A stretch of DNA of 64,000 bases from Octopus vulgaris (taxonomy: Eukaryota), in assembly GCA_951406725.2 (NCBI GenBank), contig OX597818.1, forward strand, positions 49,352,001 through 49,416,000, written 5' to 3'. The notes under the pieces are model-generated. The model saw only the letters and a list, made by a program, of their open reading frames with translations, had not been told where the DNA came from and searched no databases. Each line of letters begins with the position of its first letter. Position 1 is the stretch's first letter. Positions 1-64,000 of the stretch are shown piece by piece. The translations under genes were made by a program, and so were the position numbers.

Positions 1-172
1 CGGATTAGGTCGATTACATTGACCCCAGTGCGCAAATGGTACTTAATTTATCGACCCTGAAAGGATGAAAGGCAAAGTCAACCTCGGCAGAATTTGAACT
101 CAGAACGTAGAGACAGACGAAATACCACTAAGCATTTCGCCCAGCATGCTAAAGTTTCTGCCAGCTCACCAT
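1..172 (-). mobile_element. SINE family A (tRNA-derived), partial
   Basis: Reverse complement of ggcgagctggcagaaac...gagttcaaattc (B box)...gcctttcatcctttcggggtcgataaa core, seen more than 12 times in the window. Confidence 0.85.
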
Positions 173-600
173 CTTAATATATCATTCTTAATAGATAACA
201 AATAAAACTAATAACTATTTTGTTATATAAAATTGTAATTAAAAATTCTTGTAATTATTAATTGAATATTATATAATTTTTAAAAGAAATAGGCATAAGT
301 TTTTAAATGAAAATTAACTAGATTTAATCCTTTTTTCCAAAGCATCATCAAACCAAAAATGCCCAGGTTTTTTTCAACTACTCTTGCTTCCAAGAATGTA
401 AACAGACATATCGAATAATGGTGAGTAATTCAAAGATTTCTTCAAAAATAGTTAAATTTGATAGGCACAAGCATAGGCAACCATGTGGTTTTGGGTTCAG
501 TCCAACTGCACAGAACCTTAGGCAAGTGTCTTCTACTATAGAGTCTAGCTCACCAATGCCTTATGAGTGAATTTGATAGGTGGAAGCCATGGAAACTCAT

Positions 601-694
601 TGTGTTTGTGTATGTATGTATGTATGTATGTATGTATGTATGCATGTATGTATGCATGCATGCATGTATGTATGTATGCATGCATGTATGTAAG

Positions 695-732
<38 letters not shown>
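601..732. repeat. Compound (TATG)n + (CT)n microsatellite
   Basis: Directly visible. Confidence 0.95.
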
Positions 733-741
<9 letters not shown>

Positions 742-749
742 TTAATTTT

Positions 750-1092
750 TATAAATCTTCCACTGAGAAGGGAGCTTGTTTCTAACAAAGATACAAGGCT
801 CCGTTTTTGGGATGTAGTTTACACAGACAATTTCACATTTTGAACTTGAGAAAAGTCTTGCATATTTTTGCCGTTCCACTTACAGATTGCACTTGTAATG
901 TAGGAATTAGCCGGTCGATTTCTCTTTTTGAAAATCCCAGTTTATCCAGATTCTCCTTTAAGCATTTACTAACAAAACCTAATGCTCCAATTATCATTGG
1001 TGTGAATATTAATTCATAGTCTGGATATAGAAGCTGGAGGTTTTGATGCACCTGTCCAAAGATATCCTCTTTTTCTTTGATTTTCAAAGAGA
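750..1092 (-). mobile_element. 3' fragment of an RLE-type (R4/Dong-like) non-LTR retrotransposon
   Basis: ORF 833-1126 has PMIIGALG...LDKLG...Q..V..T.KI, typical of the C-terminus of restriction-like endonuclease domains; ends next to microsatellites. Confidence 0.7.
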
Positions 1093-1146
1093 TGTATGTA
1101 TGTATGCTAGCATGGCAAACGGACATTAAAGGATGATGATGGTGAT

Positions 1147-1348
1147 ACTCTTTTTACTCTTTTACTTGTTTCAGTCATTTGACTGCAGCCATGCTGGAGC
1201 ACAGCCTTTATAGTCAAGCAAATCAACCCCAGAGCTTATTCTTTGTAAGCCTAGTACTTATTCTATCGGTCTCTTTTGCCAAACCGCTAAGTTATGAGGA
1301 TGTAAACACACCAGCGTTGGTTGTCAAACGATGCTGGGGGGACAAACA

Positions 1349-1394
<46 letters not shown>

Positions 1395-1579
1395 TACATA
1401 TATATATACATATATACGACGGGCTTCTTCCAGTGTCCATCTACCAAATCCACTCACAAGGCTTTGGTTGGCCCGAGGCTATAGCAGAAGGCACTTGCCC
1501 AAGGTGCTATGCAGTGAGACTGAACCTGGGGCCATGTGGTTGGTAAGCAAGCTACTTACCACACAACCACTCCTGCGCC
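1147..1579 (-). mobile_element. SINE family B (tRNA head, CORE-like ggcaccttgggcaagtgtc, internal TG/TA microsatellite, agtaaaag tail)
   Basis: Full-length match to copies at 7880, 22875, 25688 and 45924. Confidence 0.9.
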
Positions 1580-2148
1580 TGTGTGTGTGTGTGTTTGCGT
1601 CTGTATTTGTCTTCCCCTACCCACACCCTGCCACTGCTTGACAATCAGTATTGATTTTATATCCCCATAACTTAGCAGCTTGGCAAAAGAGAATGGTGGA
1701 ATAAGTACTAGACTTAAAAAATAAGTCTTGAGGTCAATTCATCTGACTAAATTTTTTCAAAGTAGTGCTCCAGCATAGCCACAGCCAATGACCAAAACAA
1801 ATTCATTGAATGAATTACAAGACTGTCTAGATGAGTATTCATATTGTAGTATTTGCTTTTAAATAATTATGATTTAACTTAGCAAATAACTTCAATGAAT
1901 GAGCAATTTCCAAGGTTTGAAATTAACAAGAGACCTTACTGGCATTTGTTTCTTCATAATTAGGCCATTTACAACAATGGCTTAGTCATGAGAAAGAGAA
2001 AGTTCCTCAAATATATTTTTGGCCCTCGAGGAATTGATGCAGTTGATGTTAAATTTAAACCTCTATAAGATGATGTTTACAGGAAAATCATTAGCCAGAA
2101 AAGAATTCTAGTGGGTTTATCTTTAAGAAGAATGGATTAGACATAGTT

Positions 2149-2965
2149 GGTGGCACATAAAAAGCACCCACTACACTCTCGGAGTGGTTGGCGTTAGGAA
2201 GGGTATCCAGCTGTAGAAACTCTGCCAAATCAAAATTGGAGCCTGGTGCAGCCATCTGGTTCGCCAGCCCTCAGTCAAAATCGTCCAACCCATGCTAGCA
2301 TGGAAAGCAGACGTTAACCGATCATCATCATCATCATCATCATTTAACACCTGTTTTCCATGCTGGCTTGGGTTGGACAGTTATACTGAAAACTGGTAAG
2401 CTGGGGAACTGCACCAGGTTCAAATCTGATTTGGCAAGGTTTCTACCAGCGGATGCCCTTCCTAATGCTAACCACTCCATGAGTGTAGTGGGTGTTTTTT
2501 ACATGCCACTGACATGGGTGCCATTTACCTGACACCAGCATCGGCCATGACTATGATCCCACATGGCTTGACAAGTCTACACAAGCATGGTATACTGCCA
2601 AATGTCTCAGTCACCTGTCGCTGCCCCCATGAGGCCCAACGCTTGAACAGTGCTTTTTATGTGCCACCAGCATGGGCGCCAGTCAGACGGCACTAGTACC
2701 AGCCACAACTATGATTTCACTTGGCTTGACAGGTCTTTACAAGCATAGCATATCACCCAATGTTTGAAGGGTGCTTTTTACATGCCACTTACACAACACT
2801 GGCATCAGCCATGATGGCTTGACAGGTTTCCTCAAGCACAGCATATCATTAAAGGTCTCAGTTACTTGTCATTGCCTCTATGAAGCCCAACATTTGAAGT
2901 TCGTACTTCACCACCTCATCCCATGACTTCTTGGATCTACCTCTTCCTCAAGTTCCCTCCACCAT
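2149..2965. mobile_element. Tail-to-tail pair of RTE-type LINE 3' ends sharing a (CAT)n tail
   Basis: 2149-2320 on +, 2322-2965 on -. The minus copy extends into a GRSKKSWDEVVK...YAV relic of an RTE ORF C-terminus. Confidence 0.75.
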
Positions 2966-3043
2966 TAAAGTACAGCTACAAACCTACATAGTGTTTGAGG
3001 CTTGACTAGTTGTAGATTTATATCACACTACAAACATTTCTTC

Positions 3044-3492
3044 GGATCTTTTCGGTTTGAACGGCAGTTTTTTCTAGCGGTGTCATATGAAATTGTCACC
3101 CATAATTATGACCCTAGTATCAATCTATTGCATTTCAATCTGTTTTAGAGTTAGTTAGGGTTAGTTAGAGCTTGGGTTAGGGTTAGGGTTAGGGGTGGAG
3201 GGAAGGGTATCTTTTTTTCTTCAGAAATGTAAATAAACCCAATCTGTTTCTTAAACGAGGGACATATTCATACGGCACAGAATGTTTTTTAACTCAATAA
3301 ACGTCATTGATTGGTTGAAATTGCAGAAATTGAAGAAAAAAAACAACAAATATCTTACAAACTATAGAATTTTCTCAATAAAGCCAATAGAAAAAGATGT
3401 TTTATAATCACATTCTATCAGTATACGAAGTTTAAAATTTTTTAGTTACATGGAAATTATGTTAAAAACTGCCGTTCAAACCGAAAAGATCC
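3044..3492 (+). mobile_element. Merlin-like MITE copy 1 with internal TTAGGG array
   Basis: ~29-bp TIR GGATCTTTTCGGTTTGAACGGCAGTTTTT; 8-bp TSD atttcttc (3036-3043 / 3493-3500). Confidence 0.9.
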
Positions 3493-4099
3493 ATTTCTTC
3501 TATATTTCGAGACTCTACAGCAAAAGAGGTTATGTATTGAACAAAACTGAGATAAAAAAATAGGAAAGGTAATGAAACCGATGTCATGTCCAAGTATCAC
3601 TGAAAGTGTGGGTAAGAGAGAAATCCTGGCTCTGAGTAGATTTTATAAAATTTTGTAAAAATTATAGTTTTGGTGGCAAGAAAAAAGCCTATGAGTTTTA
3701 TAGAACTCCATTGACTCATGAGATGAAATAAATTTATTGCAGATTAAAATTTGTCTATTGACCTAGATTTACTACTTCAATAGAAACAGCAGGTGTTAAA
3801 TATTATACAGCCAATGGAGTGTACTTAAATTACAAAACGTTTCAATGAACCCATACACCAGGTGTTCAATCGTTGATGCTCACCTTGGACATCTATTGAT
3901 CAATGTCACTACAACATTAGACACACTTATATAACAATATGTTTTATATAATTACAATATGGAAGACACATATTAACCATTCAGGACATGCAAAAACCGT
4001 TGACTTACTTAAATATTCATTATTTGGTGTCAGCCTTTTCATTGTTACACCTGCTAATGTAGTCACTGAAACTTAGTTGTTAATATATGCCTTCAACAA

Positions 4100-4645
4100 A
4101 GGTAGCAAGCTGGCAGAACTGTTACCTATTTTTTTACTGCCCACAAAGGGACTAAAACACAGAGGGGACAAACAAGGACGGACAAACGGATTAAGTCGAT
4201 TATATCGACACCAGTGCGTAACTGGTTCTTATTTAATTGACCCCGAAAGGATGAAAGGAAAAGTTGACCTTGGTGGAATTTGAACTCAGAACGTAACGGC
4301 AGACGAAATACGGCTACGCATTTTGCCCGGCGTGCTAACGTTTCTGCCAACCAGCCACCTTGGTAGAACTGTTACCGATTTCTTTACTACCTACAAGGGG
4401 CTAAACACAGAGGGGACAAACAAGGACAGACAAACGGATTAAGTCGATTAGATCGACCCCAGTGTGTAACTGGTACTTATTTAATCGACCCCGAAAGGAT
4501 GAAAAGCAAAGTCGACCTCGGTGGAATTTGAACTCTGAACGTAGCAGCAGACGAAATACTGCTAAGCATTCACCCGGCATGCTAACGTCTCTGTCAGCTC
4601 GCCGCCTTAAACTGTCACCGTGCCAGGCAAAATGCTCAGCAATAT
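4100..4645 (-). mobile_element. Two SINE A copies inserted antisense at one site inside an older SINE A head
   Basis: Copies 4127-4360 and 4377-4607; target motif (ggcag)aactgttacc present three times (4112-4126, 4362-4376, ~4609-4619). Confidence 0.75.
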
Positions 4646-5061
4646 CTTGTCTGTCTTTGTGAAGATATGATCTTGGAGAATTTAAAAAATTGCAAATGTT
4701 AGAGAAATTATGGCAGTATCTCATTAAAGGCCTAATGAACTTGTGTTAATATAACCTGGAAATTGAAGGCAGCAAGCTGACAGAATTCTTAGCATGCCAG
4801 GCAAAATGCTTAGTGGCGTTGCCTCTGTCGTTATGTTCTGAGTTCAAATTTCACTGAGGTCGACTTTGCCTTTTATCCTTTCAGAGTCGATAAAAAAAGC
4901 ACCAGTTAATTACTGGGGTTGATGTAATTAACTTAACCCCTTTCCAATACTTGCTGGCCTTGTGCCAAAATTTGAAACCAGTGTTTGTCTTCCCTGCTAC
5001 AATTGTTTTAGTTTCAACACAGGGTCTCAAATCAAATCATTTACCTGACAAGTAAATGGTA

Positions 5062-5388
5062 AAGACCTCTTTGATCATGAATGACCATGGGATTTCACCT
5101 AGAAAGTTACCCTCTGAGGCACAAGTTAGGGTTAGGGTTGTTTAAGGAAGACTAGCAGTTGTCCATGCATACCAGCCTCCCTTCTCCGTTCCACCAATGT
5201 TATCCAAGGGAAAGGCAACGGCTGATACAGCTTGGCACCAGTGACATCATAACTCATTTCTACAGCTGAGTTAACTGGAGCAACGTGAAATAAAGTGTCT
5301 TGCTCAAGGACATAACACATAGCCTAGTCCAGGAATCAAACTCACTACCTCATGATTATGAGCCTGACACTCTAACCACTGAGCCATG
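5062..5388 (-). mobile_element. SINE family E (tRNA head with CAT anticodon loop, CORE-like body)
   Basis: Minus strand reads atggctcagtggttagagtgtcaggctcataatc...ccttgagcaagacactt; related copies near 18700-18822, 18842-19030 and 24228-24440. Confidence 0.75.
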
Positions 5389-5855
5389 TACATCTCTAAA
5401 TTACATTTAATTATCTGTATTATTACATTATCTATTGTAATTTAACAAGTTTCATTATTACAAGTGACTGTAAGGTGGCAAGCTGGCGGAATCATTAGCA
5501 TAATGGACATTTTTACGTTCTGAGTTCAAATTCCACTGAGGTCAACTATGCTTTTTATCCCTTTTGTGTTTGATAAAAGAAGTACCAGTTGAACTTTGAG
5601 GTTGATGCAATCAACTTAACCCCTCTCCAAACCTGCTGGCCTTGAGCTGAAATTTGAAACCAATATCTAATATTAGTATAAACTGTGCTCGATATTTAAA
5701 TGTATAGCTGTATCGTCTGATATTGTTATAATGTTGAGTCCCTTTATCATTATCATCATCATTTAATGTCTGTTTTCCATGATGGATGGTTTGACCTGAG
5801 CAGGTAAGGCTAGGGGCCTTACTAGACTCCATTGTCTGTTCTTACAAGAATTCTA

Positions 5856-6311
5856 TGTCTGGATGCCCTTAAACTCCGACGTCTGGCAGCTGACTTGGTA
5901 GACACCTATAAAATTATTAACCATCTTACTAACAATAACTCTGAGCACCTTTTCAAACTCCACCTGTCTAACACCCATGAACATGTTTACAAAGTCAGAA
6001 AACAGCACAGCTCACATGACTTTCGAAAACATTTTTTCACGCTAAGAGTTGCTGAAGTATGGAACAAACTACTACCAGCATCAGTTGTTAGTTGTCGGAG
6101 CACTGCATCCTTCAGAACTTCCATGCTTCCTGAGATTCGCCAACACTACACCTGATTTTCTCCCCTCCATACACATGCAAGCATGTATCTGACTCATACA
6201 CTGTTTGCTTTCCAGACATTTGTACATTACTGCTTATGCTTTATACATACTTTTGACAAGTTGTGGTGCACCTGAGCACTGTATACAATAATTTCATTAT
6301 TATTATTATTA
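5856..6311 (+). mobile_element. CR1-clade LINE 3' fragment
   Basis: LRRLAADL...HFFTLRVAEVWNKL.PASVV...F RT C-terminal motif, 3' UTR and (ATT)n tail. Confidence 0.85.
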
Positions 6312-6399
6312 TATAACATTATTATAACAGTGTTTTCTTTGTGACACTACCACCTGTGCTTTTTATGTGTATCAGTATCAGTTCTGCTGTGGAAGCAAG

Positions 6400-7040
6400 G
6401 CTCCAGATATCTCGGTCTTTGTCATCTCTTTCACAAGACTTGCAACCGGCCTTCAATACTTTATCCTATGTCTTCATGGGTCTCCCTTTCCAACAAGTTC
6501 CATCCACTTTAAGTGACTGGAATTTCTGTATGCAACTGTTTACATCCATCTGCATCGCATGACCAGACCAGTGCAGTCTTCTCTCTTTTACAACTACATC
6601 TAATTCGTCTTATGCTTGGCTTTTCTCTCAATACACTAGTGCTCTATTGCACATGTACACTGACATTGGATACCCAGTAGAGCTTACTAGCTCCCTTCCT
6701 CACCAACTTTCACATGTCTTCTGCATTCAGAGCCTGTGTTTCACCACTATATAGCATTGGTGTTCATAAACATGCATCATACAATCTTCCTTTCACTCAG
6801 AGACAGCGAGACCTCTGGTTGCCAACAGAGGTAAAGGCTCTCTAGATTTTCTTCATCCTATTCTTATTCTAGTGATTACACTTTCTGTGCATCCTCTCCT
6901 ACAGCTAATTAGGTGCCTTAGGTAGCAGAAATTATCCAATACCTCTAAAGAGACTCTAGGGCATTTGAGAAAATCGATTTCCTGAGTATTTGTAGTTTTT
7001 ATGGTTTCTGTGCATCTTCCATGTACAAACACTATCAAAG
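6400..7040 (-). mobile_element. Degenerate RTE-clade LINE RT fragment
   Basis: LEVLDNFCYL..LIS...GC.E.V..RIR.G motif, interrupted by stops and frameshifts. Confidence 0.75.
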
Positions 7041-7249
7041 GTACTATTACATAGTAGAAGACACTTGCCCAAGATGCCACACAGTGAGACTGAACCTAGA
7101 ACCATGTGGTTGGTAAGCAAGCTTCTTAGCACACAGCCGCAATTCATTCAAGGTTCACTTCTTGTGCGTTGTTCTATGTCCTGTTCATGCACTTTTGGCT
7201 ACTTTTTCTGATGAGTTTTAGTGCATCTGAAGCACTGTACACAATAAGT

Positions 7250-7413
7250 TCATCATCATCATTTAACATCCGTTTTCCATGTTGGCATGGGTTGGACGGT
7301 TTGTCTGGGGTCTAGGAAGCCAGGAGGCTGCACCAGGCCCCAATCTGATCTGGTAGTGTTTCTACTGCTGGATGCCCTTCCTAACGCCAACCAACCACTC
7401 CAAGAGTGTAGTT
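7250..7413 (-). mobile_element. RTE LINE 3' UTR fragment
   Basis: catcatcatttaacatccgttttccatg...gatgcccttcctaacgccaacc motif. Confidence 0.75.
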
Positions 7414-7417
7414 GGTA

Positions 7418-7450
<33 letters not shown>

Positions 7451-7879
7451 ATGCAATCTAATTCATGTACATTCATAAAGTAAAAGTTTATTTTTACATT
7501 GTAATTATTATCAAAACTCCGTGTCTTAGTGTCTCTTTTTAAATGTATGTTTATTCTTCATTTCTTTATTTATATGATCGTTTAGGTGAAGCCCTTACAA
7601 CTTAACAAACCATACTTAGCTACATTTTTAAAGATTCCATGTAAGTAATGTGACAGTTCTATTTTGAAGGGAAAAGAACTTACAAACATTTTCCAAAATT
7701 TCAATTATTTTATTTAGAACTTGATTTGAAAAGATAAAATGACATTTTCTTGAATGAAATTGTTCTGTTGTGGTTGATCTTCCTTCTTGTTTACTCTTAG
7801 GTTAGCCTCATTCAGTAAATTCATGATAAAATCCTTTCCAGCCATGATTATCCTGTATGTCTTTGATTACATAGCTTGA

Positions 7880-8292
7880 GGTGCAGGAGTGGCTGTGTGG
7901 TAAGTAGCTTGTTTACCAACCACATGGTTCTGGGTTCAGTCCCACTGCATGGCACCTTGGGCAAGTGTCTTCTATCATAGCCTTGGGCCAACCAAAGCCT
8001 TGCGAGTGGATTTGGTAGATGGAAACTGAAAGAAGCCTGTCGTATGTATGTATATGTATATATATGTGCGAGTGTGTGTTTGTGTGTCTGTGTTTGTCCC
8101 CCCAACATTGCTTGACAACCGATGCTGGTGTGTTTATGTCCCTGTAACTTAGCAGTTCGGCAAAAGAGACCAATAGAATAAGTACTGGGCTTACAAAAGA
8201 ATAAGTCCCAGGGTCGAGTTGCTCGATTAAAGGCGGTGCTCCAGCATGGCCGCAGTCAAATGACTGAAACAAATAAAAGAGAGTAAAAGAGT
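7880..8292 (+). mobile_element. SINE family B
   Basis: Full-length match; many CpG decayed to TpG/CpA. Confidence 0.9.
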
Positions 8293-8892
8293 ATGTCTTT
8301 CTTTTAACAAGATAGTAGGGTGTGATTTGAGGAAGATTTGGCTATTATTTCTAGCATGTCAAGCGATCACAGAATGGCTCACTTATATATTTTGGTTGAT
8401 TGATTGGTTAGTTGTTTAGCTACATGTTATCTTTATTGGAATAGACATATGATCAACACTGTCTAGCCATAATAGCACACTATATTTGTGTGTATATGTG
8501 TGTGCATGCTAAAATATATATACAAATATATACAAATACATATATATTGAGTGAAAATCGTTATCAGTTACATAAAATATTTGATTTCTTCACTTATAGC
8601 AGTTATAATTTCATTATTGTACAAGATATGTTATTTTAATTGATTTCCTCTCTTTGTTTTTGGTAGATTCTAACTTCTAGCAATAAACTAAAGGAATCAA
8701 TATCCTTTAAAGTTTTATCATGATATCTCATCTATCTTTACAACTAAAAACACTGATTCGATATTAAGTTTTATGCAGTATTTCAACTCTATTTTATACT
8801 GAAAATATTTCTCTTGGGAACAGGGTAAGAATTTAATTTTCAAATGCAGTTCTACTTTCATGGCTAATTAATGTGTTGACTTTTGTATCAAG

Positions 8893-8973
8893 GTAACTGG
8901 GACACTTCTTCAGAGCTTCAAGCAAGACAAAACTTGTGTGGAGATTTTGAACAGATAACTACACTGGCACCAG
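8893..8973 (+). CDS. Probable internal exon (juxtamembrane ectodomain) of the SEFIR-domain receptor gene
   Basis: Acceptor ttttgtatcaag and donor cag|gtgaga; 81 nt, phase 1-1; reads (G)NWDTSSELQARQNLCGDFEQITTLAP and joins the TM exon in frame. The acceptor is weak. Confidence 0.5.
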
Positions 8974-9109
8974 GTGAGAAAAGCCACTTAAATTTTGATT
9001 ACTGAAAATTTAGATTTAAATTCTGTTACTTTTGTTTTATTAAAGAAACTGAAGCAAAATAAATGGATTTGTTTTTAGTTTTAACAATTAGTATTCCAGT
9101 TCTTTTAGA

Positions 9110-9312
9110 CGGCAAGCTAGCAGAATTTTGCTTTGGAAAATGCTTTGTGGCATTTTGTCTGACTTAATGTTCTGAGTTCAAATTCTGCTGAGATTGACTT
9201 TGCCTTTCATCCTTTTGGGGTTGATAAAATAAGTACCAGTTGAGTACTGGGGTCGGTGTAATTGGCTTGCCCCATCCCCTGGAATAGCTGTCTTTGTGAC
9301 AAAATTTGAAAC
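9110..9312 (+). mobile_element. SINE family A (alternative 3' tail)
   Basis: Head plus core gcctttcatccttttggggttgataaa; similar copies at 4767-4980, 5472-5662, 38140-38350 and 44265-44475 (-). Confidence 0.75.
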
Positions 9313-10041
9313 AAATATTCTAGTTCTTTGAAAAATGGGACTACCCCAACAAGTTAGAATAATTCTGTGTCTGCAGAACAGTCGAACTGGTTGAGTACTT
9401 GACAGACATTGGTAACTTTAATGTAATTCTCAAGTTGACTTGTGGGACAAGAATAGGCCTTTACATTAAGGTACAATCCATCAGATGTCACAATGTAAGT
9501 GGAAGAGTGATCCATAAGCATTTTCACTCTTAAAATATTCCCTAGGCAGAATTAATGCAACTTATAATGGTACCAGGTTGGCCCTATGAATTATGGGTAC
9601 AATTCTTCTAACAGGTTTCGATATAGTTTATGTCACCTTATTCACTCACAAGAATTTTTCTTCTCACTTCTTTGACCAGAAACAAAGCACTATGTCCATA
9701 TTTTTAGGAAGACCCTCTGAGACCAGTAAGACTTAAATAGTTACAAGTGGACAGCTGTAAGTAAAATGAGCATTTTAGAGAACCAACATTTAGGGAGTGG
9801 ATATTAGGGTGCAGGGCCTAAGGTGATGGACACAATATTGGAGGTGAGAAGAAGAAAGATGAGTGAGTCCTGAGTAGAATGAAACCAGCCAACTCTGAGG
9901 AAAAGAGGTTGTTGTTGTAATAGTTGAAAAAATAAAGAAAGGAAACAGAATGTCTGTAAGCCAGAGCTTGGAGTGTATTAGTGTGTGACTTCATGCCAAT
10001 CAACCACATCACATTTTTCTTCATCTTTTTTTTCTTTTAGA

Positions 10042-10390
10042 TAGGCACAAGCATGGTTGTGTGGTAAGAAGCTTGCTTCCCAGCCACATGGTTCTGGGTT
10101 CAATCAACTGTGTGGCACCTTGGGCGAGTGCCTTCTACTATAGCTTTGAGCCAACCAAAGCCTTGTGAATGGATTTGGTAGAAGAGAACTGAAAGAAGCT
10201 CGTCATGTGTGTGTGTGTGTGTGTGTGAGACCACCACCTGACAACTGGTGCTGGTGTGTTTACATACCTGTGACTTAGTGGTTCAGCAAAAGGAACTAAT
10301 AGAATGAGTGGGGTTGATTTGCTCATCTTAAATTCTTCAAGGTGGTGCCCCAAAATGGCCACAGTCTCATGATTGAAACAAGTAAGAGAT
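10042..10390 (+). mobile_element. SINE family B, diverged
   Basis: Head, CORE-like block and tail recognisable. Confidence 0.8.
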
Positions 10391-10395
10391 AAAAT

Positions 10396-10666
10396 CATGC
10401 TGAGAGTTGCTGAAGTATGAAACAAACTGCCGGCATCAGTTGTTAGTTGTCGGAGCACTGCATCCTTCAAAACTTCCATGCTACCCGAGATTTGTCAACA
10501 CTACACCTGATTTTTCCCCCCCTCCATACACACGCAACCATGTATCTGACTCATACATTGTTCGCTTTCCAGACATTTTTACATTACTGCATGTACTTTA
10601 TACGCACTTTTGACAAGTTGTGGTGCACCTGAGCACTGTATACAATAATTTCATTATTATTATTAT
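10396..10666 (+). mobile_element. CR1 LINE 3' fragment
   Basis: Matches ~6040-6311. Confidence 0.85.
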
Positions 10667-10741
10667 TTTAAAGGATCTTGGGTGCCTAAATGTGTAGCAG
10701 TGACCCTATCTCTTTCCTTCTACACTAATAAGTTACTTATA

Positions 10742-10923
10742 CAGGGTGGTCCAAAAGTCAACACACTCTGGAATTGTCAAAAACATGCTTCAATTTTTCT
10801 AAGATAAATAAAATGATGAATGCATGTGTTCTTGTACATGATGAGTAAAATAGATAATGATAATAACAACATGATATAAATAAAATCTCATATGTTTTGG
10901 TGCATGAATTTTGACCCACCCTG
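10742..10923. mobile_element. Small Tc1/mariner-type MITE
   Basis: ta|cagggtggtccaaaagtca ... tgaattttgacccaccctg imperfect TIRs. Confidence 0.55.
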
Positions 10924-10972
10924 CTGATATTTGATATGTTGAATTGATATTTTTTCTTTTGGTATATTTTAG

Positions 10973-11107
10973 TGAGTTTTATTAATACAACCAGTCAACC
11001 TTATTTTTCCACAACACGCATCCAGCCCCTGAAAGGCGGTAGTCAGGGCTCAGCTATTTGGATTTTGATCCTTGTTTTGATTTTATCTTTAATTATCTGC
11101 TTATTTA
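10973..11107 (+). CDS. Transmembrane-encoding exon of the SEFIR-domain (IL-17 receptor-like) gene
   Basis: Pyrimidine tract plus ttttag acceptor, donor a|gtaagt; 135 nt, phase 1-1; reads VSFINTTSQPYFSTTRIQPLKGGSQGSAIWILILVLILSLIICLF. With the next exon it gives a hydrophobic helix followed by QRRK. Missed by the ORF track. Confidence 0.85.
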
Positions 11108-11577
11108 GTAAGTATATCTTTGAAATGTGATGATTATAATTTATAATTTTTATAAATTTAGAAGCTGTTTCAGTTTCTGTGTGAATGTGTTTAAAGTAGA
11201 ACAAACACAGAATTAATTGATGATTAATAAGTCTGAATGAGAATTTTCCGTTTATCTTTCAATTCAAAGAATTGCTGCTGAGCACTTTATGTTCAGCAAA
11301 CTAACAATTTGGTCAGTCCACTGCTTTGATAAAGGCCCTATGAATAATAATGTGTAAATGTTGTTCTTTTTTGTTTTAACCCAACATTTACACATTTTTA
11401 TATAAACCATGATAAAGCTAGAAAGTATAACATGGAAATGTTAGGTTAAGTAAAACCCTTTGGAAAAGTCAAAGACTGTCACACGGTTATCCAAGGAATT
11501 TTTTAAACCCAGTATTTACATGCTATTATTTATAGCTTTATCTACTTTGAGTTCCATCATTAAAAACTATTTCCCAC

Positions 11578-11914
11578 ATAACTCTGAGTACCCTTTCAAA
11601 CTCCACCTGTTTAACATCTGTGGACATGTTTACAAAGTCAGAAAACAGCACAGCTCCCATGACTTCAGGAAACATTTTTTTCACGCTGAGAGTTGCTGAA
11701 GTAAGGAACAAACTGCCGGCATCAGTTGTTAGTTGTCGGAGCACTGTATCCTTCAAAACTACCATGCTTCCTGAGATTCGCCAACACTACACCTGATTTT
11801 CTCCCCTCCATACACACGCAAGCATGTATCTGACCCATACACTGTTCGCTTTCCAGACATTTGTACATTACTGCATATGCTCTATACGCACTTTTGACAC
11901 TGTATACAATAATT

Positions 11915-11944
<30 letters not shown>
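11578..11944 (+). mobile_element. CR1 LINE 3' fragment
   Basis: Matches ~5935-6311, (ATT)n tail. Confidence 0.85.
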
Positions 11945-11945
<1 letters not shown>

Positions 11946-12283
11946 AATATTCACAAGATTCAAATACGCTTAGAATTTTCATTGTTTTGTTTCAACTGTT
12001 GTATGCTAAGATTAAGCACTTAATGTTTAGTTTGTAATCATACTTGTCTTCAGAACACAACTAAACATAAACACCCATGCTAGCATGGAAAGCGGACATT
12101 AAATGATGATGATGATGATGATGATGATGACATGTGGTAAAAAAATTTGTTATCACTTATTGTCAATGTATTGCAGTTTATTGTTATCAATGTATTACAT
12201 TTCTGTTTCTTGTTTTATGCTTTTTTTTCTTTTCTTTTCTTCTCATATTGAAACGTAAATTTTCTAATCTGTCTGATTTACAG

Positions 12284-13215
12284 TGATACTTCAAAGAAGA
12301 AAATGTTTGAAATATTTACAGTGCACCAACGTAAACCAGGACACAGCTCAGCAACAAGGCTTGGTTATATGTTTCCCTCACCCCATGGAGCACTGTGCTG
12401 CCGTCAAAGAACTAACTATAATGCTAAACAGTTATACAAGTTTACATGTAAGAAGTTCCCACAAAATGAAATTAAAAAGAAACAAATTGCTTAAGAAACA
12501 AATTCAACATGTTTATGACTATTTCAACACCTTCATTATTGTTCATTCAGATGGTCTGTATTATCACTGCCAGAATGAGGGGAAAAATGGAATTGGTCAA
12601 GAAATGGCTGATTTTACAATTGAGCTTGTTAAATTCTGCACTAAAGATAATATAAATCAATCAAAGAACATTTTTCATGTAACATTTGAAGATCTGAGTA
12701 ATTTTGAAAATTCTCAGTTATGCTCAGATTCCCAAGAAAATATGTATTACTTATACAGGCCAAATGTTTTGGCAAATAATAATAGTCTGGACTTGAATCA
12801 AATTGAAAATCTCTTGTGTGACATAAATGACCAACAGTCTGAAATACAGCCAAGTAGATCCCATGTAAAATTCCAAATGAACTGGAAAGAAAGTCGAGAA
12901 ATACAAAATTTAAATGATGCTTTAGTTTCTCGAGACTATAAACAAAGGATGTTTCCCAATTGGTACACTGACATGTTCCCCAAATTTGAAATTTATGATA
13001 CTTTGTCTAATTTCAATTTTGACAAGAATTCAAAAGTTTCTGACTGTATGTCATTTGAAGTATATAAAAAAAATACATTTACAAACTCTAGACTGAACGG
13101 AAGTGACAGCGTAAGCCATACTGTTTCAGAAGCGGGGAATGATCAGTTATCTGCTTTCTTGGAGAGGATTAATGAAAGAAATGACAGAAATGTACAAAGT
13201 ACAATTGAGTGTTAG
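12284..13215 (+). CDS. Terminal coding exon: cytoplasmic SEFIR-like domain plus C-terminal tail, IL-17 receptor-like protein
   Basis: Acceptor tttacag after a pyrimidine tract; 310-codon open frame. GLVICFPHPMEHCAAVKELTIMLNSY, FIIVHSDG and YYL...IENLLCDI resemble SEFIR motifs (V-x-I-x-Y...H...V..LA..L; IIVxS-x-G). Domain call made by eye. Confidence 0.75.
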
Positions 13216-13816
13216 TGGATAATTTGCTGATCAAATATTTCAGAGGACACAAGCCAGATTACAAGCTTGATGTTACAATTCATATAAGAGTGGCATTTAA
13301 GAGAACCTATTACATGGGCATGGTAAACATTATGAGTATTTTTGTACTAGAAATGCTCAGACAGCTCCCTAATAATTGTTAATAACTTCTTTTATCTAGG
13401 CAACCAAATCAGGAGTGGAAGTGGGTATACCAAATGCATGGAGGTGAGTAAGGATGAGGTGAAGAAATTTCAGGGAGCTACTACTTCTACAGATAAAAGA
13501 AGGGTTTCTTTTTCAGAATGAAGGGCAGACTGTATGATGTTTATGCATGGTGATAAAACATGAGCCTCTCGTAAATGCAGAGATTTTTGTGAGGACTGGA
13601 AAGACATGCAGCAAACATGTTCAACTGAATGCGTGATGTTAGTGTGTACAATTAATACAATATAAATGAACTGGAAGAAAAGTCAAATATAAAAGGAATC
13701 AGACATGGTGTGCAAGGGAGAATATTGCACTTGTCTGGGCAAGTGATGTCCATGGATGATGACTGTTGTATATATATGATAAGTACTGAGCAATCAAAGT
13801 AGATGCAACACAGATG

Positions 13817-14130
13817 GAAATCCGAGCTGTGCTCTGATTTCCAAAGCAATATCTATTACTTATACAGGCCAAATGTTTTGGGAAATAATAATAGTCTGGA
13901 CTTGAATCAAATTGAAAATCTCTTGTGTGACATAAATGACCAACAGTCTGCAATACAACCAAGTAGATACTATATAAAATTCCAAATGAACTGGAAAGAA
14001 AGTCGAGAAATACAATATAGTTTCTCGAGACTATAAACAAAGGATGTTTCCTAATTGGTACACTGACATGTTCCCCAAATCTGAAATTAATGATACTTTG
14101 TCTAACTTCAGTTTTGACAAGGCTTCAAAA
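13817..14130 (+). pseudogene. Partial duplicate of the SEFIR exon (copy of ~12707-13035) with a frameshift
   Basis: Near-identical to the YYLYRPNVL...FDK segment; 16 nt (aatttaaatgatgctt) replaced by ta, net -14, breaking the frame. Confidence 0.85.
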
Positions 14131-14316
14131 ATAACAGATTAAAAATAATTATTCCTGGGAAAGTAGTGTGAATTTAGATTTCCAGTCAAATAATTTTGTT
14201 TCTGGATCCATATACATATTCAGATAATATTTCAGACACTAAAACAGTAACAAAATATCTGTATTTCTCAAGAAAATTAATTACAATAACATTTGATATC
14301 TTTCAGTTAAATGTCA

Positions 14317-14531
14317 TTAAAATGTAAATATGTCCAAAACATGAGGAGGACCATGTTGATAATACTTGGAATTAAATAACTGTACAATCTCTGATGGAAC
14401 CAAAAGCTTTGTAGATGTGGAATTGGAATTAACATAAGTATAATAGTTAAAATGAAGATTAAAATTGCAGGGTCCAGAGAATGTTGCCATGAAGACTAGA
14501 TAGTCTAACATTTCAGGTTCTTGTTCTTCAG
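14317..14531 (-). CDS. Candidate terminal exon of the minus-strand gene
   Basis: Acceptor ttttattctattttag, phase 1; 70 further open codons EEQEPEMLDYLVF...HVLDIFTF then stop. Confidence 0.3.
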
Positions 14532-14849
14532 CTAAAATAGAATAAAATGATAAAGTTATTATTTTTTTTCCCTTCTTCATATTTAAATCAAGAGGAAGGT
14601 ACTGCACATGGCCCTTCACAGAGGCATCCTGGACCACTGGGAGGGAGGAAGGGAGTTATCTTCAGACTGGAGATTTGGCACAAATGCTTGCAATGGTGTA
14701 TATTCCGCTAATGGCACCAAGGGTACCGGGTATTTGTGTTAAATTAGGTGATAGATTAAGTCTACTACTCAAGTAGATCATGGTGAGATTTGAACTCAGA
14801 ATATCAAGAGCTGAAACAAATACTATAAAGCATCCAATTCAACATTCTT

Positions 14850-15839
14850 ACAAGAAGGTAGAGAACATTCATCCACCCATGACGATGAGCATTTGAAAAC
14901 AATACAGCTTTCTGGAACCTAACCAGAGCATTACATCAGAAGTTTACTTGTAAGTAACTGGAAGAAGTGCATGTTCACTTGAGCAAAATGAGACCTGCAC
15001 TTGTTAATCGATGTGGCCCAATTCTTATTTCTTTATTGCCCACAAGGGGCTAAACATAGAGGGGACAAACAAGGACAGACAAAGGGATTAAGTCGATTAC
15101 ATCGGCCCCCGTGTTCTCAGTTGGTACTTAATCATCGACCCTGAAAGGATGAAAGGCAAAGTTGACCTCAGTGGAATTTGAACTCAGAATGTAGCGGCAG
15201 ACGAAATACCTATTTCTTTACTACCCACAAGGGGCTAAACACAGAGAGGACAAACAAGGACAGACAAAGGGATTAAGTCGATTACATCAACCCAGTGCAT
15301 AACTGGTACTTAATTTATTGGCCCCAAAAGGATGAAAGGTAAAGTCAACCTCGGCGGAATTTGAACTCAGAACGTCGTGGCAAACAAAATACCGCTAAGC
15401 ATTTCACGCGGTGTGCTAGTGTTTCTGCCAGCTTGCTGCCTTCGATGAGGCCTGATTCTGCTCCACAACAACACTTGACTACAAGTTTCCAGGATGACCT
15501 ACAGAAGCTCACAGACTTGGGATAAGAGACTTTACCACATCTTCCATATTCTCCCAACTCTTTCGTCCACCAACTATCACATTTTTAAACATCTAGACAC
15601 TATTTTTAAAGCAAAAAACCTTCCGTTCCAAAACAAAGGTCAAACTGAATTCAAGAATTTCTTGGCATCAAAACCTTTGGATTTTTATTGAAGCGACATA
15701 AATGAATTTGTTAATTAATGGGAGAAATACATAACTGTTCATGGATCATATTTTGAATAATTAAACCTTTGTCTAAGTTCAGTTTTTCAAGAATGTAGGC
15801 TTATTTTTAAAATCAGCCATTATTTTCTGAACAACCTAA
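14850..15839 (+). mobile_element. Decayed mariner (Mos1-like) transposon interrupted by a SINE A dimer
   Basis: Relics of GPIL, HxPYSPxLSxxxYHIFKHLD and a terminal ...ttttctgaacaacctaa TIR-like end. Confidence 0.65.
15025..15441 (-). mobile_element. SINE A dimer
   Basis: Full monomer plus headless second unit; junction gacgaaatac|ctatttc near 15209. Confidence 0.85.
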
Positions 15840-16298
15840 AACATTAAAACATTTGCATTTGTACCAAGGCAAAAGAAATTATGAACAAAATAGTATTTTT
15901 GAAAAGTGATCATGTATAAAACAATGTTTATCCTTTTTTAGACATTACTTTTATTTCACTTATAATTGCTTCCATCACAGTGCCAAATTTATGGTATCAT
16001 AATAAAATTAATGAGGGTGGTGGGGAGGCTGAATTTCTAGAATGTTTGACAAATCGTCACTAGGTAATTAGTTATGTCTTTTAATATTCTGTGTTCAAAT
16101 TCTACCTTTTGTCCCTCCAGAGTTGATAAAATAAAACACTAATCGAGTACTGAACCTCTCCTCTAAATTCTGGTCTTGTCTGTATATTTAGATATTGTCA
16201 CAATGGGATGAATACACAGTAAAGCTTATTAAATTAATTTATTATACATTAACTTATACATGCTTATTATAAATAAATAAACCAATAGTTTACAGCAA

Positions 16299-16342
16299 CC
16301 ATCATCATCATCATCATCATCATCATTGCCATCATCTATCAC

Positions 16343-16387
<45 letters not shown>

Positions 16388-16605
16388 TGCCATCACCACC
16401 ACTGACTTTATCATCATTATTGCTATTGTCAATACTATCACCACCAGTATCCTCATCATTGTCATCATCATCATCATTGCCATCATCATCATCATTATTG
16501 TCATTGTTGCCATTATTGTTGTCGTTGTCATCGTCATCATCATTGTAGTTATCATTGTCATCATCATCATTGTTGTTATCATTGTCGTCATCATCATCAT
16601 CATCA
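16299..16605. repeat. Long imperfect (CAT/ATT/GTT)n trinucleotide array
   Basis: Directly visible; source of the spurious poly-M and poly-I ORFs. Confidence 0.95.
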
Positions 16606-17807
16606 TTTTCAAAGTTCCTTGTCGATCATGTTTACTAACTTGAGATGTTAAAATTTAGTGATATCAAGTCTCTTCAGCTCTCAAGCATTTTGGAAAAAAT
16701 TCTTGCAGAATAAATAAACAGTGAAAACTAGATCTCAGTTCCAATGTCTCTTAGTCTCTTGACCAACTGATGTGGTGTGTTTCATTGTTGGTGCTGCATG
16801 ACTCATGTCTCAGTTCTATAGCCCAGTTTCTTTTCATTATACCACTACCATATTTCTGTAGCAAAACCTTTGATCCGACATTATCAGTATTTTTTATTTT
16901 TTGTGGTGGGGGTCTCTATTTTAATCATATCTGGTTTCCCTGTATCTGTTACATGATCAGTTTAGGGAAAGGGAACTTATCTATTATAGTAACCCTAGTG
17001 TTCAACTGGGACTTCTTTTATCAACCCCAAAGGATGCAAGTCAAAGTTGACCTCAGTGGGAATTGAACTCAGAATGTAAAGACAGACGAAATGCTGCTAA
17101 GCATTTCGCTCGGCCAGCTCACCGCCTTAGGTCGCTGATAATAATAAAAGTCAGTGAAACATAATCAGTGCATGTTTTTATTGACAAAATGACCCTCCCA
17201 TGGTGCAAAAAACGTGTTTCAACAGAAGATTTTTACATCAAGGATCCAGAAAAAACAAATACAAGAACGAAATTACCAACGTTCCTATTTAATAAATAAT
17301 AAATAAACATTTTCAGAGGCTGGCTTTAAAGATAAAGTTTACCATTATTTATAAATGATAACTTTAAAATTACATTTATATAAAAAAAAATTAAATATAT
17401 GAAAAAGCTTCGTAAATTTATAAACCAAGGGAAATAACTCTATTTTTAGATTCAAGGGAGATGATACTTTTCACAAGATTTCTTTTTTTTTTTTTGGCGG
17501 TAACTTTTTGGAGACTGAATTGATTGAATCGACGCCAAAATGTAAATTCCGTTATTTCTTTCTAAAACTATGATTTTCCAACAAATGTTAATTTACAGAT
17601 AATCCCACGAAACATTAGCTGCATCTGTCTCTTTAACTTCTTTAATTTGGGAATGCACATATTGTTTTCATCATTATCAACATCATTTAACGTCCGCTTT
17701 CCATGCTGGCATGGGTTAGACGGTTTGACTGGAACTGGTAAGCCAAAGAGCAGCACCAGGATGTTTTTTGAAAATAGACTTTTAAAAATTTCTTTTTCAA
17801 AAAAGCT

Positions 17808-17885
<78 letters not shown>
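17808..17885. repeat. (TA)n microsatellite
   Basis: Directly visible; others at ~29529-29712, 57240-57312 and 62310-62346. Confidence 0.95.
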
Positions 17886-17887
<2 letters not shown>

Positions 17888-18012
17888 TGAATGAATTATC
17901 CTATGTTTATCGTCAGCATGGAAAATTTGGAATGAAAACATGTTGTCTTCGAAACATATGTCGAGAGTAAAGGAATTTTGTTAACATCTTCGTTCGACTC
18001 CATTCTTTCATT

Positions 18013-18046
<34 letters not shown>

Positions 18047-18085
18047 GCAAATGAAAGACAGAAGATGGAATATACGAGAATTTAT

Positions 18086-18155
18086 ACAATTGTTTCGACA
18101 CATCTAGCATCGATTCCTCATGAGGAATCGATGCTAGATGTGTCGAAACAATTGT
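18086..18155. repeat. Perfect 70-bp spacer-less palindrome
   Basis: acaattgtttcgacacatctagcatcgattcctca|tgaggaatcgatgctagatgtgtcgaaacaattgt, centre between 18120 and 18121. Confidence 0.97.
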
Positions 18156-19519
18156 CATGATTAATAATCATTATTTGTGACTGTGCTTTTATATCTATGT
18201 ATATATATATGTGTGTGTGGGGGTCTAACCCATGCTAGCATGGAAAGCAGACGTTAAACAATGATGATGATGATGATGATGATATATTCACACATGTACT
18301 TCTATACATAGAGAAATATATATGGGTATATAAATATATATATATGGGTATGTATATGTATACACACACACACACACACACATCATTACTTCCTTCTAGA
18401 GATCACTGTGGAATTTGGAAGAGAGATAGGGTTGAATGAATTGACTAACCCCCACCACCTCAGGTTTGAGAGAGAGGGAAAGAGAGAGGAATGACCTGGA
18501 TTTCCAACTTTTTATTTATCAACTCTGATAAAGGGTGAAAGGCAAAACTGGTCTCAGCAGTATATGAATTCAGAGCATATAGAAACAGAAAATATCGCAA
18601 GGAATTCTCTTTTACACTCTAATGACTTTGTCAATGGACCCCCTTAATGGTTAGTGATAATGGTTAGTCCACATTACTCTGTAAGGACCATGGGTCCAGT
18701 TTCCTGTTTCTCTGGCAGTCCATCACAAGATTACTCATTTTTAGTAGCAGATTAGAATGGAGCAGCACGAAATAAAGTGTTTTGCTCAAGATTGTGAGTC
18801 CAACACTCTAACAACTAAGCCATGTACAGCTACTAATTGTGATGGCTCAGTGGTTAGAACATCAGGCTCATAATCGTAAGGTAGTGAGTTTGATTCCCAG
18901 ACTGGGCTGAGTGTTGTGTTCTGGAGCAAGACACTTTATTTCACCTTGTTCCAGTTCACTCAGCTGTAGAAATGAGTTGCAACATCACTGGTGCCAAGCT
19001 GTGTTGGCCTTTGCCTCTCCCTTGGATGACATTGAATTTTTTATTACCCACAGGGGGCTATATACAGAATGGGACGATACAAAACATGACAAAAATAAAA
19101 TTGGGGAACTTAAAATACAAAAAGAAGATGAATAAAGATAAAAAAATATAAGAAACGAATGAAAATACTAAAGAATATAAATGTGGTACAATACCCACCG
19201 GACCCTCGAGTGGTTACATTTTGACAATTTTTCCCTGCTGTGACAAGCAGTGTTTAGGCAGGGTGTGTTCAAAGTGCTGTTACAGTCATCTCCTTCAATC
19301 TGGAATAACAAAAGTTGGTAGGTCAGCTTCTAAGTTGTATGGTAAGGATGTACTAAAATTACAATAATGTAGAACAGTTATGACTGCCTCTGCTGAAAAA
19401 GTCTCCAAACTTCTGGAATGCACCTTGTAAATCAATCTAAGCTGCTGTCTGCTGTTCATGGTAGGAATAAAAATATTCAGGCTGTCAATACTTTATTCGA
19501 AAACTTGTGTTATGCCCTC

Positions 19520-19726
19520 TCTTTTACTCTTTTACTTGTTTCAGTCACTTGACTGTGGCCATGCTGGAGCACCACCTTTAGTCGAAGAAATCAACCCCAG
19601 GACTTATTCTTTGTAAGCCTAGTACTTATTCTATCGGTCTCTTTTGCTGAACCGCTAAGCTACAGGGACGTAAACACACCAGCAATGGAGTCAAGCAATG
19701 TTGGGGGTACAAACACAGACGCACAA

Positions 19727-19772
<46 letters not shown>

Positions 19773-19960
19773 ACACACACATATATACATATATACGACG
19801 GGCTTCTTTCAGTTTCCATCTACCAAACCCATTCACAAGGCTTTGGTTGGCTCGAGGCTATAGTAAAAGACACTTGCCCAAGGTGCCACACAGTGAGACT
19901 GAACCCAGAACAATGTGGCTGGTAAACAAGGTACTTACCACACAGCCACTCCTACGCCTA
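19520..19960 (-). mobile_element. SINE family B
   Basis: Full-length match. Confidence 0.9.
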
Positions 19961-20227
19961 TGCAGAGTTTTTTTCTTTTCTTTTCCAGGAAGCAAAATGG
20001 ACCTCACCACTTTTCCAGCAATGTAGTTTATGATATCTTTTTCATTTTTTTTCTTCTCCTTGTTTCAGTCGACTGGACTGTGGCCATGCTGGGGCACCAG
20101 CTTGAAGGATTTTAGTCAAACAAGTCAACCCTAGTACTAGATTGTTAATTATGTACACTGAAGCAGTCTTATGGGCTGATACCATATAGATGTTGCTGTA
20201 CCATAAAAGAAGAAATACAGAAATTTA

Positions 20228-20705
20228 CCTGTGCCAGTGGCACGTAAAAAGCACCATCCAAACGTGGCCGATGCCAGCGCCACCTTAACTGGCTTCTGTG
20301 CCAGTGGCACGTAAAAAGCACCCACTACACTCACGGAGTGGTTGATGTTAGGAAGGGCATCCAGCTGTAGAAACACTGCCAGATCAGACTGGAGCCTGGT
20401 GCAGCCTCCGGGCTTCCCAGACCCTGGTCGAACTGTCCAACCCATGCTAGCACGGAAAACGGACGTTAAACAATGATGATGATGAGGCAGAAAACAATTT
20501 TCAGAGATTGTTGTCAGCATCATTATTATCATTTAACATCCATGTTTCATGCTGGCACAGGTGGGCAGTTTGACAGAATCCAGTGGGTCCAAAGGTTGCA
20601 TCATTTCTTAGTGTCTGCTTTGGCATGGTGTCTATGACAGGATGCTGTTCCTAACACCAACTATTTTACAACATGTATTGGATGCATTTCTCATTCTACC
20701 AGTAC
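20228..20705. mobile_element. Inverted pair of RTE 3' UTR fragments
   Basis: 20228-20484 on + with (GAT)n tail; ~20520-20705 diverged copy on -. Confidence 0.7.
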
Positions 20706-20895
20706 TAGTCACATAGCCATGCAGCAGGCAAGAGTACAAAACCTAAGGTGGTGGTGTTTTTTATGCTTGGAGATGAGGGTTAAGGTAGAAGAAAAAGGGG
20801 TTAGGCAAAGCAGATCTTCTGAAATACTAAATATCATAAACAACATTTACTCCACCACTATCTCCCTTTGTTAAATTCTCCTCATCTTCTTACCT

Positions 20896-21200
20896 GGTGG
20901 AGGCACATGGCTTAGTGGTTAGAGCAGCGGACTCGCGGTCGAAGGATCGCGGGTTTGAATCTCAGACTGGGCGATGTGTGTGTTTATGAGCGAAACACCT
21001 AAGCTCCATGCAGCTCCGGCAGAAGGTAATGGCAAACTTCCACTGACTCTTTCGCCACAACTTTCTCTCACTCTTTCCTCCTGCATCTTGCAGCTCACCT
21101 GCGACAGACCGGCGTTCTGTCCAGGTGGGGAACCTATACGCCAAGGAAACCAGGAAACCGGCCCATATGAGCCAGGCGTGGCTTGAGAAGGAACAAACAA
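20896..21200 (+). mobile_element. SINE family D (tRNA head, V-domain-like cctgcgacggaccggcgt.c.gtccagg, acaa tail)
   Basis: A/B boxes; 13-bp TSD catcttcttacct (20883-20895 / 21201-21213). Confidence 0.9.
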
Positions 21201-21211
21201 CATCTTCTTAC

Positions 21212-21337
21212 CTAGACCTGCCAAGTTTGAACGATCCTTTGTACAGTTATACACAGGTAGTACTGATCTCACTACCCTTCCAAGTTTCCCTTCAGTTGCT
21301 GTCCTTAAATTTACTTTATTATTCATTAAACTGTCCT
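21212..21337 (-). CDS. Candidate exon of a minus-strand gene of unknown product
   Basis: T-rich tract plus ggacag acceptor, strong donor tag|gtaaga; 126 nt, phase 1-1; DSLMNNKVNLRTATEGKLGRVVRSVLPVYNCTKDRSNLAGL. Confidence 0.4.
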
Positions 21338-22002
21338 CTGTCCAAGGGTGTGAACAATAAAAAAAGTTGAAATTCAGAAGTTATCTCTCTGATCTATTTT
21401 CCATCTCAAACATATCCAAAGAAAGAATAATTAATAATGGCCTACAAAACCTTGAATTCCTATCTATCTTCAGCAGTTATTTTTACGCTAAACAACACGA
21501 GTTAATGAGAAAACCTCGAAATAGTTACTTGAGCTGCTAAAATTAAAAGCCAAATTTCCCTCAGAATAAACCAACTGTTTAAAAAATGGTTAGACTCTTT
21601 GGATGCACTCAAGTGATAATAATAAAAAAAAAAACAGCTGGCTAATGAACAACAATGCTATTGATTATTTGTTATCAGGGCTGTCTGTAGGATTAAACAA
21701 TCCTTTACATACTTCAAAAAATTGATTGGTTCAATTATTTCTGTGAATACATTTATAGGTTTATACAACCTGACACTAAACTACACAGCATTGCTGAATT
21801 TTCTAGGCTAAGTCAACCAGAACATTGAAAGTGCCAACATGGATTGATTTAAGGTATGGAGAATGTTTGAACCACAGAAACTGTTGTAGCTGGAATACAG
21901 ATTTAGAAGAAAGTTGAAATTTGTTTGAATCCATTGTTGTAATTTTGTTTGTGTTAGCTTATCCTCATCCCAAGGACAAACATGGGAAATTATTTGCATA
22001 GA

Positions 22003-22415
22003 AGGCGGCGAGCTGGCAGAAATGTAAGCATGCCGGGCGAAGTGCGAATCAGTATTTCGTCTGCCGTTACATTCTGAGTTCAAATTCCGCCGAGGTCGAC
22101 TTTGCCTTTCATCCTTTCAGGGTCGATAAATTAAGTACCAGTTATACACTGGGGTCGATATAATCGACTTAATCCGTTTGTATGTCCTTGTTTGTCCCCT
22201 CTGTGTTTAGCCCCTTGTGGGTAGTAAAGAAATAGGTGTTTCGTCTGCCATTACGTCCCGAGTTCAAATTCCGCGGATGTTGACTTTGCCTTTCATCCTT
22301 TTGGGGTTGATAAATTAAGTACCAACTGAGAACACGGGGTTCGATGTAATCGACTTAATCCCTTTGTCTGTCTTTGTTTGTCCCCTCTATGTTTAACCCC
22401 TTGTGGGTAATAAAG
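22003..22415 (+). mobile_element. SINE A dimer
   Basis: Junction aaagaaatag|gtgtttcgtctg near 22235. Confidence 0.85.
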
Positions 22416-22436
22416 ACACAAGTAAATGCAGGTTAC

Positions 22437-22574
22437 TGGGTGTGTGTACTGTGTAATTAGAACTGTCTGCAAGTTGAAGTTCCCCAAACAAGTACCACTG
22501 AAATTCATGACAAGATATAAGACATCGAAAAATATCTCCTTTCATCACATAATAGAGTGACATGCTTAACTGTA
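22437..22574 (-). CDS. Candidate exon of a minus-strand gene of unknown product
   Basis: Strong acceptor ggtcttgttttctcag, weak donor a|gtaacc; 138 nt, phase 1-1, open frame QLSMSLYYVMKGDIFRCLISCHEFQWYLFGELQLADSSNYTVHTP. Confidence 0.3.
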
Positions 22575-22874
22575 CTGAGAAAACAAGACCAATACAAAAC
22601 AACATATGCCAATGTAATCACAATATGTATTTTATACATAGACATCAAAATGACAATAACTGTGTCAATGACAAGATCATAGTTAGGCAATGAAAATTCT
22701 GACACACCAAAAAATATGTGTAAAGTGAATTAACACCCAAACACTTGCATGTGATTCAGGAGTGGTGCAGTGAACAATTTAAATAGATGTCAACATTTAT
22801 ATTTTTCACATAAATATCTGCACAATATTGAAAAGAATTTGCTCTTCATGTAAACAAATTAACATCTACATATA

Positions 22875-23273
22875 GGCGCAGGAGTGGCTGTGTGGTAAGT
22901 AGCTTGTTTACCAACCGCATGGTTCCGGGTTCAGTCCCACTGCGTGACACCTTGGGCAAGTGTCATCTACTATAGCCTCGGGCCGACCAAAGCCTTGTGA
23001 GTGGATTTGGTAGATGGAAACTGTAAGAAGCCCGTCGTATATATGTATATATATATATGCGTGTGTGTGTTTGCGTGTCTGTATTTGTCCCCCGAGCATT
23101 GCTTGACAACCGATGCTGGTGTGTTTATGTCCCCGTAACTTAGCGGTTCGGCAAAAGAGACCAATAAAATAAGTACTGGGCTTACAAAAGAAAAAGTCCC
23201 GGGGTTGAGTTGGTCGATTAAAGGCGGTGCTCCAGCATGGCTGCAGTCAAATGACTGAAACAAGTAAAAGAGT
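22875..23273 (+). mobile_element. SINE family B
   Basis: Full-length match. Confidence 0.9.
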
Positions 23274-23812
23274 AATACTGCAAAATAGTGCTCTGACTCA
23301 CATTTGACCTGTGATTGCTAAGATATCTCTCACAGACAATGCAGAAACAAAAGCTGTGACAAGCTTCAGCACTCTTGAATGTATTAACAGTTAGAATGGA
23401 ACAAGTAACATTCCAACGTATAATAACATTCAAATCCAGAAGTTAGAGAACAATGATATGATTTACAAGATCCAGGCATGACCTGGATCTAAATGGTAAC
23501 CAAAGAAACAGAAATTAACAACAGAGCCTCCAAGTCATCATTTGACCTGCTAAAAAGCAGCCAACTCTCCCTCAACTCACACTCTACAATCTTTGGAAAG
23601 TAAAAGCAACATTGAATAACAAGGTCCTTGATGGACTGATTAAAGATGCAATGACCATAGCTTGAAAGCTTTGTTTATTGGTTTGCTCACAACTGATTGT
23701 CATAATGGGAACCAAACAGTAAACAATATAATCCTACTTAGATATATATGGAAAAATGATGGAAAGGTCATGGCTGGAATACCTTTGCTCATACATAAGT
23801 CTGATCTATCTT

Positions 23813-24210
23813 ATTTCTTTACTGCCCACAAGAGGCTACACACAGAGGAGACAAACAAGGACAGACAAATGGATTAAGTCGATTATATCAAACCCAGTGT
23901 GTAACTGGTACTTAATTTATCAACTCCGAAAGGATGAAAGGCAAAGTCGACCTCAGCAAAATTTGAACTCAGAACGTAGCGGCAGACGAAATACCTATTT
24001 CTTTACTAACCACAAGGGGCTAAACACAGAGAGGACAGACAAACGGATTAAGTCGATTATATCAACCCCAGTGCGTAACTGGTGCTTATTTACTTGACCC
24101 TGAAAGGATGAAAGGCAAAGTCAACCTCGGCGGAATTTGAACTCAGAACATAACGGCAGACGAATAACCGCTAAGCATTTCTCCCAGGGTGCTAACAATT
24201 CTACCAGCTC
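23813..24210 (-). mobile_element. SINE A dimer
   Basis: Junction gacgaaatac|ctatttc near 23994. Confidence 0.85.
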
Positions 24211-24589
24211 TGATCTATTTGAAGAGGTGCATGGCTTAGTGTTGGGCTCTTGATCATAAGATTGTGGTTTCAATTCCTGCACTGAGCAATAGGTTATGTT
24301 TTTGAGCAAAACACATCATATCACGTTGCTCCAGTCCACTCAGCTAGCAAAAGTGAGTATTCCTGCAAAAGACTGGTGTCCCATCCAGGGGGAAATATAT
24401 ATGCCACAAAAACCTAGGAGTTTATATGACTCAGGAAGAAGTATTATCTTTATTTGTCCTGCTCCATCTGAGAGCTGAGCTGTGACCAAACAACAGCAAT
24501 GACACCAACCCAACAAAACTAACCAAAATGTGTTCTAAACATTAGATATCTGATGGGTTAAAAATATTTTCTTGTATATTCTTACTAAT

Positions 24590-25152
24590 CATCATCATCA
24601 TTTAACGTCTGTTTTCCACGCTAGCATGGGTTGTACGGTTCGACTGGGGTCTGGAAGCCATGGAGGCTCTACCAGGCTCTAGTCTGATTTGGCTGTGTTT
24701 CTACAGCTGGATGCTCTTCCTAACGCCAACCACTCCATGAGTGTAGTGGGTGATTTTACGTGCCACTGGCACAGGGGCCAGAGCAGGCTGGCAAACGGCC
24801 ACAATTGGTTGGTGCTTTTACGTGTCACCGACATGGACGTCAGTCAGGAGGCGCTGGCATCTGCCACATTCAGACGGTGCTTTTTATGTGTCACCGGAGC
24901 GGGTGTCTTAACAGCAATTTCCATTTGAATTTTTATTTTGATGTTGATGTACTTGACTCAATAGGTCTCCTCAAGAACAGCGGGTCACTCTACGATCCAA
25001 GGGTAGCACAGCAGGCCGTCCTGTGAGCCATGAACTCACTTCATTTGTCGGGTCTTTGAAGTCACAGCATATCTCCAGAGGTCTTGGTCTTTCGTCATAG
25101 CCTCTGTGAGACTCAGAGTACGAAGGTCATGCTTGACCACCTCGTCCCATGT
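24590..25152 (-). mobile_element. RTE LINE 3' end (ORF C-terminus plus full 3' UTR)
   Basis: Minus strand reads TWDEVVKHDLR...AMTKDQDLWRYAV then a UTR with repeated gtggcacgtaaaagcacc motifs and a (GAT)n tail. This ties the abundant (GAT)n-tailed repeat to an RTE element. Confidence 0.85.
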
Positions 25153-25687
25153 TAAGATAATTATTAGATCCCTGAAGGACACAAACTAATGTAGTCCTTT
25201 GATTAAAAGACCAGGTGATTATGACAAGAACACTTTTGTATATAGGTATATGGATCAAAGTTGGGATCTGGGTGCAGGCATGGCAGTATGATTAAGAAGT
25301 TCGCTTCTCAACAACATCGTTCTGGTTTCAGCCCCACTGCATGGCACCTTGGGCCGACCAAAACCTTCTGGTAGACAGAAACTGAAAGATTCCTATTGTA
25401 TATCTATGTATCTATTTATGTGTGCGTGTTATTGTCCTCCACCGCCCCTTGACAACCAGTGATGGTTAGTTACATTCCTGTAACATAGCGGTTTGGCAAA
25501 ACAGAACGATAAAATAAGTACCAGGCTAAAAAAAAATTTTGGGGTCAATTTCTTTGACTAAACCCTTCAAGGCATTGCTCCAGTATGGCTGCTGTCCAAT
25601 GACTGAAACAATTAAATGATACCTACATAAGTGAGCTCCCGCTCCAACTTTGTTTCCCCATAATTTCAAGAAAAAAATGGCAAATCT

Positions 25688-26065
25688 AGGAGTGGCTGTG
25701 TGGTAAGTAGCTTGCTTACCAACCACATGGTTCTGGGTTCAGTCCCACTGCGTGGCACCTTGGGCAAGTGTCTTCTACTATAGCTTCGGGCCGACCAAAG
25801 CCTTGTGAGTGGATCTGGTAGACGGAAACTGAAAGAAGCCCGTCGTATATATGTATGTGTGTGTATGTGTCTGTGTTTGTCCCCCAACATCGTTTGACAA
25901 CCGATGCTGGTGTGTTTACGTCCCCGTCAGCCAGCGATTCGGCAAAAGAGACCGATAGAATAAGTACTAGGCTTACAAAGAATAAGTCCTGGGGTCGATT
26001 TGCTCGACTAAAGGCGGTGCTCCAGCATGGCCGCAGTCAAATGACTGAAACAAGTAAAAGAGTAA
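25688..26065 (+). mobile_element. SINE family B, CpG-intact
   Basis: Close to consensus; an older diverged copy lies at 25270-25615. Confidence 0.9.
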
Positions 26066-26727
26066 AATACCTTTCTGGTGGAATGATTCGAAAACAAAAC
26101 AAAAAAAAGTGGAGAGCGCGCACACATACACACAGTTTCAAGTTTCGTTTTGTAGGTATATATGTGATGCTAGTCGGAATGTATGTATACGCGACCACCA
26201 ATTTGTCCCCCGCATTAAATTCCAATATATTTGTAATCTTTCTAGAAATTTTTATTAAAATAAAATATCCATTTTTCTGAAAGTTATGAAGAAACAATGT
26301 TGTGGGGGCGGACACTAATGTAAGCTTGCCAATTTTTCCAACTACTTAAAATATTTCAAATTTCCATCAGAATTTTTTCTTAGATTCTACACTGGCGTGG
26401 ATTTTGCCTGCTGATGGCAAAAAGAAAAAACACATTCATTTTTGTTTTGATTTATCTGAATAAATAATAAAAAGAAATTATAAGTTTTGACTTTTGTCAT
26501 CAGCATGCAAAACTATATCAATGTAGAAATTTTGACAAATATCTGGTGAAAATTTTAAATATTTCAAAGAATTCGAAGAATTTTTAAAGGCTCCAAGAGT
26601 TGATCTGGTGTTGAACAATAATAGCAACGAACAGTGAAAACAAAAGTGGAAACAAACGAATCTGTGGATCGCAAACTGTATCAATGGTCTGCTCACTTAG
26701 AACTGACCCGGGGCTGCACAAGAACAT

Positions 26728-27148
26728 ATTTCTTTACTACCCCACAAGGGGCTAAACACAGAGTTGGACAAACAAGGACAGACAAACGGATTAAGTTGAT
26801 TACATCGACCCCCGTGTTCTCAGTTAGTACTTATTTAATCGACCCCGAAAGGATGAAAGGCAAAGTTGACCTCGGCGGAATTTGAGCTCAGAACGTAGCG
26901 ACAGACGAAATACCTATTTCTTTATTATCCACAAGGAGCTAAACACAGAGGGGACAAACAAGGACAGACATAGGTATTAAGTCGATTATATCGACCCCAG
27001 TGCGTAACTGGTACTTATTTAATCGACCCCGAAAAGATGAAAGGCAAAGTCGACATCGGCGGAATTTGAACTCAGATCGGAGCGACAGACGAAATACCGC
27101 AAAGCATTTCGCTCGGCGTGCTAACGTTTCTGCCAGCTCGCCGCCCTA
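26728..27148 (-). mobile_element. SINE A dimer with a single TSD
   Basis: Flanked by gggctgcacaagaaca on both sides (~26711-26726 and ~27150-27165); internal unit 184 nt. Confidence 0.9.
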
Positions 27149-27453
27149 AGGGCTGCACAAGAACAACACCCGTATAAATGGTATCAAAAAAATAAAATAA
27201 GCTCACAACTAGGCTTTTGTTTAAATTACACAACACGGAGTCCACACACAATAGACCCGTTGTGTACACAACACCCATACTATAGTACATGAATCCTTTC
27301 AGTTGCTCACACAAACACAAACACATACCAGCACCCTATTAACCAGTCCCCACAGGAACCTGGTAGAACCTCGAAGACAAGAGAAAGAGAGATGGTCTTA
27401 GGAGGTTGTGATTACCACAGAGACTGTCGAACAAACGATTGAGTTTCTTTTAC

Positions 27454-28113
27454 GTGATAGCTCGACCTGCTAGAAATAGCAGTCGAATCCCATCAATTTC
27501 ATGCTCCCTTTAAAAAAGGGGGCGACATATTGGATAACTTGGTCCTATGTGCATTGTGTCTGAATATAAATGGGATAGCCATGGCTGGAAAGCTCCTGAC
27601 TTTAAAATCTGCTTCTGTCAGAACTGACTCTTGGGTCTAGCTAACAACAACGTTGTAGGAATGACGGAATGAATCAGTGATAGCTCGACCTGCTAGAAAT
27701 AGCAGTCGAATCCCATCAATTTCATGCTCCCTTTAAAAAAGGGGGCGACATATTGGATAACTTGGTCCTATGTGCATTGTGTCTGAATATAAATGGGATA
27801 GCCATGGCTGGAAAGCTCCTGACTTTAAAATCTGCTTCTGTCAGAACTGACTCTTGGGTCTAGCTAACAACAACGTTGTAGGAATGACGGAATGAATCAG
27901 TGATAGCTCGACCTGCTAGAAATAGCAGTCGAATCCCATCAATTTCATGCTCCTTATAAAAAAAGGGGGCGACATATTGGATATGTCCTATATGCAAGGT
28001 CCTATATGCATTGTGTCTGAATATAAATGGGATAGCCATGGCTGGAAAACCCTTGACTTTAGGTCTGCTCTCTCAGCTAACAACAACGTTGTAGGAATGA
28101 CGGAATGAATCAG
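27454..28113. repeat. Tandem repeat, 223-bp unit x3
   Basis: Units start at 27454, 27677 and 27900 (gtgatagctcgacctgctagaaatagc); units 1 and 2 appear identical, unit 3 has indels. Confidence 0.95.
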
Positions 28114-28834
28114 CGATGGCAGAAGTGGCGAGGTTTCGGGAACGAGGTGGGGGTGGAATAATAAATAAAAATAAACAAATGTTTTGTTTGTTTATTTTTC
28201 TCCAACTAAATATGGTGTTTGGCGAATTAATTTGAAAACTATTAATTATGACTTAATTACGAATCTGGTTGCAGTACTCTTAATTTTGTATCTTAAAAAT
28301 AAAAATATTACAATTTATCATAGTATAATAATAGCTTTGTGATGAATTATAGGGTTGACCCGGTTCCGTACCCCGGTTATATTACCCCGTTCACTTAATT
28401 TAATAATCTCATTGGATTGTTTGTTATTGCTATCCCTGATCGAGTAGCTTCATGCTAAAAGCATCCCAGCCGTGACCACCGCGTATTTTTTTGCATATCT
28501 ATTATTAGGTTTTTGTGTCAATGTGTCCGTTAAGTAGTGCGATCTAACTGCCATTTCTAGCAGGCCGACCGACCACGTAGGGTCGCCTATTTGGGATAAA
28601 GCTTAAATGTTAAAACTTAACATTTCTCCTATTAATTTTTCTGTGTGATTTATTAAATATTTATTTTTTTTCGATTATTTCGTTTAAAAAATTACGAATA
28701 AATTATTTTTGACATTTTTGGATTTTATTACAGTCCTTAATGTTAAATAACTGTGTCAACAAAAAAAAGACAATATATATATATATTGTATAATAGAAGA
28801 ATCGCCTTTGTTAGAATTCATTTCTCCATAGCTT

Positions 28835-28960
28835 ATCCACGTACACTTCCGGTTGGTGAAACGGAAGTAGCTTTATTTGTCCTGACGCCCACCAGCATTG
28901 CATTATGGGGCCTTGCCTTAAACCGGGGGGCAGCAACGATGAATACTTTAGTAGTTCGGA
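28835..28960. promoter_or_regulatory. CpG-rich core promoter, possibly bidirectional
   Basis: Opposed ETS/GABP-type motifs CACTTCCGGT (28844-28853) and ACGGAAGT (28861-28868), TGACG, and a partial ZNF143-like GCATTATGGG (28900-28909), in a CpG-retaining region poor in recognisable transposons. Confidence 0.6.
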
Positions 28961-29113
28961 TTGTTTAACTCGGACATTTCAGGAGAAAACCTTTTTGAAA
29001 ACACTCAACTGGGATCGGTTGCTTTGATTTCCTGCTTGCACGAAGCCGAAAATTGGATCCACATACGGTACAAGTACACTGCAATACTGTCGTCGAACGG
29101 AGAACAGATGTAG
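28960..29113 (+). other. Candidate first (5' UTR) exon of the polyQ/zinc-ribbon gene
   Basis: CpG-rich stretch just downstream of the promoter motifs, ending in overlapping donors gat|gtaggt (after 29109) and tag|gtaaag (after 29113). Link to the 53572 exon and the start position are inferred. Confidence 0.4.
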
Positions 29114-29524
29114 GTAAAGAATATCTCGGCATAAATTCTTCACAACAACACTTTCTCATTCCACTGATAAAAAAAACCATATCAAATTATTTTACTCGAT
29201 TTTTTTTTGACAATTTGATACATAAGACCTCTTCACAGTTCCTCCATTCGTTTAACTTACTTCCTTGGCTGTTTATATTCTTCTCTATGATTCTTATTAT
29301 TACTATTTCTACTACTAGGTTTTGGTCCATTTGCTTGACAGACTGGTGACAAGAGAAGACAGTTGACACTATTGTTGGGTAGCAACAACTTGTTTAGGGG
29401 TGCCTAGGAATCGTTCAAGTTGTTAGTATTTAGGAAAAAAACTTCTGAATTAATGGTAGGAGATTATAAATTTCAATAGAACAATGTCCTTCTAGTTACA
29501 TCTCTCTTATATTTATCAACTCTC

Positions 29525-29582
<58 letters not shown>

Positions 29583-29651
29583 TACATATATATATCATAT
29601 ACCAATGGTCGCTCTCTGACCGGTCATAACAAAACAACCTTATCTCTAACC

Positions 29652-29714
<63 letters not shown>

Positions 29715-30205
29715 CGCACACACACATAAACAGAGGCCAATTGAAACCTACAGAACAAATGAGTGGTATGTATCTAAATATTGTTATTATATATCAAAAT
29801 TCTAATCATAACTTTTGTACCATTTTAATGTTAGATTTTAGACATTCTTTACTTTTAAAATGTTTATTGAACGCAAAAGTAAATTTTTTGTGTGCTTCGG
29901 TTTTTGCAAAAAAATATTGTTTTTCGAACACAATTTGGTTTTTGTTTCCGTTATAGCATTTACCAAATTATGTTTTATATATTGCCAATTAGAGGAATCG
30001 ATTTTTTTCTCCCCCCCCTCTCGCTCTGTTTGTCTCTTTCTTTCTTTCTTTCTGCTTTGCTGTGCAACGTCATTTACCAACTATTTTGGACATTTTTCTC
30101 TTGAAATGGGTTCAGTTCACATTGATAAGAAACCGTTTTCGAGAAAAATATCTTGATAATATATAAGTTCAAATAATATTCTCAACTATTAACGGCATAG
30201 CTGGG

Positions 30206-30238
<33 letters not shown>

Positions 30239-32099
30239 GTTTTTTGTTTTCTATTGTAAGTTCAACTTGTTTCACTCTTAAAATTCTGTATCGTTTACTC
30301 AATATACAGGACACGCAGATAATGCGTTTGTTGTGTTGGTTTTCAACAAACTACTGCTCACTCTAAATGTGTCGGGGGATTCTCTTTCAATCATTAAAAT
30401 CAACGTTAATCCCTACATATTCCTTTCAAGATAGCACAACTTTATTCTTTAAGTGTAAAACCGAATTAAACGTTCAGTTTTCAAGAATATTCCGATGTTC
30501 TCCCCGCATCAGAAGGAAGTTTCACTTTGCTCCAATCTTTCTTGTTGTAGTCAACTCGATTTATACGTCTAAAACCATCAAAGTATTTGCTTTATTGACA
30601 TTGTGTCTGTACAAAGTTCCGTTTGACTGATAATCTCGCTTGATTTATCATTACTTCAGCAACATAAATATGTTGAACCAAGGACAACATCAATCTTTGT
30701 CAATTCTACTTGTTTTGAAGAGTTTTAACGCGCATGATGCACACACGCACACATTTTTGCCTTGCTGACCATCAATGCCTTACAATTGACTTTGTAGAGA
30801 ACTGACCCAAATATTGTGAAGCAATACTTTTTTATATATTCCGTAATTCTCTTCGTTTTATTTTCCCCCCTTTTGTGCGACTAAACTAAAACCCATTTCC
30901 ACAGCCAACTGAAAATATAACCTTTGTGTTTGAACGGAGAAGGTGATTTATCTGTTTCACCCCTCCACCTCTTAATTTGAGCTTTGTCTCACTTCATTTG
31001 TGAGTAAACTAATGAATTTAGTTTTAATTCTGTTGTTACAGAATGACCCCCCCCCCTTTTTTTCCCCCCTGCTTTTTTATGGATTATCTCTTCTTCTACA
31101 TTCTGAACTCTTTGGATTTTGGTTTGTGCTGGATCCGAAATCGTATTTAGTAAATAGATTAAAAACAATTTTTTTTTTTGGAAACTGAAACCGAAAAAAA
31201 TTAGCCAAAATATTGGTATTTGTGAAATCATTTTTACCTGTAGGTGAATTTTTTCTTTGTCTATATTATTCATCATTTAAGTAAATCGATATGTTCCAGT
31301 CTTTTTCATATTTCAAGTTGGCTGATGGAATCTAGTTCTTCCGTCTGTTTTAACCATCACAGCTGAGGCCACGTAGGGGCACCGTTTTGTGTAGCTTGAA
31401 TTTTTGCTTTTTGTTCCATTTGTTCCATTTTTTAATATTTCGAAGCTAATCTCTTATAGCTGTTTCACCTTTAAACCATCAATGTATTTTTAACACCTAT
31501 TATAATGCTAAACCATTTTACTACATTACTCACATCCGTTAGTATTAGAATCGACTTCATTTGCTTGTGTGAGTATTAAAACTAGCATTCCTTGTTTGAC
31601 ATTTTGTAGTGATTCCCATTTCCATGGATATATGAGGCCAATTCTCTTGTTTCAGACACTTAGTACCTCAAATTTACCAATATCATGTTCGTTTATTCTG
31701 AACTGTGCTAAAGTAAACAGATATTTTTTTCTGAGAATATCAGTTGCCAAGCTCGTTCCTATATAGTTCACAAATATTTTCATTATTCTGGATCTACATA
31801 GATTTCTAAAGAACTGTTTTGGCCTTCTAGTATAAATCGATCTGGAACTATGCTCATAAAAGAAAATAGAGGCCTGCTAGAAATAGCAGCCAAATCTCCC
31901 TTAAATTACACCTTACCATAAGCGACAATTTTGGTGTTTGTGTATGAAAATTATTTTGAGCCCACTTTAAAAATTAGGTATTTGATGACTTCTAATGTTA
32001 GTACACAGCTGTATTTGTCCACATAAGACAGTACTGACTTCTTGAGAATGCTTAGTATATCCATATGTGAAAGCAACTATTGAGGCCATATACAAGTAT

Positions 32100-34400
32100 G
32101 GATCAAGTGGGATCAAGATTAGAAGTCATTTAAATTATATGTGTGGAGGTTACATCATGGAAACTAGGATAAAACTACATCTGAGAGCATTAGGCCTTTC
32201 AAATGTTCAATACCTGCTGGCAATTTCTGTTTTCATTAGTTGAGCACTACTGCATTTTTGCTGACTGATGAACTGATTATAGCTGGTATTCAGTTTAAAC
32301 CTATGTAGGTAAGAAAGTAGTTTAAAGAAGCTGTGATTTTGGAGGGGAAATGTAGTTTGATAGTTCAGAAAAGCACGGGCTATTGTAGAAGAGATAGTGA
32401 TATGTAATCTGTATTCCAACATTAATTTTACTTGAGCTTTACAGAGAGTTGGCAACTAATCAGAGTTATAGTATTTAAAGCCTGGTCTTTCGGATGTTAC
32501 TCTGGCAACCTAAGATTACTGTGAGATATAATCAGAGATTGTGGAGTCTAGCATGTGTGGTGACTTTGAGGGTTTTCAATTGCGTGTTGTTCATAACTAG
32601 AGGGGCTGTGATACAAGACCATTTCTTGATGTGTGTAACCTGTTTCCTTTCGCTGTTGAATCAGATTAGGGTTCCATGTCCCAGCTGAAAGATATTTTGG
32701 GAAAGAAGGTAGAAAGAGAAAACGGACGTAGATCCATTTATGTTTGTAAGTAATCTCGCTTTGAATATGGCCTAGGATGTCAGTATGTGTAGTAATTGCA
32801 GCGCCATCTCAGATGTGGAAGCAGTTCTCTATTGTGGGTCTCACCTGAGTTTTGTGGAGAATAGAAGAAAGAGTAGTTGTTTGGGGAGAAAATAGTTTGG
32901 GACTCTGAAAAGGAAGCACAGCCAATGCTAATTTAGCATGTGGTTTTCCACAGTATCCATAGCGTATGCTGTGAAATGACCTGATCTGAGTTGGGGTTTA
33001 GAGTTATACTGCATATGGCCGGTAGACTGCATGCTGAATAGAACTGCTTTGCTATGTTGATGAGTGGTTCACCATGAGAGGTCTAATATTTTAAGCTCTC
33101 TTTTAAGAACTTTCATGACTTAATTGAAGTCTGAATGATGATCTTGCAGGAATTACCATGTTGGGGGCAAGCCATCCAGTTAGTAAGAGTGTGCAAATTT
33201 CTCCAAGTATTGCAAGCCATGTTTTTGGCCTAAACTATTTCAGCACAATTGTGAGTTGGGGAACTTGGTCTGTGATGTTTGTTTTGCGTGGAATGTGGAG
33301 GACATGTCTAAGAAGATAATTTCAGTTACTCAGTTAGCTGTTTTAGATAGGTTATGGGTAACACACAAGTACTTTTAGGGCTAGTTAGTATAAAACTTGT
33401 TGGGGTCCAACCAATAACCTGACTTGAAGTACCATAGAGTCCAGGAAGCGAGAGGTGTATTGTGCAATCATGTATGTTTGAAGAATTACACAATAAGGTG
33501 AAGCGATTTGATGTGAAAAGTTGAGGATTGCAAAAGATTAGTTTCTACACTGATGACATCAGTATGAGAGGTTGTTGTTTGTTCCTTCTCGAGCCATGCC
33601 TGGCTCATAAGGGCCGATTTCTTGGTGTATAGGTTCCCCACCTGGACGGGATGCCGGTCCGTCGCAGGTGAGCTGCACGATGCAGGAGGAAAGAGTGAGA
33701 GAAAGTTGTGGCGAAAGAGTCAGCAGAAGTTCGCCATTACCTTCTGCCGGAGCCGCGTAGAGCTTAGATGTTTCGGTCATAAACACACACATCGCTCGGT
33801 CTGAGATTTGAACCCACGATCCTTCGACCGCAAGTCTGCTGCTCTAACCACTAGGCCATGTGCCTCCACATATGAGAGGTGAGGTAAATGGTGAATATTG
33901 AAGTCACTGAGGACAAAAATGACTTTTTGTGGAGAGGGATGAATTAGATCGATGTCCTCAGTGAAGGGATATGATGAGCTGAGAGTAGTTAATGGAGTGA
34001 GGGAGAGAAACATTGGGGAAAAAATCACTTGAAGTCTTCGTTGCTGATATCTAGGTGAGGTAAGCGAGTGGCAGAGAAAGTGGAAGCTCCATATGTGCAG
34101 ACATCTGAATGAAGTTTTGAGTGAAGGGTTTTAGCCTGGACAGCAGATGTAGATAGACTACATGGATAAGGGTGTAGGATCTAGGCTGGATTGTAGTCAA
34201 TGGCTGTTTGAAAAGACCGAGAAATGTTCAGCAAATTTAGTTAGTGTTTGGCATCTTGGGAAATGTAGAGGCTGTCGGTGTACTCTGCTTGAGAACCTGA
34301 TATGAAAGCTTATAACGGTGTGAACTGTATTAAAACCACGTATTGGCCAGGCAATGGCGTTTAAACTGAGGAGTGGGATGTCGACTTCCCTTTCACTGCT
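32100..34400 (-). mobile_element. Highly decayed APE-type LINE (CR1/L2-like) interrupted by SINE D
   Basis: Relics VLSDFNIHH (endonuclease GDFN-like) near 33900 and LCKAQVKLMLEY (RT C-terminal YKxxVRPxLEY-like) near 32430. Confidence 0.55.
33573..33870 (-). mobile_element. SINE family D
   Basis: Matches the 20896 copy; TSD tatgagaggt on both sides. Confidence 0.9.
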
Positions 34401-35507
34401 AGCTGAGAAAAATGACTAGGGCAATCCTCTACACAATGTACCGCAATAAACAATTGATGACCTAATGTCAAACACTGATGTGTATGTGTGTGTGTGTGTA
34501 TATATATATATATGTGTGTGTGTGTGTGAATATATATACACACGCACACATACATAGATAATCATCATTATCCTTATACATTTGCTTTCCATTCTGGCAT
34601 GGGTTAGGCAGATTGTTAAAGTCAGAGTCCTTGTTTAGGTTATTGCTCTCTAGGATGTGGCCAGGAAACTATGACGCTCATTTACATCAGTTGGATGCCC
34701 TCCCTAACACTAACTTCCTTGTAGTCCATACTGAGGGCATATTTTCATGACACCAGCTCTAGAAAGGTCTTCTTTCACAAGACTAAAAAGTCTTCCTGAA
34801 CCCTATGATATCTCTACATATATATGCTTTAGCCACCAATATTTCTGTGTTGCTCTACAATTATATGAAAGAGATATAATCATGCATTTATATATATACA
34901 TGTCCAGCTGTTAAGACTCATGTTGGAGGAGATGAGTCATAACATTCAGGCATGTTGAAAGAGGGCAATAAACTCCAGCATTTTACTTGTGTATATCTAT
35001 TGTTCAAGTGGCTGCAATAAAGATGTGTTTCACCACACTGTGCCAGGAATTTCTATCATTAGCTTTTGTAGGTCCTCAGTTTCATGTTTAGTGTCTCTGC
35101 CAATAACATCAATGTAGTTGTGTGGAATTCTCTTATATATTGTCTGATATGGGTTTTTTTGTTCAGTACAATAGCAGTGGTCACCAAATCCTACCCTGCA
35201 TTGATCGACAGTAGCATATATGAGTAGAATATGTCCATTAATCTCCTCTTTGATTTTGTACTTATGCCATGAGAAGTTTTAATCCTTCATGTACCATGAA
35301 GGCAGTCTTGAAGCTCCCACATAGTCCAGGTTTTGGATCCATAAAAGGAATGCTATCTACTCTTGTAGATAGGCCAGCTTTGTTAACTTTGAAATATTCA
35401 ATTGCCAGATGTTCTGTACTTGTTAGGGGCAATTCAGGCTTTTCCCTTGCATATCATGGAGTCTTTCTTACGACCAGCAATATTGGATGTCACCAACTTC
35501 CTTGGGT

Positions 35508-35866
35508 TACTCTTTTACTTGTTTGTCATTTTACTGCTGGAGCACTGCCTTTAGTTGAGCAAATCGACCCCAGGTCTTATTCATTGTAAGCCTAGTACTT
35601 ATTCTATCGAGCTCCTTTTACCAAACCGCTAAGTTATAGGGACGTAAACACATCAGCATCAGTTGTCAAGTGATGTTGGGGAGGACAAACACAGACACAC
35701 AAACATATACACACACATACATACATATATACGACAGGCTTCTTTCAGTTTCTGTCTACCAAATCCACTCACAAGGCTTTGGTCGGCCCGAGGCTATAGT
35801 AGATGGCACTTGCCCTAGGTGCCATGCAGTGGGACTGAACCCGGAACCATGTGGATCGTAAGCAAG
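35508..35866 (-). mobile_element. SINE family B, 5'-truncated, among decayed LINE fragments (~34850-36400)
   Basis: Sequence match; flanks carry RT-like relics such as MLNYGISDRMVKAI. Confidence 0.75.
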
Positions 35867-36909
35867 TAACTTTCGTTGTCATTGATGCTATTGTACTCAG
35901 TCTTTGCATTGAGAAACAAACAGCCTCTGCAAAAACAAATCAACATTATTACACATACTTGCTCTTAGAAGAATAAAAAAAAACAAATCTTAAAATCTCC
36001 AAGAAAAGGCATCATCTGTATTTGTGAATTTCTCAAAGGCATAGGGTAGTTTCAACAGAAGGACCGTGTTACATATCATGTTGAACTATGGCATCTCAGA
36101 TAGGATGGTCAAAGCTATCTCCCTTGTGGTGTTAGCTTTGTGCAAAACATTGATGGTCCAGCTAAAGAGTTTCCGACAACAGCAGGAATCCCCTGGGAGA
36201 CTTTATAGCTCCTTTACTCTTTGTGATTGTAGTGGAACCACATCTAAGGGCAAAATCATGACTCAACCCAAACAGAAGCAATCTAGACATCAGCAGAGCC
36301 TGTAGTTCTCTGACCTCAGCTATGTCGTTGATCTTGCCCTCTTTGTTGTACTAGTTTTCTTAACTCTTCATTATTCTGCAGCCAAAGTAGATCTCTTTCT
36401 TAATAGACACATTGACACAATAGATTTTAGTTTTCTGTTAGGCCTAACTGTTTCTGGTTTTAATTTTCCATGCTTTTTACTTGTAACAAATTTCAACTGA
36501 ATTGTAAAAAAACCCACAGATTTTTCAATACTTGTTATGAGTTTGCTTGTGGTTTCAAAGATTGCTGTGATCTTAGTAATAGCAGAAAAGCTGGAGGCAT
36601 CTAGATTATGTTTAGAAATAATGTTGACAGTATTTTCTGAATATCTATTTCGTCCTTATGATGGCTACTGTCACACATATCAGTGATTCTTCCTTCCCCT
36701 ACAAGTATGCCACATGAAGAACCAAAAATGATGGTGCTTGGTTTAATTGCAGAACAGTCTTCAGTTTTGTCCTGCTGTGCTCTGAGTTCAAGTATTGCTG
36801 GGGTTTATTTTTCTTAAAATAAACATCAATTATCTACTGGAGTTGATTTTTAGTTTAACTCTGCTGTCTTTCCCTGCAATTTTGGTCATGTAAGAAATTT
36901 TAATTTTAA

Positions 36910-37129
36910 CCCTTTAGCATTCAAACTGGCCATATCCGGCCAAAATATTTAACCTGTTTTATATTGAAACTGACCAGATCTCGTCTCTCACCTCAGCCCT
37001 ACCATGTCGTTCTAAAACTAAAAAATCACATCACTGAAATCTCTAAACTACAAGATAATACATGATTAATTCAAAACAATATAAACAAACAGACATCACA
37101 TTTGACAGAATAATCTGAACACTAAAGGG
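36910..37129. mobile_element. TTAA-flanked MITE (piggyBac-like)
   Basis: ttaa|ccctttagcattca ... tgaacactaaaggg|ttaa; related copy at ~41667-41873. Confidence 0.75.
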
Positions 37130-40100
37130 TTAAACTAGTTTTAATTTCTTTTGAATAAACACTATAGTTTTTTTGTTTTTTTTTTAATTTCATTTTTAAA
37201 CAGAAATTTTCCGAGTTGAATGAACAACCTCTATATCAGTATTACTTATTTTTGGCAACTCTAAATGGATCAAAATTTTTCACTTGCAGTATTGGGAAAG
37301 CACCACAGTTCCGTACAATACAAGTGACTGCAAAGTTCCTTTATTTGTTGAATCATATTACTTTCCCATGTTAAAAACCTCTTTCTTACTTTGTTAACTT
37401 TAACATCATTGTGAAAGATATTAAGTGATAATACTGTATTGTTATTATAAATAATAGTTGTAACAAAGGTAACTGATAGAAATTACAACTTAAAAGTAGA
37501 CAGCTCTGTACTGGAATGTTCAGTTTAGTTTGTTTCTTTTCTTTATAAGAAACTATAAAAAAAAAAGTAACTACAAAACTACCTTTGTTCTATATTTGCT
37601 ATTATGTTAATATGACTGTCAAAACTTTGTCACTTCAACAATAACTATCTAATGTTAATGACACAGTAGTTGTGCTTATATACATGATGTCAATGTCAAA
37701 ACACTCACTATAATTGTAAAAGCTTAGTATTAAAATTCCACCCACAGCCAATGTTAGTATATACCTTCTCTTTTTGTAATCATTTAGACAATGAAAACAT
37801 TTATTTTTTTTTGCATATAAAAATTATTTTTTAAATGTATTTTCTTTTAATTTGATTTTAAAAGCAATAGCTAATTGTTTCATCAGGTCTTCTTTTGAAG
37901 CCCCTCCTCCACCGTTTTCTTTCTTCGTTATCTTTCTAAGAAACATTTTCAACAATGAATGTTGCACTATTGACAGTCTGCTTTAGAGATATTTCCTGAA
38001 GTGTTCATTAGGACAAGTTGAGCTTGTTTGTGAAGATATGAGCTTGGAAATTTGAAAAATTGCATATGTTTGGAGAGAAATTATGGATGTACCTCATTAA
38101 AGGCCTTATGAACTTGTGTTGATATGACCTGGAAATTTAAGGCAGCAAGTTGGCAGAATTGTTAGCATGCTAGGTAAAATGCTTAATGGCATTTCATCTG
38201 TTGTTCTGTTCTGAGTTCAAATCCAGCTGAGGTTAACTTTACCTTTCATCCCTCTTGGGGTTGATAAAATAAATACTAGGTTAACACTAGGGTTGATGTA
38301 ATCAACTTATCCATCCCTAAAATTGCTGGCCTTGTGCCAAAATTTACCATCAATATGACTTGGAAATTTGCATATGATAGGGTCAAGAGTGAAATATAGC
38401 TGATATTTGTGATTATAAATATCTAAATAGTTATTGTAATAAACTGAACAAGGAGTGAGGACAACACTTGTCAATCACACATTCCAACAACCTTGTCAAA
38501 CATCATTTTCTTTTATTTTTTCATTTCAGTGAAAAATCTCTCTTGCTCTAATTTGTGTGTGAATTCACAGGAGTAGGCTGACTTTGTTAGGTTTAGTAGC
38601 TTTTATGGCTCAACCTTAGACTTCCATTATTTGAGGCTACAAAATCAAAGGCAACTAAAAGTTATCTAGTTTGATAATAGTATTTTTCAAGCTGTTTTAG
38701 AAGGCTGTGGCAAGATATGTCCTCCAAAGTAGAAACTTTTTTTCCCCTCTTAGAAGAGAATAGGCAGTGCCTACGATCATCCCAGCAATAACCTATCCCA
38801 GCAATAACCAAAGGCAAAGAATGAGCCCTTGAGTGCTATAGTTCTAGACATGAATGACTGAGCAGTGTTTGGAGGAAAGTGTGACAAAGTGGATGCAGAT
38901 GTGGTTGTGTAAAGAAGTTTGCTTCACAATCATGTGGTTCTGGGTTCTATCCCACTGTACACTGCCAAGGACAGATTATTTCTACTATAGCCTTAGGTTG
39001 ACCCAAGCTTGATAATTGAAACTGCGATGACAGAAAAGCGTGCAGAAAGTTTGTTATATGTATTTTACTTGTGTTAACCTGTTACCCAGTTTAACACAAC
39101 CATCTGGTGCTTTAATACCTTAAGTAGAGTCTTAAGCATTTAGACCAAGTTCCTATTGTGGGAATAATGCAGTGTCTTGATATGATGTTTCCTACTGCTG
39201 CAGTGCTTGAGTCATAGTTTCTCCTCCCTTCCTTCCTTCTACCAATTTTGAAGGCCCTGAAAAGTGTCATGGGCACTGCACTTGCTCCTCTAGGTTGACA
39301 TGGACAGATATTGGAGAGATCTAACTGAATGTGATATACCACTTGTTGCCTGAGTATTACAATGACAAAGAAGAAACAGCTTAACTTTAAGCTAATGATT
39401 ACAGCAATTAGTGTCTGCACCACTCAGCTGGATGGCCTTTACATTTTTTTTTTTAAAACACAAACTAGGATAGACATGGCTGTGTGGTTGAAGTTTGCTC
39501 CTTAACCACTTGATTTTGGGTTCAATCCCACTACTTGGTAGCTTTGGCGAGTATCTTCAGCTGAGCAAAACCTTATAAGTAGATCTGATTGGCAGAAACT
39601 GGAAGAAACTCCGTTCTATATATGTGTGTGTGTATAGTGTTTGTGTCTCCTTGTGTTATACTTGTAAACAAGCATCACTGTCATACAAGTGGTGTCTCTC
39701 ATTTTCAGTCTTCCATGGAAGCATGTCTAGCCATGAGAATATATTACATTGCTTGGAAACACATGAGGGTTAGTTAGTAACAAGAAGGGCATCTTGACAC
39801 AGAAAACCTACTTCAGTGGATTCTATCTGATCCATGCAAGCTTTTAGAAAAGTGGAAATTAAAACAATGTTATCATAGCATTCTGAACTATTGTATATAA
39901 GTATCTAGGTTTTTTGGAAGGGATTTTTCTTGGTATCAGAACAGTGTGTGTTGAAGCTTGCTAACAAACTGTGCCCCTTGCTTATACAAACATGCTTTCA
40001 TTTTTTTTTCTTTCATTGTGTTGGAATTGCACTCCACTCCTATACATGAACAGCTTGCAACTATAACTTTCGAGGTCACACTACCTGCTAAGCCTCACCA

Positions 40101-40335
40101 TTATTCATCATCCTCAAAATATAAAAAAAATAGAAACGGTTTATGATGTACGATCTACGATGATATGTATTCACTTTTTGTGAACACTGGTTTTTTTTTT
40201 TTACTTTTCATCAAATGTGGACCCTATGATGAAATTGTTGTTTTTTAATGCCTTCTATTTATTTTGAATGTTGTGGAAGTGTTGTATATACAAGAAGTCA
40301 AAAATTATCTGCACTTTTGCCATAACATATCATTG

Positions 40336-40747
40336 GGATCTTTTCAGTTTGAACGGCAGTTTTTTGTAGCGGTGTCATATGAAATTGTCACCCATAATTA
40401 TGACCCTAGTATCGATCTATTACATTTCAATCTGTTTTAGGGTTAGGGGTGGAGAGAAGGATATCTTTTTTTTCTTCAGAAATGTAAATAAACCCAATCT
40501 GTTTCTTAAACGAGGGACATATTCATACGACACAGAATGTTTTCACCTCAATAGATGTCATTGATTGGTTGAAATTGCAGAAATTGAAGAAAAAAACCAA
40601 CAAATATCTTACAAACCATAGAATTTTCTCAATAAAGCCAAGAGAAAAAGATGTTTTATAAACACATTCTACCAGTATACAAAGTTTAAAAGTGTTTAAT
40701 TACGTGGAAATTATTTAAAAAAACTGCTGTTCAAACCGAAAAGATCC
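40336..40747 (+). mobile_element. Merlin-like MITE copy 2
   Basis: Same TIRs; 8-bp TSD tatcattg. Confidence 0.9.
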
Positions 40748-41879
40748 TATCATTGCTCTTTGTTCTTCTTTGGTGCACATTGCTAGTGGAGCAGACATGC
40801 TTACACTGTAAAGTAAGAGAAGAAAAATGGTGCGATCAGGCTCAAACATTGATCACTTGACCACAATAGTACCAACTATAAGCACACATGTGCAGAAGTC
40901 AGTGTGACAATAATAAAGATATGTTATAGTGAAAGTATGGATAATTTTTCACTTCCCCACCACCCTTGTAGTTGCTAGTATTATTGTTTCCTCTGTGTTT
41001 ATGTTGTTGAGTCTAATGGTTGATTGTATTTGACGATGTTGCTGGTAAGAAGGGAGAAAGTGTATTTGGTATCTGTTACCATTATGTCTGTTATTTTGAA
41101 ACAAGATTTGTTGCCGATTTATGTTAGGTTAGAGTATTTATATAGGAAGTGTCTGAATGAGTGTGATATCACCTGCATTTGAAAATGTACATGTTTTGAG
41201 GAGATAATGGGAAGATTGTGTAAGTCTAGATTGAAAAATGTGGGTGAGAGGACAGATGCCTGGAATATTACATTCTGGAAATGTCTAGATTGGAAAATGT
41301 GGGTAAGATGCTCTTTATCTTATGAATAAGGAGCTAGCAAGGAATAAGCCGAAAGCATTAGTTATGTCAATGGTAGTTAGAATGGTATGAGTGGGAAGTT
41401 TTTTTTGTTGTTGAAGCCATCATGTACCCTTTGCGTTAGATTCATTAGTTAGGTGGCTTTTGTGTATTTTAGTTTAGATGAGGGTTGGGTATGAAAGGGG
41501 TTAAAGATGTTATTTATGTATTAGTTTTTCTAGAATTTTTGAGGGTGCGCACAAGAGGTGGGGGTCCATGTTACATCTTTTGTTTTTGTAGCTTTAGAAT
41601 TGTTGTTTTTGTACAGCTTCCAAATTTGGAGAATTTGACTGTTGATTCTCCTAGATAAATTATTCTAGCATTTAAACTGGCTATCTCTGGCCAAAATTTT
41701 CTACTTGTTTTATGTTTGAACTGGCCAGATCCAGACTCTTACTCTAAATTATCCTAAAAATATACAATCATATCAAAATCTCAAAGCTACAAGATGATAA
41801 CCTGATTAATTCAAAGTAATGTGAATAAATAAGCATTACATTTGACAGAGTAATCTGAATGCTAAATGGTTAATGTAGA

Positions 41880-42830
41880 TCACACTTGTACTTTTTAGTG
41901 AGATGAAGGCTGAAGAAGCTGTTACAATACAGTTTTCCAATGTTTTTTATTTGACATAAAGAAATCAGATTGATGAGTTTGTAACAGCTTGAAGATCTTT
42001 AACTGTTTTCATGAGCAAGGAAATTTGTGTTCTAAGATTGTTTCCTTAATACAGTCTTGTAGTGCTTGTATTTTAATGTTGTTGAAGGAGGTTGTGTTGT
42101 CATCCCCCCCACTGGAAGTTGTTTCTGATCAAAAGGATATAGGATACAGCCATGTTTCACTCCTGTCACCAGATCAGGAAGAAATGTTTTCATTAGCTTC
42201 AAATGCTTCCAGCAAATCAGAACAGATTTCTGCCTTTCTCTCTTTCAAATCCCTGATGCCCCAAGTTTTCCACCATCTTCTGTAAAAGTAGGGTGACCAC
42301 TGTCCAGCTGTGCAGCAAGTTGCCAAATAGGGATTTAATCTGCTTCTGGCAATACAATTCATTCATTTGCTGGTGATTCATGCCAGTAGTTACACTGAGT
42401 GGATTATCTTCAATGTTGGTTTACTCTTTAAACTTCATCCATAATGTGATCTTTGTAAGCAAATTATAGCCTTCTTTCAATGTCAGGCAGCTTGTACCCC
42501 TCCTTTGTCAAGAACTCAATAATGGCAGCTTGTAGCAGTAGAAACTCTGCCAGATCAAGATTGGAGCCTGGTGCAGCCGTCTGGTTCGCCAGCCCTCAGT
42601 CAAAATTGTCCAACCCATGCTAGCATGGAAAGTGGACATTAAACAATGATGATGATGTACCCCTCCTTAGTCAAGAACTCAATAATGGCACATTGCTTCT
42701 ACTTGGAACCCATTATTTGCCTGCAATAAAAATGAACAGAAAGAATAGTTGCTTTACCAACATGTGCAAATCGAATGAGTTATGTCAGTTAATAAAAAAC
42801 TTATGCTCACTTTTGCATTACTTTCAGATC
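41880..42830 (-). mobile_element. Decayed mariner transposase 5' half with an inserted RTE tail (42535-42656)
   Basis: KERKAEICSDLLE...GDRSETWLY resembles mariner R..C..LL...IVTGDETW. The insertion is flanked by a ~35-bp duplication tgtacccctcctt.gtcaagaactcaataatggca. Confidence 0.6.
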
Positions 42831-43059
42831 AACCCTTGTATTTTATGGGAATTTATTTTTCTTTTTAATGGGTGCATTTTTTCCATGGATATTGTACCCT
42901 CTTAACAGTTGAGCAGTTTTTTGCTTTTAGTTTTTACAACATTCTTGCTGCTATTCTACTTTTGCTAATAGGAGCAACAATCTTGGAAACTTTCCTGGGT
43001 AGAAGAATGAAACACAAAAACATAATCTCCTTCATTATTATGAAAATGCAATCAGTACA

Positions 43060-43295
43060 CATCATCATCATCATCATCGTTTAACGTCTACTTTCCATGC
43101 TAGCATGGGTTGGACGATTTTGACTGAGGGCTGGTGAACCAGATGGCTGCACCAGGCTCCAATCTTGATCTGGTAGAGTTTCTACAGCTAGATGCCCTTC
43201 TTAATGCCAACCACTCCGAGAGTGTAGTGGGTGCTTTTTATGTGCCACCGGCACGGGGGCCAGTCAGGCGATACTGGCAACGACCTCGCTTGAAT
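43060..43295 (-). mobile_element. RTE LINE 3' UTR fragment
   Basis: (CAT)n tail plus conserved UTR; further copies at 43915-44170 (+), 47810-48087 (-), 56835-57242 (+) and 58768-59065 (+). Confidence 0.8.
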
Positions 43296-45034
43296 CATTT
43301 TACACACTCGAATCATGTCAAAGAAATAGCAATGCACTACACTTTTCCTTCTCGTGAACGAAACTATGGCTAAACCCATTAAAGTCACTGCAAATGCTAT
43401 GTTTCACAACCTAACTTCTGATCTTTATGGCAACCTTTCGTATGTAGCCTTGCAAAAACAGCATCGGATTAAGTTTCTTCTTATATTGACACCTTACAAG
43501 TTCTGAGTGGAACTCACAAAGTAGTATTCATGAATCTACAACTGCTGTTGTTACACACATTCTCACAGGCATAAGACAACATCCTGTAAAAAGTTTCATC
43601 CAATTGGTGATTAGTTAAGACCTGTAACCACTAGCCTACTGTTTCCTGGGTGAGCCAAACTAAAGAATCTCTATGTAATCGCTTGATCTGCTTGTTATTC
43701 TCAACAAAATCTTCTTCAAATCACACTCCACCTTGACATGTGAGGGATACATGAGAAAATGATGTCCTAGATATACAAAAACGTGAGATCATTGTGGTTA
43801 AACTGCCTTCGATCTTAAGTCTGATCTGAAGTTACATAACTACTACGGCACTAGTTTCTGCTTGTCTGAACTTGCAGGCTGCTCCAGAACTGTAATCAAT
43901 TAAAACTCACTCTCATGCTTGAGATGACCCATCAAGCCAAGTGAAATCATAGTCGTGGCAGATGCTGGTGTCATGCAACTGGCACCTGTGCTGGTAGCAC
44001 ATAAAGGTAACCATTACACCCTTGGAATGGTTGGCATTAGGAAGGGCATCTAGCCATGGAAACCATGCCAAATCAGACTGGAGTCTGGTGCAACCCCTCA
44101 GCTTACCAGCCCTGATCAAACCATCCAACCCATGCCAGCATGGACAACGGACGTTAAATGATGATGATGAGTAATCTTGGAAGCTGAAGCTGAGCATTAA
44201 CCTATTACTTTAAGGGGGACAGTGAAAGTCGTGACCCCTACTCATTTTTCTCTGATTAATTAATTCCAATTTTAACACAAGGCCAGCAATTCTGAGAGGT
44301 GGGAGCAAGTCAATTATATCATCCTCTAGTGCTTGACTGGTACACATTTTTATCAACCCCTGAGAAGATGAAAGGCAAAGTTGACCTTGGCAGAATTTGA
44401 ACTCAAAACATAAGGAACCGGAAGAAATGCTGCTAAGCATTCTATCCAAAGTACTAATGTTTCTGCTGGCTTACCTTTGATTGAATAATAACACTTCTTG
44501 ATACCAACTCGCTCACAGTGATGCTCCAGCCCTTGCTAAACACAAGTGTGTTGTCTCTTCTCTCTGCCTTTCCTAGGACTACTATAATGGTCCCTATTCC
44601 TTGGAATTGACTGGTCTTGTACTTCCTCCTTTCATGCACTTTTGGCCCACATATTTTTCCCTTCCCCTCATCACTCTTGTGTTCAATTTCACAGGCACTG
44701 CACTAACTACTCTGCTCAATCCTTTTTCCCTCCAGAACGTTGGTTCCCCTTGAAATCCCTTCCCTGCTCATGTCTTTCCTGCAGTTGTTGGCTTGCAATA
44801 GTTTAAACAGCATCTGTCTTACTGGTGGTCTTGAGTCTACAAAGGCCATGGCCATTGCTCCAACCGCTAGACCCAGCATGTTAAATAATAATAAATAAAA
44901 AAAGCTTTTAGTTTTATGAGACAAAGCATTTTTAAAGCATCCATATTCAAATTAAAACCTTCCATCATAATGATATAATGCAAACACCAGCTTAACTATG
45001 AAAAAAATTATTTTGATTGCTCAATTCTTAATTA

Positions 45035-45530
45035 CCATAAATCCTCGAGTATAATACGCAGGGGATTTTTAGGGGGCTGTACCTCTGAAAAACCTAAACC
45101 TTGTGTATAATACGCACCCCTTCTCTAACTTGAGTCAAGGAGGTCTATATAACGTCTTTGGTTTGTAAAATTGTATACGATAACGTCCATTATTATCATT
45201 GTATATGTAACATAATGCAAACGTGTAGCATTTTTGTGCATTTTGTTTGCAGAAAATAAAGAAATAACAGTAATAACGTTTAACAAATGTTGCTTACTGC
45301 AAGTTATGGATGATTCTTTTATGACTTCATTGCTTTCAGGCTTAGCTTAAGGTATTTTCGCGCCCGACATCACAAAATGCGTCTGAATAAACATTGCCGG
45401 ACAGCAAATAGAGACTCGGACATCACTTAGAAAATATTTTTCATTTTTAACCTCGTGTATAATACGCACTAGGGATTTTGACCTTTAAATTTAGGGGGAG
45501 GAAATGCGGATTATACTCCAGGATTTACGG
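45035..45530. mobile_element. Tc1/mariner-superfamily (pogo/Tc2-like) MITE
   Basis: ta|ccataaatcctcgagtataat ... attatactccaggatttacgg|ta TIRs with TA TSD; internal repeats of gtataatacgca. Confidence 0.8.
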
Positions 45531-45923
45531 TATTTTCATAAGTAACTGAAACTCAGACAGTACATTTCAGTGGGAATATAATCATAAATGGTTAAACAAA
45601 TTCTCCATTATTTAAATAATTTAATGAACATGCTGACCAGCAAGAATTCAAATAATAAGGTATCCATTCAAGATAAATTGCATGTGTTATGGCCACACAT
45701 CATCTTAAGGGAAATGTTCTCCAATGGCAAACAACAACAGCAATCAGATATTCACAACTGAATCTACCAGGAAGTATTGAGAATGAATTTTATTATTAAT
45801 GAAATGTCGTTATTATATATTCAATAATTCAATGAAACTGTTGTACTAAATAGAGAAGTTACACTTTTTGAGTGTCATGGATTGACAAGATCATTATAGC
45901 ATTGGGAAATTGATGATAATATA

Positions 45924-46300
45924 GGCGTAGGAGTGGCTGTGTGGTAAGTAGCTTGCTTACGGACCACATGGTTTTCGGTTCAGTCCCACTGCGTAGCACC
46001 TTGGGCAAGTGTCTTCTACTATAGCCTCGGGCTGACCAAAGCCTTGTGAGTGGATTTGGTAAGCGGAAACTGAAAGAAGCCCGTCGTATATATGTATGTG
46101 TGTGTCTGTATTTGTCCCCCCAACATCGCTTGACAACCAATGCTGGTGTGTTTACGTCCCCGTAACTTAGCGGTTCGGCTAAAGAGACCAATAGAATAAG
46201 TACTAGGCTTAGAAAGAATAAGTCCTGGGGTCGATTTACTCGACTAAAGGCAGTGTTCCAGCATGGCCACAGTCAAATGACTGAAACAAGTAAAAGAGAG
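45924..46300 (+). mobile_element. SINE family B
   Basis: Full-length match; other copies at 49288-49640 (+), 50822-51232 (-) and 54972-55368 (-). Confidence 0.9.
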
Positions 46301-46780
46301 TATAATACTTTTTCTGGCTCTGTACATTCTGAGTTCAATTCCACCAAGGTCAGCTTTGCTTTTCATCCTTCTAGGGTTGATAATATAATGTACCCATTAA
46401 GTACCAGGGTTGATGTTGTCAGCTATATTCCTTCTCCTGGGCTTGTCCCTAAATTAGAAATAATTACAATTTTTCTGTAAATTTTGTTTTGGTGGTATTA
46501 TTGTTTACATATCTGATGTGTATTTTCTCCTCCCCATCTCCCCCTCCCCTGAAGGGTCAGAAGTAATGTTGACCTTAGTGGGATTTGAAATCAAAATACA
46601 ACTAAATACTACTATGTATAACAGTAACAGTTTCTGTTTTCATTTAAATTTTAGTTTGTGTCTAATTGTTTTTATAACTCCTAATAGTTATTAAAATATT
46701 TTTTAGCCCCTTTAATTAAAGGAAATAAACGAAACCTATTACATACACAAAAGTAATTATTGTAATTAAGGTGTTTTTTT

Positions 46781-47224
46781 AATAATTATGAAATTATTGT
46801 ATATGGTGCTCAGGTGCACCACAACTTGTCAAAAGTGCGTATGAAGCATATGCAGTAATGTACAAATGTCTGGGAAGTGAACAGTGTATGAGTCAGATAC
46901 ATGCTTGTGTGTGTATGGAGGGGAGAAAATCAGGTGTAGTGTTGGCGAATCTCAGGAAAAATGGAAGTTGAAGGATGCAGTGCTCCGACAACAAACAACT
47001 GATGCCGGCAGTTTGTTCCATGCTTCAGCAACTCTTAGCGTGGAAAAACGTTTCCGAAAGTCATGGGAGCTGTGCTGTTTTCTGACTTTGTAAACATGTC
47101 CACGGGTGTTAGACAGATGGGGTTTGAAAAGGTGCTCAGAGTTATTGTTAGTAAGATGGTTAATAATTTTATGGGTGTCTGCCAAGTCAGCTGTCAGACG
47201 TCGGAGTTTCAATGTGTCCAGGCC
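46781..47224 (-). mobile_element. CR1 LINE 3' fragment
   Basis: LGLDTLKLRR-like start, TRGHVYKVRK...RVAEAWNKLPASVV. Confidence 0.85.
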
Positions 47225-49818
47225 CATGAAGTAAGGCGTTCAGAATATGACTTTGACTCTAGTATCAGTCTAGAGTTTTGGATAAGGAAATATTCTTAGT
47301 TAATTCTCCTCTATTTACCAACAAAGGTTTCTCTTAAAACTGATCCAGTATTAAATACTGATGCCTATTGATTATATAATCATTTAGAAGTTGAGAATAG
47401 CTATCTCCCAATTCATATTCAAACACACTATTAACAGCTGTTTGGTGGTTACTAATTTTAACCTTATCTTATTCTAGTTTCAGCCATTGGACTTCAGTCT
47501 TGATAGGGCTTCATTATCATTGGTTTTACCTGATCATATTGGAAATCATAATACTTATTTCAGTCTAGTACTTATTTTATAGTGTGTCTGTGTGTGGATA
47601 TATATATGTATACACACACATGCCTATAAATTATGCTTACAATATTAGAATTTAGAAACTTTGAGAGAGATGAAATAAAACATTTTTAATGGTGGAACTT
47701 CTCCAGCCATTGACATTTTCTATCCAAGGATTTTCTCACCCAATATTCTACATGCTATTAAATATAGCTTTATATTCAAGTCCTATTGAAAATGATTTAG
47801 TTTATATGTCATCATCATCATTGTTTAACATCCGCTTTCCATGCTAGCATGGGTTGGACGGTTCGACTGGGCTCTGGGAAGCAAGGAGGCTGCACCAGGC
47901 CCAGTCTGAACTGGCAGTGTTTCTACAGCTGGATACCCTTCCTAACGCCAACCACTCCATGAGTGTAGTAGGTGCTTTTTACGTGCCACCGGCACAGAGG
48001 TCACTCGAGGCGACGCTGGCAACGGACACGTTCGGATGATTCTTTTACATGCCACTGGCATTGGTATCACAACTACAATTTCCATTGAAAGATACAAATG
48101 AAACTTCCACAGTTTGTGTGCCAAATTTCCTTTTCAATTTATTGATCAACCTGAAACCCCACTAGAAGACATTGCCCAAGGTTTCATGCAATAATGTTGG
48201 TCCCTGAACCTTGTAAAGCAAATTTCTTGAGCACATGTGCCTATTATATAAATTACATATCATTTTCATAAAGTAAATTCTTTTCACTCAAATCTAACAT
48301 AGACTTTACATGCATTTAACTAAATTAGATTTTAATGGTCATTAATTCCTCTTACCAGTTATTCTTTATGTTAATCGTTAGTGAACTTTAGGAATTCATT
48401 GGATTAGTTCTTAATTAAGGTTTGTATTAAGCTAAGTAGGATACAAGATTATTTAACTTTGGGCCACAGACAAATGAAACACTGATCAGATTTGCACTGT
48501 TCGTTAGTTTCACTAGTATGCCATCTTATATACACTTTAGTAATTTAGTAATTAATTACAAGCTTGATAAACTGAATCATTAAGATTGAAATATATGAGC
48601 TCTGGATGAAGTACAAGGCCAGTGATGGATGCCAACATTTCTATTAAATTATCAGGTGTTCGTTTGGCATGATATATGAAATAATCAAACCTTCTTAGAA
48701 ATAGTGTAATAGGTGTGGGCATGGCTGTGTGGTTAAGATGTTTGCTTCTCGTTCACATGGTTTCAGGTTCAATCCCAAGGTTTTAGTAGACAAAGTGAAA
48801 TGTATGTGTGTGTTTCTTTGTCTTTACATTATATGTGACGGTTGAAAATGAGAGTTACTGCCATACAAATTGAAGCATCTGCTTTGAATTTTCTGTAAAA
48901 ACCTGTCTGGTCATGGGGAACTGTTGGAAACAGGTGAGGATTGGTGGCAGGAAGGGAATTTAGCTGTAAAAAAATCTTCAACAAATTCTGTCCAACTCAT
49001 GCAAGCATGGAAAAGTGGATGTTAAAATGATGACGATAATGATTAAAAAGGAGGTGGGCAGTGTCCATGGCTTTTGTAAACCTCCCAAACAGAAAAGACG
49101 AAGAGTGATGCAGTTGGTGATGAGCTTAAAAATAGACTGGAAAGAAAAATCCAAGGGGAGAAGGATTGGGAAAAAATGTTTAACATTGTAATGGTGTCTA
49201 GGAGGTGATACACTGTAACACAGATAGGAAGAGGAAAGTAAATGCCTCTGAGTGAGAAAGTTTGTTTAAATCTTAACCAATCAGATACAGGTGTGGTTGT
49301 GTGGTATGAAGCCTTTTAGTTCAGTCCTACTGCATGGCACCTTGGGCAGGTATCTTCTACTATAGCTTCAGGCTGACCAAAGTCTTGTGTAAATTTGGTA
49401 GACAGAAACTGAAAAAAAATCCTATCACATGTGTGTGTGTATTTGTCCTCCACCACTTGACAACCAGTGTTGGTGGGTTTACATCTCTATAACTTAGCAA
49501 TTTGACAAAAGAAACTGATAGAATATGTACCAGGCTTAAAAAAGAAAAAGTAGTACTGGGATTGATTTATTTGACTAAAAATTCTTCAAGGCAGTGCCCC
49601 AGCATAGCCGTAATCTAATGTCTGAAACAAATGAAAAAGAATCAGCACAATAGTTTTTATTGGGGGATTTGCTCTAGGATGTTAGTGTAACATAGAGATA
49701 TGAGCAGCACCTCCAATGTGGGTTTTGTATTTGCTTTGTGGCAGATTAATAATTAATCTGAGTTAAATTATTTGCTACCTCTTAGGAGCACTTTTCATCA
49801 ATGGCATGCACTATAGAC

Positions 49819-50020
49819 CAGTGGTTTTCAACCAGGGTTCCACCAGTACAGTCCAGGGGTTCCGCAAGAAGTTACAAAACTGCTAAAATCGGCAGTAATT
49901 TATAATTCTCCTGTGCAGATATGTGTGCATAAGACTATTAAATTATTGCACAGGGGTTCCTCAAGCCAGTGGAATGTTTCCTTGGGGTTCCGCTCCAGCA
50001 AAAAAGGTTGAAAAGCACTG
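49819..50020. mobile_element. hAT (Charlie-like) MITE
   Basis: TIR cagtggttttcaacc / ggttgaaaagcactg; 8-bp TSD ctatagac. Confidence 0.9.
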
Positions 50021-51524
50021 CTATAGACAATTGTATACATGTTTCAGTATGAGGTATCAAAGATTGTGAAATTTAGAGCATAGTGACTAAACCTTTGTGC
50101 TATTTAAAGGGTCAAGGCTGCTGAGTTGAATGAACTCTAGCTTTATCATTATTACTTATTTTTATCAACTCTAGAAAACTCAAGTTTCCACTTGTAATGT
50201 ATTGGAACACTATTGTACTGCACTGCATAAGTAATTGTAAAGTTCTCTACCTGGTATTTTCCTATTATAATAAGATATTTACATATGATCATGGATTTAA
50301 TAACTCCCACCCTCAGTGTATGTCAGACAGGTGGTGTTTAGTTTGTGTGGCTGGTGACTCTGCAATGATTTAATTGTTGTATACCTGCATAAGAATAGCA
50401 GAATTGATGTGGGGAAAGGAAGGTGCAAGAGACATTACTGATCCTCAGGTATATCAAAGGTAATAGAGTATCGTTTGGGGAGTGCTCCATCTGCACACAC
50501 TTGAGTGATCGGGCAGGAAGCTTCCAAATCCAAGAAATAAGAGATTGGTGTAGACTGCACTCAACATTACTTTTACTAAAATTTTCTGTGGTAAGAAACT
50601 ATTAGGGAATTTTACTGGAGAATAAGTCTCTAGTTGACCTACCTCTTCAGAAACCACACAGGTAATCACTAAAGAGAGAGAAAGAGAAAGTGTGTGTGTG
50701 TGTATTTGAAGGCGATGGTTGTTTACATGTTCGGTTTCTATTACCTTGGGCATGTTGAAAGTGAATAGTAGTTGACAAGGTCATAGAGTTTGACATTTTT
50801 TTGAGATGGGATGCAATGTGTCTTTTACTTGTTTCAGTCTTTAGATTGTGGCCATGCTGGGGCACCACCTTGAATTTTAGTCAAATGAACCAACCCCAGT
50901 ACTTTAAAAAAAAAGTTTTTTTTAAGCTTTGCACTTATTCTATCAGTCTTTTGCTGAACTGCTGCAAGGTTACAGAGATGTAGACACACCAACACAGATT
51001 GTCAAGCTGTGAGGGGTGGGCACGTGCATGCAGGCACTTCCCCCCCTCCACTGCTTGATACACACACACAGATGATGGGCTTCCTTCAGTTTCCATCTAC
51101 GAAATCCACTCACAAGGTTTTGGTTAGCCCAAGGCTGTAGCAGAAGACACTCGTTCAAGATGCTAAGTAGGACTGAACCTAGAACCATGTGGTTGGGAAG
51201 CAAGCTTCTTACCACACTGCTACTCCTGCACCTGTAGTGTATTTCCAAAGATTAAAATAGCCTTCTGTTGACCAAGAGAGATTGAAGAGTTTAGTGAGTA
51301 ATATCTGTGAATGTAATCTTTCGGTTTGATGGAAAGGATGCCATCCAAGCCAATCATCTGTGTTGGCATGGTCGGAATTTACCTTCAAGCTCCATTTTTC
51401 CCCTTTTTGCTTCATAAAATAGAAAAATGGATTTGATAATGAAAAATGTAACTCACTAATAAAAAACAGTCCTTTAATCATGTGTATAGTGAACGGTATA
51501 TTAATTACAACTTAAGTCAGACTA

Positions 51525-52261
51525 CAGTTCTATATTTAAGAGATGAGAAATTATTTACATTTGACGGATATTTGACCTCATCTTGTTTGTTGTTAACACA
51601 ATGTTTCGGCTGATATACCCTCCAGCTTTCATATGGCATAATGGTTAAGAGCGCGGGCTACTAACCCCAATATTCCGTGTTCGATTCCAGGCAGTGACCT
51701 GAATAATAACAATAATAATATCGAAAAATACCTTAGGAATGAGAACCCAGATTCGAAATTTCCCCAAGACACCTGTAGAAGGCTGGAGGGTATATCAGCC
51801 AAAACATTGTGTTAACAAGATGAGGGCAAATATACGTCAAATATAAATAATGTAAGGATCTTTTCAGTTTGAACGGCAGTTTTTTAAAATAATTTCCACG
51901 TAACTAAACACTTTTAAACTTCGTATACTGGTAGAATGTGTTTATAAAACATTTTTTTCTCTTGGCTTTGAGAAAATTTTATAGTTTGAAGATATTTGTT
52001 GTTTTTTTTCTGCAATTTCAACCAATCAATGACGTCTATTGAGGTGAAAACATTCTGTGCCGTATGAATATGTCCCTCGTTTAAAAAACAGATTGGGTTT
52101 ATTTATATTTGTGAAGAAAAAAAGATACTCTTCCCCCCAACCCTAACCCAGATTGAAATGCAATAGATCGATACTAGGGTCATAATTATGGGTGACAATT
52201 TCATATGACATCGCTAGAAAAAACTGCCGTTCAAACCGAAAAGATCCTAATGTAAATAATG
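51525..52261 (+). mobile_element. Penelope-like hairpin retroelement with a tRNA-like segment and a degenerate hammerhead motif; MITE nested in its tail
   Basis: Inverted arms ~51551-51632 and ~51778-51850; tRNA-like ~51633-51699; 13-bp direct repeat ttaagtcagacta flanks the whole unit. Confidence 0.6.
51856..52247 (-). mobile_element. Merlin-like MITE copy 3
   Basis: Same TIRs, opposite orientation; 8-bp TSD taatgtaa. Confidence 0.9.
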
Positions 52262-53128
52262 TTAAGTCAGACTAAGACTGTAGTAAGTAAAATTTAAAGA
52301 TTTAGTAGTCTGTGTATAGTAAAATCTTCCGTGGTAGCAATTATAGGAATGTTTCTAAAACTTGTTGAGTTTATTAAATAGTATTTACCCCCACTTCATC
52401 ACTCTATCGCTCATATCTTTCATCGTGAAATCTGTGTGATGAGAAATTGCATTGGCTCTGCTCATATTCAGTATCTGCCTTCTGTCACCTTCCACTGCTG
52501 TCTAACCTTCACCTTCACCTCGTGTGACTCTTAACTAACATACCATTCTTACCATCATCATCTGTTGCTATCCATCCATCACTCACTCACTCAGTCTCCC
52601 TCTCTCTTTCTCTGCGAAGTATTTTTATTTCTACCCTGTTCTGCTGCTTCTGCTGTTTTCTCTTCAACCTTCTACCAACAGCTAATGTGTAACTTATCAC
52701 TCTGCCTCTCTCTCTTACCATCACCCATCTCTGTTGCTATCCAACTCTCTCTTACTATGACATTCTCATTTGCTTTCCCATCAAGCTACTCATGCTGTGT
52801 CTTCCTCTTTCTCTCCTCCTTTGCTACCTCTTACCGTCCCATTACTCTTTACTTTGTCACACTCTGGATCATCAAGCAAAAAAGAATGTCTTTGTCTTGC
52901 AGAGGACAAGGCACCTTTCTATTGTTGGTGTCACAATAAAATGCACCTGATGTCCTGTAATGTGGCTGGTTTTTGAATTAATACATATGCCATGATAAAT
53001 CAACCATATACTCTGTAAAGTGGTTAATATCAGAAAGGGCATTCATCTGCAGAAACATTGCTCAGAATGGGAAAATGCAAATGAGGCATAGTTTTCCAAC
53101 CCACTTAGGAAGAAGTAACTTCATATAA

Positions 53129-53351
53129 GTGGAGGCACATGGCCTAGTGGTTAGAGCAGCAGACTCGTGGTTGAGGGATCGCAGAAGGTAGTGGCGATTT
53201 TCTGCTGACTCTTTCGCCACAACTTTCTCTCCCTCTTTCCTCCTGCATCTTGCAGTTCACCTGCGACGGACTGGCATCTCGTCCAGGTGGGGAGTCTATA
53301 TGCCAAGGAAACCAGCCCTTGTGAGCCAGGTGTGGCTCTAGAAGGAACAAA
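53129..53351 (+). mobile_element. SINE family D with an internal deletion
   Basis: Matches the 20896 copy; TSD aacttcatataa. Confidence 0.85.
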
Positions 53352-53571
53352 CAACTTCATATAAAAACCAACTTGTACCATTTGGACCCATCCAGCCTAT
53401 ACCTGCATGAAAATGGGCATGACTAATAATAGAAAAGTTGCAGTACATTTTATATGGGGTGGGGTCAAGGTTTCTGATTAAATCAATGACAGTTTAAAGA
53501 AATGTGTTTGAAATTATTATTAAAGTGGTGATATTTGTTATTTAATTGCATTTTGTTTCGTTCTGTTTCAG

Positions 53572-54279
53572 GATGTAATTGTGATGCATTGCACTATGGG
53601 AAAAGATGAGTATGATAAATCAAAAGGTGGAATCCTCAAAGCAAGTACATTAGAACAGACTGACAATCAACTACCCATCGGTGGTAAAATAGATGTGGCC
53701 TGGGACAATTATAGTCCGATCAATAGTTTTAAAGACTCTTCAAAAATCTCACTTAATAACAGCATAGGACAAGTAGCACATGAATTTCACAGGAATAATA
53801 GTCAAAGTAAAGAATTTGCAAGTGGATCCAGTCGATGCAAGAACAAAAGAATTCCTTCCCAAAACTCTGTGAAGTCTTCATTATCAGCTATATTATTAGA
53901 GAATAATGATGATCACCTTGACAAATCAAATGGTCCACTGGTTCCAGATTCCATTGATGTTAGTCCTCTTGATAACAACTCTGATAATGAAGATTTGGGG
54001 CTGACAACACATCGGCCTGATATCAATGCTAACCAAAATATTGATTTGGTCAGGTCATCTAATTTTTCGAATACAATTACTAACTTGTTTAATCAAAGTC
54101 ATAGGAAAAAGAAAGACAACAGCAGTAAATATCATGGAGAGGATATGTGGAGAAATAACAGGAAAATTGTCGGCAAAGGGAAAAATGATAATTTTTACAA
54201 TCAGTCTCCTTCACCAATAACATCTAATAGTTACATAATGCATGACCAAGAGAACCTTGGTTATCAACAACAACAGCAA

Positions 54280-54310
<31 letters not shown>

Positions 54311-54767
54311 AACAACATAACTATGAGCAATATGTTATTCCCCAAAACTTTGCCTATACAGCAGATGATATTTACCGAAAGGCACTATCTGTTGGATCTT
54401 ATCCTAATTTAATGACTCATAAGAAAGTCCCTGAGATGTTTAATTTTGTGAATGCATTGGTGTCACCACCCTTTTTTGCACGTTCATATCACCCAGAACA
54501 TAGGCAGCAATCACATGCATCATCCCAGTTTTATTCTGCTATCCCACCTGATGGAAATGGTTGTCTTAAGATACCACAGCAGTCTCCTGGACATGGCTAT
54601 CATTCAAACTCTATTCATCAGACCCAAGACTACATTAATTCTTTCTATGTTGACAATTCTCAGCATTTAGATAGCAGACTTCATTGTCCTAATGTAGATT
54701 ATCCTGATCAACATTACCAGTTGCATCAAAATGTTAATGTCCCGACAACCCGCTGTCATGATGCTTG
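53572..54767 (+). CDS. Large N-terminal exon of an unidentified protein: Ser/Asn/His/Gln-rich disordered region with Q17
   Basis: Acceptor ttctgtttcag; ~398 open codons (first ATG at 53584); donor tg|gtgagt, phase 2, so the ORF-track stop lies in the intron; mixed CAA/CAG polyQ at 54265-54315. Confidence 0.85.
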
Positions 54768-55876
54768 GTGAGTTTCTTCCATTCAATTATTTTTTCTTTA
54801 TATTTCTGGCTTATACTGTTACATTTCTGTCATGTTTTTTCCATACATCATTCCGTGATGCACCTGGACCCATCATCAGCAATGTTTCCTGGGGTCTTTC
54901 AGCATCAGACACCCTCATCCAAGTGACCCAGTTGGGGTTGATCAAACCCAGCTTGTGTCCAGCATGTTTAGTCTTTTACTTGTTTCAGTCATTTGACTGT
55001 GGCCATGCTGGAGCACCACCTTTAGTCGAGCATATCGACCCCAGGACTTATTCTTTGTAAGCCTAGTACTTATTCTACCGGTCTCTTTTGCTGAACCACT
55101 AAGTTATGGGGACGTAAACACACCAGCATCGGTTGTCAAGCGATGTTGGTGGGGACACATACACACACACTCACACACACACACACACACATATACATAT
55201 ATATGACGGGCTTCTTTCAGTTTCCGTCTACCAAATCCACTCACACGGCTTTGGTTGGCCCGGGGCTATAGTAGAAGACACTTGCCCAAGGTGCCACGCT
55301 GTGGGACTGAACCCGTGAACCATGTGGTTGGTAAGCAAGCTACTTACCGCACACCCACTCCTACGCCTACATTTCATATAAATTAGCATTTTACTTGTGA
55401 TCCTTGATCTCATAATATTTCTTGAAAACCACATGGTCACTCAATCTACTAGAAATAGCACCCAAATCTCCTTTAAATCATTCCCTGCCATTTTAACACA
55501 GCAAGTGCACATTAGATAATGTAGTGATACATACACTACACCTAAAAAAAACAAAAACCCAGTTGGGGTGGTCTTTACCTTTGATCTATAAGTTTGCTCA
55601 GCTGGGGCTGACCCAGTGTTAAACATACTGTGAATTTCACCAATAAATGATTTAATGATTAAAAAATTAGGTTTTATCTTGTCTTTGTAGCTATTATCAA
55701 TATTGTTCATTCAGAACTACTTATAATGAAGACAAGCTGATTGTTTTTATTGGAAATTCTGCAATAAAGTTGTTCATCTGAAAGTTAATGTCTTTATAAT
55801 AAGTTTGTAAGGGCTTCTATCTCAGTTTTAGCTAATTGATATTTCTATCATTTTTGCTTTTGTTAAATAGCTTTAA

Positions 55877-56096
55877 CCCTTTTGATACCAACCCAACTGA
55901 AACTGCCTCTGGCTCTGAGTACAAATGTCTTGTTTTCATAAGTTTTGAATTAAAATCTTCCACCAAACCTTAGTCACAATTTTTGTTCCTAACACTTGAT
56001 GAATGATAACTAAGTTATTTTGCTAAATTCTTTATTATATTTAAAATAACTGAAAGAAACACAAAACGTCTCAAAATAAATACAGTAATGAAAGGG
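55877..56096. mobile_element. Second TTAA-flanked MITE family
   Basis: ttaa|cccttttgatac ... gtaatgaaaggg|ttaa. Confidence 0.7.
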
Positions 56097-56803
56097 TTAA
56101 TGTTATCTGTTTGCTTATGATAAACAAAAATTCTTAAACGTCTGAATATTATTCGTATTCAAAATATTAAATTACTAAGTAATTATTAGTTGAGTTGTTT
56201 CTTGAATACTTGCTGGGATTTAGAATAAGTATTTTTACTGTATTTAATACATCAGAATTATTCAAGTGTTAAATGCCAAAACCCCAAATCTCCCTTGTAC
56301 GTCATAACTAAATGTACTTTCAGAATAAATGTAGTTATCAAATACTGACTTTGTTTCAAATCACATGATACTATTTTATGATATGACTAATGAAGCCAAT
56401 TGTATTAGGTGAGAAAGAGATTTGAAAACTCCATTTACAAAAGTCAAAAGATCTTAAACAAGTACAACCAACAAAATCATGTTTTTTTAAAGTTAGGGAG
56501 CTTACATAGACAATATATTATCACATGAGAAAATAGAATAAGCTCCACCGAATTATTTACTCTTTATACCCTAAATTATCAGCATTTTAACGTCTCTTTT
56601 TATGTTAGCATGACTTTACAGGTTTGTGATACAAAGTACCTCTTCATTGTCACAACCTTAGATTATTTTTTTCTGTGATGTATGATAATCATAGATCAAT
56701 ACTTCAGGGAAGAAGTGGTTTGTTGTTGATCCAGGTGGGCCCTCATTCAGCAAACCTATGATCAAAGATGTTCCAACCATGACCATCCTGTCTTGTCTGT
56801 ATG

Positions 56804-56834
<31 letters not shown>

Positions 56835-57258
56835 GACCTGCTGTTCTTGAGGAGACCTATTGAGTCAAGTACGTCAACACTAACATCAAAATAAAAATCA
56901 AATGGAAATTGTAGTTAAGATACCCGTGCCAGTGACACATAAAAAGCACTGTCCGAATGTGACAGATGCCAGCACCGCCTGACTGGTGTCCGTGTTGGTG
57001 ACACGTAAAAGCACCAACCAATCGTGGCCACTTGCCAGCCTCCCCTAGCCCCTGTGCCGGTGGCATGTATAAAGCACCCACTATACTCACGGAGTGGTTG
57101 GCGTTAGGAAGGGCATCCAGCTGTAGAAACTCTGCCAGATCAAACTGGAGCCTGGTGCAGCCACCAGGCCTCCCAGACCCCAGTTGAACCGTCCAACCCA
57201 TGCTAGCATGGAAAACGGATGTTAAATGGTGATGATGATGATATATATATATATACAT

Positions 57259-57289
<31 letters not shown>

Positions 57290-57813
57290 ATATATATATA
57301 TATATATATATAAATGAGAGAGAGAGAGAGAAAGAGAGGTATCTGTGACTAGATTATCCATTAACCTCTTATTTTTAATGGTAGGTAGTGATTTGAGGGA
57401 GACATTAGCTTCACACTATTTTCAATTGTTTTAAAGTTTCAATGCTTAACAAACTAGTGTGATTGCACCAATATTGATGACAATGGTTTTTTTTTTTATT
57501 GGTGGATCATGTGTTATATGTAAAGTTAGACCCTACATTGTTACATGCCAGTTCTTAGAAACAACTGAATATCCTTTGAATCACATATTCCACTGTCTTA
57601 AAGTTGCATTAGTTACTGTAGCTTTCCATACTCTTTCTCTGAGCTGAGGTTGAACAATAATAATTCAGTTTGTCAATCACTGCATATCAATCTTTTGCAA
57701 TTAATCACTTATTCAAACTCTTCTATCATAATATAAACAAGATTGAATTACACTTGATTGGTAATCACTGTTGTTCATCCTCTATATTAATCCACTTATT
57801 TAATAATAAATTA

Positions 57814-58205
57814 AGGTGGCGAGCTGGCAGAAACGTTAGCACACCGGGCGAAATGCTTAGCGGTATTTCGTTACGTTCTGAGTTCAAATTCCGCCAAGGT
57901 CGACTTTGCCTTTCATCCTTTCGGGGTCGATTAAATAAGTACCAGTTACGCACTGGGGTCGATGTAATCGACTTAATCCATTTATCTGTCCTTGTTTGTC
58001 CTTTCTGTGTTTAGCCCCTTGTGGGTAGTAAAGAAATAGGTATTTTGTCAGTCTTTACGTTCTGAGTGCAAATTCTGCCAAGATCAACTTTGCCTTTCAT
58101 CCTTTCAGGGTCGATAAATTAAGTACCAGTTGCATACTGGGGTCAATCTAATTGACTGCCCCCTTCCCCAAAAGTTTCGGGCCTTGTGCCTAGAATAGAA
58201 AAGAA
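57814..58205 (+). mobile_element. SINE A heterodimer (second unit carries the alternative tail)
   Basis: Junction aaagaaatag|gtattttgtc near 58039; a monomer lies at 61100-61315. Confidence 0.85.
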
Positions 58206-61200
58206 GAAATTAACTATTGCTCTTTGTCATTCAGCTATGTTGAGGATAGTAACCTGTTGCAGAGATTCATAACACTGTGGGACATGATTTTTGTCTTTGG
58301 GTAGCAACTGTTATTTCCTATTTACTTAACCCTTAGAAAGTATGAAAAATGGCCCCATAATCACACTCAGCAAATGGCTAAGATGCTCCCCCACTACTCC
58401 TGCTCATGATCAGAGATGCACATATTGTCAGCCACTAAAGGGACATGCTTAAGTGGTTAAGATCAAGCAAATTTGTGGTATTGAGCAGAATATTTGCTTT
58501 AATGATATTTCTGCTTCAGCAACTCGGTGCTGAATCTGTCTGAAATGTAATGGAAAATAGGTCAGTTTGAAAACATTGATGTCCAGGTCACAAAAGCAAA
58601 GTTTGAAAGGAATAATAGTCATTTCCTTTGATTCCTAAATGGAAGCAAATAGGAAATAACACTTACTGACCAAAATTCTGTTACAGTGTAATGCTCAACG
58701 TTATGCTAGGTTTCCTAGTTGTTTAATGAAGTAGATTTTTTTTTATCTTAATAACATACCTCTTGCACCATGCCAGTGGCACGTAAAATACACCACCCGA
58801 CCGTTGCCAGCGCCGCCCCGACTATCCTCCATGTCGGTGGCACGTAAAAAGCACCATCCATCCGTGGCCGTTTGCCAGCCCCGTCTGGCACGTATAAAGC
58901 ACCCACTACACTCATGGAGTGGTTGGCATTAGGAAGGGCATCCAGCCGTAGAAACACTGCCAGATCAAACTGGGCCTGGTGCAGCCTTCTGGCTTCCCAG
59001 ACCCCAGTTGAACCATCCAACCCATGCTAGCATGGAAAGCGGACGCTAAATGATGATGATGATGATACCATAATATAATTGACAAAAAGATAATGTATAT
59101 TTTTTTATTCTGTTACTGGTTTCAGTCATTAGACTGTGGCCTTACTGACAAAACCATCTTCAACGGCTTTGTTTTTTTAGTCAACAGTTCAATCCTGTTG
59201 TGTGACAGCTTGGGTGAGAGTCTTTTACCTTAACCTCACTTCTACCCAAACCTTGTGATACAAATTGGGTAGATGGAAACTGTTGGATGGACTATACCTA
59301 TAATTCAATGGCCCAGTTTTGTCTCACTGTGTCACCCTAATTCTGTCTGACAATAATATCAAGCGTACTAGTCAGTCGCCTTTACTGTAATTCAAAGAGT
59401 TGGTCGTTTCAGAAATCAAAAGAACAAAAATGCTTGTTGTTGAAACCGACAGAAATTAATTTTATTTTCTTTATCTGGCACTTATTTCATTGACTTCATC
59501 ATCATGCATCTATTTTATTCCATGTTGACATGGGTTGGACCAGCTTGATAGGAGTTAGCAAGACCAGGGGCCCACACCAGATTTCATAGTCTGTTTTGGC
59601 TTGGTTTTTACAACTGGATACTCTTCCTGATGCCAGCCACTTCAGAGAGTGTACTGGGTGCTTTTTATGTGGTACCAGCACTTTTTACATTGTACCGTGT
59701 CGAGGACATGTCTTTTTGAGTATAACAATGTACCATATATCTTTGTCCTTTATAAAGGTAAAGTTCACTTGAACAAAAAATTACATCATCCTAAAGTTAT
59801 TTTTGTCCAGCACACAGATTATACCATACCTCATCAATCTACACACACATACACACATATATCTAATACATTTGAACATAGTTCTCTGTCTGGTAAATTA
59901 CAGTCACAAATCTTTGGTTTATCTGTAGCCATAGTAGGAGACGCCACTCAAGCTGTGTGGTACAATCAAGCCTTGAACCACATGTTTTTATTAGCTTGTC
60001 AAATGAAGTTGCTATATTACCTGGTTAGCATAGGGTTGTTAAATTAGTACTAATTCACAGCTAGGAAGCTGAACATGTGGATGAAGTTTAATCCTAATTC
60101 ATATTTATAAAAGAATCTCTTCTTTAAATGTTAATTTATTGAAATCAATTGTGTTTCCAAACTGAACACTACAAGTTGTTCCTGAAATAGTTTAAATAAA
60201 ACTGTCATGTCTTCTTGAAATTTCCAAAAAAAAAAATCATTTTAGTCAATCATAAAATTTCAGTTGACTAGTATAATTTCAATAACAAGCTTTAAATTAA
60301 TTAATTAATTAATTAAATACTGAATCAGTCTGTATGTATTAATAGATTAGATTTTTTTTTCTGTAAAGATTCTCATTTTGTTAATGTGTGTGTGGATAGG
60401 AAATTCATTTCACATTTACAAGGGGTTTTGAGTTCAATATCACTCAATGTTACCCTCAGCCCAAATCTTCTGAATGTAATTTGGTCAACAGACACTGTGT
60501 GGAAGACCATTGCATTAGCTTGGCCATTGGATACCTTTAGTTCCAAATATTTGCATTAGTCCTCATAGTTCCAAATATTTGCATTAGGTTTCTAGTCTGA
60601 CAGTAATTTATGATTCCTTCCCCCCTTTCTTCAAGTAGTCTTGGAGCCTTGCAAAAAAGTCATGAGATGGGTACTGTCCTATCTTCTGACTAAGCCATAA
60701 AAATGTCTGCAACACTATGACATGTGATATGTGTTGAGTGTTCAACATTTGACTGTCTCCCATCTCTCTTTCTAGTTTCCAACCTGGAATTTTTTCTCAA
60801 GTCGGTAATGGCATGGGGTTTGTATGCATGTGAGCCTTTTGAGCAGTCATTATTCTGCTGAAGTCAATTTTGCCTTTCATCCTTTCAGGGTTGATTAAAT
60901 AAGTACCACTAGGGTCGATGTAATTGACTACCTCCTCCCCCAGGTTTCAGGGCTTGTGCCTATAATAGAAAGGATTAGAGTATCATGCACTCCTTTCATA
61001 CATCTGGCAGTACTATACTGCATCTTATAGGTTGTAAAATTTTTGACTGGTACAAATATGTACCAGCCAGGCCATAAAGGTTAAACTATATTCTATGAAA
61101 GGTGGTGAGCTGGCAGAAACGTTAGCACGCTGGGCGAAATGCTTAGCGGTATTTCGTCTGTTGTTACATTCTGAGTTGAAATACCGCCGAGGTTGACTTT

Positions 61201-62308
61201 GCCTTTCATCCTTTTGGGGTCAATAAATAGAGTACCAGTTTTGCACTGGGGTCGATGTAATCGACTTAATCTCTTTGTCTGTCCTTGTTTAGCCCCTTGT
61301 GGGCAGTAAAGAAATATATATTCTATGAAGTTATTCTATTGTCTGCTTCAGAACAAAAATATATAATTTTTTGAGGAAGAAAATTAGCCACTATTAACCT
61401 CATCTTTAGTTTGTATATTTACCTGCAAAATATATTAACATTTGAACTGTATTTAAATTTAAAATGATGATGGGTACAGATACAAATTTTGGTCACCATC
61501 AGCTTCATGGCCACTTTTCCATGTTTGCAATGGATTGAATGCTATTTCTGAAGGCAAATTTGTTATGGTTAGATGCCATTCCCGACACTGACCCTCACTT
61601 GTTTCCAAGTGAGATATTATTTCTTCATAGCTGGACATGAAAGGACACCTGTATGATGGTGGTGATCATTTATAACTATCACAATATCAAAACAAAAACC
61701 TGCACATATCATTCTCCACATAGGTCTGTTTCCCAAGCTGATATGATTTGAATGGTTTGATAGAAACTGACAAGCTGGAGGACTGCACTAAGCTCCAATA
61801 TCCAGTTTCAATGGCCAGATGCCCTTCCTAACTTCATAGCACTGAGTGCTTTTTTTTTTATGGCACTGGCACAAGTGGGGTCAGCATGTAAAACAGCATT
61901 TTGTCTTTCTTTACATTCTGAGTTCAGATTCCGCTATGGTCAACTTGCTGGTTTTGTGGCAAAATTTGAAACCTTACTAATAGATTCTAAAGTTGAAAAG
62001 GAGGAATCTTTACCTATTATATAGTATAAACCGGTTTTACTGGCCATTCTGGGGCACCATCTTTAATGATTCATTTAGTTAATTATACCAAACCCAGTAT
62101 TTACATCATGTTTGGTACTTATTTTATGTCTATCTGCTAAGTTACGGGACATAAGGAATGCTAACATAAACTACCCTGGTTTTTAGACTAAATATTTGGG
62201 CACGTGCTCATCGTACACACACAAATCTAAAAAGAAAGTAGCTTAAAAGTTAGTGCTATAAATAGGGATAACAATGTCAATGATAAGAGAGATAGTGTAC
62301 AGGATATG

Positions 62309-62349
<41 letters not shown>

Positions 62350-62856
62350 TCATTGATAAAGAATGTAAACAATAACCTGAATGAAGAAGGGAGATAATTT
62401 CAAGAATTTAGAAATGAGAAGAAATCCATGGTTGAAATAACATATTTAGTGGGGAGGAAATAGGGCTAAGACAATTCAGAAAAGGTCAGTGGCATGAATT
62501 TGGATACCAAAGTCAAGACGGGGCGTCATATTTAATGCTGTACAAATATATACTCTTAAGATTTCCCTTGTGGACAAAAAAAAAAAAAAAAATCATAATA
62601 AACAAAACAAAATGGCACTTATTAGCAATTCTGAATGGTAAAAGGAGATAAATTCATAGTAGAACAAACGTTCTTTGGGAAAAGAACAAACTGATATTTT
62701 TGTTTTGGGGATCAGGGGTAGATATGGATATGGTAGGCTTCTGTACAGTTTCTGTCTATCAAATTCCATTCACAAAACATTGGTTGTACACTTGAAAAAT
62801 TTCAGCTTTATTCCTTCTCATAAGTGCCATAATAAATAACCAAGAATTCAAGTTTT

Positions 62857-63272
62857 GGATCTTTTCGGTTTGAACGGCAGTTTTTAACATAATTTCTAGG
62901 TAACTAAAAAATTTTAAACTTCGTATACTGGTAGAATGTGTTTATAAAACATCTTTTTCTCTTGGCTTTATTGAGAAAATACTATAGTTTGTAAGATATT
63001 TGTTGTTGTTTTTTCTTCAATTTCTGCAATTTCAACCAATCAGTGATGTCTATTGAGTTAAAAAGCATTCTGTGCCATATGAATGTCCCTCGTTTAAGAA
63101 ACAGATTGGGTTTATTTACATTTGTGAAGAAAAAAAGATACCCTTCCCCCCACCCCTAACCCTAACCCTAAAAGAGATTGAAATGCAATAGATCGATTCT
63201 AGGGTCATAATTATGAGTGACAATTTCATATGACACCGCTAGAAAAAACTGCCGTTCAAACCAAAAAGATCC
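62857..63272 (-). mobile_element. Merlin-like MITE copy 4
   Basis: Same TIRs; 8-bp TSD caagtttt; internal ccctaa x3. An extra inverted end fragment lies at 63328-63386. Confidence 0.9.
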
Positions 63273-63631
63273 CAAGTTTTTACACTGTAAGAATAGCAGC
63301 TAAATCAAAAAGAACATATGATATACATCGGTTTGAACGGCAGTTTTTTCTAGCGGTGTCATATGAAATTGTCACTCATAATTATGCGAAAACAAGGTAA
63401 GATGTTCACATCTGGAAGGGTTTTTTTTTTATTAGAGGTCTACTTGATTGCCCTAAATTTGTTTACTTATTTTTATTATTACTTCAAAAGCTATAGAAAA
63501 GTGAAAAATCCTTAATTTTTTTAATAATAATTTTTTTTTTTTTAGTTTTTACTAATTTCTTTAGTTTTGCACTTATTTTCTTTTATTTATTTTTATGAAC
63601 AATCTTTCTCTTTTTTTTTTTTTTGTCCTAG

Positions 63632-64000
63632 GCGTAACCAAACTGGTGAGGAATTTTGTAGTGCAATTGAAAGAAACAAGTGCTGCACCAACAGCAAACC
63701 AATATTTCGATCACGGTCTTTGTCGGCTGTTGAGCAGTCTAACCTCTATCCCGATAGAGGCTCTCCTCCACATAAATCAAATTACGACTTTGGCAAAGTT
63801 GAAAACAGCTTTAAAAACTTTCATATTGGACATGTTTCTTCAGACAGCCGTCACTTTAGCCAACAATGTACCCCACAGAGGAATAAGTTTAATTCTCTTT
63901 TAACTCCTGATAATACAATGATGCAAACATTCATTTATGTGTGTCCTGAGTGTCATTCTGAAAATGCCATGCATGCCCAATATTGCACTTATTGTGGAGA
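63632..64000 (+). CDS. Next exon of the same gene, encoding a C4 zinc ribbon (RanBP2-type spacing); continues past the window end
   Basis: Long T tract plus cctag acceptor; phase 2 completes Trp; open to the end: RNQTGEEFCSAIERNKCCTNSKPIFRSRSLSAVE...FIYVCPECHSENAMHAQYCTYCG (Cys codons from 63942). Confidence 0.85.

Follow-up and report, generated by a model that had tools for sequence, protein, structure and literature searches.

A likely very divergent IL-17-type receptor gene of Octopus and its tandem paralog with a near-identical signalling exon

The gene described here is a real, spliced and expressed Octopus gene for a single-pass membrane receptor, and a block that begins within its signalling exon is 94% identical between it and a tandem paralog upstream. 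The window analysed, a stretch of 64,000 nucleotides of the Octopus vulgaris genome, holds its 3' part (Table 1). The receptor probably combines a predicted double-FN3 ectodomain with a likely divergent SEFIR domain, and would take an IL-17-type ligand and signal through an Act1/CIKS-like adaptor, the near-identity of its signalling exon with that of the paralog being due most likely to repeated gene conversion.

Table 1. Features of the receptor gene and its surroundings (positions in the window unless stated)
Feature	Position	Strand	Basis
Exons 1-6	G000:C5:49313614-49349273, upstream of window		tblastn, AG/GT boundaries, in frame
Exon 7 of 11: second FN3-like domain, CxxxC motif	343..420	+	tblastn, AG/GT boundaries, in frame
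Exon 8: final strand of second FN3-like domain	7586..7640	+	tblastn; covered at spliced-contig depth
Exon 9: Cys-bearing ectodomain end, stalk start	8893..8973	+	splice sites, frame, contig depth
Exon 10: Ser/Thr-rich stalk, transmembrane helix (from about 11053)	10973..11107	+	frame, spliced contigs
Exon 11, coding part: end of transmembrane helix, QRRK, entire cytoplasmic region, stop	12284..13215	+	frame, spliced contigs
Likely divergent SEFIR domain; predicted strand/helix alternation, betaA from GLVIC	12358..12850	+	profiles, model; Pfam negative
Predicted helical C-extension, ending W-aromatic; aligns with that of other SEFIR exons in the genome	12895..12975	+	alignment, model
C-terminal tail motif LE.INE.ND, common to C11 SEFIR genes	13147..13190	+	sequence comparison
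Block homogenised with upstream paralog (G000:C5:49305687-49307138)	12346..13807	+	alignment; 93.9% over 1468 columns
Broken partial third copy of last exon, 14-nt deletion, transcribed 3' region	13830..14130	+	89% vs gene, 91% vs paralog

The initial annotation had joined three exons in the window as phase-1-compatible, and this assembly holds: all three (81 nt, 135 nt and the terminal exon) have AG acceptors and are entered in phase 1, the first two have GT donors, and their join is a single 381-aa frame with one stop, at its end. The full gene, which starts 38 kb ahead of the window, has 11 exons, these three being the last (9-11), with canonical splice sites throughout and a 621-aa product. 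The upstream search that had been proposed for a signal peptide and FnIII-like exons recovered exons 1-8, with a hydrophobic N-terminus in exon 1, judged by eye to be a leader, and a predicted double FN3. Expression is read from spliced contigs, no run being on record as RNA: RNA-type contigs from two studies (X5 record 17; X2 record 10) omit 11108-12283 exactly, joining the transmembrane exon to the 12284 exon as expected, while a DNA-like run (X16 record 7) continues into that intron. The 8973-10973 joint is seen indirectly, in that X2 record 10 has 423 further letters upstream at a depth of 7.25, which accounts for the depth over exons 8 and 9, and two further Octopus species have the identical junction sequence in their RefSeq models. 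The reading frame is intact in three Octopus species. The O. sinensis ortholog, LOC115212086 (606/620 identical), is a RefSeq 'uncharacterized protein', and no family name is attached to LOC115212051, the O. sinensis ortholog of the upstream paralog (580/592), or to the O. bimaculoides orthologs of gene and paralog, LOC106868483 and LOC106868403; the literature searched makes no mention of these four identifiers.

The protein has one transmembrane window with basic residues after it, as in type I topology. Hydropathy over 19 residues peaks (KD 3.37) within the 10973 exon, ahead of QRRK, just as the initial annotation had described; the Thr/Ser-rich stalk that it placed ahead of the helix is found at aa 261-294 (Ser/Thr 11/34), the 8893 exon coding mainly for the Cys-bearing ectodomain end (5/26). 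The ectodomain, modelled on the O. sinensis ortholog (pLDDT 55.9), forms two beta-sandwiches. A VIA search matched it to an FN3 domain with Z 9.1 (rmsd 2.5 over 88 residues), and Foldseek returned 384 matches at E<=0.001, those listed being FN3 proteins; IL-17RA is among them (4hsa_C, 3.3e-5; 3jvf_C, 4.3e-5), ranked 31st, and the top matches include IL-21R, IL-4R and the prolactin receptor. The ectodomain is predicted to fold as a double FN3, an arrangement that is generic and not IL-17R-specific.

Such top matches, a negative Pfam SEFIR search and an FPHP after a hydrophobic run, which we take to resemble Box1, would suit a non-SEFIR protein, namely a class I/II cytokine receptor with an FN3 pair and a JAK-binding Box1, or else a TIR-type receptor. 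We consider this highly improbable: a WSXWS-like motif, the mark of class I receptors, is absent, with no W-x-x-W in the ectodomain of either gene or paralog, P-x-P is not retained in P0013/P0014, the cytoplasmic part is predicted to be an alternating strand/helix domain, a TIR profile scores at shuffle level, and all ten of the ten best Atlas family matches belong to the SEFIR family or clan.

The cytoplasmic part lies in the last exon, as had been proposed, within a frame of 312 aa from stop to stop, against the 300 aa first given. It carries the SEFIR-like box and central strand that had been pointed out (LVICF..H...V..L...L and IIVHSDG) and, as was also observed at the outset, lacks the LD and W of the second box. 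The Pfam check that had been suggested came out negative, with no match to SEFIR (PF08357) or TIR for the exon, the full-length orthologs, the paralog or the relatives, and searching PDB sequences, whether by the domain or by its profile, gave chance matches only. The alignments are shallow, since nothing beyond Octopus orthologs and two unnamed clusters (23-28%) turned up in homology searches. The AlphaFold2 model of this part, built on an alignment of 6 sequences (pLDDT 36, too low for judging the fold), has a strand/helix order that fits SEFIR; it found no Foldseek match at E<=0.001, and its best VIA match was an unrelated protein (Z 4.2), with the IL-17RA/RB SEFIR at Z 3.0.

When eight other SEFIR-type exons from the genome are combined into a profile, the domain aligns with it end to end, at a score reached by 3 of 500 shuffles, and all four family cores beat their shuffles (0-8/500) against a SEFIR profile, at low scores of 5-9 bits; with a TIR profile, made from 10 sequences of the genome, none of the four did (91-474/500). 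hhalign gave 61% for SEFIR, over only the first 65-70 columns, and 0.1% for TIR. In the reverse profile test one of eight SEFIR exons was clear, itself Pfam-negative, and two were marginal. SEFIR heads the Atlas matches of the protein (0.85, 177/256 features) and also those of a relative with 25% identity (0.81), scores under 0.9 counting as leads only. The C-extensions of the other SEFIR exons in the genome align in turn with that of IL-17RA; no TRAF motif was found in the cytoplasmic tail. By profile, then, the domain is supported as nearer to SEFIR than to TIR, and it is likely a highly divergent SEFIR. Given the FN3 ectodomain, the above-shuffle score with the SEFIR exons and the lack of any such score for TIR, the gene is likely a very divergent IL-17-type receptor; the IL-17-receptor-like reading of the initial annotation is supported in part, by the leader, the predicted double FN3, the single transmembrane helix and the leaning towards SEFIR, though not by Pfam.

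Known IL-17 receptors (human IL-17RA/RB, PDB 4NUX, 9OT1, 4HSA; bivalve IL-17Rs, PMC8353272) share with the octopus protein type I topology, a double-FN3 ectodomain (predicted here) and, on the cytoplasmic side, a SEFIR-like domain whose helical C-extension ends W-aromatic. The octopus protein differs in lying below the Pfam cut-off, where the six receptors of mussel reach 1e-11 or better, in the loss of LD and W, and in having a tandem twin whose signalling exon is homogenised with its own, ligand and adaptor being putative. The sections of PMC11087794 drawn on here already describe degenerate IL-17Rs in invertebrates, and its section 8 states that many IL-17Rs escape domain models.

The missing LD and W had also prompted the suggestion of a decoy. 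A receptor of the same type that is non-signalling or inhibitory, either a decoy or an IL-17RB-like co-receptor stabilising the complex without touching Act1, would fit this loss and the sub-threshold Pfam score, and IL-17RB makes no ACT1 contact according to the part of PMC12828022 used. We nevertheless regard it as unlikely, with the frame intact in three species, a dN/dS of about 0.37 between the paralogs, and the predicted alphaC and C-extension helices kept. The decoy suggestion is weak because Pfam-positive octopus SEFIR exons, on C11, likewise lack both LD and W, the relatives P0013/P0017 retain LDL, and in IL-17RA the Act1 hot spot is helix alphaC and not the alphaB' surface, as the relevant part of PMC4014126 has it.

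The ligand expansion that had been mentioned for octopuses is borne out by at least 64 IL-17 domain matches in the O. vulgaris genome, and 31-36 IL-17 genes are reported for O. bimaculoides (PMC8353272), which puts the octopod expansion of IL-17 ligands among the larger ones. The genome also holds about ten further SEFIR-type exons, the C3, C11 and C30 SEFIR genes among them, and an Act1/CIKS-like exon (E 1.3e-8) in which only half of the adaptor domain was recovered. The nautilus genome paper, by contrast, has IL17R specifically in nautilus (PMC8257504, section 11). An IL-17R-type receptor could instead serve another cystine-knot protein, such as a Trunk/PTTH/CFSH-like hormone, since the sections of PMC11087794 drawn on here have shrimp CFSH hormones binding IL-17Rs, and the ectodomain is no nearer to IL-17RA than to other FN3 pairs; with receptor and ligand families both expanded in this genome, we find that very unlikely. 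By analogy with mammalian IL-17Rs, an IL-17-type receptor of octopus would bind an IL-17 dimer, form a hetero-oligomer and, through SEFIR-SEFIR contact, recruit the Act1/CIKS-like adaptor, with TRAF6/NF-kB output following Act1. More tentatively, the expanded IL-17 family might be read by roughly a dozen fast-evolving receptors, an expanded set hidden from annotation, in which this pair would be modular, with dissimilar ligand heads on one signalling exon kept uniform by conversion. The gene, its twin and the ten or so further exons are named receptor candidates, so that ligand-receptor pairing is now testable.

Between gene and upstream paralog, 58 of 221 ectodomain residues are identical (26%), against 255 of 285 in the cytoplasmic part (89%). 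The shared block, 1.47 kb in length, runs from the first SEFIR strand to about 590 nt into the 3'UTR, of which 561 of 576 nt are identical; within O. vulgaris DNA, the scope of the synonymous and non-coding comparison, dS is 0.13 in the shared part against saturation (pS 0.77), and the UTR diverges by 2.6% as against 11.7% at synonymous sites. Paralog and block lay beyond the view of the initial annotation. In O. bimaculoides, whose sequences are predicted models with the assembly unchecked, the cytoplasmic parts of the paralogs are 92.6% identical, and the orthologs are 91.2% identical to those of the genome studied here; in the ectodomain, paralogs are 22-24% identical and orthologs 83-98%. 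Only in the cytoplasmic region, then, do paralogs resemble each other as much as orthologs do, or more.

Across three Octopus species, 5 strict species-grouped and 6 gene-grouped sites were found, and in neither class did any of 1000 simulations under the opposite tree attain that count. Neither tree accounts for both classes, which implies mosaic ancestry, and such ancestry is expected to leave the AU test without separation, as was seen (gene tree p 0.55, species tree 0.45). The block could alternatively stem from a single exon replacement before the Octopus species split, or from an assembly error, given its sharp 5' boundary within the exon, the broken third copy at its 3' boundary, the unchecked O. 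bimaculoides models and a later RefSeq model (P0005) that fuses both genes. This is quite unlikely: with one event before the split, 0.35-0.41 strict species-grouped sites would be expected where 5 are seen (0/1000 simulations), the differences between the paralogs cluster, leaving an identical run of up to 147 nt (p 0.003), the contrast between UTR and synonymous divergence points the same way, and RNA contigs carry both versions. Judged from sequence, the site patterns most likely need exchange after speciation, that is, gene conversion, which, repeated, would most likely keep the signalling exon of both paralogs uniform.

In the literature searched, we found no account, for the IL-17R family, of a tandem twin whose signalling exon is homogenised. 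The nearest parallel is mammalian TLR1/TLR6, also tandem immune-receptor paralogs, in which, according to the part of PMC2077338 used, the N-terminal ligand side tracks orthology while gene conversion, independently in several species, has homogenised the C-terminal signalling side, as is most likely the case in the octopus pair. Their signalling domain is TIR and not SEFIR, and their tract also spans LRR16-19 and the transmembrane helix, whereas the octopus tract starts at the first SEFIR strand, excludes the transmembrane and juxtamembrane parts and extends into the 3'UTR. Unlike TLR1/TLR6, the octopus ectodomains are only 22-26% identical, which makes the pair a natural experiment of two heads on one signalling domain; two ligand-specific heads would feed a common output, and such a modular pair, if real, would turn diverse ligands into a single output.

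The three exons from which the initial annotation assembled a receptor have AG/GT ends and phase-1 joints, and they read as a single 381-aa frame in which the claimed transmembrane helix and QRRK motif are both present. The joint between 11107 and 12284 is carried by two RNA-type contigs from different studies, unlike a DNA-like run that reads on into the intron after 11107, while for the 8973-10973 joint the support is indirect and comes from the depth of one of these contigs over exons 8 and 9 and from ortholog sequences. Exon mapping across 200 kb upstream yields the whole focal gene, with GT-AG at 10 of 10 introns and a product matching that of Octopus sinensis LOC115212086 at 606 of 620 residues; in a homology search, its last exon is 92% identical to an Octopus bimaculoides protein whose cluster comprises ten RefSeq-type models, all named 'uncharacterized'. 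The gene is real, already modelled in other Octopus without a family name, and its product is likely a divergent IL-17-type receptor. In the literature searched, the four locus identifiers of the orthologous pairs (O. sinensis and O. bimaculoides) are not mentioned.

Features of the receptor pair, its relatives and other loci in O. vulgaris (assembly G000, contigs C1-C30; other positions are in the window)
Feature	Location	Description
Focal gene	G000:C5:49313614-49365215	11 exons, 621 aa
Its last three exons	8893-8973, 10973-11107, 12284-13215	
Paralog	C5:49237892-49306559	directly upstream, same strand; 11 exons, 592 aa
Shared DNA block	12346-13807	93.9% identical between paralogs
Adjacent differing residues	12460-12468	HKM vs NEI
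Broken third copy	13830-14130	9 sites common with paralog, 4 with focal gene
Act1-like exon (L045)	G000:C5:38190873-38191133	matches C-terminal half of human Act1/TRAF3IP2 SEFIR domain, E 1.3e-8
About ten further SEFIR-type terminal exons (L038-L056)	G000:C3:176455798; C11:22.5 Mb, 34.4-34.9 Mb; C30:9143980	candidate receptors
Weak extra SEFIR-type match	C11:60.5 Mb	
IL-17 domain arrays	G000:C1:14.7-15.0 Mb, 131.7-132.5 Mb	
TIR-domain matches (L060-L079)	G000:C1, C3, C5, C8, C29	21; tandem clusters on C3 and C1
Open frame	53524-54771 (+)	415 aa, poly-Q run

The SEFIR domain proposed for the cytoplasmic part is not recovered by Pfam, which gives neither a SEFIR nor a TIR match for the focal protein, its orthologs, the paralog or relatives; PDB sequence searches with this domain gave no match, and a poor model of it (pLDDT 36) gave no significant fold match, with TIR and SEFIR chains among the weak rows. 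Atlas ranked SEFIR clusters first for the focal protein (0.85) and a distant relative (0.81), which we take as leads only. The genome has eight Pfam SEFIR matches, plus further relatives, and a profile built from five of its SEFIR exons matches IL-17RA/RB at 6e-10. Our main profile, from eight SEFIR-type exons with the focal family excluded, aligns with the focal protein over positions 6-241, helical extension and common tail motif included, at a score reached by 3 of 500 shuffles. With domain cores, four of four focal-family members lie above shuffles for SEFIR (0-8 of 500 reach the score) and none of the four for a profile of the genome's own TIR sequences (91-474 of 500); with hhalign, family cores give 61% for SEFIR versus 0.1% for TIR, and the reverse profile test is clear for only one of eight SEFIR exons. 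Given the architecture, we consider the SEFIR reading very probable, while not claiming membership as proven. Many invertebrate IL-17Rs with degenerate FN3 and SEFIR domains have been described (PMC11087794, in two supplements of which Octopus appears only as Torso), so a diverged sequence is in itself no novelty.

An AlphaFold2 model of the O. sinensis ortholog's ectodomain (5-sequence alignment; pLDDT 55.9) contains two beta-sandwiches, for which Foldseek returned 384 matches at E<=0.001, those listed being FN3-containing proteins, with IL-17RA at rank 31 (3.3e-5); VIA-align agrees (e.g. Z 9.1, rmsd 2.5, 88 residues). As modelled, the ectodomain is a double FN3, which does not single out IL-17R, and the WSXWS motif was not found in the ectodomains.

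What is new relative to known IL-17-type receptors is a twin that appears to be gene-converted. The paralog, 580/592 identical to O. sinensis LOC115212051, shares 58 of 221 aligned ectodomain residues with the focal protein and 255 of 285 cytoplasmic ones, and the shared DNA block runs from inside the exon, at the first SEFIR strand, through roughly the first 590 nt of the 3'UTR. Synonymous sites diverge by 0.13 within the block and have reached saturation in the ectodomain, and the UTR part, an old repeat 65-82% identical to other copies among the matches listed, is identical at 561 of 576 positions; because of this low synonymous divergence and the near-identity of an otherwise diverged repeat, protein constraint cannot explain the block. 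Both versions are present in RNA contigs. In a site-pattern test of six sequences from three Octopus species (protein models only for those besides O. vulgaris), five sites are strictly species-grouped (eight loosely) and six gene-grouped; with two rate shapes, gene-tree simulations reached the former five in 0/1000 and species-tree simulations the latter six in 0/1000. These data are most simply explained by partial gene conversion between the paralogs, some of it later than the split from O. bimaculoides, with the broken third copy likely a relic of earlier exchange. The closest precedent is TLR1/TLR6 (PMC2077338); within the literature searched for octopus or cephalopod SEFIR/IL-17 receptors and for gene conversion, we found no description of this pair or of conversion in IL-17Rs.

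Several models of the pair deviate. In O. sinensis, RefSeq isoform P0004 terminates within the broken copy, and its end may be an alignment artefact because no GT-AG is seen by eye at the switch; newer O. bimaculoides models (P0003, P0005; 1096-1149 aa, two TM helices) merge both paralogs, likely an annotation error. Models P0009 and P0012, from two species, skip 53 residues in frame (paralog exons 2-3, the first FN3 domain), possibly as a conserved splice variant whose ligand site is altered.

By analogy with mammalian IL-17Rs, the FN3 pair would be bound by an IL-17 dimer, followed by receptor oligomerisation, nucleation of Act1/CIKS by SEFIR domains and TRAF6/NF-kB output, the two genes recognising different ligands and giving the same output. 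The initial annotation had suggested that the focal receptor may instead be a decoy, from its loss of the LD and W residues of the second SEFIR box; these are indeed missing, but so they are in C11 exons that pass Pfam SEFIR, and LDL is kept in the relatives P0013 and P0017. The decoy reading is further opposed by the Act1 hot spot of IL-17RA, reported as helix alphaC (PMC4014126), by a focal frame intact in three species and by a paralog dN/dS of about 0.37. The receptor may also be a co-receptor like IL-17RB, reported to make no contact with ACT1 (PMC12828022). Three adjacent residues of the loop that has lost LD differ between the paralogs, gene-specifically in all three species, conversion notwithstanding.

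At least 64 IL-17 domain matches lie in the genome, mostly in two arrays, roughly double the published O. bimaculoides count; IL-17 is described as expanded in octopods, and IL17R as specifically identified in nautilus, in PMC8257504, whose figure and supplements may qualify the latter. Seven of the further SEFIR-type exons lie above the Pfam cut-off, several in the C11 cluster; known from terminal exons alone, they are likely an unannotated IL-17 receptor expansion, and as candidates they argue that octopus IL-17-type receptors have been missed so far. The open frame with the poly-Q run, with no Pfam match above cut-off, probably represents a large exon from a different gene.

Follow-up and report, generated by a model that had tools for sequence, protein, structure and literature searches.

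A dead head-to-head Poseidon-type Penelope pLTR in octopus, from a family with tRNA-derived A and B boxes that are a likely Pol III promoter

We analyzed a 64,000-nt stretch of the Octopus vulgaris genome (the window) in which positions 51525-52261 had been predicted to form a single tRNA-headed, Penelope-like element with a minimal hammerhead ribozyme. Our preferred reading, held with moderate confidence, is that a Poseidon-type Penelope element left a dead copy of its pLTR here, inserted head to head and truncated at the 5' end, that a MITE lies in the 3' end of this copy, and that the A and B boxes of its family are likely a Pol III promoter. The locus bears on two general matters, the origin of Penelope transcripts and the birth of SINEs. 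Should the pLTR act as a Pol III promoter, one sequence would serve as both retrotransposon and SINE, the source of a SINE-like population mobilized by a Penelope RT would be identified, and an animal might naturally make a long Pol III transcript that codes for protein. If Pol II drives the family, the locus is an ordinary dead Penelope stub.

Layout of the insertion

The prediction of a target-duplication-flanked element with inverted arms agrees with the 13-bp direct repeat that we found at both sides and with the presence of the arms (51550-51630 against 51778-51851); the tRNA-like boxes, the ACT loop and the hammerhead-like motif were likewise found where they had been placed. The segment is not one unit, however, but a composite, because positions 51856-52247 belong to a separate MITE that carries an 8-bp duplication of its own. 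The features are as follows.

51512-51524: left target-site duplication of the Penelope insertion, 13 bp, paired with 52262-52274
51525-51632, minus strand: inverted 5'-truncated pLTR arm with the 3' half of the hammerhead, the AC-rich 3' end and the Penelope tail of ~30 bp
about 51525-51554, minus strand: Penelope tail on the inverted arm
51630-51701, plus strand: tRNA-derived segment of the pLTR, beginning at +3, from the alignment to tRNA-Arg genes
51634-51644, plus strand: A box (A-box-like)
51658-51664, plus strand: anticodon-like loop, CT-ACT-AA
51679-51688, plus strand: B box
51703-51719, plus strand: (AAT)n spacer, of different length between copies
51739-51741, plus strand: ATG that opens the ORF of the element where a pLTR precedes the ORF, from natural junction copies
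51768-51813, plus strand: minimal type I hammerhead, degenerate in the window copy
51814-51855, plus strand: AC-rich 3' terminus of the main pLTR arm, which lacks the tail
51856-52247: unrelated Merlin-like MITE, 392 bp, with terminal inverted repeats and its own 8-bp duplication
52256-52261, plus strand: final 6 bases of the Penelope arm, separated from the rest of it by the MITE, from comparison with the family ends
52262-52274: right target-site duplication of the Penelope insertion, 13 bp, paired with 51512-51524

A single element spanning all 737 bp was ruled out by the genome matches and by the separate 8-bp duplication. All 39 other best genome matches to the whole 737 bp cover only about positions 305-736 of the query, and MITE candidates number in the thousands genome-wide. 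The MITE has GG...CC termini, terminal inverted repeats of ~30 bp and, at this locus, an 8-bp duplication at 51848-51855 and 52248-52255; such a duplication was found in 15 of 22 copies with both ends, and at 4 of 4 in the window. Because 51856-52247 has its own termini, its own 8-bp duplication and separate copies, we read it as a MITE lodged within the 3' end of an element of ~337 bp. The criteria for Merlin include GG termini and an 8-9-bp duplication (PMC8101967, in part), and the segment fits a Merlin-like MITE, resembling Merlin-type MITEs in its GG termini, ~30-bp terminal inverted repeats and 8-bp duplication (PMC8101967, in part). Further copies lie in the window at 3044-3492, 40336-40747 and 62857-63272, each with a perfect 8-bp duplication. 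A contig of a second organism matches the window copy from 52249 onward only and does not bridge the MITE site; absence of the MITE at the locus in this organism is weakly suggested.

The remaining ~337 bp are a 5'-inverted truncated pLTR insertion of an autonomous Poseidon-type Penelope element. Judged by its sequence, the window locus is a standard head-to-head truncated Penelope insertion, about 90% identical to the consensus, with the minus-strand arm (51525-51632) matching family consensus positions 2540-2656 at 89%. The suspicion that this copy is catalytically dead was justified: core A6 and G12 and helix III G16.2 are changed (CTGTAGA...AAAA-CA-TT, against CTGATGA...GAAA-CG-TT in the family). 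The RNA-seq reads gave no sign of expression of the window copy. The locus does combine two elements, as a one-off composite or chance arrangement would, but the head-hammerhead-tail block is common to thousands of copies, which refutes this explanation and leaves it with almost no probability. Other high-copy short repeats, several of them arranged as inverted pairs, crowd the window, at 50821-51240 and in many other places.

Linkage of the block to a Penelope ORF

On sequence evidence, the tRNA-like/hammerhead block is the pLTR of a Poseidon-type Penelope element, because it is linked to the ORF of the element on both sides, is traversed by a read-through frame and shows the insertion signatures of Penelope. 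A first look at the family gave 5,861 candidates, 40 of which were scored. In some copies the sequence before the tRNA-like part is shared as well, and it leads upstream into an endonuclease-like and then an RT frame. The RT partner sharing the terminus that the original prediction proposed to search for was found in this way: 29 of 30 loci with the endonuclease end of the ORF continue into the tRNA-like/(AAT)n/hammerhead/tail block (about 26 are independent; five loci are one duplicated insertion). At these five (L149, L153, L154, L162 and L166, on contig C31) a single Penelope insertion recurs together with its flanks, the result of a recent segmental duplication. On the other side, a sense pLTR lies directly before the ORF at 6 of 30 loci sampled by ORF start, and there are 69 exact tail-ORF junctions.

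The script-built consensus has 2,656 nt and a 785-codon open frame, and copies average 94% identity. The tRNA-like part begins 30 nt behind the stop codon of this Penelope ORF, so it is not, as had been supposed, the head of a stand-alone element. A natural frame matched RVT_1 in Pfam (E 5.5e-10), and the ORF protein, with 985 homologues that include proteins of 60-72% identity, is 40% identical over 473 aa to an Anolis protein. Endonuclease motifs (YSIPC...YKGET...R..EH) were recognized by inspection, and PF01541 was found on 2 of the 120 listed homologues; Pfam gave no endonuclease (GIY-YIG) score on either of the two natural frames tried. At natural junctions a frame runs from the pLTR ATG through the hammerhead and tail into the ORF, as in Poseidon_Ac (PMC11167929, in part), and the ATG is in frame in 10 of the 18 decayed junction copies that keep it. 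A length-variable repeat before the tail, at the 3' end of the pLTR, has a 9-nt unit, and changes in its copy number keep the ORF frame.

The Penelope-type mobilization with inverted termini that had been proposed is borne out by the insertions themselves. An inverted arm is present in 43 of 70 family insertions, and there are two 3' ends. Among 57 inverted-arm insertions, 53 have the tail on one arm only and 37 have duplications of at least 7 nt (the breakpoint set comprises 70 arms from 69 loci, with L188 left out). An inverted arm and a one-sided tail are Penelope signatures (PMC8557442; PMC11167929 and PMC3846280, both in part).

A young GIY-YIG family with a 781-codon frame, found by PF01541, was considered as the partner and rejected, as it shared no end with the block in 30 loci and 16 longer stretches; the sole exception in this comparison was one unrelated nearby copy. 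This second Penelope-like family (L121 1745-4087, G000:C16, and L122-L126) has many copies, an intact 781-codon RT plus GIY-YIG frame and an extra long upstream frame, and a hammerhead scan of it found no standard sense-strand hammerhead.

The hammerhead of the octopus family is intact in many copies. Reversing CpG decay in the window arms had yielded a hypothetical functional core, and this reconstruction was correct: the 45-nt intact core has 904 exact genomic copies, and its reversed control has 0. Checking the family for CUGANGA/GAAA with stems I and II likewise revealed the intact core, and the family thus carries the proposed Penelope hammerhead, of the minimal type I and with a palindromic helix III. 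It is intact in 14 of 70 pLTR arms picked without regard to the motif, and losses concentrate at CpG (0.77 vs 0.95-0.97). We saw no structural difference from minimal PLE hammerheads (PMC4209133, in part), with which it shares an unpaired base before stem II, G10.1-C11.1, a 5-bp helix I, a 6-bp helix II and a palindromic CG at 15.2/16.2; the family has U at position 17. Of 27 homologous elements in other organisms, 15 show this layout with paired stems that differ. Rfam left both the hammerhead and the tRNA-like part uncalled and gave only sub-threshold miRNA-type matches. The predicted cut site falls inside the pLTR, 70 nt past the ATG and 84 nt short of the end of the tail, and therefore the hammerhead does not set the insertion ends. 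The hammerhead of Poseidon_Ac is dispensable in vitro (PMC11167929, in part). In the octopus family, no RNA ends were seen at the predicted cut site in RNA-seq libraries, which are of a kind that would hardly show them.

The tRNA-derived head and transcription of the family

The head of the pLTR aligns colinearly over 70 nt with octopus tRNA-Arg genes (score 64, against a maximum of 48 in 2000 shuffles), above all shuffles and with the A and B boxes kept, in agreement with the predicted tRNA origin. A serine identity, suggested by the ACT loop, found no support, as the best matches were tRNA-Arg in a sample that covered only some isotypes and held no Ser gene. ARAGORN found nothing in 23 homologous loci, a result that is uninformative because it also misses the octopus family. 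Behind 27 homologous ORFs the A/B-box pattern had 0 matches, though of the family's own decayed copies it recovers only 8 of 30. In inserted copies the A and B boxes are kept at 0.935 and 0.965, compared with 0.93-0.95 elsewhere; conservation no better than in the rest is as expected for neutral decay and gives Pol III no support.

Many copies begin at the position that corresponds to the first nucleotide of the tRNA (+1). Of 37 copies reaching that far, 24 stop within -12 to +12 of tRNA +1, and the stop hazard at +1 is 0.026 per nt compared with 0.001-0.007 elsewhere (p 7e-10). Similarly, 21 of 30 head-sampled matches, which include three near-duplicate pairs, start within -7 to +7, and exact 16-mers drop from 6,712 inside the head to 1,189 immediately before it, a 5.6-fold genome-wide step. 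Among 64 mapped junction arms between tail and ORF, all 6 that reach the head stop at -17 to +3; of these 6, no more than 2 retain ORF sequence of at least 100 nt. The same +1 carries a hairpin of -10.8 kcal/mol, a value matched by 4 of 1313 windows, and palindromes have been described at the 5' ends of Adineta pLTRs (PMC3846280, in part); the pile-up alone is therefore no proof of a start site.

This hairpin is the main ground for an alternative that we consider unlikely but worth weighing, in which the family is an ordinary Pol II-driven Penelope, the tRNA-like piece is a passenger captured once, and the palindrome at +1 stops or folds back the RT. Adineta pLTRs combine such 5' palindromes with TATA/Inr-like motifs (PMC3846280, in part), and transcription starts internally in the pLTR in Penelope and Chlamys (PMC8557442). 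The cloverleaf of the octopus head is lost, ARAGORN made no call for the tRNA-like part and neither did Rfam, and at locus L239 a pLTR before the ORF reads through +1, extending at least 80 nt upstream. On the other hand, a stronger hairpin inside the ORF does not stop copies, the pile-up being absent there (2 of 18 copies, a small set), and the left arm of the +1 hairpin resembles a small inverted copy of the first 10 nt of the head, so the hairpin may itself have arisen from an RNA terminus at +1. The Pol II alternative also leaves unexplained the distribution of T4 runs.

A T4 run is the Pol III terminator. The sense strand of the 2,656-nt unit has 0 T4 runs, and TTTT is the most depleted of the 256 4-mers. 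Thirty copies contain 29 T4 runs where 121 are expected (0.24 of expectation), near the level from decay of a T4-free source, whereas 69 homologous coding regions (those of 80 loci with at least 1 kb matched) contain 513 against 340 expected (1.5). Codon-aware nulls gave P values for the depletion from 0.001 to 0.18, with 0.053 against the element's own codon usage and 0.18 against the usage of one control. Four of the 69 homologues are also T4-free, all with under 1.5 kb matched, and TTT is lower in 2 of the 69. This T-run signal is cheap to screen in other genomes.

The starts at +1 together with the T4 depletion give indirect support to the Pol III drive of the original prediction and suggest that the family is likely transcribed by Pol III, possibly including the coding RNA. 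Under this Pol III reading, transcription would start at about tRNA +1 in any intact pLTR. Because the sense strand is without a T4 terminator, the polymerase would pass the hammerhead and the tail and, where copies lie in tandem, continue into the ORF. A ~260-nt RNA would then come from any pLTR and would contain the cis signal, which the RT copies through internal initiation; by analogy with PMC11167929 (in part), this RNA would carry the RT-binding and initiation region. Copying with a fold-back at the 5' end would produce many short inverted copies, and the large excess of pLTR-only SINE-like copies would be accounted for because any pLTR yields copyable RNA. Cleavage by the hammerhead would require a dimer or the help of protein. 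A bolder version, which we put forward tentatively and at less than even confidence, is an autonomous retrotransposon wholly transcribed by Pol III, which captured a tRNA promoter, purged all T4 from 2.66 kb, makes its RT-endonuclease from uncapped RNA and has a built-in SINE in each pLTR. Pol III RNAs are uncapped, and translation is therefore hard to explain under the Pol III reading.

Three unstranded RNA-seq runs, read on a family copy, showed no pile of starts or ends and no discrete transcript. Between 88 and 90% of family-aligned reads run on into unlike sequence, and family RNA is present mostly as parts of other transcripts. The depth shows an about two-fold step at +1, which mirrors copy number and is uninformative on polymerase or cleavage.

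Short copies and comparison with known systems

The original prediction interpreted the locus as a SINE/retrozyme hybrid, which we weighed as an independent non-autonomous tRNA-headed family with its own masters that is moved in trans by a Penelope RT. Copies starting at +1 are indeed in large excess, most copies are without any ORF (only 10 of 70 reach at least 40 nt upstream), and 22 of 30 head matches continue past the hammerhead. However, the whole block is the autonomous element's own pLTR, and the consensus is identical for 36 short copies starting at +1 and 35 ORF-linked pLTRs, with no diagnostic difference and with a polymorphism at +63 common to both. Nor did we see long tandem arrays or circular joints: the 30 loci read held only partial tandems, and there was no unit-length circular joint among the RNA-seq joints listed. 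The idea of a separate family is thus largely refuted and very improbable, and the short copies show no sign in their sequences of an independent master.

The octopus family shares with non-LTR retrozymes short sequences that bear a hammerhead and either derive from PLE pLTRs or are moved by them (PMC7229834; bioRxiv 10.64898/2026.07.22.740005; both in part). Metazoan non-LTR retrozymes differ (PMC7229834, in part), as multimeric arrays, circular RNA and an independent master were not seen in the octopus family. In the available parts of the main text of both sources, Pol III is unmentioned.

The element resembles Poseidon_Ac of the green anole (PMC11167929, in part) and Adineta Pen2a (PMC3846280, in part) in several respects. 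The ORF encodes an RT and a putative C-terminal endonuclease, the latter recognized here from motifs and homologues; the pLTR overlaps the ORF start, with the hammerhead inside the first codons; and there are two 3' ends ~30 nt apart (the tail), an inverted 5' pLTR and a short AT-rich duplication. Unlike both, as far as the available parts of these sources describe them, the octopus pLTR starts with tRNA-derived A/B boxes and the unit is without T4 runs; Pen2a has TATA/Inr-like motifs (PMC3846280, in part). The SINE-like Schistosoma repeats Sm-alpha and Sj-alpha offer a parallel, as dispersed retroposons in which a promoter of the Pol III type precedes a hammerhead (PMC6765202, in part). These are non-coding repeats with canonical hammerheads and tandem arrays (PMC6765202, in part), whereas in octopus the promoter-like head and the minimal hammerhead belong to the own pLTR of a protein-coding element.

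Penelope anatomy, minimal hammerheads and the schistosome repeats that join Pol III promoters to hammerheads are already known. For the tRNA-derived A/B boxes at the start of the pLTR, the copies piling up at +1 and the T4-free 2,656-nt unit we found no paper, and regard them as new in this sense. The literature searched held no report of a tRNA-derived or Pol III promoter in a pLTR, while repeat libraries (Repbase/Dfam) may already have the family; a tRNA-headed pLTR is not described in the available parts of two cephalopod repeat papers (PMC13282606, PMC8967140).

The octopus ATG lies 35 nt before the hammerhead core, whereas that of the Poseidon-clade comparison elements, in the partial sources, is at stem II. 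The homologue P0007, 52% identical, has MKAEDMDRPKRR at its start, as if a hammerhead were translated in frame from the AUG inside the core; the octopus family reaches the same PKR from the upstream ATG.
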